DNA of 62,939 nucleotides, filler included, from Perkinsus chesapeaki ATCC PRA-425 (Eukaryota; Protista; Perkinsozoa): assembly GCA_013115145.1 (NCBI GenBank). It is 11 parts of 11 records of this genome, joined end to end, with 100 filler letters (N's around TTAATTAATTAA, not from the genome) between each part and the next. Parts side by side here need not be neighbours in the genome. Positions count along the whole stretch, not along the records: positions 55,845 to 61,156 come from JAAPAO010001172.1; 10 more parts are not named here. One strand, written 5' to 3'. Every line of letters begins with the position of its first letter. The stretch's first letter is position 1. A model generated the notes under the pieces. That model searched no databases. It had not been told where the DNA came from and worked only from the letters and a program-made list of their open reading frames with translations. Made by a program: the position numbers and the translations under genes. This document shows, piece by piece, positions 1 to 62,939 of this stretch.

Positions 1-1829
1 CAAACTGGCTGGCAACTCGCACGCACGCGCCAGAGTGGCTGATGCGCACACGTGCAGACTAGCATCAGCATTGCCTTCAACAAAATGATTTATAAAATTT
101 CGACGAACTCTGAAGGCGCTTTACTTTTCAAAATGTCCTTCAGTATCGTTCTGGGATCCTATCCTCTATGGCATTTCGACCATAAGAAGTGAGGTGTTAT
201 ATACTATTTCTACAGTGTTGTATCGCAAGGAATAGGTCCCTTATGACAACGCGGAAGTTGTGCGTGCTGTCCCTGCTCGACAAAGCAGGCGAGCGATATA
301 ATTTAAGGGCGCATTCTTACAGCGCAGAATCAGCGTCGCGCGCCATGAAATTCCGCAAGTACCTTCACCTGGTACTAGAGAACCATCCAGAGTTTCGGAA
401 AGAGTCTGTTGAGTAATAAGCCTTCTTCTGTTGACGGTCGTACGTTGTAATGTCCTTGTTATTTGTATATTATTATTTCTCGATGATCGACTCCTCGCTT
501 GATTTTCTAGCAGATCTCATGGGACTCGAAAATCACTACGAAAACCGCGAAACATCAGCCACTTCAACTCATAATAATACTGGGCTTAAAGACGCCCAGT
601 GTCAAACACTACCAACACTGCCTGATCCGAAAACAATACTGCATGTAGAAGTACACATGTCTGGATTCTGGTGAAGCACTTTCAGTTGGCCGTAGTCGAG
701 TGGCGATCACTTAGTGCGCCAAATAGTAAATACATCACTGAGGTTACCTGTGGGCATCACTTTCACAGCAGAAGTAAAAATAATAGTATAACAGAAATAG
801 GTGTATTGTAAAGGCACTGAGGTCAAGACGGGCCCTTTGAAGATACCTGTATACGATGTTAGTGATAAGATAGAAATAATATTATTAAATCCGGTGAGAT
901 GGGTTATCGATCGTCTCATTGCGATTTCATGATTACTGCTGCTGCTGCTTTTACCCAAAAGTAATAATAAGCAATAATGTGCACTATTAAGCTGTTTATT
1001 AATAACGATATCAATGCCAATGTGTCAGTAGGCTACTAATAACAACAATACTATATAATATCGAGCTCAATACTTATCATCATACATTCCTACTCTTCAG
1101 GACACTTGCTATCAACACTATTCTTTACGTATACCTTTGATCAACATTAATGGTGGAAGCTCGGTGATTATGGCAGATTGGTTTGCCCTAGCATCATCTA
1201 AGGGACTCCAAAAGAATGATGGAGCGGCTGCTCATGTGTTTAGTAAACCGTAAGATTATGATAGCAGCAGCAGCAGCTCGTGGGGACTTTGAGTATAGGA
1301 ACTCGAGCAGGACTGATAGGGCGATGATGCTCTCCTCGGCCGAGGAAAATATGCACCAGTTGTATTTTTCTGAGATGTTAAAAGCTTTCCGAGTGGTCTC
1401 TTGGATTGATGGCGATATACTTTAGATTAGTTGTAAAGACATATAGAACTTTTTAAATAGATGACATTATGAGGATGATGGTTGGTAGCTTTCTGCTATA
1501 TCATTAAGCAATCACATATATATTATTACTATTAATTTTTAGCATAATCCTGTTGAATCATAATAGCAACTAAATTCTACAGTAGCTGTAGGAAAGGGTA
1601 TAAGGGTCTATAACGGAATAGTATCAGATGTATTTCAGTCAACCTCTGGAGAATCTTCGGGCAGCTTCGATACGTTCCTGCTCGGCTCCTGGCTCATTCG
1701 CTAAGGAGCATCCTTGTGACTTGGATATTTCCAATAGAAATGCGCTGATCAGTGAGGAAATACCGGCCGTCAAAGTAGCCTGGCGGGCACTATCAGTGAA
1801 GAGTAAGGACAGCTAGAGGTGTCAGAAAG

Positions 1830-3566
1830 TGCAGCTTCTTAGACAAGAAGCGGGAGAAGAAGCCGCGGGTTGTTACATATGAAGAGATGTGCGAAATGGT
1901 CCCATTTGAGCGATTGAAGGGAGCATCGCCGGTCTATGAACCGCACCCGGGAGACCCGATCGATTTGAAGATCTCGGAGCTACTTGAGAGAAGATCCTCG
2001 GATCTAGCTAAGATATGTCGGATTTACAGGCGAGTGGGTATGGAAATGGTTGTAGAAGATTAGGCAAACCAATTATTGTGAGGAGAAAATTTCAAGTTAA
2101 GATTCGGAATATTTCATTTTCATGGAGAGTAACTCGCCCGGGTAGAGCTTGAGTACCCTCGGTAGCTGGTCATTCTCGGTTCAGTTTAGCAAGGTCTGCT
2201 CGGCTAACCCTTCCGCGCAATCTCTGCGGCACACTTAGAACAATATTCGGTGATGAAATCACGCAAGCTGACCTACCAGATTTATTGGCAAAATGTAGTC
2301 AATCAGTCAGATTTATTGGTAATATTTCATTCGCAAGGTAAGAGCCATCGCTTCTCAAAAGGGAGGGAGCTTCTACGATATTTCGTGGAAAAATTCCCGT
2401 GCGTTAAAAGTGCTCACGGAACTTCTTAATGTCCTTCAATGATTCATTCCATAATGACGGTCCGCCTCAGACTGGTGTTCATGATGCTGTTTTAATTATA
2501 CTCGATAGTATCGAGCCTCATGTTTAATATTTTAGGTCTCCGTGAGTAACACAATTCTCTGTCTCTCTTACTGTTAGGCACCTGGACACTACCTATTGAA
2601 TGGTCGTATGGTTCAATTGTCATTATCATCCGATCCTCTTCACGCCGAATCTGGAGGAGTGTCGGTGATGGATGGTCCGCTAGTTAGCCAATGCTTAGTC
2701 CCCTATCTACAAGGGTCCTGTGCTACTGCTAGATACGCCTCTTTGCCGGACAACAGGTAAGTGAAGGGCTTCTTGACGACGAGAACAGATCTTGGGGTAG
2801 CCGTAAAAATGCCTAACTTGGGGTGGGGGCAAAAGGTGTCCCTAATGCCTATCTCGAGTACCTTATTAAATTGTGTCAAACAGTGCAAATTATCTTGATA
2901 GAAAATATATTTCTAGAAAAAGGAGAAAAAAGTCAATTGTTGCATTCCTCCTCCTGCTCCTCCTACCTGGCATAACTTCGTCATCATCCACCTCAGTAGT
3001 TCTTCTATATAGGGTAACGCAGTGTGGGAATATCTGTTCGGCTTCTTCCTCAACCGATGGGTATGCCTTGTGAGCTGAATTTCCTCACCATTTTTATACG
3101 GGACTTATGCTCAAAAAGTGCATTCTTAGCTGTTCGGTATTTCCCTCAAATTCTTCTCTAACCAGCCGCCACGTGCACATTTTCCCGCACTGGGGTAACT
3201 TCCTACCTACAGTTTATGACTACCAGCTATGAGCGCATCATAGCTGTATAAATACAGCTATGTCGCCCTGCTGTCAATATTGGAACTCATGACTGCATCT
3301 TCGAGACACTCAGGGTTGCTTAGCTATTGTGTTCGGATGCCATTATCTGCAGTTCGCCTCTCAGCAACTGCGTCGACCTGAGTGTCCATCGCGGAGCAGC
3401 TCGAAGGCAGCGTTTGAGTTTCGGTGATGATCATCGGGCATACGAGTATTCGAAGCTGCTTGGGGGGCCTCGAGAAGGGCAGGCGAGATTGGACGCGATG
3501 AGGATAGCAGTGGAACAGGTGGAGCTGAGAAGGCAGCATGCCAGAACTAGTGCCATGTCCGGGTAG
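1830..3566 (+). CDS. Putative multi-exon hypothetical protein; boundaries uncertain
   Basis: Open, coding-like segments bounded by GT/AG, e.g. LDKKREKKPRVVTYEEMCEMVPFERLKGASPVYEPHPGDPIDLKI near 1840-1990, PGHYLLNGRMVQLSL near 2580, and a last exon ending at TAG 3566. No family recognised. Confidence 0.3.
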
Positions 3567-3662
3567 AGAGAGGTTCTTTAATTCACAGTTTCATTTGAAG
3601 CCCGTCTGGCGTTGGGGCGGAGGTTCGAATCCCGGTGGAGGCATTTATTTCATATCTTCCTT

Positions 3663-6600
3663 ATGGAGATCGACACATCGGCAGGGTTAGGCTACGACAA
3701 CCCTGCCCTGCGAGAATTGAAGAGATCTGTGTTCGGACTTGACGGTGCTGATGGTGCTGAGGAGGGCGTCCGAGGGAGCCTGGCGGAGCATATCAGTCGG
3801 GTGTTGGCGGAGATAATGAGGAGGAATGATGGAGACCATGAGAAGTTGATCGAAGAAGATGCTGGAAGGTATCTGGAGGAGATTAGCAGGTAGTAGGGTG
3901 ATGAAGGAGGACTATGTCTGGATGCTAATAGACAACTTGGTAGATAACATAATTCTTACAGCTACATCGGGTGTGTCGGGTGGCGGTGTAGGTAACGTGG
4001 AGCAGAGCAACTCACAGACTTTTATCAATTGATATATATTATATTATCAAACCATCTGTTTACTGTAAGGGCTAACTATAGGGTGTTATATTTTGCGCAT
4101 ACGAACATCGAGTAGAATGTCTAGAACGCTGCTGTGCCATCTTACATTGTAATCATCACGTCTCGCCAGTCTTGGGCCAGAACTGACCAGAGAAGGAGAG
4201 AAAGCAACTCATTGGAGGGTCACTCGAGATTGGATCCCACCACCACCACCACCTCACTATCAGGTATGTTAAGGACCTGTATCCAGCCGAGAATGAAGGA
4301 AAGAAGTCAGAGGCTTTGATATTAGAGGTAGCAAGTAGCCAACTCGAATTCAGTAGGCTTTGAGCAATCAAACTGGCCAGCAGCTGCAGCTGCGGGGCTT
4401 AAGTTGTTAGACTTCCTTATACTGTATATGGAGTAACTTGTATCACGGGAATCGACAAGGAGGAAGGGAAAGGTTTGAACACTAGAACTAAGTACAGGGA
4501 GAATCATTATAGTTATATTAGCGCTGTTGTTGATGCTGAAAATTGGTTGTTTGTGAGGGTGAACGCGGTCAGCTATGACGCCTCTTCGTTATCATATCAG
4601 GAAAATGCCAAGAAGTTGCTGAAGTTTGTGGAAGGTGAGATATCAGCTCGAGAGAAGCCATCAGTGATAGAGTGTCCGATACCTGTGGAGGATCCTATTT
4701 GCAATCCGACAGCAACAGCGCTATTGGAGGCAGCAGGTAGGGGGAGAGGAAGAATAAGGTCATTTCGAGCTGAGAGTGTATTTTCCTATTCTCGACTTGA
4801 TAGCCCATTGAGCCGAGATTCTGTATAGAAGACGTTGTTATATGGATACATTATATAGGTATATCGCGATGTGTTCCATGGACTTCGATGAAACGCGCTT
4901 TGACGTACTTGATGACTTATTTCTCTTTTACGCACTGTGTAGGTTTGAGTATCTTTTGTTTTGCGCACTGTGTAGGTTTGAGTATCTTTTATTTTACGCA
5001 CTGTGTAGGTTTGAGTATCTTTTATTTTACGCACTGTGTAGGTTTGAGTATCTTTTATTTTACGCACTGTGTAGGTTTGAGTATCTTTTATTTTGCGCAC
5101 TGTGTAGGTTTGAGTATCTTTTATTTTGCGCACTGTGTAGGTTTGAGTATCTTTTATTTTGCGCACTGGGGANNNNNNNNNNNNNNNNNNNNNNNNNNNN
5201 NNNNNNNNNNNNNNNNNNNNNNNNNNNNNNNNNNNNNNNNNNNNNNNNNNNNNNNNNNNNNNNNNNNNTGAGTATCTTTTATTTTGCGCACTGTGTAGGT
5301 TTGAGTATCTTTTATTTTGCGCACTGTGTAGGTTTGAGTATTGGTGGTTCGACTGAAGCTATGTTACTGAGTACCCGTATGAGGGAGCTGGCTAGTAGGC
5401 TGGGAAAGGACGCTAAGATGCTTAGATTCTGGGGGAAGATATTAAGTAAGCTTTGGGGGGATATCAACATCAGAGCAAAGAGTCATAGAGAAGGGAAATC
5501 ATATGTTAGGAGGTCCAGAAGGAGCACGTTTGGCGTTGGTCTAGGAACCTACTTCCTTGTGAACTTTGACCATACCTCCTCCGTATTAGGCGTACTTGTT
5601 TGTTCTGTGAGAAGACATCTCTGTGAGGGTAGACGACTCCGTGTGTGAAGTCATCTACGATGCATTATCGATGCTGTATGTATGATAACGCAAATGATCT
5701 ACCAGTGTCTTATCGAAATGATGAAAGTGTTATGAAAAGCGAACATCATCATCGTCTTAATAATATGTTGCACTTGTACACTGCATGTGCTTGGGCGGGG
5801 GAGTTAATTCTTTCTTTTCACGGAAAACTGGGAATTTCCACGGTACATTGTCGCTCGTCTGGAAGCCACCTGTGAGTGCTTGTTCGGACAATTCTCCCGG
5901 AAAGGATCGTCTACGTCCTGAACAGTTTCGGTTTACTGAATCTAGGGGGGGTTTTCAGTTCTTGAAAGGGTAAAAGTTCCGACGCGGGGACTCGAACCCC
6001 GGTCGCGTGGGTGAGAGCCACGAATCCTAACCAGCTAGACTACATCGGAGGGTTGTCAAAGAGCACGTATCGATTGTACAGTGTCGACTTCAGCCACCGG
6101 ATCTCAAGACTATTACGTCGCCGAGGCTTTACTTCCATCACTTCCTGAAGAGGAGCCGCCCAAGAATGCTAAGGAAGCTGCGGAGTAAGCAAATTGATGA
6201 ATCGAGGTTGATAAAAATGAAACCCACAATAGTAAACATTTAATCTGCCTCCCAGATAATAGACGTATGTACGTGTGACAAGTGGTAAGTATCGTGAGAA
6301 TGCCGTCGGAAAAATATAAACATTTCAGTTTTACTTGTACAAAAAAGTAGCCTATCTCGCGCGGTGAGTGTCCTCCTGGTGAGGAGTTCTTGTGGAAGTA
6401 TTGGTCATTGAAACCAATCTTATTATAATTAATCATCGGCAATCGTTCCCCTTCAGACTCTTCACAGCGCCAGAAGTCCGTGGGCGACGTGGTGGTAATT
6501 TATATACATACTTTGTGATACAGGATATCACCACTAATAGTTGGAGCGAGCTGCCGCAGGTAGGGGAGCATCATCTTGGAGGTTTTTTGTGTGATAGGTA

Positions 6601-8979
6601 ATTTTATCAGGTCTGCCCTTTGCTGGTCGCTGCATCACGGTCATGCAAGCGGCTCTTCAGTGGTGATCTCGGCAGGAATATGGCTCATGGTGTTTGTGGA
6701 CAATGGCCACCCTTCGAGGGAACAGAGGAGTGGGTGTCGAGAGGCGGGGAATATTATTAAAAATTAGATTTAGCTTCATCTACTTAGCATGGTCGTTGTT
6801 AGTACAGCTGAAGTGAGGTTGTGTGGGATCATACGGATAAGTGGGGCTAATGCGAGGTGGTTGTAAAATTGTTTAGCTGTTGTAAGCTGTCTACAAAGCA
6901 TTTGATAAGATATAAACTTAGAGATCCAGTGGAGCTCTGAGGTTCGATGGATGCCCCGCCGACTACTCGGGGGGCATCTAGCTTCACAGAAAAGTGTTCC
7001 TCATGTTGCGAAGATTTGATGGCAGTTCTTTGGGAAAGGATGTTCCTGCATCAAAAAGCACGTGAAACATGCATACGTTGGACGTTCGTCTACGACTCTG
7101 TTAATACTACTATCATACAATATCATCGTATTGCATTCTACTGCTCCTCCCCTCTCTCAGGGATTACCTTCGCTGTGTAATTGCTCGTATAAGTTCGTCA
7201 TCGATACTTGGACTTGAAGGGCAGTGGACAGCAGCTCCGGTTGAGGTGAATAGAACTATTATGCAACCTATCGAGTTGCTTTTATCAGGACGAGGAGGCA
7301 ATGAAAGCTTTGGGCAAGTTGGTCCACGGTGACGCCATCCGTGCTGAAGGCTTTGAACTGCCTCCACCTCAGGTAAGAAATTTTCAGGGTTCGATTTCTT
7401 CGGAGTTAAATTGGCGGAAAAATGTCCATTCTATTCACCATTCATTTATTAATATTTTTTACCGCATCATTTATTCAATCGATCGAAAGTCAAACTTCGT
7501 TCATTTGATTTTAGGAAATGTTGTCGAAGGACAAGTGGGTTCACGCCAGACCATATCTGCATCGAAGCGGTCGAACCGAACATCCGAATGGATTGCCGGA
7601 GCCACAGGAAGGGGAGGTAGGTGGAGAGAAGTATCTCGCAACCTGGATGCAATAGGGAAGCGGATTTTATATTGTGGAATATTGAACCATATTGATCTTG
7701 ACACATTCGGTCCCGAAAACTGGAAGGGTTGGCGTTCACTCGACTGCACATAATGGACTTGCAGCGGTCGCCTTGAGTCATTCCGGGCACAGCGTTTAGA
7801 AGAACACCTGTGAGTTCTGGAAGATGGATCATGGTTTAGGAATCGGCAATGGAAGCATTATCGGCAAAGTTGGAGCAGTTGTCAACTGACGATCCTACCG
7901 TGGAGAGGTTTACCTCCATATCCACCGATACTAGAATACAGGTCAGCTTCTAAACGTTTGATAGGTTCGGGTAGGGTGAACTACAATAGCGGACAGTAGC
8001 AGCGGGTGATCGACTTTGTGAAGTGGATTGGGTTTTTCGCTATAACGATTATGTCTGAGATTCCTCGTCATAACGGCGGTACTGAAGGACTTGGTCGATT
8101 TTATTTCTCCAGGCAGCAGCAGTATTAGCTAGTCTCCACTCGTCGGGGACACTTCCCGAATTCAACGTTCCTGGACATTGGCCTCGCACCGTGTGCCACT
8201 CGTTTGTGTGATTTATTGTCCCGTGTAGATCCCCGGTGTTCCAGAGAAGCCACTAGTCGGTAATGATGATGAGGAAGGCACAGTGGACCCGATGGCCAGC
8301 TGGAGGGTCCGGATGGTTGGAGATGCGGTAGGTTGGGAGAACTCCTCACCGTTGGATTGGTTCATGTGAAGGAGAAAAATTGTTGAGACGTTGGAAACAC
8401 TCCTGCCATGCACTCCCTGGCCCTTAAAATGTTGTTGTTCATTATTATAATGTAAAGTATTGCCCACTTGTTACACTGGAATGGTGTGCCGGGAAAGCAA
8501 AGGTGGGACGGTCTCGAAAAGTTTACAATACCATCAGGAATTTTCATTTTTTTCAATGAAAACGTGTAAAATTTCTGAGGGATTTCATTACGAAGGTTGT
8601 TTTTCGGTCGCTCCTGGTGCGGGAGTTCGAACCTGCGCCCATTCCCTCAGATGTCGTACGCTACCAGTGAAGGCAGCAAGTCCCCCGCGGTGGTAGTGGT
8701 GGAGTCTATGAGATGGCCTGGAGCTGCAACGGTTGCACAGCAGAGCAGCGGAATCATTTCTAATGTATATGTTGGACCTGGGTTGAAAAAGTGAAAATAG
8801 TTTGTTTGGTAGGGTTTGAGTGTCTTGCGATGTTTAGGGACCAACCATCCCTTCTGCCCGTGGAAGGTCCATCACCTGTTATGGTAGAAGCATCGGACAT
8901 TGAGGAGCAACGAGAACCCTTCCCAGATGATGGGGATGAACCAGCAGTGGTTGATGATGGTGAAGGGGAGGAAGAATGA
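3663..8979 (+). CDS. RSPH4/RSPH6: Radial spoke head protein 4/6 family (flagellar), multi-exon
   Basis: Spliced exons give family motifs in order: SLAEHISRVLAEIMRR, LLEAAG|LSIGGSTEA, MLRFWGKILT|TGSQDYYVAEA, SWSELPQV, RLFSGDLG..WPPFEGTEE|DYLRCVIARISSSS, KWVHARPYLHRSGR, VVVESMRWPGAATV..SNVYVGPGLK, and an acidic tail ending at TGA 8977-8979. Confidence 0.85.
4921..5341. repeat. 33-bp tandem repeat (tatcttttatttt(a/g)cgcactgtgtaggtttgag), about 10 visible copies, interrupted by N gap 5173-5268; lies in RSPH4/6 intron 4737-5331
   Basis: Direct inspection: cgcac recurs at 4931, 4964, 4997, 5030, 5063, 5096, 5129 and 5162, with two more units after the gap. Confidence 0.95.
5977..6049 (-). tRNA. 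tRNA-Glu(CTC): tRNA-Glu, anticodon CTC
   Basis: The reverse complement TCCGATGTAGTCTAGCTGGTTAGGATTCGTGGCTCTCACCCACGCGACCGGGGTTCGAGTCCCCGCGTCGGAA folds as a cloverleaf. Anticodon stem CGTGG/CCACG, loop CT-CTC-AC, followed by a CTTTT terminator. Confidence 0.95.
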
Positions 8980-9660
8980 TATTGTTACATGTGATGGTGT
9001 AATTAAGTGAAGAAGGGTTGAAAGTGTTGTGTTATACAGTAAATTCATAAACGATCAAAGTTGATAACGTTATAAATCGAACAAGTGAGGATGTAGCGAG
9101 CGGTGAAATGATATCCACTACAGAGTGATAGAATATAACATTCCCGTAAAATGATCGATGGCGATATTACGAAAAAACTGCTTAAACGAGTTATGGAGGA
9201 AGTAAGAAAGGCCGCCTTACTATTATGGTGGTACCACCACGTATCTCAATGTTATAAAGTGACCAACCACTTTTAAGGATCTACTAGAGTGCCATAGAGT
9301 CTATCTACCCTTCGGACTCAACGGCATCCATGAGGGAACTGTTAAAGAAGCTAGGTCACCAATGGCTACTTCCTATATTGGGGGTCAATGACGAACCCTT
9401 AAAACGGCTTATCGGATCTCCCATGGTGAAGCTTATGAACCCACGAAACCCACTATAAACTAAAGACGGTTAAATTGTGCAGGGAACGGCGGAAATTAGG
9501 ATGACCGCAAAAGCGGCATACAAAAGTCGTCGAAGTTGGCCGCAGGCGCTGCCGGAATGTTATCTTCTTATTCATCCAAAATCATCATCATCAATTAGCG
9601 TCTAAAAGGACAACAATAATAAAGCCTTTTACGATCGGGAATGTGCTACCTTTAGCCACT

Positions 9661-9780
9661 CTACTTAGAGCGCTGACGCATCTTCCGGCGTTTACGCTGA
9701 AGACGACGAGTACGCTTCTTCTTCCACTTCCAACGCATGGCCGCGCGGGCCTTCTTATAGGGGTTGGACTTATGAGCCAT
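9661..9780 (-). CDS. RPL41: Ribosomal protein eL41 (39 aa), copy 1; absent from the ORF track because of its size
   Basis: Translates to MAHKSNPYKKARAAMRWKWKKKRTRRLQRKRRKMRQRSK*. The C-terminal 25 aa match the eL41 pattern, and the N-terminal extension resembles apicomplexan eL41. Confidence 0.95.
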   Translation of the reverse strand: MAHKSNPYKKARAAMRWKWKKKRTRRLQRKRRKMRQRSK

Positions 9781-10225
9781 GTTGGAGAAGACCAAACCCT
9801 GGTGTGAATTAAACAACCTAAATATTTAAGCTCTACAAAATCGATCACGTGAGCATTTTACAAAGCTTTGTGTTGCGGCTGGTGTCACCTCTCGCCTCAA
9901 TGGGCTTAAGGCTATGTATTATTGCTATTCTCGTTTATTTGCTACCCAGTGAAGCGTGTTTATGGGTCAAGTGTACGACATGTATTTGTGTTAAAGTAGA
10001 CAGCGGGATGCATTGACGTATCATTCGATGGACAAACGTAGAGAACTCTGATTTTACGGCCTACATCTCTTGCGTGGAGACGATCCATTGTTGTTCTTTT
10101 CAAACGGGGAAGTGCTTGGAAGCTTGTATGGGGAAAATTTATATTCTTGGTGTTTCAAGGAGATTGGCGGTTAAACTACGACCATGTATTCGGAACGTTT
10201 CAAAGGTGTGCTCTCATTGGGAGGT

Positions 10226-11229
10226 TAACAATAAAGTGTATCGCGCAATGAACGATCTGTACCAATACGAGATGATCGGTCAGACAGCTGAGCTAACGAT
10301 TCCATATTGGCAATGTTATTAAGGAAGCCGTGCACTGACAAGTACAGCCCAACTTCAAGTGTCGGAATTGCCGTTAATAACAGTTGACCTTATCAGAGTG
10401 AGCTGAGTTATAAGTCGAATCAGATCCCATCTAGTGGGTTCATAAGACCGTCGTGTTTTATCATCATTTGGCCAATACCAAGGAGTTGTATCCAGTATAT
10501 GAAACACTGTGAGGGTATTAACTCACCGAGCATAGGAATCGGGAGCATCCATATAGCAAAGTTGGAAATTGTAGCGAAGCACATTAGGCCTCGTCACAGA
10601 GTGTGCTTTGCCATTTATATCACTAATAAAATGTAAGATGCACATCATAGCAACAGACCAATCAAAAAGAGGAGAGCGCAACACCGAGCACCATGCATTC
10701 TTCGCTGCCTATTGTAAGCACATGGTTATCATAAAACCATCACTCAAGACGAGACAGCGACTCGCAACAACGGCATGTTCAGAGCTTCTAGTCCAACCCG
10801 TTAACTCGGCCAGCAAAGCCAGCAGTGGACTACGGCTTAGGTGGAGAGCTCCACGATACGATCAACTCAATTAAGAGGACAGCATCATCGCTTTACGATG
10901 GCAATACCCAGCACGCACCGCTGCAGCTACTTAAATTTCACCGCTTAACGCGAGGGATGTTAAATGCCATCGGTTATTAGAAGTAACAATAAAGTGTATC
11001 GCGCAATGAACGATCTGTACCAATACGAGATGATCGGTCAGACAGCTGAGCTAACGATTCCATATTGGCAATGTTATTAAGGAAGCCGTGCACTGACAAG
11101 TACAGCCCAACTTCAAGTGTCGGAATTGCCGTTAATAACAGTTGACCTTATCAGAGTGAGCTGAGTTATAAATCGAATCAGATCCCATCTAGTGGGTTCA
11201 TAAGACCGTCGTGTTTTATCATCATTTGG
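10226..11229. repeat. 246-bp near-identical direct repeat pair (10226-10471 and 10984-11229)
   Basis: Offset 758 bp. One substitution seen (ataagtcg versus ataaatcg). Confidence 0.95.
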
Positions 11230-11664
11230 TCACTACAACACAGAGATTTCCGAAGTTCTTGGTTGGGCTCAACAATTAGCTCAGCGAACTGAGGCATTAT
11301 TGAGCCCACTAGGATGAACTACGTTTTACTTTAGCGAGATATGTGGCCCTACAGTGAAACGTGCAGCTACTGACTGGCCGAAACCAGCGGTCACCGCTTA
11401 CACAGTAGGGATGGAAGAATGCTCGCAAACAAGGCCAAAACCGTAATTAATTTAGTAACACCGCACGCAGCTAACTTCTTGAGACCGGGGTTAAAGGTAG
11501 CGGCGACAGCCTTGGACAGGTGCTGGGGTATTATCGGAACGATTTCAACCTGATAAATGGGAAATAACAATATTAACAAATAAAGGGGATCTTACCTTTT
11601 AACACTTGCATCAAATCATCAACCTCTCCAGCAACAGCGGGCGCAACAAGTAGGCTCAGAGAGC

Positions 11665-11784
11665 TTACTTAGAGCGCTGACGCATCTTCCGGCGTTTACG
11701 CTGAAGACGACGAGTACGCTTCTTCTTCCACTTCCAACGCATGGCCGCGCGGGCCTTCTTATAGGGGTTGGACTTATGAGCCAT
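11665..11784 (-). CDS. RPL41: Ribosomal protein eL41 (39 aa), copy 2
   Basis: Codons identical to copy 1, but the stop is TAA instead of TAG. Offset 2004 bp. Confidence 0.95.
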   Translation of the reverse strand: MAHKSNPYKKARAAMRWKWKKKRTRRLQRKRRKMRQRSK

Positions 11785-12333
11785 GTTGGAGAAGACCAAA
11801 CCCTGGTGTGAATTAAACAACCTAAATATTTAAGCTCTACAAAATCGATCACATGATCGATTATAAAAATGGCAAAGCCTTAGCGGAGCGACGCAGCATA
11901 TCTTTTTCGGCGCACCATATCAAAAAATAGGAACAGTGGGACGCTGGTCCGGCAATCAAGTACTTAGTTGACTAAATCGGAGCTCTACTAGTAAACAGTT
12001 GGATCTCAACGTGGTGAATCTTTGACCCCCCGTACGTTCGCCTTTAACCTCGATATGCTACAGAGGCTGTTGTGATGGGCAGTGGTTTGATGAAAGAGAA
12101 ATAGTGAGTGCTGGTGGATCATCTAGAAGCCCTCAAATGTGGACAGTACCACTGGTACTGTACCAGCCTGTAGGAACTGCTATCGTTAAGAGGCCGTTGT
12201 CGCTCAATATACCTTATGAAAGATTCTCATTACAGAGTCCCGAGCGCATTTCTTGGACATTTATGGAACAGAATTGTTAAAAATTGAAACTCCTACGGAT
12301 GAGCCTCTATCAACCTCCCAGGAATCTTTTAAA

Positions 12334-14864
12334 ATGGCTAATAGACCTTTAATAACCGAGGATTCCTCATCTGCCGATTTAGCGCCGACTATTCAACGGA
12401 ATGTGACTATGCCGCCCACAGTTCACAGCGGGGCGCGTGAAGAGGAGGAGGAGGCTGCCAAATACAAACATGATCAGCTTGTTATATCACTCCTCATGGT
12501 AGCTGTTATAATAACTGGGTAATAATAACTTAGAGAAATCATTCAACAACCCAACATCGACGACCATTGGATCGTAGGGGCTCTCCACTAAATAGGTCGT
12601 CGACGACGGTGAAGCTTCCTGGAGATCATCATTTGGTGTAAATGAAATATAGACTCTTGGATAGTCACGGTTAGGGATGATATAACATCATCAGGTGGCA
12701 TCCTCATTGTTACATTGCATACCGTGTATAATTGTCAATTATTCGATTAGGCAGCCACTTCAAAGGATTCGTTTTAACATCTTGAAGCTGCTCCGACATT
12801 AACAGCCTTTACTCTGTCTAATAGCAGCTCATCTTTCTACATTAGTTATCTGCCATACCTACTGTTGAGTATAATTATTACTCTCTCTTATCGATCAGGT
12901 CAACAGACGTGGTTGCTGGTAAAATTCGTGCTCAGCCATTAGGCCCATACTCTGGTTTTGTAACTGCTATAGCAAATGCTATTGTCTACTTCATCATATA
13001 TATCTCAGCATGCCTTTACCGGTATGGCAGAGGTTTCATTTCCAAACAACAGGTAGTGGGGTTCGGCGTATCTTCCAATCCTCCTCAACTGTTATCAACT
13101 CCTCTTGGTTGGAGATCTGAAAAATCATATGACTTTCGCCCGTATTGCTGAGATGTACGCTTTTTGAAGGACCCTAAAATTACGTAGTGAGCTGCAAAAT
13201 CCACAAAATTTTAAAATTTTCCCGGGAAATTTTTTGGAGCTGACATTCCTGTCATCAGATTAAATTTGTATGGTCTTCTAGTGGTGAGTGGCGTCTATTA
13301 GCCATTGCGGGGTTATGTGATGTATTGGGGCAAATACTACAGTTTATTGGTCAACCGTATGTCAGTGTTATGGTGTATCAGTTAATGCTGCAGGCCCAGG
13401 TAGGGAGGATGGTATAAGTCGCACTAAATTTCACCTTCTACCACTCAGCGTTGAGTGAGACATCTAAAAAATACGAATTATTCTATTTCATTGCGTCGGG
13501 CTGTAGACTGACCTTTTAAGGAAAATTATTGTCTCTACTACTCTTTTACAACTTAGTCATTTTCGAATGACAGTGCCTCATGGGAGAGACTCGGCTTGTG
13601 TGCGTTTTGATCGATTCACGCCTGCTCGCCTAGCTGATGGTGGCATGGTCCAATATCATTCGATTGCGTCAACTTCATGGAGCAAGAAATCATTATGAGC
13701 TTTCCGCACTTCCATTCTGAAAGTCTTGGCGAAGGGCTCGCAAACCGCGGTGCGGCGGGTAAATCATGGCAAACCGGATGAGCCTGTGGGGCTCTTTGCG
13801 GTCTACTTAAACATTTGACCTATTCTCCATCTATTATCATTCTGGTATGTCTATCATCAATCTATGTGTTGCCTGTTTAGGTGCCATTCACAGCGTTATG
13901 GAGCGCGACTTTGATGCATGTAAAATACGTAGCAATTGAGTTGATTGGTCTCCTCGTCGTCGTACTCGGTTCCGCCACTGCATTCATGCAGTTGTCTAAA
14001 GGTGGCATGGCCAACACAAACATTCCTATGGCAACATTAGTGTGCCTCTCAACAGCGTGCACTGCGATGAGCTTCACATTGAAGGAGATGGTTTTCCGTC
14101 GATATTCGGCCAAGTACGGTGACGGCCTTGATATATTCGTTGTCAACTCTGGAGCTTCGGTCTTCTCGCTTTGCTGGAGCCTGCCGGTATCGAGTTTTAT
14201 AGAATGGCTGCGGCAACCAGTTGGGTTTGGTGAGCGCCTCGAGGATGGCTTCTTTTGCCTTGTGGCTGATAGGCCCACGGAGCTCTCCTCATGCCAGTAC
14301 GCCACAGTGACGTATTTCGTTTATATGTCACTTAATATATTTTACAACATCAGCGTCTATGCATTGGTTGCAAAGCACTCGGCGCTACTAACATTTGTCT
14401 GTATGAAACTGACAGCTCCTTTGGCGGCGATATTATCACTGGTGCCGTGGCCGTTGATAGGGTCCTCTAGGATACCTTCTACGGAGTGGCTTGCACTTGC
14501 AGTTATCCTGGCGGGTGTGTTTTTGTTCCGACACGGCAACCATGTAAAGGACAAGGTGATGGCAGACGCTCATGTCGGTGCTACTGATTGGATGCTTTGT
14601 TGCTTCCCGATGTTCCACAAGAAACAATATTATCAAACATTGGCAGAAGAAAACGAAGGAAAATTCGACGAGTTGGACGACAAGTTGGAGACGCCGCTGT
14701 TGGCAGATAATGTGCCGCGTAGAAGTGTATCAGCGCCAGTTCGGGGACGGCACAGCGGTAAAGGAGGCTACGTTTGCCCGGATGGCCGACGGGTCTGTTG
14801 TCCGTCGCAGTGCAATAGAATGGAGATGACACTATGTCGTTGTGAAGCACCATTTATTATGTGA
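12334..14864 (+). CDS. CRT-like (chloroquine resistance transporter family, DMT superfamily) membrane transporter, multi-exon; 3' end approximate
   Basis: Exons MANRPL..LLMVAVIITG|STDVVAGKIRAQPLGPYSGFV, and ORF 13881-14864 with many hydrophobic helices and CRT-like motifs LKEMVF..LDIFVVNS and YMSLNIFYNISVYALVAKHSALL. Confidence 0.75.
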
Positions 14865-14949
14865 AGGTTGATGAACAATTCTGGTTACATCTTGGTTAAT
14901 AATATCGAGTTTCATTGTGTGCTTCAGAGTTTGGTTTGGACCAAGTCTA

Positions 14950-15371
14950 TAACGTATAGAGTTAATAACGGACAAAGTTAATAACATATAAAGTTAATAA
15001 CGGACAAAGTTAATGACGTATAAAGTTAATGACGGACAAAGTTAATAACGTATAAAGTTAATAACGGACAAAGTTAATGACGTATAAAGTTAATGACGGG
15101 CAAAGTTAATGACGTATAAAGTTAATGACGGACAAAGCTAATGACGTATAAAGTTAATAACGGACAAAGTTAATAACGTATAAAGTTAATGACGGACAAA
15201 GTTAATAACGTATAAAGTTAATGACGGACAAAGTTAATGACGTATAAAGTTAATGACGGACAAAGTTAATAACGTATAAAGTTAATGACGGACAAAGCTA
15301 ATGACGTATAAAGTTAATGACGGGCAAAGTTAATGACGTATAAAGTTAATGACGGACAAAGCTAATGACGT
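14950..15371. repeat. 32-bp tandem repeat built of two alternating 16-bp subunits (gttaat(a/g)acggacaaa + gttaat(a/g)acgtataaa), about 13 copies, running into N gap 15372-15470
   Basis: Direct inspection. Confidence 0.95.
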
Positions 15372-15634
15372 NNNNNNNNNNNNNNNNNNNNNNNNNNNNN
15401 NNNNNNNNNNNNNNNNNNNNNNNNNNNNNNNNNNNNNNNNNNNNNNNNNNNNNNNNNNNNNNNNNNNNNNTATTAATAAGGCTATCCACAACTCGTTGCC
15501 GTTGGTGCTATCATTCGGCATGCATCTTTCTGGTTTCGTGAAGGCCTCCAAAACCAAACCGAAAGCCTGAGTAGGTTGGAACTACTGGCAACCCGATCGT
15601 ATACTGCATGGGCCGAGAGCTGTCTGTTATTCAT

Positions 15635-15880
15635 TTAATGCAGAAAGCTCGAAAGCAACATCTGCATGTGAAAGGCATATGCGTTGTTCATGGCCCATGA
15701 ATGATGTGCCCCTCTACAGTGACATCTGTTATTACCAATTTGAGGACTGATTTGGTAGAGCGCGATACCCTCTGCAGGAGGGGCCGCCATTTTTAGCGGG
15801 GGACAAGGGGGACACAAAATGACAATGCCGTCTCCAGGCTTAGCTGCGCACTTTACAATAGCTTCCACGACCAGGCTTCA
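15635..15880 (-). CDS. Possible fragment of a class I/II PLP aminotransferase (MalY/PatB-like), cut by the contig end
   Basis: LVVEAIVKCAAKPGDGIVILCPPCPPL resembles the AI..xxPGDxVIIxxPxYPP segment. The catalytic Lys motif was not seen. Confidence 0.3.
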
Positions 15881-15902
15881 TACAAGTCAAACATTAATCA
15901 GT

Positions 15903-16002
15903 NNNNNNNNNNNNNNNNNNNNNNNNNNNNNNNNNNNNNNNNNNNNTTAATTAATTAANNNNNNNNNNNNNNNNNNNNNNNNNNNNNNNNNNNNNNNNNN
16001 NN
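15903..16002. other. Artificial contig linker N44-TTAATTAATTAA-N44. The same linker occurs at 21207-21306, 24857-24956, 26759-26858, 36227-36326, 48926-49025, 53185-53284, 54433-54532, 55745-55844 and 61157-61256
   Basis: Identical 100-nt spacer carrying stop codons in all six frames, flanked by N runs. Confidence 0.97.
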
Positions 16003-16742
16003 AATGAGACTGCCAGTCTCAGACTGGTTTAGTCTGGAACTTTTTGTGGACTTGACCATGCCAGGGCATAACTGCAGGCCATGAAGGACGGGAGTCCCGT
16101 CACGGGACAACCTATCTGTAATCAGGCTAACACTCTCGCAAGACCAAGCTATACCAGCATTATGCTAGTAGCATACACGGGGAAAGTGGTTATTTACGCC
16201 TCTCCCAAGCGGTTGTCCAATGCTTGTGTCTGCTGGCGATCTTGGGTTGATTGACGGCATGCTCTCCCACCTCTTATAATAGCGAACCGATGATCAAAGT
16301 TGGGTATATCATTAAGAATAGTCGTCGCTGACGATCCGTTACTTTAAGTAACGGGTTTTATAAGTAACTTACTTATACTGACTCAGTATCTAGTACAACG
16401 AAGGATGCCGTACGTAAAAAGCAGGATCCAGAGAAAATATGAGGTCGCCTTGCGAGTCCCAATGGCCCCAATTTGGGACCGTCCCAATTATTGGAACCCA
16501 ATATGGTAGGTTGAATATTAGAAAATATACATCATAACGAAAAATTTTTATTAAAATAACGATGTAGTTATTGAACATAGGTTGAACATTAGAAAGTGAT
16601 CAACTGACAGGCACCTTATGACGAACGATTTTCATTAAACATAGCGATACAGTTATTTAGTAGTGTGGCGAGCGACGAGTTAGTTGTTGTAGTGAGAGGC
16701 TTAGAGCCGACCGGCACAAAAATACGTAGTCATGTTACATGA

Positions 16743-16823
16743 CTCGTGTAGTGTAGCGGTTACTAACCGCCGGTTAGTATGTCTTCCTCTCACGCGGGAG
16801 CTAGGTTCGACCCGCAGACGAGG
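16743..16823 (+). pseudogene. tRNA-Glu-derived sequence (pseudo-tRNA or SINE head)
   Basis: CTCGTGTAGTGTAGCGGTTA[ctaaccgccggtta]GTATGTCTTCCTCTCACGCGGGAGCTAGGTTCGACCCGCAGACGAGG has A-box and B-box-like motifs, a CTCTCAC anticodon loop and CTCGT/ACGAG acceptor pairing. It also has a 14-nt D-arm insertion and a broken T stem. Confidence 0.55.
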
Positions 16824-16917
16824 CATCAGAGGGAGGGGAGTCGGCGCGGAGCACGCGCTCATACTACCACTACGCGAGCGGCTCGCGAAAATAGTGCTAG
16901 TATGAGCGGGTGTAAAA

Positions 16918-17159
16918 GTGGACGAGTTGGCACTGGATGAATTGGTAGAAATTGGTGTCCGAATCGGTACTGGATGAGTTGGTGCTGGTCGACGGTGGAC
17001 GAATTGGTACCTCATCTCGTCCAGTGTACGAGATGGTTCCTGGATGAGTTGGTCCGTGGACCAGCTGATCATTGGACCAGTTGACAGTGGACGAATTGGA
17101 CTACACCGAAGCGGACACCCCTGTGGTGGTCTAGTCTCACCGTGTGCAAACGCACGAAG
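16918..17159. repeat. Degenerate interspersed-repeat body: six copies of (g/c)tgga(c/t)ga(a/g)ttgg, then a 50-bp motif shared with 62301-62350
   Basis: Copies start near 16918, 16933, 16970, 16995, 17040 and 17087. Segment 17110-17159 matches 62301-62350 at 43 of 50 positions. Confidence 0.7.
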
Positions 17160-17375
17160 GAAATACCAAGAACTAGGACTTACTGTATATTCAATTTCCC
17201 ACGTGCCACACGTGACGTGCGTGTATCTCGGGTGCTTTTGTGCTCAACAGTTTGCTAACTTCCGGCATGCTTGCGTACTTGGCTTTCGAGTCACGAGTGC
17301 TTAGTGATGGTCACTTGAAACCTTATAACACAAAAACTGTCCCATCTCGGATACTATGCAATTTACTGTACAAGC

Positions 17376-18419
17376 CTATTCTATATAATCGAGAAGATGT
17401 TCGATCTTATCCTCAACTTGGTTAATTTCTTCTTTCACTTCATCCATCTTCCTTGAGTGCTTCGTCATGGCATCAACCGAGCTGAACTTGTATCTTCCAT
17501 GGGCACTTCTGTCCCACACGTTTTCCAGCTCTTTCAACTGCGCCTTCTTCACACCAAGTGTCTTCATTTCCTTTTTCAGCTCCGGCCTCGGTTCGCTCGC
17601 TTCGATCTTCTCAATGCGCTCCTGCAAGCCCGTTATGTGCGGAAGCACTTTCTCTCGATTGGCTTCTAAATTCAGGAACTCCATGGCGGCTGCCTTGTCC
17701 TCCTCTGAACATCTGAATTCTGCCGACTCCACCTCGTTTCTGAAGGCTTGAAAACACCTCTTGAAAATAACACCGAGATCATGTCCGAGATAGAGCCTTT
17801 GATCTTCACTCAGGTTTCCAGCAAGGCAGCGGATCTCCACCAAGCACCGACTCAAACCTCGGAGAGTGAGCTCTTTGCCGGAGATATTTTGCAGTCGCTC
17901 GACCTCCTTCTCCACGGCTTCTTCCTCACCACTGTCAACGTCAGATGCTTCCGCCACTTCTATATCCATCACAGGATAGACCTTGACGACCTTTGTGGCA
18001 ATATCTTTGTCGGCTATGATCTTGAAAGTTCCTCGCTGGTCCTTCCCAGCGTGACGGTTTTCTTCCATGCCAGCCTGTCTGAGGCCATCCGCAACCGCCT
18101 TGCTCAAATCGACAGACATCTTCGTGTTAGAGTGCTTTCCACGCCCGATAACAAAGGTAAAGTAATGCTGTTCAAGTCTGGCCTTGCTCTCTTCGGTCTG
18201 CACGCTCAAATGCACTGGCTGCGAGAACGCCCCGATCATCGTATCCTGCGCCAGCTGGCACGAATAGCCGTGAAGATCAAACTCGGTGAAATCCTCACCG
18301 AAGGATTTGCGATCAGCCTTCATTATTCTTGCGGGGAAATTGCGATGTTTAATTATTCGTTTCGGTAGTGTGGCTGAAGAAGCCTCGCCTTGACTTGGTG
18401 ATTGCGGCATACTTGTCAA
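17376..18419 (-). CDS. Intronless Smr (MutS2 C-terminal-like) domain protein, 347 aa, with a coiled-coil C-terminus
   Basis: FDLHGYS...FTFVIGRGKHS matches the Smr DLHG / (I/V)xGRGxHS signature. The tail is K/E-rich with heptad character. Confidence 0.75.
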   Translation of the reverse strand: MTSMPQSPSQGEASSATLPKRIIKHRNFPARIMKADRKSFGEDFTEFDLHGYSCQLAQDTMIGAFSQPVHLSVQTEESKARLEQHYFTFVIGRGKHSNTKMSVDLSKAVADGLRQAGMEENRHAGKDQRGTFKIIADKDIATKVVKVYPVMDIEVAEASDVDSGEEEAVEKEVERLQNISGKELTLRGLSRCLVEIRCLAGNLSEDQRLYLGHDLGVIFKRCFQAFRNEVESAEFRCSEEDKAAAMEFLNLEANREKVLPHITGLQERIEKIEASEPRPELKKEMKTLGVKKAQLKELENVWDRSAHGRYKFSSVDAMTKHSRKMDEVKEEINQVEDKIEHLLDYIE

Positions 18420-18540
18420 TCAAACTGGGATGAACAACATACAAGTAAAGCCCTACTTGGAAAGAACAAAAGATGTTGAATTTGGCAGAAATGAAGTATA
18501 ACGTGACACGAGTAACGTTCTTGTTGTTATTTTTGGATGA

Positions 18541-20808
18541 TTAAATCCTTTCAAGTGGTGTTATATCCAATAATTCAAAGCATTGAGCTAAAACACGTCT
18601 GGTTGCCTCGCACAGTAAAAGTCTTGAACGTTCTTTATCGGATCCAACAACTTTACATTCTGTGTAGAATGAAGTGAACCTAATAAATTAAAATATTAAT
18701 AATTGAATAATTGATGATTTGTTTTAATTTACTTATTTGTTAAATCCCACATATATTCACAAAGTCGATGACATTGTAAATCATTCAACACATTTTGCAT
18801 AACTTCAGCAAATCTTAAAATCTCCAAAGCCAATGCTCTTTCTTTTTCCTCACCAATCACAACTTCTTCATTTGAATAATCCAAACCAGAACTGAAAAAT
18901 AATAAATTTATAAATAATTCACTTATCAACATTTTACTGATAATCGAAATTAGCCTTCCTCAAGATACTGCAAATCCTCGCGTAGGCGTAAAGTAGGAAA
19001 ACTGCTGTGTTTCCCTTGGGGTCGAGCATCTTATCAAAATTGAAGATGTAATTAGTTGTTCTATTCTGACGAAGATCGAAATAACGAACAGAAGCAACAC
19101 CTGAATAATAATAATAATCATATTTTGAAATATTATTAATTTACCAATTATCTTCGACGCTTTATCAAATTCTTCTTCTGTTAATCCAGTTGATCGTCCA
19201 GCAGCTTCACCATCACCAACAGCATTTAAACGAGCTTCCAATTCTTTACGAGCTCTGTCTTCCGCCTCATCGAGTAAATCAGTTAACTTCACTGTTGTTC
19301 CCTAAAATGCAAATTCATCAAATCACTTATTTTAAAATCCTTACCGAACGTGTTTTAAACTTTTTACCGTCTTCACCACAAACAACACCAAAACCAAGAT
19401 ACTCGAGTTTGGTTTGTGGTGGATGATGCCAACCAGCCATCTTTGCAACTTCAAATAATTTCTTGAAATGTGTTTCTTGTCCAAGATCAGTTACATAAAC
19501 AACTTCATCGGCGTGCATTTGGGTTAATCTATACCAAACAGCTGTAACATCAGTACTATCATAACCATAACCACCATCACTTTTAACAACCATCATTGGG
19601 ACCTAATAGCATTAATAATCAATTTAATAATCGATTACTAATATTATTTACTTCATCAATATCAGTAAAAATACATTTTGCACCATTTGATTCGACAACA
19701 AGACCATCCTTCTCCAACTTCTCCACAATTGGACCAATCATATCGTTGTAAAAGCTCTCACCTTGTTCTTTTAAACCTTCAATTCCAAGACGTTTGTAAA
19801 CCTAATAAAAAATTAAAATAAATTATTAATTATTTTCACCTCTTCAAAACTCTTCCTTGAAATGTCACAACAAATCTGCCAAGCTTTCCTCGCGTATTCA
19901 TCACCCGATTGAAGCGCAACAACTTCCTCTTGCGAACGTTTCTTGAATTCTGGTTCTTCATCAAAACTAAATTTAAAAGTGTTATCTATTTAAAATAGTA
20001 GTTTTACCGTTTCTTAGCGGCTTTGTAGAATGTTTGAAGATCTGACACTTCTGGTGTATGATTTAAGAAATCTGGATAAGCATCTTTCATATGTTCAATT
20101 AACATACCAAATTGAGTTCCCCAATCACCAACATGATTTATTCTTTGAACCTATTAAATAATAATAATGAGTATTTAATAATTTATCATTTATTACATTA
20201 TTTCCGGCGTACTCAAGAATTCTACTAACAGTCTCACCAAGAATTGTACTCCTTAAATGACCAACATGCATTTCTTTTGCAATATTTGGACTTGACATAT
20301 CAACAATAACATTTCTCGGTGATTCTTTATTTGGTAGATCCAATTTAACTTTACCATTCTTTTCTTCACCAAGTACACTTGATGTTAATTGTTTAGCAAT
20401 CCAACCAGATGACAATTTAACAGTCACAAAACCAGCGGGTGCAACAGTAACACTTTCAAATTCCTCGGAGGATTCTGAGAATGCAACATTTCGTAATATA
20501 ACGGTTGTCGCTTTCTCATCCTTACCTTCCATCAAATTTGATTTTATTTTCTCTCCGATTTGTTTTGGTATTTTCATTCCATCTGGAAGTTCTGATTTAA
20601 ACTTCTTCGCCAATCCCATTGCATTATTGCATTGATAATCACCAAACTTTGGATTTGCCGTGGCCACCATCGGTTCAGGGCAAGATCCCTAATAATAACA
20701 ATCACCTTCATAACAATAATACGATAATATCACCTTAAGATTTTGCGGCATAGTTGCTCTCAATGCTTTACCAAATGCCTCGTTAACTTGGTACGATACA
20801 GGCTTCAT
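18541..20808 (-). CDS. RARS1: Arginyl-tRNA synthetase, multi-exon with AT-rich introns
   Basis: [33 protein letters not shown] (HIGH region), [34 protein letters not shown] (KMSKS-equivalent), [20 protein letters not shown], ending ITPLERI* at 18541. Confidence 0.97.
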
Positions 20809-21306
20809 AACAGTGGCAGATTAATAATGGTAAATCTACTTGAAGTCGTTCATTAATCATTGTGATACATCACTCGATTCAGCTCCCCATTTATAGGGGA
20901 TATACCCCGGCAATACAACACACCCAAGGCCGTTCAAACCTTCAAACGCGCTATGGTAAAAAACTGAATTTTTTTAGTTCAAAAATATAGTTTTACGGAA
21001 AAACAATTTACAATGCGGCTCTCTATTAGTATATATACTGTTGATAGTTCTCAGTGGAGAGTGCGGAAGAGATACACCAGTTAGGACAGTGTTAGCGTAT
21101 TTCGCGCGCGCCCATCTAATCGATTTATCAGCGAATTCCTTGCAGCTAGATGGTGAACACTACAAGGACTCAATGCAGTAGTCGAGTGGATACTTAACTA
21201 ATAGCANNNNNNNNNNNNNNNNNNNNNNNNNNNNNNNNNNNNNNNNNNNNTTAATTAATTAANNNNNNNNNNNNNNNNNNNNNNNNNNNNNNNNNNNNNN
21301 NNNNNN

Positions 21307-21379
<73 letters not shown>
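21307..21379. repeat. (TTA)n microsatellite at the contig edge
   Basis: About 24 trinucleotide units. Confidence 0.95.
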
Positions 21380-21381
<2 letters not shown>

Positions 21382-23727
21382 GTATCATATCCTGTAGCTG
21401 TTCTAATAGCTTCCTGGAATGCAGCTTTATACCTAAGAATAATAACAACAACAATACTGTTATTACTCTTCATACCACACTTTCTATCTATATTACATTG
21501 AATTGTTAGTATCCCCATCATCATCATCATCCATAGCATTAATAAAACTATAAAATGTAGTTGAGAATACCTCTGAGTTAGTAAGACCAAGATCATATAA
21601 TAATTCACCTAAACTTTGTCCTCGATATCATCGATATTGCAGTAGCAGTATTAATATACTTCTTACTATTATCATCACATAATTCATCAAATATTTCTTT
21701 ATCCTTTGCATTCCGCCTAGCTACTTCATTATTCTTAACTATTTTACCATATCTCTTTGCTGCTATTGTTGGATTAACCTACAACAACTACCACTATTAT
21801 TAATATTATTAATAACCACTCACACCACCTTACTACTACCCTTATTACCTTCCTAACATTTAATCCTTCTGTTACTGCTGCTGTTGCTGCCCTAGTTACT
21901 TGTATTTCAGCATTATCCTCTAAATCCAATAATATTAATCTATAACTTATATATTATTATTAGTACGTGATATATCAATACAGTGTTGTGCTTGTTGTGG
22001 TGTATGAAATGTGGCTACTACTGCATTACTTAGTTCTGTAACAGTTTCAACACCATCAAACATAGATACAAATTGATATCTAATAATAATACCACCACCA
22101 CCATTATCAACTACTACTACGACCCTCTTTATTATTACAATGCTTCTAAAGCTTCTGGTGTTAATTTATCATTACTACCATTAAGTGTTGGATCATTACT
22201 ACCATCTTTATCCAATACTACCATAACTCTAATAATAACAATACCATCATTTACTGCTATAATATTATAATTACCTTTTCTTCCGTCCAGCTTCAACTGT
22301 TTCCATTTTACTTGTATCAAAGTCCAATTGTCTCCTCCACCTACTTAACATTATTATTACTATTATAATACTTATTATTATTACTACCTAAAATGCACTT
22401 GTCTGGCTGCTAATTCCTTTGCTCCTGCTGATTTCTCAATAGTTCTCCGCCATTGTGCTTTCCTTTTCTGTTCTAGTTCATACCGTGCCTTCCACAACTC
22501 CACATCATTACACCATCACCACTATCATTACTATAATCCTTTTTTCCCTTTCTTTTTGTTCCCATCTCATTTTCTCTTTATGTTTTCTATCCTCTTCCTC
22601 GATTTCAGCTAATCTTGCCTCCCTAGCTATTAAATTATTCTTTTTTAATTCCTCTTGTTTCTCTATCAACTTCTCTTCTATAAATAATACCCTTCCACCC
22701 GAACAACAACAACAATACTATCATTACGTCTTCTTGCCTTCTCTTCATCAAAATCGAATATAGCAGGTCCAGTCTCAGCAGCCATCCCAAGGTTATGATA
22801 TGCTTTATTAAGTTCATCATCCGTCATACCCTCCTTACCCTCACTACTACTACTGCTGTTCGTTGCTGTTGAGGACTGCAGCTGTTGGCCCTTAGGCTGC
22901 TCTTTATCACCTAGTGGAAGGTGTACTACTGATTATATTATACTGTTATTATTATTATTATTACTACTATAAAAGTTATCATAACCATCAAATACATCAG
23001 ATAGATCAACATCATGACAATCACCTATTAATATTAATAATATAATCTTTTAATGTTATTATTATTATTACGAGTACAATATATCCAATCATTACCATGT
23101 AAGTTCTTACATGACTCAGGCATTGGTAACTAATAGTATTATTATTATGATTATTAATATATATTATTATTACTGAATCATAATTATAATCTTCAACTTT
23201 CTTACTTTTACCACCTTTACTGGTCTCCTTTAAAAAGTCCTCATACCCCGTTTTATTATGTATCACAGTTATCTCTATTATATTACAATATATATTAATA
23301 TCCTATTAATTCCTACCATCTTTCTTCTTATTATTATCCTCTTCCCCATCCTGTCTTAATCCCTTTATTGCTTGTAACCTCTTTAATTCCACTATAACTT
23401 GATTAACATGATCACCCTATATTAACCCTATTAATAATGTCTTATCCTCCTTTATTATTATTACCTGTAATTCAATACTAGTATTTCCTTGTGTAGTACC
23501 ACCTACACCTAATATTGTCTTTAAATGTGTTAATAGCTTCCTATTATCACCATTAATATTGCTTATTATAGTAACCTATCTATATATAACCACCACCCCC
23601 ATTAATCACCACCCTATATGACCTTTTTTCCTTTATTCCTCTTCTCTACTTTAATAGGTGCCCCACCCTTTTTAGTACATTCCACTTCATAACCACAGAT
23701 AGGTAACTTCTTCTTTACTACCACCAT
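21380..23727 (-). CDS. Multi-exon protein with an N-terminal SUI1 (eIF1-like) domain and a long uncharacterised C-terminus; 3' end unresolved at the (TTA)n/contig edge
   Basis: ATG 23727: MVVVKKKLPICGYEV..KVEKRNKGKK|VTIISNINGDNRKLLTHLKTILGVGGTTQGNTSIELQ|GDHVNQV is a SUI1 signature. Further exons lie between AT-rich introns. Confidence 0.65.
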
Positions 23728-24579
23728 CAAAACAACAACAACAACAACATTACACTGTCACAAGGCTGGTTCATTGAACTGCTGTTTTTCATTTCCAAAA
23801 CCAGTTTCGTGGAAATTGCGTTCACCAATTCACAGATTCTAGAAGCAGTTTGAGAACTCATTTTGGAACCAGTTTTGAGAGCAACGTTCATTAAAGAATA
23901 CCAAAACTGGTTCTGGGACTAATTTTCAAACCTGGTCCGAGATTTTTGTGACGCGTGACAGCGCAAGAGTGACTCAGAGTTAGTTATCGTATAATGAGTA
24001 CACTAAATGTTATGCGACCAGGCTTCTAGCATACCTATTCGTGATCAATGACACTTATGCCAAGAAACTTAAGAATTACATTACAAGTGTATGTCTAAGG
24101 TTTATGTAATTTTAGGTAGGCACGTGAGGAGGCCATGTAGGAGCCATGTAGTCATCGAATAGACAGCAGCGTTACGTGTCCTCGTGAGAACCCTGCTTGG
24201 GAAGGAGGAGGAGCTATCGGTGTTTCCTATATTGTCACGCGCCACAAAATGCTCGGAAGGGATTTTTCTCATTGTGAAATATTGCATTTTGGAATGAGTT
24301 TCAGAATCAATTTTAAAATTCTCTCAAAATGTTAAGAATGCATTCCGAACAGCCCCAGCCCCAGCCCGCAAGTCTCATACGTTGAGGAAGTATAAGATTG
24401 CGCAAGATTGCAAGATTCCATCATGATCCCATGCTGATCGTTGTTGTTGTTTTTGGCCTTTGAGGATGATAGACGGTATTTGTATATTTACTAAAGGTGG
24501 TATTGTATTATGGAGTAATACATATGCTGGAATAGAAGAAGATAATTTAAATAATCATATTAATCAATTAGTAATAACA

Positions 24580-24856
24580 GGGGACTACTGCTATTGTTGT
24601 ATTAATAGGGCTTCTGTAGTGGTATAGGGTAGGCAGGGTAGAGGGGACTACTGCTATTGTTGTATTACTAGGGCTGCTGTAGTGGTATAGGGTAGGCAGG
24701 GTAGAGGGGACTACTGCTATTGTTGTATTAATAGGGCTGCTGTAGTGGTATAGGGTAGGCAGGGTAGAGGGGACTACTGCTATTGTTGTATTAATAGGGC
24801 TGCTGTAGTGGTATAGGGTAGGCAGGGTAGAGGGGACTACTGCTATTGTTGTATTA
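24580..24856. repeat. 63-bp tandem repeat (ggggactactgctattgttgtattaatagggctgctgtagtggtatagggtaggcagggtaga), about 4.4 copies up to the contig end
   Basis: Units start at 24580, 24643, 24706, 24769 and 24832. Confidence 0.93.
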
Positions 24857-24956
24857 NNNNNNNNNNNNNNNNNNNNNNNNNNNNNNNNNNNNNNNNNNNN
24901 TTAATTAATTAANNNNNNNNNNNNNNNNNNNNNNNNNNNNNNNNNNNNNNNNNNNN

Positions 24957-26758
24957 TATTAATTATTTACTACTATATGCAGTATATTATTATACCTTTA
25001 TTCATGTAATTATATATCGTTATAATATATTTATGGATAATATGCATTGATTAATATTATATATACTAGATCTAGATAATTAAATTACCTTATGTTTATA
25101 CTATTAATAATATAGTCTTATACCAATATTTAATATAAATAAAACCTCTACTTTATATATATTATATTCTATATTTAATAAGATAATAAACTAATAAATA
25201 ATATATAAATTATATAATTATGACTATACATATCTATATAAAGACCATATTATATCTTAATATTATTGGTAATGCTGGCCATTTATATTAATTATAGATT
25301 AGTAATACATATAAATCTAATTATTATAACTTATAAATATAAATTTATTATAAATATCATTATTATATATTATTCTCAGGATATATATATTAATCTATAG
25401 CTATTATTATATTATTTGTGATGTGCATGAATTATATTATATTATTTATATTGGCACATCACTATATATAAATATGTATATTATGATATTAGATATATTA
25501 TATATAAATTAGATATGCATTACATCTATATATATTATATTAATACGTCAATATAGCTAATTTATTATATAAATTACAGGATATATAATTATTATTACTA
25601 TTAATTATCTATATTGATATATATTATATAATGATAAGTAATAAATACAGATAACAGATAATAAATTATATCATATTAAATATATATTATACATTATTAT
25701 ATTATACCTTATATTTAGATATATTATATATATTGATATTTAATACTAGATTTTATAGATAAAAATAATAATGATATGTGGGCTATTATATATATTATAG
25801 TTATTATCGATTATTAGTAGTTAAGCCCACATTATTATATAATTTATAATATCATATATCTTTATTTATTTATATTTGTATTATATGGTATAATTGTAAT
25901 ATATTGATAGATCTTTATTCATATTGATATTTATTATATTTTATATCATTTATTATCTTATTAATATATTATATATAATTAGTAATAAATAGCTATTCAC
26001 TAGTAATATAAATAGATATAATATTGGTTATCCATAGAATATATATAATTATACATTTAATAATATTATTTATAACAATACAATATAATATATAAAATAT
26101 AGTATTCCCTAATATATAATAAATTATAGATAATGCCCTGTATTTATAATATAATAATATGTATAGCTAGAGGTTATCAATTAAATATAAGGTAATAATA
26201 TCTATAAACTAGCTATATATTTATAATTAATATTAATCTAGATATATATAAATATTACCTTAGAATAGCCATAGATTATATATTTATCTATCCTTATTAT
26301 ATCATATAATATATATTATATTTGTTATTATAGTATTTAGATATATAATTTATATAAAATATACACTATTATATGGTATTAATTTATATATAATTCTAGG
26401 TATTATTACTTATATTTATATATTATATTATATCATTAATACACTATTATCAATATAAATAGATTATTATTTATTATCTGATATTAATATACCATAAATC
26501 TAGAAATATATATATAATAAATATTATAATTTTAAGTATAAATATGCATATTTTAATATATAATATTTGGTTTAATTCTATATTTTATACTATTAATTTA
26601 TATCTATAATCTACTAATAAATATACTATGGTTATAGGGAATTATATATGATATTTATCTATTATTAATGATTATTACCAATACTTAATATATATAATAG
26701 ATAGGAATAGATCTAGTTTATATATATCAATAATAGCTGATTTATCTATTTATATATC
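24957..26758. other. Extremely AT-rich contig, possibly mitochondrial DNA
   Basis: Sampled 60-nt lines carry 5-11 G+C each (roughly 8-18% GC). It is not a simple repeat, and no gene could be decoded with the standard code. Confidence 0.45.
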
Positions 26759-26985
26759 NNNNNNNNNNNNNNNNNNNNNNNNNNNNNNNNNNNNNNNNNN
26801 NNTTAATTAATTAANNNNNNNNNNNNNNNNNNNNNNNNNNNNNNNNNNNNNNNNNNNNCCTCTAGCACGGAGTTACCCACGACCGCCCGCTTCGCGGGCG
26901 GTCGTGGCTACCTCCTGAGCTAGACGGGCTTGATGTCGAAATTTGTTGGACAGTGTATATCCTGCAATATTTCTTCATTTCCCAG

Positions 26986-29783
26986 CCATCAGGTACTATA
27001 GGATTCACAGGTGGACGTGCTCGTCCACAGGCCATCATTCGCATGGTCCCGATGCTCGTCGCCAAGAACAAAATCGGCCCCAAAATCCAAATTGGTACTC
27101 CTCAGTCTCTCGGGCTGCCGCATCACCAATTGCGCAGGTAACGGAGATGAACGGCAACTTACACCATCTGGCGGGCCCGTGAATATCCATTGGCCGCCTC
27201 ACACTACCGACCGGGTCCCTACCGTGGAGGGTGCGGACCCTCACGAGTTCTCGCCATGTGAAACTGTAAGGTTGGAGTACGTGCAACAAGCCGCGACGTT
27301 TTGAAAGGTCCAATTGCTCCGTATTTGCTATGCTCGATCGGGGGATAAAGGCAACAATGTTAACGTTGGACTTTTTGCTCGGAATCAAAGGTAAGCCCTG
27401 TTGATGGAGATATTGTGTATTATTTTTGATATACGCAAAAGGGCGTATCTCAGAGGCTAGATTTGGCAAATGTTCGTCGACAGTTTCCGGCAATCTCACA
27501 TTTCTACATGCATATTTCCGTGGAGCACTCTAGGTTTGATAGAATAACACTGCGTGTACTACTATTCCTTTATCCAACTTGCTGCAACTCGTTTCAACGG
27601 CAGTGTTTTCAAGTTCATTCACAATCATCTTGGCAGCTTGCCCGTCCTGCAGGTTTTGCCATTGCAATATTAAACTTAACCCAGTCCGACAGCCCATATC
27701 AGGTATTTGCCCTTCATAAAGCATCAGGTGACAGCAGAGGCAGTGCGACAATTTTTTAAGAGTCGGTGGAATCTTCCCAGCACTGGTTGTGTACGCTTCG
27801 ACCTCGCCATTATGGTCACCACTCGATCAGATACGATATGACGTCCCAGGCCTCGGTGCATTTAACTATCTGATAACCGACATCCTGGGAGGGGGAGGTA
27901 GATGCGTGCATCTACCAGCCAGAAAGATACCATCTCTACAGGGATGGCCTCGCTACATGCTGACAACCTCGGAAAGTCGTACGGTCAAATGCTGCTCCAG
28001 TTCCCCTTGCTGATGCCATCCATATTGGTAAGGCAATATGGATTGTCAAATTGATAATATTTATGTATTTTCAATTAGCTGGACGGACTGAGACCAACCG
28101 AGGCTCCAGAGCTGCAACATTTCTCGGCTGGCCTGATGGGGTTCTCTGGTAAAGGATTTGACTTTGTCGTCCACACTTCGAGCCACGTTGCTGAAATCGT
28201 ACGTGTGTGGTGTGATGGTTTGGCTTCTGAGGGGTGTTAGATACTCAACCGTCCGAAAGAGCACAACTCATTAACGGATGAGATGATGGCATCTTTAACC
28301 AGGTGCACGGAGCTTCTTACCAATAACCCAGATCTTAGACGGGGGGTAAGTGGGTGGTAGGATGATGTTGATATGGATGATAGTGAAGTAGGCTGTAGTT
28401 GAGTTACTTCGAATGTGTTAACTGCATTAACGGTGAACTAGAACAGTATGAGAGCTTTCTAATGGTACGAGTCTCGTTGGCATTAAGTGACAGGCCGCGG
28501 GCCCTGACTAAATGAACGCCCCGTGTGAATGCTAGTTATGCTACTACTAATAGTAGTCTATGGGTGTCGTATATTAGGTAATACCCAATATAGTAGTCTA
28601 CTATATTGGCTATTATCCAACCGCTAGTACTCACCTATTGATGGCATTTATAGGATAGTCAATGATTGGAGGAGGAGCTCAAATGTCAGCACCGAGAATT
28701 CTCCATTTGGCGCTGTATCGCTGATGTTAGCAGGGATATTATGGCAGGTTCGTTTAGTGGTTTTGAGAGCAACTCCAGAGAGCAAGACTTTCTGTGCCGG
28801 ACTCGACCCGAGAGAATTCAGTCGTAGCCGCGCAGTGTAGGCCGGCAGGCATTCCTCCATCGCTCTAGAGCCGTAGTAGGTCCCTGGACGAGAACGTCGA
28901 AGGTGCCAGTAATTTTGTCAGAGTGCTTACTCAACTCGCCAGGATTCCACAGGTGGACGCGTCGTCATGTTAAATATGCGTTCGATATCCTTCCTGTTAG
29001 TTTCTTGTGTGCGTTGTCTCCGGTAGAGTATTCGGTGGAGGTTGGGGTCTATTGGCAGCATGTGATATGGTTATAGCCTCTCGGGAGAACACTGAGCTTA
29101 CATTGTCGGAAGTTAAACTGGGTAAGTATGGTGGAACCTGAGCAACCTGCCGCTCAGATAGCACCATTTCAATCTGTGTCTCGTTGGATTCAGTGTTGTC
29201 CGAGAAAGACATTTGTTTTCATGTCTCTAGTATATGCGACATCTCCTCCTTGTGGGGTGACCCTCGGTGGCTGATTATACACTTTAGGAGTCCATCGCTG
29301 AAGCGGGTTCACTAGCTCGAGCATCGGTGAAATTCGGAGTGCGCATCGAGATTATATTAGATCTGTAACAAGTATCCATATAATTATTGTTTATCATAAC
29401 GATAGTGTATTTCACCATAACAAGAAATAGTCGTATTAATAATTATGTTATCATTATTATATAGTATGATCCCTTCTCAGGTGTTTGTCCAGCGACAATC
29501 CTTCCACTAGTAATTCGTCGCGTGGGCCCTTCTGCAGCAGTTCGCCTTGCCGCCTTAGCAACCCCTATTGACGCAGATGAAGCCAAGGCAGTCGGTATGT
29601 CCTATTCACCTTGGCTGAGCTTATCGCGGTATAGGTATAGTCGATATAGTGGTCCAAAGGCAGACTGACATCGACTCAGCATTGCAGGCGGTGGCTGATC
29701 GTATTAGGCTCAGTGAACCGCATGCTGTTAGCGAACTTAAAAAGCTGGCATTTAATATGGAGAAGAAAGAAATGGTAAATTGA
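26986..29783 (+). CDS. 5'-truncated multi-exon fusion: AtuA-like (DUF1446 family) C-terminal ferredoxin-fold domain plus enoyl-CoA hydratase/isomerase domain
   Basis: AtuA motifs CYARSGDKGNNVNVG (27326-27370) and RYDVPGLGAFNYLITDILGGG|GMASLHADNLGKSYGQMLL. ECH motifs ILNRPKEHNSL, KTFCAGLD, FGGGWGLLAACDMVIA and LSEVKLG|VCPATILP. Joined in frame through introns 28028-28078 and 28199-28240; stop TGA 29781-29783. Confidence 0.85.
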
Positions 29784-30787
29784 AGACGCGGGACATTTTT
29801 GGGGGGATCTCGACGTGTCGTGTTCCGAGCGAGCGACCATCATTTGACTTGTTCGTTTGGAATGTTAACATGCGTGTAGATGTTTGATAAGTGTTATCAA
29901 GGCTATGTTATGCAAGATACAAGGAGGGTTGTTGTCCAAGATATAATTCCGGTCGTTGCATTACTTGTATGTGAGATACCGGCCTGATGAACGCGCCAGA
30001 CTGCAGTAGTTTTAGGGCTCAGCTTCCACCATTAACCGCCGCATTACCCAGCAAGATATGTCCTTCTAGTTCCATACCAACTGTTCGCAATGCTTTCCAT
30101 TCACGTTAGCGTATTTAAGCTCACTTACTAAATTCGGGTCTTCGTTCACGTAACGAAGTTTTATCCTCCTAGATTTCCCATCAGCTTTGTTGATGTTTGT
30201 GTCCCAAAGACAGTTTTAGAATTGAGATTTTACACTATTCCCAGCCATTTCATTTGTCAGGGTACCGCTGAGCTTACTCGCTCAGTAGCAACTGTGATTG
30301 CCCACCTAAGAGCCGGTAACGAAGCCGCTGAGGGCATCAGAGCATTAAAGCAACGTCGAGAGCCCGAATGGGCTAAAGTACAGCTGCAGGTGAGCCACTG
30401 GTTGTGATTCGGTATCAATAGTCTATAGCAGGTGCCAAGCATACTAGGACCTGGAGTCAACCTCAAGAACGAGAGTCGATTGTAACGATTTTTTCAATGG
30501 TGTTGTTTTTTTCAATTTTATATGAACCCTTTTCATGCCGAATTTGTTGCGTAACACCCTGAGTAGGACAGGCTGCTCAGTAATACAACAGAATCTATGC
30601 TCGAAGGGCGCTCCGAAGGATTTCGGACGAAAGGACTAGTTTTAGCTAAATTGTGGCGACAAAAGCTTGCGCCCGACAATGTGCGCCGTACTGGTGATTG
30701 ACGAAGACTAGTGTACGTCTCTGCACTAACAGGTCAATTTTGCGCTTCTTTAACAGCCAATCTGGTAGATATTTTAACTTTGGTGAA

Positions 30788-33430
30788 ATGGGTAACCTCG
30801 TCGGGGTCGATTTGGGCGGCAATATAGGGAAGATAGCCGTACGGGTTCGAGCCTCGGATATTGACGATTGCCCTATACCGACAGATCTTAGCTTCCTGGC
30901 TGGTAGGAGGAGATCATCACATAGGCATGCCTCTACAACGGCAGGCAGCAGCAGTAATATAGGAGAGCCATACCATTGAATTTTGATAGAATGGGGGAAA
31001 AGTCGGTATGAAAATGTGCGATACAGTGCGCATAAATATCGGTTATTTCATGGTGTCTATTCTCAGTGATATGAACCAAGGAATCAAATTAAGGCTGTAC
31101 AAACACTCTTAATGTAACACTACTAGGTGTGTTGATATACCGTTAATTTTTAATAGAGTATACGAGAAATCGGTATGGAATATACGCACTATACCATTAA
31201 TTTTAATAGAGTATACGAGAAATCGGTATGGAATATACGCCCTATACCATTAATTTTAATAGAGTATACGAGAAATCGGTATGGAATATACTATGGAGTA
31301 TACGCACTACACAGTTCGATATCGCTTCTTCACTGTATCAGGTGATGAGAGCCCTGCGGACGGTGGCGATTCTCTAGTATCATCATCATTAGCATCTAGT
31401 GAATGGAATGAAGGGATGGAGGACTGGACAATTAGGATCACAGATGATGGCTCTGAGATCCGATTTGTAGATATCGATCTCAATGACACTAAACAGTTCC
31501 TGTCAACAGAGGTGATATATTTGGGGAGGGCAACAATGGGAACGTATTTCACATAAAAATTGAAATCTGCGGGGGGAGCAGATTGTCACTTAAGACTGAG
31601 GAATAGAGGAGACAGACTCACCTTACGTAAATGTATGAAACTCCTTTTTTCAGAACTTACTGTACATATCTTCTACTGATAGAACTAGGTGGCTGGGTTA
31701 TACTTATTAGGTCTGCCGTACGAAGCTAGTTATTGGGTCCGCGGAATGGCTTTCTCATGCCAGTGTACTGTTTTGCTGTAGATTTCGCTTGAGTAAAAGT
31801 GTTTTATTGCCTTAGTAAATCTATACCTCATTCTCACTTACTGCGGCTTGATAGAGGTAGGAAAATTGATCACCCAAAGCGTAGGGGTAGCTGGGAGAGT
31901 CTCATCTGTGCAGTTATATAGTGTCCTTCAGGTTGGCCAATATCTCCTATCCTTGCAACAGAACAGTAAGAGTACTTCCTTTGCCGGAGTAGGCAGCGGT
32001 GTCTGGCGACTCCAGGACTGTAATACCACCACCACTACCGTGACGCCTCGGATGGGATGGAGCTCCCGGCAGGTATCCAGAAGAATGTTGGAGCGCGATG
32101 TGAGCGTCATCGAGAATCGGCATGTGTGTTGGCTGGTATCAATTATGTTCTTCGACATGTCCCTCAAGAGTGTTTTTATTTCCCTAACGTCGGCAATGAC
32201 TCGGTAATAATGTGGCGCGCGGTCAATTTTGGAAGAGAATTTTTCAGGGAGTTAATCTTGCCGGGGCGTTGCCGTCCAATCACGAGTTGGTTGAAGGTAT
32301 GGAGTTTGTCAGCTATGAACGGTTTAAGGGGATATTCCCGTTTCTAATGGTCAGCATGAAAAGTGGCACCAGTTTTTATAGAGTGGATTCCCCTACGTAA
32401 TAGGGAAGATATGAGGTCGATAGAGAGGCTCGTCGAGGGCAGGTCGATGTACCGTGTGGGAGGCTCTCCAATAGGGGGAGCTACGATGATGGGGATGGCA
32501 AGACATATGCTGCCAGCTAGCTGCTCTGGAACACCAGCTGGTAGGTCAGTGGGTTAAGGGGTCTGGTTGTCATGGAAATGGTCGTGGTTCTATTCCTGGT
32601 GGTGTTTTCAGACGTTTTGCGGTGTGGCAAACAATGTGATTTTTCACCCCTTGATTTATTGGTATCGGACATATATGGTGGAGATTACCCATCCATCGGC
32701 CTTAAAGGCAATACAGTGGCATCCAGCTTCGGCAAGGCTAATAACACTGACCAACGGGAGAATGTAATTGGAAGGATTGGAATGTGTGTATAGTTGTGTT
32801 AATTAATAATTATATCCGCTTACCTTTAATTTATATCTAATCCGGTATACTGCAGTACGTTCACCAATTCCAGTAAAGTGACAGAATTTCAAGTCCTAGG
32901 TAAAGGGGCTGTATCATTCAAGGAGTAACGCGTCTCTAAGAATGTCGCATGCTTTATATTTTGTACATAGCCAAGCCCTTACGAGACAATGCCAATGAAT
33001 GGGCATGAACTCTTAGAATTAATTTTAGAAGTATTCATTGGTGCCGTGTAAAGTGCCGTGAAGACACCCGAAAAGAGCCATGCATGAATTTAGGTTAAAA
33101 GCTCTGAGGTAGCGAGATCACTGATGAATCTGATGTCGATGAACACGGCACAGCTAGCGTATCTTCACGCTACACTTTACGGGACTGATAATGTGGTTTT
33201 TGTTGGATATCTTTTGGATACACATCTACTGCAGGTAAGGTAGCATTCTCGTAGATGGTATTGGCAGGGTTTTCGTTTAGGCATTTAGTTCTATTCAATC
33301 ATCATTCAACTTCTGGACGGGAGGGCGGATGAAAGCGCTTTATTTCAGACATGCCCACTACCTTGGAGCGTTGGGGGCGCTTTTGAAAAGGGAATCTACT
33401 TTAGCGACCATGACGCCTGGAAGGGAGTAG
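30788..33430 (+). CDS. PANK: Pantothenate kinase, type II (eukaryotic/fumble family), multi-exon
   Basis: LVGVDLGGNIGKIA, FPFLMVSMKSGTSFYRV, RVGGSPIGGATMMG, LDLLVSDIYGGDYPSIGLKGNTVASSFGK, ARSLMNLMSMNTAQLAYLHA and FWTGGRMKALYFRHAHYLGALGAL; stop TAG 33428-33430. Confidence 0.92.
31137..31308. repeat. About 53-bp tandem repeat, 3 copies, intronic in PANK
   Basis: Unit ataccattaattttaatagagtatacgagaaatcggtatggaatatacgc(a/c)ct, starting near 31137, 31191 and 31244. Confidence 0.9.
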
Positions 33431-35468
33431 TAGTGGGAGGAACGGCAGCTTCCCGGAAATTAAACTGACTACTGACTTTGGAATCAGGATCACGTTTTGT
33501 TGATGATTTCTGAGCCGGATCAATATTCCATTACTGTATTTGATTATTTCGTTATTCTTACTATTATTACTTATTATTATAACATTATTCCATACTATTC
33601 AGTATTTTTTATTACTGTATTTGTATTAGAGAGTAAATGCTATTATCAGTATCATTAAGATGATGTGCTGATGTACGAATAGTAATAAGTAAACAGAGTT
33701 ATAGTGGTTATTATGGTATATTATAGTTGAGCTCTATTATCAATATTATATATTTTATTAACGTATTATCATTAACTGTCACGTCTCATTACTGTCGGCA
33801 CTATGAAAAATGGAAATAAGAGTGCGCAGACATGTCGGAGAGATGAGAGGGAAATAGTGTAGGGTGGAGAGTGGGAGTTAGAATAGAATATACGGCATAT
33901 ATTTAAGCCCGAAAAGGGATTTGTAAATTATTCGAGAAGTCATCCAAAGGTTCATTTTGCAGCTCGAAGCTGTATATATCTCACCGTCTGGATTCCAGAA
34001 GTGTCTAGTTATTATTATTAAGTAAATAATTTAGTCAACTAAGCAAAATTTCTGAAACGTTAGTGACACAGCGGGCATTACGGAGTCTGGAATGACCGCT
34101 AATAATGTAGTGGTATCGATATTATATTTTGACGACAATAATTTGACTCTTGTCGTGTCGCCTGTATGCATATTATTGGTGCAAGATGCTTTCCGTGTAG
34201 ACAATCGATAGGATCCTATTTTAGGTTGATCCCGTGCGATACGGTAACATTGGAGCAATCTTTGCTCGATGAACGATTGACCAATCTCAACGTTAGTGTT
34301 AATACGGCAAGGATGTTCCGAAAGGATACCATACAACCTGGAGAGAGCTACGATGATGATGATTGTTACTACGGCGGCGACGGGGAGCCGTCGCTGTTGC
34401 TGGAAGGGCCTGAATTAGAGCTGACTGAGAATGCTCGGCACTTTGACAAATAATAGACCTTTATCACCCTCGGTGTATTATACATTTTCGGTTCTTCATT
34501 CAACTACTTGATATAGTCTAGTTAGTTGAGTTCAAGTAACCTATTAGTCGTAGTGAGATGTTACAAAGTAATGATGGAGAAGCTAGTAAAGCAGCGGGGA
34601 TATCGGAGATGTTCGCATCTGTTCCGGACCACCACCTTTTCGAAATGGTGGTCGCTATACTGCACGCCAGGCCTCAGCTACGGTTGGATGTAATGTGGCA
34701 CAGGGGCAATCACAGTTTAGGTTTTTCTTTCTTCGGTTCTCTATTTTTAATTTTGTATTTATTGATTCTCATATCTCTTCGTCTAGCTTTCAGGCCATGA
34801 CTGTTGCTTGGACCTTGGTTCGGAGTGATATAGGATCCATTTTGTCATGTCTGCTGATTGCCGGAGGACTGTGGGGGGGGCTTATTCGTATCAATAAGGT
34901 CCGCTTGGAGTCCTATAATGGACAATGCTAACTTGATAGCAAAGTTGAATGCATAATCAACATTTTCGGAATTTTTTTAAATATTGGCAATCGACAATGT
35001 TTTCCTGAGCCCACTGAGATCGAATATTCTGCCTAGGCTAGCAGACGCTCCCCCTCCCCCTCCTCTTTACCATCTCTTCACAGTGTGGTAGCATCAGGTT
35101 TAGTACCTGTTGTATGTTTTCAGTTCATAGCCTCACTAGCGGGACTACCTCGAGCTCCCCCTCCAACCTTGGGGCCAGGAGTTGTCACAGTTGGTGGCAA
35201 ACGGTTGAGTATTAGTTCTATTGTAGACGGTAATGAGGAAGGACAAGCTAAGCGGGGTAGGAGGAAGCAGGAAGGTAGTATCCAGGTTTAGGGTTTTCGG
35301 GTTTTCGAGGCACTTTCTGGGATTCTAGCAGGCGAAGTTTCTGGCGTTAAAATGACTGGAACCTACGACGGTCGGAATTGTGCAAAGTTTCATCGGAATT
35401 TTCATTAGTCGCCATCATAGCGATACTCAGATCACCCGATCTTGGAGATATCTCCTCTCACTTCAACT

Positions 35469-36178
35469 ATGTCCAGCGGAGCTTCAACTGCTGCATCATC
35501 CCCCGGTAAAGATCTCCTGTCCGAGATTACGACAAAGACCGCAGCGCCACCCCAGCGGCCTTGTAGCGCGTATCTGGCATTTGCAAGGGAACAGCTACAT
35601 AACGCTAGAAAGATGAGTAGGAATAGTGCGCGGGCGGGAGGGCGGGGCATTTAGTGGCAGATCCGAGCCGACCGATAGACGCGGCAGCCTTTGGGGTTCT
35701 TGCGGCACGTCAGTGGATGGCCCTGACAGATGAGCAGAGGAAACCGTGAGCTGATCGTCCGGGTTCGATTCCTGGTTGCGACAAGTTGTTTAAAAATTGC
35801 TACTGTACTTGGTAATGGCCGGGATTCTTGTAAGGAAAAAATTGTATTCGATAGCGGATAGCTTTAAAGAATATGTGAAGTAATATTAGATAACATTGGT
35901 GCGTTCACCAGCTTGGTGATGAAAGGAAATTTGGTCCAAAAAATTATTTCGCTTAAAGTTGCGATGGACTTATGCGGGCCTGTGTACTTAAAAGCTGCAT
36001 TTTCTATATGGACTTCGAAGAGGAGTCAAATGAAGCAGATATATTGTTGAGGGAGTGGCAAAAAACATACTCGGTGGATTGTTAGTAAAGTAGGTATATG
36101 GACGCCTTCGACGCCAAGATGGAGGAGTATCGGATGCTCAGAGCAGCAGCTATGATTGATGCGTCGCACTGCGCATAA
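35469..36178 (+). CDS. Small single HMG-box protein, three exons
   Basis: APPQRPCSAYLAFAREQ..|..AARQWMALTDEQRKP|YMDAFDAKMEEYR covers HMG-box helices 1-3 across two GT-AG introns; stop TAA 36176-36178. Confidence 0.8.
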
Positions 36179-36328
36179 ATTGTGCAATATCTTTGGGCGA
36201 GCGATACTTGAAGAGATATCTAATGCNNNNNNNNNNNNNNNNNNNNNNNNNNNNNNNNNNNNNNNNNNNNTTAATTAATTAANNNNNNNNNNNNNNNNNN
36301 NNNNNNNNNNNNNNNNNNNNNNNNNNGA

Positions 36329-36499
36329 TTACTACTTGTTCATTGTGGTTTGGATAAGATCATCGAGAACACTCCCGAGGCTTATCTTAATGCTATGGTG
36401 GCCACCTGGATTGCCGACACTTTCGGTTTTACCTACGGTCTTCCCGGTAACGAGCTGGCCTTCTTCAACTTTATGCAATCTCTTCAAAGCGAATCTTAA
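36329..36499 (+). CDS. C-terminal fragment of a hypothetical protein cut by the contig start
   Basis: Open frame LLLVHCGLDKIIENTPEAYLNAMVATWIADTFGFTYGLPGNELAFFNFMQSLQSES* with coding-like codon usage. Confidence 0.45.
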   Translation, partial: LLLVHCGLDKIIENTPEAYLNAMVATWIADTFGFTYGLPGNELAFFNFMQSLQSES

Positions 36500-36764
36500 T
36501 GACAGCGATGCTTAAAATTGGCGACAGAAACATGTTTCGTCCTATGCATGATTAATAATCAATGATTATTGCAATATCAGCATTCGAAATTATTACTCTT
36601 TTCTGTGTAAGTTCATACAAGTTTTCCCTCCCTTAAGAAGGAGCCCCTCATCGTCCTTTCGAGATTCGACAAATGACGTACGGTTATCTGCTTTGTTTAG
36701 TTATAGCCCATCATTGGCACCTATTTTTCTCTTGCAGTATTTTCCCAGGCATCACAGCCTCACC

Positions 36765-37748
36765 ATGCATGTTAGTCTCCTGCCCATCCTTGGTGGTGTC
36801 ACCTACGTGATTGCTGGTGGCTGCCGCAAGTCTATGTTCGAGGATTACTCCAATCACGAGGTCGTTATCGCACCCCTTCCTCATACCTATACTGAGGAAC
36901 ATGACCTTCCAGCATCCTTTGACTGGCGTAATCACAGTGGTGTGAATTACGTAACCAAAGTTCTCAACCAGCACGCCCCCAAATACTGTGGTTCGTGTTG
37001 GCTACATGCCGGTATCGGCGTTCTTAACGACAGGATCAAGGTTGCCAAGAATGCTCAGTTCCCCGAGGTAAATCTTGCTCGTCAAGTCGTGCTCAACTGC
37101 GGTAAGAAAATCGCCGGCTCATGTCATGGTGGCGAGGACTTTGGTGTCTACAAGTTTGCGCAGCAGGAGGGTCTGCCAGACGACCAGTGCCAATTTTACA
37201 GAGGTGAAGACGGTCATTGCTCGGCCATTGACAACTGCATCAATTGCGATCCGCCTGCTGGCACAGGTCCGTGCTATCCTGTGAGGCGTTATGGGCGATA
37301 TTTCGTTACGGAGTTGGGTAAGATGTCCAAGCCAACCCCTCACCAGATCAAGTCTGAGGTCTATCGCCGTGGCCCTATCAGCTGTGGTGTTGACTCTGGA
37401 GTGGTCGAGAATGGCAAGTATCATCCAGGTGATATCGTTCGTGCTACCAGTAATGATACTTGGAATCTTGATCATGATATTGTTATCGTTGGTTGGGGTC
37501 AAGATAAGAATGGTGACGAATATTATATCGTGAAGAACTCGTGGGGAACCTTCTGGGGCGACCAAGGCTATTTCCTGGTCCAATCGGGCATCAATGCAAT
37601 GGGTATCGAACAGGACTGTGCCTGGGCTGTGATAGACCCTGAACCAAGAGTTCGTAATTACGGTCCGCCAGACTGGATGCGCATGTTCCCGAGTTCATTC
37701 AAATCCGAAGATTATGATGTCGAGAGCGAATCTGTGGTCATTTCATAG
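36765..37748 (+). CDS. CTSZ: Cathepsin Z/X-like cysteine protease (papain family C1A), intronless
   Basis: Hydrophobic N-terminus from ATG 36765, FDWRN, NQHAPKYCGSCW (catalytic Cys with the cathepsin X-type HxPxY insert), LDHDIVIVGWG (His) and VKNSWG (Asn). Confidence 0.92.
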   Translation: MHVSLLPILGGVTYVIAGGCRKSMFEDYSNHEVVIAPLPHTYTEEHDLPASFDWRNHSGVNYVTKVLNQHAPKYCGSCWLHAGIGVLNDRIKVAKNAQFPEVNLARQVVLNCGKKIAGSCHGGEDFGVYKFAQQEGLPDDQCQFYRGEDGHCSAIDNCINCDPPAGTGPCYPVRRYGRYFVTELGKMSKPTPHQIKSEVYRRGPISCGVDSGVVENGKYHPGDIVRATSNDTWNLDHDIVIVGWGQDKNGDEYYIVKNSWGTFWGDQGYFLVQSGINAMGIEQDCAWAVIDPEPRVRNYGPPDWMRMFPSSFKSEDYDVESESVVIS

Positions 37749-38152
37749 ATATCATTATCACGTATTGTCGATCCACGCATTCAAGTAGCAGACAATAGTT
37801 TTTCAGTAGCTTTGTCTTGTGTTCAAAGTAAGAATATTATGTTGGCGGGGTATAGAATAGCTCTTACTGTAGTACTGGCAGAGAGAGTATTCAGGAAACA
37901 TGCAAACTGACTGAGTAGAATATAGTAGTAGCAGCGCACATGCCCCGGAAGTGGCGCTTCGGGCTGTGGGGTTTCTATGTCATAAAACGTATTATACAGG
38001 TGCGCATCTTCAATCATTACCATCGCTAAGGCTTGAGGATATCTTATTGCTAACAAACTGTGAAGATACGCAACAGATCAAGGTAAAGGTATGCAAATAA
38101 GCTTCATGCTTTGGCGATGACACTCTAATTTATTCATGACAGAAACTTCATT

Positions 38153-40135
38153 TTAGAGCGCCACTTGCACACCGCCAGTTCGAATCTGTACAGCATTGTC
38201 CCGAGCAAACTTGGCTGCTTGGGTTTCAGCCAGGACATTCTGCCAAAACCTGTCTAGCTTTCGACTCTCGAGTGGGTTGCATATCCCTAAGGACACTATG
38301 AACTTGACCAACTCGGAGTAGTCTCACCGAGATCACGCAGGCCAGCTGAGCTGCTCATTTGCGAGCCATCAATGCCGTTACACAGAATTGTATCGGCCAG
38401 CTCCGATAGTTTAGGACCTGACAGCATGCAGTGTTCACTCACAGTTCTACAGTAGATACATGCTTTCTTACTAGGAATTTGAGTAGAAGGCAAAGTTCTG
38501 ATCCATTCGGCCAGCTGCTCTGGGCTTTTATCCCCTCCAATTGATGGTCTACACATCGGTGGGCTTTTCGTATCAATCATGGAAGGACGGCCTCTGGGTC
38601 CTCCTGCGCGAGGCGAGCTCTTGCGTGCACCCTTCAGCCGTGATGCTGCCGCGAGGGGCCTTTTGGCCTACAGCAGGAAGCACCCAATGATGAAAGAATC
38701 ATCCATGAAGTCTCTGCGTAGCGATAAGGAACAATCGTACTGTCATCATCTGCCGGGCCAGACCCGCGTCATGTGCGAGACTGCGAGAAGACGGCATATC
38801 GATCCCGGCCATCGCCATTCGAAGGATCTCCATTCCCGCTAAGGCATCTTTAGAAACTAGGACGGAACATCAATCGAAGTGTATTATGCTGTTGTCTACC
38901 TTCTCGTGATGGAGCCTTCGGCGCTAAGCGTTTTCTTCGCTTCATTGGACCGCCGGAAGGGGGTGGATGACTCTCAACGAGAGCCTCGCTATCCTCGCTG
39001 GAAGCCAAACATTCGTGTTCCTCACTGTCAAGAATCACTGGAAGACTGTCTGGTGTGGTCGCCAAGCTCGAGTGGATCTCAGACGAGCGACCAACTGAAT
39101 CGATATCGACACCAATCACTAAGGCGACACATCACTGGTCCGTTCTCCATCAGAGCTTCCGCATTTTGTGGAAGGATCCCGCTTTGGGGCCGTCCTTTCA
39201 ACTGCTCCCCAGAGCTGGGTCCACATCCATTCTGGGAGGAGGTCTTCGATCTCTCGATAGGCGCTTCTCCGATCGAGATTGGCTTTACCTGTCTTAAAGA
39301 ATCCGTGAATAGTCCGACGTGCACCTACTGGCCAGCCTGTCGATGACAGCCTGCAACCACAGCATGGCTGTTAGGTTCTGCTCTCCGCTTGGGTGAGAAC
39401 TGACGGAACTTATCGAATCAAAATGTAGTCGCGACTGTGCGGAGGCCTCCCTACCAAAACTGCGACCTGCATCGACCCACACCTCGCTGGAGTTTACCGA
39501 TGCAAGGCAGGTCGTTCAAAACAGATGGTTGAGGCACGTCGGCTCACGGGCAACGGTGGAGCTCGCGATGGCGGCGGTACTAACTTGTCCGTGCTTTTTG
39601 TGCCATCAGTCAGTACCCTCCGGGCCGGTTGAACTTGCGAGGAGCTCCCCAAGCCAACCTGGGATAAAAGTCCTGTCACAGGGGTTATATGCAAGCTTCT
39701 CACTCTATTCTCGGCAGTATCATGGTTAACCAATGTGAGGCTGACCAAAGATTCCGAAGATGAGGGGCAAGCGTCCTCCATTGAGAGCCCTGGCGGAGCG
39801 GTGCTACTCAGGGATGGTAGTGAGTAAGATGGCTCCAAGTTCTCAGTCTCTGAAGCCTTGGCTGGTGAATCACATATCGGAGAGTGCTCCCGAGCGGAGC
39901 AGGACTCTCTCGACGATGCCCTGATTGAATGCAACACGTCAAGTAAGGTTGTAAATGGTGAAGGAGTTAATTGGCTCGCCTTGTTAAAGGGAACTCCTTA
40001 AACCAAGCCTTTCTCACTTTGTTTGCTGGTATCATCGTCAACCCATCTATCTGGGCATCCGAGATGAAGTCTTGGGGAAGGCGGAGAACCTCTGCTAAAT
40101 GATCTCCGTCGAGCTGAGGTAATGGGAATAGGCAT
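38153..40135 (-). CDS. Multi-exon S/P-rich hypothetical protein with a possible C-terminal SAM-like domain; ends approximate
   Basis: Exons MPIPITSARRRSFSRGSPP, ORFs 39494-39937 and 38850-39119, and SPEQLAEWIRTL..ELADTILCNGIDGSQM..LRDLG, which resembles a SAM domain. Confidence 0.45.
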
Positions 40136-40146
40136 CGAGCAACAAG

Positions 40147-40226
40147 TGACAGCTGTGGGGTTCGAACCCACGCCCTTTCGGACTGGCGCCTTAAGCCAGC
40201 GCCTTAGACCACTCGGCCAAACTGTC
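40147..40226 (-). tRNA. tRNA-Leu(AAG): tRNA-Leu, anticodon AAG
   Basis: Reverse complement GACAGTTTGGCCGAGTGGTCTAAGGCGCTGGCTTAAGGCGCCAGTCCGAAAGGGCGTGGGTTCGAACCCCACAGCTGTCA forms a cloverleaf with a long variable arm; loop TT-AAG-GC. Confidence 0.95.
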
Positions 40227-40514
40227 GCTGAAATTTTCGATGGCCTACCTGCTTTCGTGCCACATATTCACTAACTTTCTTCGCCATGTCACTCCCAATT
40301 GCCGGAGCCAAACTCTTGCACCAACAGACAACTTGTGGGACGTCAAGGACCGACATACATCAATATACACCTGCCGAGAATGACTGGTTGGCAGCATCAC
40401 CTAGCCTTAACGGTGAACTACATTGACACTATCAGCACATCATCCGATACTAAGCTTAAGAAATATGTTACACGCTCACTCATCGGACGAAAAATATAAG
40501 CAAACTATAAGAAG

Positions 40515-42386
40515 CTAACTATGAGAATTGCAGCTTTTCCGTTTAAACGGGTTCTTCTTCCAACTATGCTTCTTCTTCCTCTCGCCACTGCCGTGATGGT
40601 GATGCGGGCTTGGGCTTCCATCAGCGTCGATTCCAGTCGATCTGGCGGTGTCTGGCATTCTCCCAGGCGAATGCCCATTGGAGCTTATCTCATGCTCACC
40701 GCCGTCTACCACTTCCGAGTGAACACTGTGATACGTAGCACCAGGGCTCCTCCCTGACCGACTGCGGCTGAGTTTACCGAGCAGCTTCTTAGCTTTACGA
40801 GTTGATATCCTTTTGCGGAACGACCACCGACCAGAGCTCCTTTTCGAGGTCTCGCAACTGAGTACATTTTGCTTAAACTCATCATCTGGATCAAGCTTGA
40901 ATTGATGCTCTGGGAGAGTCGAGGCCACAATTGCCCAGCCGGTGCAAGTATTCCCTTCAACACTTAAGGAGCGCCCTCGAGACCGGCACACTTCATCACT
41001 CAGTGAAGTGCCGTCCTCAGACGTTTCGCTGAGGGGAACTTGATAGCTCGGTAGGCGTGAGAGAACAAGCCGTGCACCACCATCGACTTGAGCGGCGTTC
41101 TCCAGCATACCAAGCAGTCTGGATGACACCCACCCATATGCCCCTTCACTGCGCTTGAGAACTTCATCAATCCCAAGCTCGCTGATAACTATACCAGGAA
41201 GGCACTTCAATTTGATCATAAGCAGGTCATTGCAGTCGTTGGAGTCCACGCGACCTATGTCATCCTTTTGGAAGCCAGCGTCCATCAGAACCAGACCGAT
41301 ACGATAGATAGCTTTCCAACCTTTACTCAGGAAAATATCAAGTATCCTCTCGCTGGCATGTTCATCATCCAAAAGATCAGATGAGAATAGAGTAAGAAAC
41401 CAGGAGGATGCATAAAAAGATGAGGGCACTCCCAAGCCATCAAAGGCAGTGGATAGAAGACGATGAACTCGTGGTAGAGCTGCCTCGAGGAGACGATCAA
41501 ATGTCCAAAGGCTCAGACGGAATCTGTCACTCAGTTCAAACATCCTCACCATTTGATATCGAACCAGTAGTGACACAGCGCTCCTGAAGGTCATCACTTC
41601 AGCCTCATCAATCGGGCAATCGGGGCAATTTACCGACTCATCCCACTTGTGCGAGGCGTCCTCAACACATAAGCGATCAGACTTATCGTCACTATCGTCA
41701 TCATCGTCATCACTACCCTTACGGGCCACCATACCAACTTTTCGATAATTAACCTTTAGAAGTATGCTAACTACATAGTTCATGCCCTGACAGTAACCAA
41801 CACTCTTAAGCCTCTCAGAGGTAGCCATGAGAACTCTCCAAAGTCTATGATGAAAGCAAGTAACGCAACTGGCGCATGGTTCAGTACGTATAACATCTCG
41901 CCAAACCTGGCCAGCTATCGGACTGCCGCCATCAGCATCAGGTGCAGCAGCCTGCTGCCAGCAAGAGTTATAATAAACAAGGGAATCTTCTTCGGCGTTA
42001 CGTGTCATTATATCTTCATCTAGTAACAGAGAATGCCATATCCGCGGCCTAAGCTCAACGGTCATCGGCCATCGTGCTCTACGAGCCGCAGTATCCCGCT
42101 CAGTGATCAGTCGATGAGCCCAAGATTTGCTGGTGCAAACCAGTTGTTGCCAAGTATAAGGATCGGGGAGATAGGATGTTATTAAAGAGGCCACAGAGCC
42201 TGCAAGGAACCATTCCTCATTGAGAGTGAGCGGCGGCGGCGATGTCGAGGGTGGTGGCGATAATGATGTGTCAGGATTGCTACTATAATGGGTCAAAAAT
42301 GATAGGTCAGTGGTGGTAGGAAGGATATCCGTGGAGCAGCAGCGTGGATGAGGAACGGTCGCATTATGGGACATACGAGAGTTCAA
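40515..42386 (-). CDS. TBC-domain Rab GTPase-activating protein, 623 aa, intronless
   Basis: QVWRDVIRT (IxxDxxR), GYCQGMNYV (YxQ), FYASSWFLTLFS and RILDIFLSKGWKAIYRIGL. Confidence 0.92.
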   Translation of the reverse strand: MNSRMSHNATVPHPRCCSTDILPTTTDLSFLTHYSSNPDTSLSPPPSTSPPPLTLNEEWFLAGSVASLITSYLPDPYTWQQLVCTSKSWAHRLITERDTAARRARWPMTVELRPRIWHSLLLDEDIMTRNAEEDSLVYYNSCWQQAAAPDADGGSPIAGQVWRDVIRTEPCASCVTCFHHRLWRVLMATSERLKSVGYCQGMNYVVSILLKVNYRKVGMVARKGSDDDDDDSDDKSDRLCVEDASHKWDESVNCPDCPIDEAEVMTFRSAVSLLVRYQMVRMFELSDRFRLSLWTFDRLLEAALPRVHRLLSTAFDGLGVPSSFYASSWFLTLFSSDLLDDEHASERILDIFLSKGWKAIYRIGLVLMDAGFQKDDIGRVDSNDCNDLLMIKLKCLPGIVISELGIDEVLKRSEGAYGWVSSRLLGMLENAAQVDGGARLVLSRLPSYQVPLSETSEDGTSLSDEVCRSRGRSLSVEGNTCTGWAIVASTLPEHQFKLDPDDEFKQNVLSCETSKRSSGRWSFRKRISTRKAKKLLGKLSRSRSGRSPGATYHSVHSEVVDGGEHEISSNGHSPGRMPDTARSTGIDADGSPSPHHHHGSGERKKKHSWKKNPFKRKSCNSHS

Positions 42387-42561
42387 ATTATTAGGACATA
42401 CCTGTTGTTATTGAGGACTGCTAAATTGGAGAATTGGTCGGTTGGTAGTAGGTGGTCACTTTTGTTGATAAACTAACACAACTAGTAGTAAAGGGGTGAT
42501 AAGGAGCTGGCTTTAGTATGTCCTAAAACGGACTAAGATAAATCAAAAGCATAAGAATACC

Positions 42562-44172
42562 CTATAGTATTGAACCACCTATATGAAAGGACAGGTTTAA
42601 CATCATCATGATGATCAGGGATACAGCAGCAGCAGACACAGAAAAAATGCTTGCTGTCGTCGTCGTTGTTGCCGCTGATGACGGCCCAGGTTGACGGGTT
42701 GGTGGTGCTGTAGGTAATTGAGGCGTACAATGATCACCACCGACGGACCTTGCCGGTTTAACAGGAACAGTAGGCATTGTAACCGCTGCCTTTACGGCTT
42801 CTAGGGCGTTCAATCGACCGTACTTAACAACAGGAACGAATATGGCGTTGTTGATGTCAACTGCTGTAGTCTTCATCGCCGTCTTAGCATCCTTGGCTGA
42901 TACACCAAGTGACATTAGTAATGCGGCAACTCCTGTAACATGGGGAGTGGCCATCGACGTCCCTGTTAGGTATCTATACGTATTATCAGGATAAGTCGAT
43001 ATAATCTCGACACCGGGCGCCGCGATGTCGAGATAAGGAGCGTAATTACTATGAACGGCCAACATATATGGTATATCTTTATCTGTTGAACCAACACACA
43101 TAACATTATCCAATTCTTGGGTATATGCGCATGGGTAGACCTTGTTTACAGATATATCTACTCCTTCATTACCAGCGGCACACACAAAGAGCATGCCTCT
43201 CTCGCCTGCTCTGCCAATAGCAGATTTCACTATTTCACTACGCATGGGAGAAGTATAGGAGTTACTCAGTATATCTACATTCTTAGTAATAGCATAGTTG
43301 ATACCAGTAAGCATGTCAGATAATACTCCCCAGCCGCGTTCATCAAGGACCCTAATAGACATAATCTTAGCTCTGGATACCCCAGCTATCCCTTTAGAGT
43401 TGTTGCTCTGGGCACCCAATATACCAGCACAATGGGTACCATGACCATTTACATCATCAATCAGCTCATCAGGACTGAGCCCATGATTGCATACTTCATC
43501 CGAGAATACTTCATGCCTCAGATCTTCATGGCCAATTTCAACACCAGTATCAAGAACACCGACAACTATCTCTCGTTCAGGTCTACCAATCATCGCCTTC
43601 TCCCACACTCCCCATGCCTCAGGCATATTAATAATATCCATTCCCCACTGATACTGGGCATAATTGTCATTGAAGGCCGCAGCAGTTTTAGAGTGCCGAA
43701 TACCCCGAACCTCGGCCCTTTCACCAACGCCTGCGATAGAAATCTCCGAGTTGCGCTCCACCATCACATCCAAGTCGAGCTGAGGAGCTGCCTCTTCCTC
43801 CAGGAACTGTTTCAGTGCCTCATGGCTGAGGGAGCATCTCTCCGTACCAGTGTAAACCGTCTGCACGCCAATTTCGCTCATAGTTTCTACCGCACTTGGA
43901 TGGCTAAGGCAACCATCCAGCATTGATGTCACTTCCTGCAATCTCCTCTTATCCTTGGAAGATGCTGCCTTCTGCATCATCATGCTCGGTAGTGACCTCA
44001 CATCCACCATGGACTTCACACTAGCAGCCATAAGGAGGCCATCCGAGAGCACCGAGGCGGTTGATGTTATCGATAAAAGAGTCTCCGGATACCCGACCCG
44101 ATCACCGCGCACCATGTATAAAACATACAGAAATGGTAGCAGCAGTGGGGGAGCTGGACATGCGATGTGCAT
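42562..44172 (-). CDS. Subtilisin-like serine protease (S8), 536 aa, intronless, with a T-rich linker and hydrophobic C-terminus (possible GPI or membrane anchor)
   Basis: Catalytic triad motifs VGVLDTG, HGTHCAG and GTSMATPHV, plus oxyanion motif AAGN. Confidence 0.95.
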   Translation of the reverse strand: MHIACPAPPLLLPFLYVLYMVRGDRVGYPETLLSITSTASVLSDGLLMAASVKSMVDVRSLPSMMMQKAASSKDKRRLQEVTSMLDGCLSHPSAVETMSEIGVQTVYTGTERCSLSHEALKQFLEEEAAPQLDLDVMVERNSEISIAGVGERAEVRGIRHSKTAAAFNDNYAQYQWGMDIINMPEAWGVWEKAMIGRPEREIVVGVLDTGVEIGHEDLRHEVFSDEVCNHGLSPDELIDDVNGHGTHCAGILGAQSNNSKGIAGVSRAKIMSIRVLDERGWGVLSDMLTGINYAITKNVDILSNSYTSPMRSEIVKSAIGRAGERGMLFVCAAGNEGVDISVNKVYPCAYTQELDNVMCVGSTDKDIPYMLAVHSNYAPYLDIAAPGVEIISTYPDNTYRYLTGTSMATPHVTGVAALLMSLGVSAKDAKTAMKTTAVDINNAIFVPVVKYGRLNALEAVKAAVTMPTVPVKPARSVGGDHCTPQLPTAPPTRQPGPSSAATTTTTASIFSVSAAAVSLIIMMMLNLSFHIGGSIL

Positions 44173-44499
44173 TTACAGGGAAAACCTATGGGGTGCTTAG
44201 AAATCGAGACAAGACCTGATAACGGTGACGCGGGGGAAATCTCGCTCGCCGGTGACACGGGTCCGGCGGCTTCGTTCCCCACCAACACAAGAGAAGTGTA
44301 AGTTAAGGAGTGACAATGTTACATAATGATGCATGGATGATGCAATATACAATATAATACTACGATACAGTCAACTTGACTTTAGGTTGCCATTCTGAAC
44401 CAGAACAGCTAGAGGTGTCAGAATGATCATCACAAAGCACCTGCGCCACCATACATACCGACATACCACCCTATACTCGTACTATTCGCTTGTCTTCCC

Positions 44500-46560
44500 C
44501 TTTCCTAGCATCATCCAAGCGAGCTGTCAATTCCAATATAGTTGCCTTGGATTCAATCAGGTCACCTCGAAGCTTTGCCACTATACCCTAATCAAAGACA
44601 ACGACGACGACAATGCAGAACTAGCCTCAAAACGCTCGCGCACAAATGTACTCTTGCAGTGGAGGCTGCGTTCTTGGTCCTACTTTATGCATCTCTAATT
44701 CTTGCTTTAACATCCCAACATCGCTCATCGCATTATCTCCACTTGATGAGCTACTAACCTAATAGATCACCAACATGCCGTAGCAGCAGCAAGAGCACTT
44801 TATAACAATACCTCTGATCGTGGCTTCATCCTTTCCTCTGCCAATTGTTTCTGTAAATGCCTTTTCTCCTCAGCATGCTGATCTATAACACCACGCAACT
44901 TACGGCATTGCTCTATTAGAAACCTCATTTGCCTGAAACATCACTAGTAATAACCGCTGCTCAGTGGCCACGGTGCACTGTGAAGCTGTGGTGTAATAGG
45001 ACTGATGCATGGCAAGTTAATAATAATAATGAGCCGGAGACCTATTTATTAATTGTCAATAAAAGTGCGGACCAACCCTTGAGCCTCCTATCCACCATAA
45101 GACCTACCTGTTCCTCTCATCATCTCTTCTCGCATACATAGCAATATCATCAACTAAAGTATTACTATGCTCAACTTCACTTACATATTCCCCTTTTAAC
45201 ACTTCTAATTTACCATTCAGCTCCTTTACCTACACACAATACCACTCAGTCCTCTCAAGCCTTACTACACCTGCATTACCAGCTATTCAGAAGTTGGTAT
45301 TAACGAAAATGAATAACACAAAGAGATACTCCAAACGATCCGGACAATACCCCACGATCAAATTGTACCCGCAGAAGTGTAAAGCTGTATAATGGTGACC
45401 ATCTACACTAGAGTATACGAGGTAAACGCATGAAGGCGCTTCTGGCGTCTATACTCGGGATAACTTCTCGTATAAGAGATGGGCTCAGGCAACCATCCAG
45501 GTCATTGTTACAGGCTACTCCATTGAGACCCATTATATACCGTATAATGGACCTATATACTTATACATCAAGGCTTATTGGATCACTTTAGTCTAAAGGT
45601 GAGCCAATGCATACGTGTCACCACACCAAAGCTTAATCCAGTCACCCCCACGACATTCGAGCATTAGCAAATACTCGGATTTTCGGAGCGGTACAGCAGC
45701 TAGGGCTCATCAGGCGAACCTCCGATCGAGGCGGCCATCATTCCGCTACTGACATTAGATTTTCTGCGTGACTCCTCTCTCTTATACCCAAAGCGAACAA
45801 CAAGACTAAAATATGGAACCGACTGCGTGTACGGATATGCGATGAGAAGTTCTAATAGAAAACACACTCGCGAGAGTTCACCCCCGCCATTATGGCCCAT
45901 TGTGTCACCTCCTGTATAAGAGATAGCTTAGCCTGGCCTATTCTATTAACCTCTTCCTGTAGATGTCTCATTTTATTAGTAATACTCATTCTTATTGTAT
46001 CAGCTGCTGAGTAGACCAATGCTGATTGTTCAGTTTCATGATCCCAATCAGATTGATGAGATGACCACCACCATGACTCTCTTGAGGTATCTACAAAATA
46101 ACCAAATCGGGCGGATCATCCTAGAGGATCCATACGGACAAGGAATAAACAGACAGAGACAACTAAAATATTAACTTATTTCAACGTATCTACCTAATGT
46201 CTTCATATAACGATCATCAAAATGATGATTGTCCTCTTTCAATGTATCTTCCGCACTAAGTAAAAGTGACTATATATCCCCTTATTACATTTGCCTTTCA
46301 TATCACTCCACGTTGATGATAATAATCCCATCCTATCTTCAATACAGGATGATGATGTCTCACTATCATCCATACCAGTTGACCCTTCAAACCCGCCGCT
46401 AGAATACGTAGTTGTTTGGGTCAGCCCAGCACCACCCTTAGGAGCTGTCCTTGCTGTTGAGCCGCCTGCCTTAAACCGCCGCTTTCTGGCGTGGGAGACG
46501 GAGAAAGGCGTTGGTGTACGGGATGACAGAACCTATTGAAGACAAAGGGAGATATGGTTA
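44500..46560 (-). CDS. Possible multi-exon hypothetical coiled-coil protein
   Basis: Short open segments bounded by GT/AG, e.g. QHAEEKRHLQKQLAEERMKPRSE and VAKLRGDLIESKATILELTARLDDA. The model was not fully assembled. Confidence 0.3.
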
Positions 46561-47045
46561 CACGGATATAGGGTTATGTGTAATTATAGCAAGCGAAAGG
46601 TCGCTGGTTCGATTACCAGATGGATCACTATCGTCCCAGTATGAATCGATTAATCAGTAACATGTTTAAATTTCTGTACATATCACGTCATATAGGTGTG
46701 TTAATCGGCTATCTGCCTTAAAGATACTAAATAGGTTGAATGGGTACCCATAATCGATTGCGCTATTAAGTTAAAATATCATCCTATACTTTTGGAACTT
46801 CACCTACCGGTTGAGGCAAGTCCATCATCTTATTCGAAAGTCTCCAGGACAGCCTCAATGATGAAGCATCAGCTCCTACCATGAAAAACGCTAACACAAC
46901 GCTACCATCGTGGGCGAGGTGCGCACTGCCGCTGAGGAAATGCAAGATCTCAAGTTGCTATCTTGCGACGGTCGATCGCACTTTTACCTTCGACGCATTT
47001 GAAGAACTTAAGGAGGTTCATTGTGACGTTAATCCCCTAGAAGAA

Positions 47046-48273
47046 ATGGTCAACCAAGCTTGTTGTGTATACGTTGGCAGTTTGGATTTCGAGGTAAGGC
47101 AAAGTCTCTACCCCTCGTCATCATCTCTTTATTCACTTTATCGTCTCTTCATTGGCTTTGGCCGGTGCTGTAAAAAGCTACGCCTTCGATATCTATTCGA
47201 ACATTGCTATATAGGAGTCCCTTTCTCCTTGGTTCTTACCCTTGTTTTATATTCAAGTTTTAATACTCCGATTCACGTCGAATATGACGTTCATTTCGTC
47301 TTTGTCATCACGATACTTTCCCCTTAGCTTTGTTCCTCCCCCCCCGCGCTTTTCGCCCTCCTCTTTGTGAATAGTCCATGTTCAGGTTACCGAGGCTCAG
47401 CTTGGTGATCACATGAAGTCCGCTGGTGAGATAGAGTCGGTCGATATCTTAACTCGCAAGGACGGCAAATCTAAGGGTTGCGCGTAAGACAACTTCTTCT
47501 CTCTGCTAGTTTTGCCATGTATCATTGTAGGCTGGTCGAGTACAAGACCGAAGATGCTGCTGAGAAGGCTATTGAGACCCTTAACGATACCGAGGTCGGC
47601 AATCGCAAGATATTCGTCCGAGAAGACCGCGGGCCCATTGAGGAAATGGAGCAAGGCGCTACTAGACAGGGGAAGGGCAAAGGAGGAAAGGGCAAGGGTA
47701 AGCAACGATGGGGATCTTGGTATACCTCTTTATATCATACTTAGGTAAAGGCAAAGGCAAGGGCTTCAAGGGTAGAGATAGAATCCGCCCATTGAAGGTT
47801 GGCGAGAAGGATGTTCATAGGTTGATCTATGTTGGCAACGTAAGAAACTAGGCCTTTTTATTTGATATTATTGTCTGTTTCAGCTCCCTTGGAGGACTGC
47901 CTGGCAGGATCTTAAGGACCTCTTCCGCGAATGCGGTGACGTTATCCGCGTGGATATGGCTGAGGGCTGGGATGGCAGATCAAAGGGATTCGCCACTGTT
48001 CTCTTCCAGGACCCTGAAGGAGCCCAGAAGGCTATTGGTGAGACTAGTTGCAATTATTCTATTTATTCGATTAATTGTTTTTCAGAGAAGTACAACGGTT
48101 ACGATTTCCAAGGTCGTAAGATGTATGTCCGTGAGGATCAGTTCTTGAAGGATGACGGTACTTACACTAGAAGCCGTAGATCCAGCAGCCAAAAGGAGGA
48201 TGCCGGCGAGGCATCATCGTCTAAGCAGCCTAAGGCACCTGTTGTTGATACCAGTGATGATCGTGATGACTAG
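47046..48273 (+). CDS. Two-RRM RNA/ssDNA-binding protein, GBP2/hnRNP-M-like, multi-exon
   Basis: CVYVGSLDFE|VTEAQLGDHMKSAG..SKGCA|LVEYKT..RKIFVREDR, a KG-rich linker, IYVGN|LPWRTAWQDLKDLF..SKGFATVLF and GRKMYVREDQ. Confidence 0.85.
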
Positions 48274-50095
48274 ATTCACATCATACTGTTCACATCACTA
48301 TGACCGTATGATTCTTATTGTCATCACTGACTACGATAGTGCTGCTTAAATTATTATAAAATAAGTATAGTGAGTATTAGTCGGAACATTGATGGTGATG
48401 ATGGTTATTAAAGAAGCTTTCAGTAGTTACCACTGCTGCCTCCGCTTTAAACAGTTTATTATCGCTTTATCTCTCCGAAGATAGTTTGATTATCTACTGT
48501 TCGACAGTGGCGGCGGCGGAGTGGGACTATGAATTTTCTCATTAAGCTGGTCGTAGGATAGAAATGGAGATATTATTAATAATCAATTTATGAGTTATAG
48601 CAGCAGTTTGTATCGGATTTATTACGATACGTAGCAGCGCATCGCTACTCCTGTAAGTTGATATGAAATCTCCATTTATAGTAGATCTGTATTGAGTTTA
48701 TAGTCATTGTTCATGGTAAAGACGAAGTCGTAATAAGCATTATTGACGATATGGAAAGACTAGACGATAAAATGTGTCCAGCAGCACCTTATACTTGAGA
48801 GAACGTGAATCAATGACGGAAGAAATCTTGATGAAAGATTCATAAAGAGCTGCACAGAATAGTTGTCCCTTTATTTTAGCCTTATGATATTATTATGGCT
48901 AGACTAAGCTAGTATTACATATCAANNNNNNNNNNNNNNNNNNNNNNNNNNNNNNNNNNNNNNNNNNNNTTAATTAATTAANNNNNNNNNNNNNNNNNNN
49001 NNNNNNNNNNNNNNNNNNNNNNNNNGTTGACTCCAATGATGTTCATATTAAGATTGGCTTCCTTATTGATACTACTGTTACCAGATGCTAAGCGTCTTAG
49101 ATATTTCGCTTTGCTAAAGGCATTTCTTCTCTTGGGTGAACCAAAACAGCAATTTTCGTTTCCAAGTGGTCCATTGGAGGCCACAAAACTATCTCTCCTA
49201 TTTTCCGATACCTTGTGTTGTGTGTAAAGTAGTGTGCGGACCAGAGTACCTCATGTTCATCGTGGCAAGTTCTGCACCAGTCCGATAGTCAGCATTACTA
49301 GAACATTTTGTTTGTTCAAGCGTTCCGGTCTGGTATATTACCAAAGATGTTTCAGTTATACGATAACCTGGGTTACTGTACCCAAACAACGTCATTACAA
49401 GACATAGCTAGTCCAGCTTAACCTATAACTTGTTGGTACGAGTTGAGGGGGAAATCAAGTTGAGTAAACATCCGTAGTTGAGCCGTTGAGAAATGTGCGA
49501 CTGATGGAACAAGAAAGGTCAGAGAATGTCCTGTGTTTGAGTCGGAAAATCATTTCCTGCTAAAACGGGGGGAAACATAGGAAGTAGAATACTACAGGGG
49601 AGCGCACCAGTTATACTGCATAGATATTTCGAGACTGTGCAGGAGATCAATGATCATTACGCAATGACGGGACAGCAATTGCGTCATACCTTGGAGGAAT
49701 GTCATGGGTCTTACGAAGAGACATGTCTAAGCGACTGTACACAAAAACTGTCCCCATCGCCTCTCCGCACCCTGACGATAAGCAAAACCCTTCCTGTGGT
49801 TAAAAACCGCCCACAGTGCGGGACTGCCATGGCCAAGCGGCTCAAGTGATTGCCGAGGGATATTCGAACGACCCGAAAACGAAGCTCCGGGAAGGTCGAC
49901 AGGAACTGTCAGCCGGGTTTGTGCAAATGGGACACCTAGCTCTGTTCCTCTTGTGTTAGCTGCGGAAGGTATCTAGTCCATAGCGGTAGCAAGTATTAGT
50001 ATTATAACAAGTGTCATCATTATGAGCTTTGTATCACTCTCGTCTTCAAGCTTTGGTTCTTTCTCAGTTACTAGTTTACAACTTAACAACTTAAA

Positions 50096-51131
50096 ATGCG
50101 TTTCACTACTGCCACCATTCTTGCTGTTGCCTCCGCGACTATCGCGGCCGCTGAGGATTCTTGCATGACCCTCTGCAGTGATGTTGAGAGTTGCAAGGTT
50201 GCCAAGTACGGCTCCTATTGCAAGTCCTGGAAGAGCCCTGCTGTCTGCTTCGGTCTTGTGAAGAAGACCGATGGTTCTTACTGCTTCCAGCCCACCGATA
50301 AGGACTGTGTCGGCGAGGCCGTGACCTGCTCAACTGTTTCTACTCCTAGCCCAGTTCCTACCACTACCGTTGCTCCTGCTACTACTACCGTTGCTCCTGC
50401 CACCACTACNNNNNNNNNNNNNNNNNNNNNNNNNNNNNNNNNNNNNNNNNNNNNNNNNNNNNNNNNNNNNNNNNNNNNNNNNNNNNNNNNNNNNNNNNNN
50501 NNNNNNNACTGAGGCCGCTGCCACCACTACTGAGGCCGCTGCCACCACTACTGAGGCCGCTGCCACCACTACTGAGGCCGCTGCCACCACTACTGAGGCC
50601 GCTGCCACCACTACTGAGGCCGCCGCCACCACTACTGAGGCCGCTGCCACCACTACCGAGGCCGCCACTACTACGACTGAGGCTCCTGCCACCACTACTA
50701 AGGCCGCTACCACTACCGAAGCCGCCACTACCACTACCGAGGCTGCCACTACAACTACTCAGGCTCCTACTACTACAACCACTACCACTATGGCCCCCAC
50801 CACCACAACTACTACTACCACAACTACTACTACCACCACTACCACTACTGCTGCCGCTTTCGGTGGTCACTTCTGCGGCAACGTGATGGGCCAGAGCTTC
50901 GATATCGATTTCGAGAACGGTCATGCTACCATTGATGTCATGGGAATGATGAAGATGGGTTGCGACTACAAGGTCAACGGTTCCGAGCTCGAGTTCTCCA
51001 ACTACGATGCCACTCTCACCAAGCTCATGAACATGATGCACATTGACGGTGTTCAGGCTACTATCATCGATGCTGATCATGTCCATGTCACCATCGGTGC
51101 TCTTATTAACACTACCGTCAGCAGGTGTTAA
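50096..51131 (+). CDS. Secreted mucin-like protein: signal peptide, Cys-rich domain, T/A/E repeats (N gap 50410-50507), globular C-terminal domain
   Basis: MRFTTATILAVASATIAAA, then CMTLC..CKVAKYGSYCKSWKSPAVCFG..YCFQP. 21-bp repeats encode TEAAATT. The frame after the gap ends NTTVSRC*. Confidence 0.8.
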
Positions 51132-51865
51132 ATGCAGCAGCGTCAAAGTCGTGGCAAAAACACTACTCCTTTAAAGGGTTCAGTTTTCGCTTTTCCTTAC
51201 TAACCTACTCGTTCAGCCAAAGCTGATGATAAGGTGTTATTGCTCTTTGAAATGAGATCTTCTTACTGATGCTAAGTGAGTCTTTTTTCTCGTGCCTTTA
51301 TGCGTATTGTGTTAATTACTATATTATCAATGGAGTGTAGGGATGCTTAGCTTGAAAGGCTCTGTTTACATTATCAGGAATAAGTAGCGCCGCGGTGTAG
51401 AGAGTGTTTCGCAATGACCTCTACTTTTCATGAGTTTCAAAACCAACTTATACGGGATTAAATAGCTCTGCGTATCAGCGTAATGCTATCTACTTTCCAG
51501 TCGAAACTGTAACTAACTTTTTGCTGGAACTGCAATAACTCAGTACCTCAAAGATGTGAAAAACTGTATAACTGTTAGAAAGTTGTACACAATAAACACA
51601 ATAGTAACAAAACAGTGGCAATCAATCAACAATACAATCCTATTCGGCAGTCTTTCATTCAGTGACGTTCTCTCTTTCCATCAGTGTTGCCCGCTATTCT
51701 CTCACTTGTGCCTTCCTTACCAGCATCGTGCTCTACGTCACTGCTGCTCATATCGACTTCCAAATCTAAGATGTCGTCTCGAGTTGCAAAAATTTCCTAA
51801 AACCAAAAACATCCGAGTTCTGATGTCAACTTAAGGTACCCCCGATTCCGTATCCGAATCGATTT

Positions 51866-53184
51866 TCACAGGAGATTTTCGCTCATTAGCAGCGGGTGAT
51901 ATCTGTCAGAGTTGAGAAAATGCAAGAACACGAAAGATTGCAAGATCGCTACCTCATCATCGTTGCTTGATTTCCGTGCCGCACAACTATTTGTGTCGCC
52001 GATATCATCTCCAGAAGTGAGAGGTTCTCCTTCGGAGCTCTCCGATAATCTAAAATGGCAATTCGACAAAGTTAAAACGAACCGAACTTTACCTTGCAGC
52101 AACTTTTTCAACTGCAGATTTCTTGAAGGGCTTCTCCTCTACGGTCCACTGTTTAGCGGTCTTTTCCTCGAGCGTTGATCTCTCAGCGACCCTCCTCACC
52201 ACCGGTTCAGCAGCAACGGGCTCGTCTTTAACTGTCGATTTTTCACGCCTTTCTTCACGGTGCTTCTCCTCCGCGGTCGATCCACCTTCAACCATGACAG
52301 CCGGTTCCTCTTGAGCTCCAGTCACTATCGATTCCTCGTCGACTTTCTGTACCGTCAAATCGCTAGCAGCGGCATCCTTATTCGCCATCGGCTCTTCAAC
52401 TGACATCTTCGAGTCAACAGCGAACTTCCCTATCACGTCCGATGCCTCTGCTGGCGTTTCTATCACGGCCGATGCCTCTGCTGGCGTTTCTATCACGGCC
52501 GATGCCTCTGCTGGCGTTTCTATCACGGCCGATGCCTCTGCTGGCGTTTCTCTATTCGTCGAAGCTTCCGCGGCGTCCACGGCAGTTTTCTCTAATGTCG
52601 CTGATTCCTTTGCAGGGCCCATCACGACTGCTGCTTTTTCAGCAACATTTTCCCCCGCAGATTCACCAACAGGTTTTCCATCCATTATCGATTGTTGACA
52701 AGGCATCTCCACCACTCCTTCCTCAGCAGGGTTCACTGCCAAGACCTCAGGAGTAACATCTTCCACTGTCGACTCACAGGCCATCTCCTCTACCACTGCC
52801 GATTCCTCATCGGACTTATTCAGCACTCCAGACTCAACGGCAGGTTTCTCTTCTGTGGCGAGTTCAGCCGCCGGTTTCTCCCACATTTCCAATTCCGCCG
52901 CGGCCTTTTTCTCCGTGGTGACCTCAACCGCAGCCTTTTCCTCCGTGGTGACCCCAACCGCAGCCTTTTCCTCCGTGGTGACCTCAACCGGAGCCTTTTC
53001 CTCCGTGGTGACCCCAACCGGAGCCTTTTCCTCCGTGGTGACCCCAACCGCAGCCTTTTCCTCCGTGGTGACCTCAACCGGAGCCTTTTCCTCCGTGGTG
53101 ACCTCAACCGGAGCCTTTTCCTCCGTGGTGACCCCAACCGCAGCCTTTTCCTCCGTGGTGACCTCAACCGGAGCCTTTTCCTCC
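51866..53184 (-). CDS. 5'-truncated acidic low-complexity repeat protein
   Basis: One frame is open from the contig edge: 30-bp units EEKA(P/A)V(E/G)VTT at 52910-53184, continuing into ORF 52089-52892, which has 30-bp ETPAEASAVI units at 52428-52553. Short introns follow. Confidence 0.7.
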
Positions 53185-54532
53185 NNNNNNNNNNNNNNNN
53201 NNNNNNNNNNNNNNNNNNNNNNNNNNNNTTAATTAATTAANNNNNNNNNNNNNNNNNNNNNNNNNNNNNNNNNNNNNNNNNNNNATTCCACTTCGAATAG
53301 CCTACTTTTGGCAATGCCGCTGATCTTCTATGATCGTTAGCTTTACATGTAATTAATTGCGACCGCGGTCTGTATGTCTCTTTCAATCTACTACGAACTA
53401 ATTCGAGGCCGGTGGGGTGTAGCGAAGCGTAACCCCCATCCGGCCGACCCCCCTCATGTAATACATTGAACCCTTTCTTCCTTTTTGCTATACACGCCGC
53501 CATGCACTATTAATCATTGATCTTTATCGGTTCGCTGTTGTGTTGATTACTCTTTATTCAATTAGCATTTCTGTTAGTTTATTAATGACCTACAGGTGAA
53601 GTAGCTTCTCAGATCATCAAACACAACTAGAGGAGCTTTTACAACAAGTAGTCAGGTGAGATAGTCTTGTGTGTACCGTTAGACTAATATTGTATAACTG
53701 GTTGTCTTTCAGTTTCGTACCGTTTACATCTACTGAGAAGATGCCTAGTATAATATCTCTTGCTGATGATACTACTACTGATGGATACACATACAAGGTA
53801 AGTGTATTAGGCTTAGTGAGCGGAGCGACATTTTCGGTTTATATACAATACACCAGCTACTTTATATTATTTTCACAACTTAAATCGTACTCATTACTAG
53901 CAGGTGGTAAGCTCTGAATCTCGTGTTTTCCGAATCTCATGTTCTTATCAATACTATCCGCAAGATGTCTGGTATCATACCAGTGGTATGATCGATCCAC
54001 TTGAAACTCAATACATCTACACATCATCTCATCCTAATAAGATACGCGTCTCAAATATCAATCATCTTTAATTCAACTATAAAGTAGTGAAATCGTTTAC
54101 AGTTAGTATAACCCTAGCTCCAATCTCAGTAGTGATACCTTATACAACGCGAATGGCAATATTACAACACTCCAACAATACACATCGTTTAAGTAGTAGC
54201 AGCTCGCGTCCAGGGTTAACTAAGCATCGTGTTCCGAAGATCTCATTTACCATTTCCCGCTATTTGCCGTGTCTCGTTAACATTAATGACATAGTATAGC
54301 TCAATGCGCTTATCAGTTATGTGAATCACTGATATTTGAAACGTGAATCTCTTTCGGTAGCATGTGAAATTATTTAGTTATAGTTGTTGTTGTTGACTTT
54401 ACCCATGTCAATTCTGAGTCCCAATGACAGCANNNNNNNNNNNNNNNNNNNNNNNNNNNNNNNNNNNNNNNNNNNNTTAATTAATTAANNNNNNNNNNNN
54501 NNNNNNNNNNNNNNNNNNNNNNNNNNNNNNNN

Positions 54533-55744
54533 GAACTGTCCAAGGGGGATTCGGAGGCCTTTCTTCCTTCTCTGTTACCACCAAACCAAAATGGGACATT
54601 AGGTCTCAGCATCATGCTGATTTGGAGGCTTTATATAGAGAAGGACGGCCGGAAATAGAGTCATTTGTGACATCGAACTACTCTAGGAATCCTCTGGCAC
54701 AGCCGGGTCTCGATGCAGTCAGGAACCTACCACTACCTACATTTCTCCAGCAAGAAGAAGCGCTAGCGGGAGCAACATTCATCCCTCTTGATGACTCCAT
54801 TAACTTACTCCATGGCATGAAACACAAAGTATCAGTGGTGGTAGATGAACAGCAACAGCAACATGCACAGCAGCAGCAACAGCAACAGCAACCAGCACCT
54901 GTACCAGTAGATGACGAAGACCCTCTTGCTGCAGATGCTGTAAATATCGACCAAGTCGACAATGCCGAAGCTGATCAAAATGTAGCAGGACAGGAGCCAG
55001 ATAATCAAAATCGCCGTAATGTCACATGGCCATTGGCATACGCCAACGCCCAAGTTTGTGATTCATATGGCGCTATGCCCAAAACCATAAACAAGTTTCA
55101 GGGCAAGTTTACTCCTCTCCTGTGGGTCTTCATTCGTCTTTTCACTGTATACCCCATTCTTTGGCATAGCTTCAGTTTAGCTGAACCTATTCATGCTGAT
55201 GATGAGGAAGAGGTTCTTAGTTTGCGCGTTGCGAAAGCATACTTGTCAACTTTCCTTCCGGGCTGTATATCTTCCGATCGTACATTACGCGCCGGCGCAC
55301 ACCGAGCCAATCCTATCAATGTTCAAAATACTTTACGGTCGAGATCCGAGACCATACATGGCTTGATACCTAATCCCCAGGAGGATGCCGCGTGTATGGA
55401 TACATCTGTGATCTTGTGCCGTTTGCTCAAAACGTTTCCCAATGTACATGCTTGTTATGTGCCAAATAGGTCAATCCAAGTAACTCCAGATTTCATCGAA
55501 GCTCGACTCCAAGAGCTTCCTGACCAAGCCGCGCGGGATGATTGTTTAGTACTAGCAGTTTGCACAACAGCTGGAGCAACCGGCAGGGGACGGGGTAATC
55601 GTATATCACAGTACATCGCTACTGACAACTCGTATTGGGAAATCGCGTCCATTATAGACGTAGATGGAAACGCCAACAGCCCTTGGGATAGAGCTGGGGA
55701 TCGTCAACAAAATTTGAACTGGGACGCGAAGTGCATTCTTCGCA
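54533..55744 (+). CDS. Intronless ORF open across the entire contig (over 400 aa), with a polyQ tract; both ends missing
   Basis: The frame of ORF 54622 has no stop from TVQGGFGGLSS at the contig start to the contig end. Confidence 0.7.
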
Positions 55745-56771
55745 NNNNNNNNNNNNNNNNNNNNNNNNNNNNNNNNNNNNNNNNNNNNTTAATTAATTAA
55801 NNNNNNNNNNNNNNNNNNNNNNNNNNNNNNNNNNNNNNNNNNNNACAATAGTAAAACTCTGCACTTAGCCTAGCTCTTGTAAAAGGAGACAGCGGATTGT
55901 GTGCCAACACAATCACACTCAAGTACCATCGGCGGTTACCTTTACGGTTACTATCCCGCCCCAAGGGGCTGGTTCATCTAGTTGCGGCACTATCCCGGCT
56001 GGGTGGAGGGGACGTCCCCCAATGACGATCCGTGGCGGAGTGGGGAGGGTCCCACGTAGCCTTTTGTGTCACACGCGCCGCGAGCATCTATTCAAAAACC
56101 ACAATCCCTAACCCCGTTCTCGTCACCTACCCTACACAATTCCTCAAAATTTCCATTACTACATCCGGTTGCACACACTCAATCGGTAGCGCATGCGCTG
56201 TGCGTTCAACTGAGTGTCTCCCTCAAGGTTTCACCCCGACACCTCTGCTCACCGACCTGTCCTCCATCTTGCAATCTTACAAGCTTCTGCCGCTAGTTTT
56301 CGCTCGCCCCCTAGCGCGACACGAAACGCACGCGATGTGTTGCACGTGTGCCATGCGGCAACTTTCGCTTTCAGCGTCACGCGTAGGCCATTCCGCATAT
56401 GTAGTGTCTCCCGCGCGTTACACGGCGTGTCAGGTTTATTGTCGATCTCTCATTCATGTTAACCATCACTCGCCAACCTCCCACCCGGTGTCCTTTCTCT
56501 ACCGCGTTCATGCTCCCTACGTATACCACATCCTCTACGTATACCACATCCTTCTAATTCGTCTCCTGCGCGTCGACCGTTCCTCATCTACCCCTAACGC
56601 CGGGTTCCTACCTTGTACTCCTCTTGGTCTCAATGGCGCGACGGTGACGCCGCGTCACGGCGTCGTTCGGCAGCATGTCCTGTGTGTAACACAACATGTA
56701 TCGGCTGTGCCCACCGTGGATCATCTATGCACTTCACAGGTATATACATCCAATCGCTTCATGTACACATG

Positions 56772-57407
56772 TTAAGCCTTCCAAGCAAGCAACTGTTGCG
56801 TTACCTCTGTCGCTTTTGCAATAATTGCTGCCGCGTTCACCGGTTGTAGCTTAGCGTCTGCTAGCGTGCCTAATATCTTATCTGGATGTAATCGTAAACA
56901 CCACGGTTTTAGCTCTCGTAGTGAACATTTCTGTCGTAGGTTTAGAGGGTTATTTTTCGGCCCACTAGGCCATGGAATGTCGTCTACGGTTATTTCGCGT
57001 GGTCCCGACTTTAGAAATGTTGACCACCCGTCGTCTTCTTTCCGTGGTTTCTTCTGCCTCCGCCGTTTCTTCACTCTTTGCTTCTTCGTCTGTGGTCTTT
57101 GGCGTTTTGTCCGCGGAGGTTCTGGTTGGCGCGTCGTATTCTCTCGTACGTACAGTTGTAGTATGCGCTGGTCGTCAAGGCTTAACTTGTACTCGTAGCT
57201 GCTCGATATGACTTTAAATTTCTTCCCATGACACACTCCACTTCGCGCTCGTAATTCTCCGATTCGTCCATCTAAGAGGTACTGCCTGATCTCCTTTTCT
57301 CTTTCTGTTAAATCTGCTGCTGCCCTTATTAGAACTGTGAAACACCTAGCATCGTTTGCCTGTATCATGGTCTCTATATCTGGTGCGAAGCTACGCGGAA
57401 ATGACAT
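56772..57407 (-). CDS. 211-aa basic protein with a C-terminal DIPWP...LRLHPDK (J-domain-like HPD) module
   Basis: Complete ATG-to-TAA ORF with a K/R-rich NLS-like stretch. The DIPWP..HPDK pattern recalls NFKBIL1-type and auxilin-like C-terminal modules. Confidence 0.6.
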   Translation of the reverse strand: MSFPRSFAPDIETMIQANDARCFTVLIRAAADLTEREKEIRQYLLDGRIGELRARSGVCHGKKFKVISSSYEYKLSLDDQRILQLYVRENTTRQPEPPRTKRQRPQTKKQRVKKRRRQKKPRKEDDGWSTFLKSGPREITVDDIPWPSGPKNNPLNLRQKCSLRELKPWCLRLHPDKILGTLADAKLQPVNAAAIIAKATEVTQQLLAWKA

Positions 57408-57802
57408 TTACTAAATTCTAAAAGACTGACACGTCGTTGTCCAAGCTCACTTGTTCGTCTGTCTCCTACTGGTTCTCCTTTAATCCACAACTTCTACACT
57501 ACCACCTCTGTGGCGACGTATACTTCTCATTTATGCTACCCTTAGGCTACTATTACCCTACCTACTACCCTACTCGCTTACTAATAGGAGGTAATGTACA
57601 TGAATAATACTGTAATACTTACTATTGGCTCATATGCTACATCTATTGCGACCTACTCCTTCATTCAGGTAACGACTCTACAGGCCTCAGATTCTTACGT
57701 CCCTCTGCTTACTCGCGCCCTCCCCTCCCACCAAGTATGTCCGTAGTTCCTAACTCAACCACGTTTTCTACTTGCACATTCAACAGCAGCATGGTCTTCG
57801 CG

Positions 57803-60800
57803 TCAATCGGCCGTTACATCCTCCGTAAGTGGCTCTCTCACTATCTCTCCGCATTGTACTAGACTCAGGTGCTCACCGTTCTCTGTTCTCCTCTGCACGA
57901 CGCTCCATACGTCCAAGCGTTCCTCGGGGGTCGCGGCACCATATAGTGATTGAGCTGTTGTGATCGACTCTCGTTCGACTCGAAGTCGTGCATAACGTTG
58001 CTCTTGCTTAGATTTAGCGAAGATGTCGAAGCCGATAACGAATGCTAGGACGCCGAACGGACGGAGATGCAGTGCCGTTGCTGCTGAGCCTGCGTGCGAT
58101 CCTCGGTTGTGTTCTCGAAGTCGTCGTTTAAGGTCTTTGGTCTGTCCGATGTATGAAGTACTTGGCCACCTCATCGACACGAGCAGGTAAACTGCGCCTC
58201 CGATCGTTCTTGGAACTCCTATGTCTTTTGGGACCAGTGGGTGGAATCTCACTGATACTCGGTGCTCTGATTCATTGCGTCTTCGTCCGCTTTGCGACAG
58301 CCTATCGAGCACATGTTCCGTCAATAGATCCCACTGTGTGACTCTCTTCAGCAGGTTCCCAATCGCGGTGATATTATCCGTCATATCCCCCACCAGGGTT
58401 ATGTCCTCCAGCTTCCGTACTCTCGAGAAGAGTACATACACTTGACTTTTCAACCACAAGGTGTAATCACTTTCGGACGTCGAGATTCTACTTGCGATTT
58501 TTCTCAGGGTATCTCCCATTGTCTGGTGTATGGTCCCCGATATAAAGGGACGAAGAGGATATTGATACCGCCGTCCGGTTCCATGCCACAGCTCTTCCAC
58601 CGGTGACATTTGTCGTCGTATATTCATGGTCTTCCACCCAGCTTCTTCCAAGCTCGAGTTAGCAGGTAAACTCCGTATACTACTGGGCGCCACCACTACT
58701 GTTAGTAGCTCTTCTGCGTTTTCGCCTGCGGGTAGTCGCACTAGCCTGCAGATCTGGCTGTTGTAAAACCGTTTGTTTGGGTCATTTGCAATAAATCTTA
58801 GTAACCCCCTTTCGAGCAGTACAAGCTCTTCCGTAAAACGACTTCGTTTGTTCAATGCCTCGGTCATCTGCTGCGTAGCATCTTGCCAAACCACTCCGTT
58901 ATCTACCGTGAATTCGTCAACGGCTTTAATACGCCTGTACGCAGTGCCTCCTGCAATTTCAGACTCTATGAACTCTCGTTCCGCTCGTTGCTCGGCAGTT
59001 TTTTTCCCGAAGATTCTCAATACATCGCTCCCGACTTCGCTCCATTCTGTACGAAAAGTACAATTGCTCCTAATCAACTCCTTGCACTCTGTAATCTCCT
59101 CATCGGATGGTGGTAACTTCCGTATTATATGTAAAACTCTTCTCAGGTATGGACAATTCGCAGCTCTTACTTCCCCCTCAAGCATAATTGGTCTGAATAT
59201 CGTCAACATCATGCTACCGGTGAACACCGACGACTTCCGTATGGGCGGTAATTGCAGCGGATCCCCTGTTCCTAAAATGGCCTTCCCGCCGAATGGTGCT
59301 GACGACCCGTGCACGTATTGTAGCACTTTGTCTACAGCGTCTATAAGATCACCCGGTATGGTGCCTATCTCATCGAATACTAGTACATCGATCGCTTCGA
59401 CTACTGCTAGTCCTGTTTCAGTTGATCCCAGTTTGGCGAGCGCCGATTCCGCTGCGCTGCTGCTGTTGGTGAAGCGGATGGGGATCTTGAATAGACTGTG
59501 GATGTGACGCCCACCAAGAGCTGCTGATCGCTCTGCACCGAGGCTGGTAAAGGCTACTTGCAGGCCTCTGCTCATTGCAAAAGCTGCGGCTCCGCATATG
59601 ATGTATGTCTTCCCACTCCCGGCTGGTCCACATAAGATCAATCCTCGTTCGTAACTACTTCTCCCGCCCTCATAATTTTCTATCAGGTTTACGCAGTCTT
59701 CCATCGCTCCACGTTGTGCTTGTAAAGACTCATCACTCTGCCCTACTGCTTGGTGGACCGTCGGCCTCCATTCGTATGGTTCATGTCTAGTGGCCGATAT
59801 AAGCCTCTCGGCTGACGGCAAGGAGCTCGCAGTAGTTGTTAGTGCCTCCGCTACGCGGGCCTGTAATGATTGTTGCGTTCAAGGGTTGGATCTAATGCTT
59901 ACTCTGTAGGTTTGTATTTCTTCTTTGGCCTTCGATGCCACCTTAGCTCGTATGGCGCTCTCGAGGACTAGTGGCGTTGCACAGTACACGATGGTCGAAG
60001 CCGTGAAGAGTTCAAGTACGCATCGTTTAGCGTTGCAAATGTCTCTATCGAAGTTTCGCGAGCCTCCGGGTGTGTATAGTACCTGGTATTCGATTCTATT
60101 GTCTCTCATTCCTTTATTACCTGTTCTAGTATGTACCGTCGCATCATCTTATTTATTTCTCTGTCAGTTACAGCTTGTGCGTTCTTCACCAGGCCCGCTC
60201 GCTCGAAGCTCACCTGTCACAAGTAGGATCGTAGCGCCTGTTGTTATACGGCCCTATTCAACTGTACTACTTTCAGGTCGGCAACGTCGAAGAGGTCAAG
60301 TTCTGTCTCGAACCTCCCCAAGGTCAGCAATAGGTGAACGAGGAATTTATGTCCGTGGTGGGGAAGAGCGCTCGAAAATACGACCACACGCCTTTTGCTC
60401 GAGCTGTCGACCAACCTCCTGTGAAGCTCATCCCTTTGTTGGGCTTCTTCAAGTAAGATAACAACTTCACGTGCTCGCTCGTCTGTATTGGCTTTTTCTT
60501 GGGTATATGCTATCAGTCGATCCAAGTATCTCTTCTGTACTCGGATAATCTTCCCGGTTGCGTCAATCCAACTCGACTCCCGGACATCTTCTTTTATCAT
60601 AGCGTCATACACTGTTGGCCTTTCACGATTATTTACGGGAAAGTCGGTTTTTTTGGCAGGCTTTGACGTGAAAAATTTTGTATATGTTCGCAAGTCATCG
60701 ATATATAGTAGCTCTGGTGGCCTCAGACTGAAGTGGCATATAGGGTCTGGTAGTATATCACTTCTGCTTGCCTCAATGGCCATTACTCGTTGACAATTTG

Positions 60801-61156
60801 TATGCTGCCCCCATTGTGGTAGATTTAGGCGCTCTCGCGTTCTAATCGCCGCTGGCACATCTCCGTCATCCAATTCTCTCCCTTTTTTTGTTTCAGAATA
60901 CCCCCTCTGCTCTCGGCGGGACTCGTATTGACGTGTATGTAGTCTGCATCTGAATGGACGTATTTGAATCCATGCAGTACGAATCCTGCTTCTGTCAGAC
61001 TTATTGTCTTGCCGTTCACCTGTCCTCGATGTCTTCTCTGCTGGTCAGGTTCATCACTCCCAACTTTCACATTACCAAACCCACTTACGGGATGAACGCC
61101 ATCTCCGCGCTCCAACCTCACCTCGTCTTCTGTGCCTCCTGCAACGAACTTCAATT
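57803..61156 (-). mobile_element. 5'-truncated spliced gene of a probable Helitron-like element: post-Rep-like segment, PIF1 (SF1B) helicase and C-terminal GIY-YIG nuclease; about 1,070 aa visible
   Basis: Helicase motifs GPAGSGKT, GGRHIHSLFKIP, VFDEIG, TGDPLQLPPI, GTIHQTMGDTL and QVYVLFSRV. Nuclease motif GAVYLL..SYIGQTKDLKRRLREHN. Introns 59861-59902, 60083-60120 and 60214-60270, plus one -1 frame change at the A7 run 60883-60889, join four ORF-track fragments. Confidence 0.75.
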
Positions 61157-61256
61157 NNNNNNNNNNNNNNNNNNNNNNNNNNNNNNNNNNNNNNNNNNNN
61201 TTAATTAATTAANNNNNNNNNNNNNNNNNNNNNNNNNNNNNNNNNNNNNNNNNNNN

Positions 61257-62939
61257 ATTCAATCACTTATCATGCCTAACAGCTCTTCTTCAAGTGTTGA
61301 GTCTACCAGTTCGGGGGTTATTGCAAACAACACCGTATAAGACACTTGAGAGTATAGGGAGCCGGTCGATCACTTCTGCGACAAAGCGAATTTATGTGTG
61401 CGAGGGTGTGTGAACTTCTTATTCAACGCCTAACTCAGTCGCGTAAGTTGACCGAGCTAATCAAAAACTAAACTTCAAACTTTGCCGTTGCTATTCTATG
61501 ATTTGCCGATCATCGCCTCTGCTAGAGTCTCCATGCGCATTAATTGCCAACTTGTATCGTGGCAGCACAAGAACTGTTCAGTTCAGTAGCGGGTACAGTA
61601 TCCATTTCTCCGATCTAGAGCCCGTGCAGCTGTTCCGTGGAATCATTGTCGATGCCATAGGAAGTATGGCTCATACTGTATGAGTAGGCGAGCCAGTTGT
61701 TCCACGGACAGACATTGGATCTGCGATCTGTGGATCCATGATGGATCATGTACGCGCCATTTTTGTCATTTGTACGTCTCGGGACCAACTTGAATAGTTT
61801 AACTAATAAATCGCGAGCAGCCTCTCCCCACTCGGTCGCAAGTGTCGAGTTGAGGAACATCGGCGAAAGGAACCTGGTATGGACCTCTCCGGAAGCTAAC
61901 TATGGCCACCCACCAGAAAGCCCTCCTCGCTGTCCCGAACTCGCACAAAGGTTGTCTGAAGATCATCAATCACCACCCCCCTATTATCGCGGGAAATGAT
62001 TTAATCCCGTTTTTAGTTTAATTCGTTTAATCCGATTAAACTAGCTCGGCATCCACTGGGGTGACACAAGACAGACACTATAGATCACATGGGAAACCTT
62101 CAGCCCGCACGCCGGAGTGCGGAGATAGATATACACAGTCGGAAATGCGAACTCCCGAGAGGAGAGTATAGGGATATGAGATGAGACGGGCGATGAGCCT
62201 ATAGGGACCCGGTTAAAAAAGGTGGAAATAACGATCGCAACTAGAGATGCGTTATCACTCCTCTGCGATGAGTAAGCAACAGAAACCGCTGCGCGGGGCG
62301 AGCGAACACCCCTGTGGCGGACTAGTCGCACCGTATGCAAACACACGTAGCAAACCAAAAGTATTGACACCTTATAGTAAAAGCAGTTAGATTCTCACTG
62401 CAGTAGTCCTCCACTTTTCTCTTGCAGAGCTGATGCAGATTGACCTGTTCTGTGGAGTTATTGTCAAGGCCGTAGGAAGACTGACGTCCCACAGTGGATC
62501 GATGGAATCGTCCCACAACTACAGTTTATCACCCGCTTCAAGTTTGTGAGTCAAAACTATTGTTAATAGTCACTCAATGAGTCAATAGTACTCGATACTA
62601 TTCTATATACTAGTCTATACCGCTGTAAGCCTGAGAAAGTGAGCCTGACTATAGAAATGTACTTGGTAATATCGCTTTCGGTAGAGATGGATGCTACTAG
62701 CATCATGCTAGAGTAGACAACAAGTGTAACAGAAACAACTGGTGGATAGTGGAGGATCACTGTGATCCGACCACACGCCTTGAAAAACGTCTCTATGGCT
62801 AGACTCCTTTGCTGATACGCTATAGCTCGTAAGTCGTTGGCAAAGACTATCTTTCGCGAGGGCTACATGTAGTGACTTTTTAATCACCACAACACAACTC
62901 ACAAAGAGTTATTAAAGTTTAACCTTATTTATTGTATTT
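61257..62939. repeat. Non-coding, repeat-like contig with an internal degenerate duplication and a hairpin/CTAG motif
   Basis: 61630-61664 matches 62445-62479 at 29 of 35 positions, and 62301-62350 matches 17110-17159 at 43 of 50 positions. No convincing gene. Confidence 0.5.

Follow-up and report, generated by a model that had tools for sequence, protein, structure and literature searches.

A Perkinsus chesapeaki contig probably carrying the 3' part of a Helitron-like transposon gene with a helicase fused to an SLX1-type GIY-YIG nuclease

The contig described here most probably (probability about 0.85) comes from a Helitron-like rolling-circle transposon and covers the 3'-terminal ~40% of its one large gene, which encodes a helicase joined to a GIY-YIG nuclease of SLX1 type. 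The coding sequence on the contig begins just past the tyrosine motif of Rep and ends at the stop codon, and the reading of the complete gene as a Rep-helicase-GIY-YIG element is supported by homology to full-length relatives. Helitron-like elements carry either no extra nuclease (Helitrons) or an AP endonuclease (Helentrons), and we know of no established role for the extra nuclease in these elements.

The window, meaning the whole stretch of DNA that was analysed (62,939 nucleotides, filler included), contains the entire contig JAAPAO010001172.1 (5,312 bp, listed as L002) of Perkinsus chesapeaki, a clam parasite. On the minus strand of this contig, removing three GT..AG introns and bridging one frame change unites four coding pieces into about 1,070 codons (1,071 when the pieces are joined at the A7 run). 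The features, in window coordinates and beginning at the 5' end of the gene, were as follows.

60888 to 61154, minus strand: coding segment nearest the 5' end, 89 codons, with an open frame up to the contig edge; equivalent to the linker after the Rep tyrosine motif of full-length relatives
60883 to 60889, minus strand: A7 run at which the frame steps back one base (CAA AAA AAG GGA on the coding strand)
60271 to 60885, minus strand: coding segment past the frame change; conserved domain between Rep and helicase (RPPELL..., VVVFS..., HHGHKFLVHLLL...)
60214 to 60270, minus strand: intron 1, 57 nt (GTAGTA...GACAG); junction 172/173 without gap against the intron-less P0011
60121 to 60213, minus strand: exon of 31 codons, from the model alignment
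60083 to 60120, minus strand: intron 2, 38 nt (GTAATA...ACCAG); junction 203/204 without gap, excision shifts the frame
59903 to 60082, minus strand: exon of about 59 codons, from the model alignment
59861 to 59902, minus strand: intron 3, 42 nt (GTAAGC...TTACAG); junction 262/263 without gap
57803 to 59860, minus strand: last exon, including the stop codon; encodes helicase and nuclease
58412 to 59629, minus strand: PIF1-like SF1B helicase core (Pfam PIF1 3.6e-15, AAA_30 3.8e-8), with Walker A at 59629-59606, motif V at 58534-58514 and motif VI at 58435-58412
57932 to 58204, minus strand: GIY-YIG nuclease domain of the SLX1/URI type (Pfam GIY-YIG 3e-6)
56772 to 57407, minus strand: downstream 211-codon ORF containing LHPDK, not counted as part of the element; no match in Pfam or NCBIfam
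55845 to 56002, unstranded: high-copy repeat at the contig end (junction 55917/55918), where all assemblies break

All three introns begin with GTA and end with CAG. The spliced protein was aligned to P0011, its nearest relative, which is 55% identical and lacks introns; since the alignment has zero gaps at the three junctions, the introns are best read as precise insertions and not as decayed coding sequence. The intron positions also agree with those of the NCBI model (P0001, 947 aa), which begins at the ATG at 60783. The sequence-only reading had proposed just this arrangement of four fragments, three introns (57, 38 and 42 nt) and one frame change, and the NCBI model (for the introns) and the alignments to relatives point the same way. 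None of the gene's sampled words was present in the two RNA runs checked, and run X6 yielded no contig of the gene, so support for the introns is entirely comparative. As had also been anticipated, the helicase and the GIY-YIG domain both lie inside the single 672-codon ORF at 57803-59821 (minus strand), which was verified. Introns lacking in relatives would fit long residence or domestication of the P. chesapeaki copy.

Every motif of a PIF1/SF1B helicase was located, in keeping with the full motif set read from the sequence: Walker A (GPAGSGKT, residues 340-347), motif Ia (residues 367-386), motif II (VLVFDEIG), motif III (GTGDPLQLPPI), motif V (TIHQTMG, residues 705-711) and motif VI (VLFSRVRK). 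Motif V had been called diverged, and it is so at a column that is K in nine family members, R in four, A in four and G in one; because this position varies within the family, the Q is no mark of decay. The protein retains 32 of the 33 family-invariant residues.

The GIY-YIG domain, described earlier as intact-looking, matches its Pfam profile and retains the catalytic residues Y820, Y832, R842, H846, N847 and E891, that is, the catalytic Tyr, Tyr, Arg, His/Asn and Glu of SLX1-type enzymes on a GIY-YIG fold. A family GIY-YIG profile searched against the PDB matched SLX1 at 1.2e-14. An AlphaFold2 model of the nuclease (pLDDT 79) gave SLX1/HIGLE structures as its 11 best Foldseek matches, and no other match reached E ≤ 0.001. 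The predicted nuclease is SLX1-like both by sequence and by modelled fold. A RING/PHD zinc finger, through which SLX1-type enzymes bind SLX4, was not found: about 55 residues follow the domain, with no Cys/His cluster. Neither the window protein nor 18 full-length relatives had a Pfam match to an Exo_endo_phos/APE domain, the place of which is occupied by GIY-YIG.

A word-indexed search with the 672-aa ORF returned distant bacterial-type PIF1/RecD proteins only, its length filter hiding relatives of 2,000 aa and more. An exhaustive protein search (E ≤ 1e-30) gave 284 cluster representatives; family members come almost without exception from metagenome assemblies. Most of the best 150 of these 284 are 2,200-2,800 aa long, and the window protein matches their C-terminal ~900 aa. 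Among the 149 best relatives of the 284, a Helitron-type HUH Rep precedes the helicase in all 94 proteins of at least 1,200 aa (61/61 of at least 2,000 aa and 33/33 of 1,200-1,999 aa), 83 of which also have GIY-YIG (54 and 29, respectively); where both occur, Rep is always N-terminal to GIY-YIG. The three profiles that the sequence-only reading had named gave PIF1 and GIY-YIG in the window ORF and Helitron_like_N in 11 of 18 full-length members, the latter with scores near the gathering threshold (28-29 bits against 28.9). In the same 18 members, Pfam also found PIF1 in 17, GIY-YIG in 14 and OTU in three. The family consensus Rep motifs are TYFxTxTCN, EFQxxxGNxPHxH and YLAKYAAG (first Tyr invariant), and the sole PDB match of the Rep profile was the Helraiser transposase (7lcc, E 0.008), located exactly at the HUH and Tyr motifs. 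Identity among family members is only ~25%. Perkinsid sequences group as a single clade split deeply into two lineages, both of which occur within one run; long intact ORFs were found in P. olseni and in run SRR12548988, and on contig L005 of Perkinsus olseni one frame of 2,065 open codons spans Rep, helicase and GIY-YIG.

The edge of the P. chesapeaki contig falls just past the Rep tyrosine motif. The most upstream segment (60888 to 61154) aligns to L001 9573-9851, corresponding to P0011 from residue ~1395 onward in the frame of the 2,304-codon ORF of L001, and is colinear with P0011 just after Y1381/Y1385. A resemblance of GKTISLTEAGFVLHGFKYVHSDADYIHVNT to the stretch behind Rep motif 3 had been suspected, and it appears to be genuine homology, given a column-for-column alignment with the post-Tyr stretch of relatives. 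The further proposal of an HUH Rep encoded in the missing 5' part gains support from the Rep of these relatives; in P. chesapeaki a Rep would lie beyond the contig edge and is not seen because the contig ends there. Contigs of DNA runs X2 and X3 run 5,866 bp past 61156, leaving room for the ~1,400 missing codons; the X2 contig is 11,069 bp long. The placement of a PIF1-like SF1B helicase C-terminal to Rep, a feature of Helitron-like elements, is predicted for the P. chesapeaki gene from its Pfam match and complete motifs and from its relatives.

The frame change at the A7 run bears on whether this copy is active. Both flanks of the run align to one continuous frame of L001, and relatives read through the equivalent site without a frame break. 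Contigs of runs X1 and X2 have no indel there relative to the NCBI assembly, so the frame change is present in them too; in X3 the contigs stop precisely at this A7 run, perhaps because its length differs between haplotypes. A 20-nt GT..AG span over the run, which would also restore the frame, was rejected as an intron because it is too short and would remove residues conserved in P0011. If the -1 change is inactivating and the gene unexpressed, the copy is a dead relic. Its occurrence in X1 and X2 beyond the NCBI assembly, the uninterrupted relatives and the missing words in the two RNA runs all favour such a relic, which we nevertheless consider rather unlikely: about 1,070 codons contain no other stop or frame break, nearly all invariant residues are kept, and X3 may hold haplotypes of differing run length. 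In addition, the upstream frame reads the slippery heptamer A_AAA_AAG in phase, and a -1 slip on it would yield exactly the homologous continuation.

In P. chesapeaki, positions 55954-61156 were recovered as a single contig in X1 and X2 and as two contigs in X3. Because word depth is even and the contigs of the three DNA runs gave no sign of further near-identical copies, the element looks low-copy in this species. Elsewhere, the wider family is mobile and multi-copy, as seen from four copies, each on its own long contig, that share sharp ends and are 98.6-99.5% identical over ~25.8 kb, and from 90%-identity clusters of up to 165 members. Helitron-like elements typically insert without target-site duplication and have either 5' TC and 3' CTRR ends with a 3' hairpin, or the hairpins and asymmetric inverted repeats of HLE2. 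Within the window, neither a terminal hairpin nor an inverted repeat nor a TC...CTRR end could be delimited, and nothing convincing in the way of terminal inverted repeats, hairpins or tandem repeats was found in the window, L001, L004 or L005. The distant relatives L003 and L006-L008 have sharp ends, a 5' palindrome and 3'-end-like sequence left of the 5' end, with neither canonical pattern matched. Shared flanks were found neither between the window and L001 nor between L001 and L004/L005; L004 and L005 have a short common stretch after the stop codon. The downstream 211-codon ORF, for which the Atlas gave weak J-domain leads only, has no counterpart downstream of L001, L003, L004 or L005. 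The high-copy repeat at 55845 to 56002 has a word depth of 600-1,300, against 105 for the main contig (run X1), and many different loose ends. Rfam and tRNA scans of the whole piece gave nothing above noise.

The low copy number also suits a domesticated gene, that is, an old Rep-Hel-GIY-YIG protein kept by perkinsids, for example to process replication or repair intermediates, which gained introns and lost transposition. The single-copy-like assembly with even depth, three lineage-specific introns absent from relatives, the 32 of 33 invariant residues and the long intact ORFs in P. olseni and SRR12548988, where the two deep lineages could be old paralogues, are all compatible with domestication. 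It is nonetheless improbable, since the closest relatives retain complete Rep catalytic motifs, no flank is common to the window and L001 or to L001 and L004/L005, the P. chesapeaki copy carries a frame change, its words were absent from the RNA runs checked, and copies are numerous in the wider family.

An integrated large DNA virus or virus-like fragment encoding a PIF1 helicase and a GIY-YIG nuclease is very improbable: Nucleocytoviricota PIF1-like helicases are among the structural neighbours (Atlas) and some relatives are part of ~26-kb units that include other ORFs, but neither a capsid nor a polymerase nor any other viral gene turned up, the Rep resembles that of Helitrons, and the gene has spliceosomal-type introns. 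Least credible of all is an ordinary cellular PIF1-family helicase with a nuclease domain and no relation to mobile elements, since, even if Pfam finds only PIF1 and GIY-YIG within the window, the first 460 residues of the window protein line up along the linker that follows Rep in relatives, a Helitron-type Rep lies upstream in every long-enough relative listed, the nearest helicases outside the family are just 23-27% identical, and in place of a stand-alone, syntenic, Rep-less gene we found closest relatives that carry Rep and no shared flanks.

Under the preferred reading as a Helitron-like transposon, the full protein would have the order of its relatives: an N-terminal region (with an OTU protease in some), a Cys/His cluster, an HUH Rep with YxxKY, a conserved ~330-aa linker, a PIF1-type 5'-3' helicase and an SLX1-type GIY-YIG nuclease. 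By analogy with Helitron and Helraiser biochemistry, Rep would nick the element strand at its ends and become joined to it covalently through tyrosine, the helicase would peel the strand off 5'-3', and the strand would be reinserted at a target. The fused structure-specific nuclease may stand in for the Helentron AP endonuclease; GIY-YIG could then act at the donor or target site, cleaving either the second strand or an intermediate with a flap or branch. We tentatively suggest that Rep-Hel-GIY-YIG elements are a distinct, old and widespread protist lineage (perkinsids, diatoms and many uncultured eukaryotes) in which the SLX1-like nuclease is integral and not cargo, that some members have grown into ~26-kb cargo carriers, and that a -1 slip at A_AAA_AAG may allow expression of the P. 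chesapeaki copy.

On the preferred reading, the NCBI models here and in P. olseni are truncated or mis-split transposon genes. In hundreds of diverged members, the place of the AP endonuclease appears to be taken by a nuclease that differs in fold and is specific for branched DNA. Retroelements are likewise split between APE and GIY-YIG nucleases, Penelope-like elements combining a reverse transcriptase with GIY-YIG, and this parallel suggests that Helitron-like transposons repeatedly require a second activity that cuts DNA. The small and well-understood SLX1-like domain could serve as a handle on which rolling-circle step needs second-strand or flap cleavage.

Among known systems, SLX1/HIGLE proteins are the best matches to the nuclease in sequence (1.2e-14) and fold and have the same catalytic Tyr, Tyr, Arg, His/Asn and Glu, but the nuclease in the window is without the C-terminal RING/PHD zinc finger and is fused to a transposase instead of being partnered with SLX4. 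Penelope-like retroelements also have a mobile-element enzyme with a C-terminal GIY-YIG domain; that enzyme is a reverse transcriptase, whereas here a GIY-YIG of SLX1-like subtype is combined with an HUH Rep and a helicase. Helraiser, a Helitron (HLE1; 7lcc), has the HUH motif, a YxxKY-type tyrosine motif and a PIF1-like helicase in identical order. Its similarity is weak (E 0.008), and the family is ~1,000 aa longer, with a ~330-aa Rep-helicase linker and an added C-terminal nuclease. Helentrons (HLE2) are alike in having one giant ORF in the order HUH Rep, PIF1-like helicase and nuclease, with OTU upstream in three of 18 family members and a G+C palindrome just inside the 5' end of one relative, and differ in that their nuclease is Exo_endo_phos/APE and that of the family is SLX1-type GIY-YIG. 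A literature search for Helitron together with SLX1 gave nothing relevant. The only GIY-YIG precedent found for Helentrons was a one-line note on HelenSM92, an HLE2 family of Sphagnum magellanicum reported to carry a GIY-YIG domain that transposes together with RepHel (HELIANO, PMC11417382); GIY-YIG in a Helitron-like element is therefore not wholly unprecedented, and one with an SLX1-type nuclease is a widespread but barely described variant. In the wording of that note, HelenSM92 has a single "captured" domain, whereas in the family described here the fusion is constant even though members are only ~25% identical.

Positions 55845-61156 make up the entire contig JAAPAO010001172.1 of Perkinsus chesapeaki (5,312 bp), for which NCBI annotates a single minus-strand gene (FOZ/FOL47_000836) encoding a 947-aa "hypothetical protein" (P0001). 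The sequence-only reading had placed a PIF1 helicase and a GIY-YIG nuclease in one ORF, and this ORF (57803-59821, 672 codons) was recovered with matches to PIF1 (3.6e-15), AAA_30, and GIY-YIG (3e-6) in a Pfam scan. P0001 was mapped back onto the DNA, giving four exons and three introns of the same lengths as had been read from the sequence alone:

Intron 1: 60270-60214, minus strand, 57 nt, GTA start and CAG end
Intron 2: 60120-60083, minus strand, 38 nt, GTA start and CAG end
Intron 3: 59902-59861, minus strand, 42 nt, GTA start and CAG end

The nearest relative of the window protein, P0011 (locus L001), is 55% identical and has a coding sequence without introns. Spliced P0001 was aligned to P0011 with zero gaps at all three exon junctions, and the removed segments were therefore considered precise insertions into an uninterrupted gene. 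Given that degraded coding sequence bypassed in gene prediction would leave gaps, all three look like real introns. Among the public sequencing runs listed, none from RNA contained the gene.

The one frame change proposed earlier was also borne out: ahead of the NCBI start codon, 89 codons in one frame (61154-60888) and those starting at 60885 in the -1 frame aligned to the same single frame of L001, resulting in a gene model of 1,071 codons. This -1 change falls in an A7 run (60883-60889) and is the sole defect of the window copy. Contigs from two public DNA runs (X1 and X2) read through the same A7, so the NCBI assembly alone is not at fault. Both contigs from a third run (X3) terminate exactly inside the A7 run, a hint that its length is heterogeneous. 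The change is read most simply as a homopolymer deletion. Possibly it is bypassed by -1 slippage, or an open-frame allele is present; read in the upstream frame, the site (CAA AAA AAG GGA) contains the classical -1 slippery heptamer, A_AAA_AAG, in phase, and slipping back one base there leads exactly into the homologous continuation of the protein.

The complete set of PIF1-type helicase motifs was located in the window protein, as had been claimed, and the Q of its diverged motif V lies at a position that varies within the family. The GIY-YIG domain, earlier called intact-looking, keeps all of its catalytic residues. Over the shared part, the family-invariant residues are kept at 32 of 33 positions and the nearly invariant ones at 12 of 13.

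A family GIY-YIG profile compared to PDB matched SLX1 (4xlg, 1.2e-14, as well as 7cq2, 6seh, and plant HIGLE 7wme), with bacterial UPF0213 proteins following the SLX1-type matches. P0001 residues 775-947 were modeled using AlphaFold2 (pLDDT 79, above 90 in the core), and the 11 best PDB matches of the model were SLX1/HIGLE structures, with no others at E<=0.001. The zinc finger of SLX1 is absent from the window nuclease.

An exhaustive protein search with P0001 retrieved 8,231 proteins at E<=0.001 (284 at E<=1e-30). Among the best 150 matches, most were 2,200-2,800 aa long (up to 3,596), and P0001 aligned to their last ~900 residues. The consensus of 18 aligned full-length members, with a mutual identity of only ~25%, contained a Cys/His cluster followed by the three classical motifs of Rep, the HUH nuclease domain of Helitrons:

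Rep motif 1: TYFxTxTCN
Rep motif 2 (HUH): EFQxxxGNxPHxHxxxW
Rep motif 3: YLAKYAAGxEE, first Tyr invariant, Lys and second Tyr nearly invariant

When these 18 relatives were scanned one by one, Pfam detected PIF1 in 17/18, GIY-YIG in 14/18, Helitron_like_N in 11/18 (best 7e-8), and OTU in 3/18 (best 7e-9). The Rep-region profile had a single PDB match, the Helraiser transposase (7lcc, E 0.008), exactly at the HUH and tyrosine motifs. Rep and GIY-YIG profiles built from the family alignments were then scored on the best 149 relatives.

Rep and GIY-YIG domains among the best 149 relatives, by protein length
>=2,000 aa: 61 proteins, Rep in 61, GIY-YIG in 54
1,200-1,999 aa: 33 proteins, Rep in 33, GIY-YIG in 29
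<1,200 aa (fragments): 55 proteins, Rep in 5, GIY-YIG in 44

Wherever both were detected in these relatives, Rep was N-terminal to GIY-YIG. From these counts and the constant order, the fusion is constant in a deep family and not an occasional capture. Diatoms were among the carriers of PIF1+GIY-YIG clusters in the Atlas.

The contig edge cuts the gene just after the Rep tyrosine motif. Base 61154 aligned to L001 9573, or P0011 residue ~1395, about ten positions past Y1381/Y1385; by column alignment, the first aligned window residue lies about 45 columns past the Rep tyrosine motif. The upstream segment GKTISLTEAGFVLHGFKYVHSDADYIHVNT, which had been likened to the stretch following Rep motif 3, fits by column the family consensus after the tyrosine motif, GRxxSxxExxWxxLxxxYVxxxxxFVHVxTxPxExR. 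The truncation is an assembly effect. The Logan contig of X1 runs 577 bp past 61156, and contigs of X2 (11,069 bp) and X3 (6,140 bp) run 5,866 bp past it, the longer extension leaving room enough for ~1,400 missing codons. The Rep of the P. chesapeaki copy itself we infer from these alignments. The observation is confirmed, and its interpretation as a Rep-helicase-GIY-YIG element is supported by the full-length relatives with Rep.

Contig L005 of P. olseni (JABANM010002154.1) contains a single open frame of 2,065 codons that runs from its first base to 6195 and spans Rep, helicase, and GIY-YIG. At this locus, the intron-containing "partial" model of NCBI (P0187, 1,532 aa) appears to mis-split an uninterrupted transposon ORF. 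Run SRR12548988 gave two further elements, L001 and L004 (P0186, 2,246 aa, one ORF). L004 shares ~67% DNA identity with the P. olseni locus, which suggests that the run comes from a perkinsid or close relative. L001 encodes GIY-YIG (12260-12367) in an ORF of its own, which is in a different frame and starts 62 nt past the stop of a 2,304-codon ORF; the break between helicase and nuclease is due to a frameshift or to a short intron. A tree of 108 family members (FastTree) grouped the window protein with P0011, P0186, and the ORF of P. olseni in one clade (support 100), which has two deep lineages, window and P0011 versus P. olseni and P0186, both contained in SRR12548988. No flank similarity was found between the window and L001, L004, or L005.

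Region 55954-61156 is covered by one contig each in X1 and X2 and by two in X3, with even word depth, and was therefore taken as low copy at high identity. All of these assemblies stop at 55918-56002, a stretch with a 6- to 12-fold higher word depth. The contig end (55845-56002) is a high-copy repeat (word depth 600-1,300 versus 105) with an internal junction at 55917/55918 and many different neighbors attached; Rfam and tRNA scans of it returned no match. A 211-codon ORF downstream on the same strand (56772-57407, minus) is basic and K/R-rich in its middle part and contains the motif WP...LHPDK, which resembles that of J-like domains; it has no family match and no counterpart beside relatives.

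Evidence of mobility came from the wider family. Four loci (L003, L006, L007, L008) on separate long contigs of one long-read metagenome assembly (ENA ERZ25074608), whose proteins are 30% identical to the window protein, were 98.6-99.5% identical over ~25.8 kb with sharp ends in common, and 90%-identity clusters of the family held up to 165 members. The Rep-Hel-GIY-YIG ORF is central in these units, with other ORFs on either side. Their last ~25 nt (…CGCTAGGTGGTC) recur, diverged, directly left of the 5' end, and ~30 nt into the unit from that end is a G+C-rich palindrome. Patches of conservation persist in the flanks right of the 3' end, as would be expected of site-specific insertion or of insertion into a repeat.

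The proposed mechanism draws on the domain order, on the intact helicase and nuclease catalytic residues in the window, and on the intact Rep motifs in relatives. In Helitrons such as Helraiser, Rep nicks one strand and holds it covalently, and the 5'-3' helicase unwinds the held strand, which is then transferred to the target. The SLX1-like domain would supply a second cut, in the opposite strand or in a flap or branched intermediate, as the AP endonuclease (APE) is presumed to do in Helentrons.

The one precedent found is HelenSM92 of Sphagnum magellanicum, an HLE2 family for which the HELIANO paper (PMC11417382) reports a captured GIY-YIG domain that moves together with RepHel. The other papers found to name both Helitron and GIY-YIG apply GIY-YIG to Penelope-like or other elements, and a search for Helitrons with SLX1 found no link. 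The kind of element is known, and the Rep-Hel-GIY-YIG variant is widespread and essentially undescribed. Helentrons are nearest in architecture (OTU, Rep, Hel, then nuclease); however, their defining APE domain is replaced by GIY-YIG in the window family, and the window element was therefore not filed as a Helentron.
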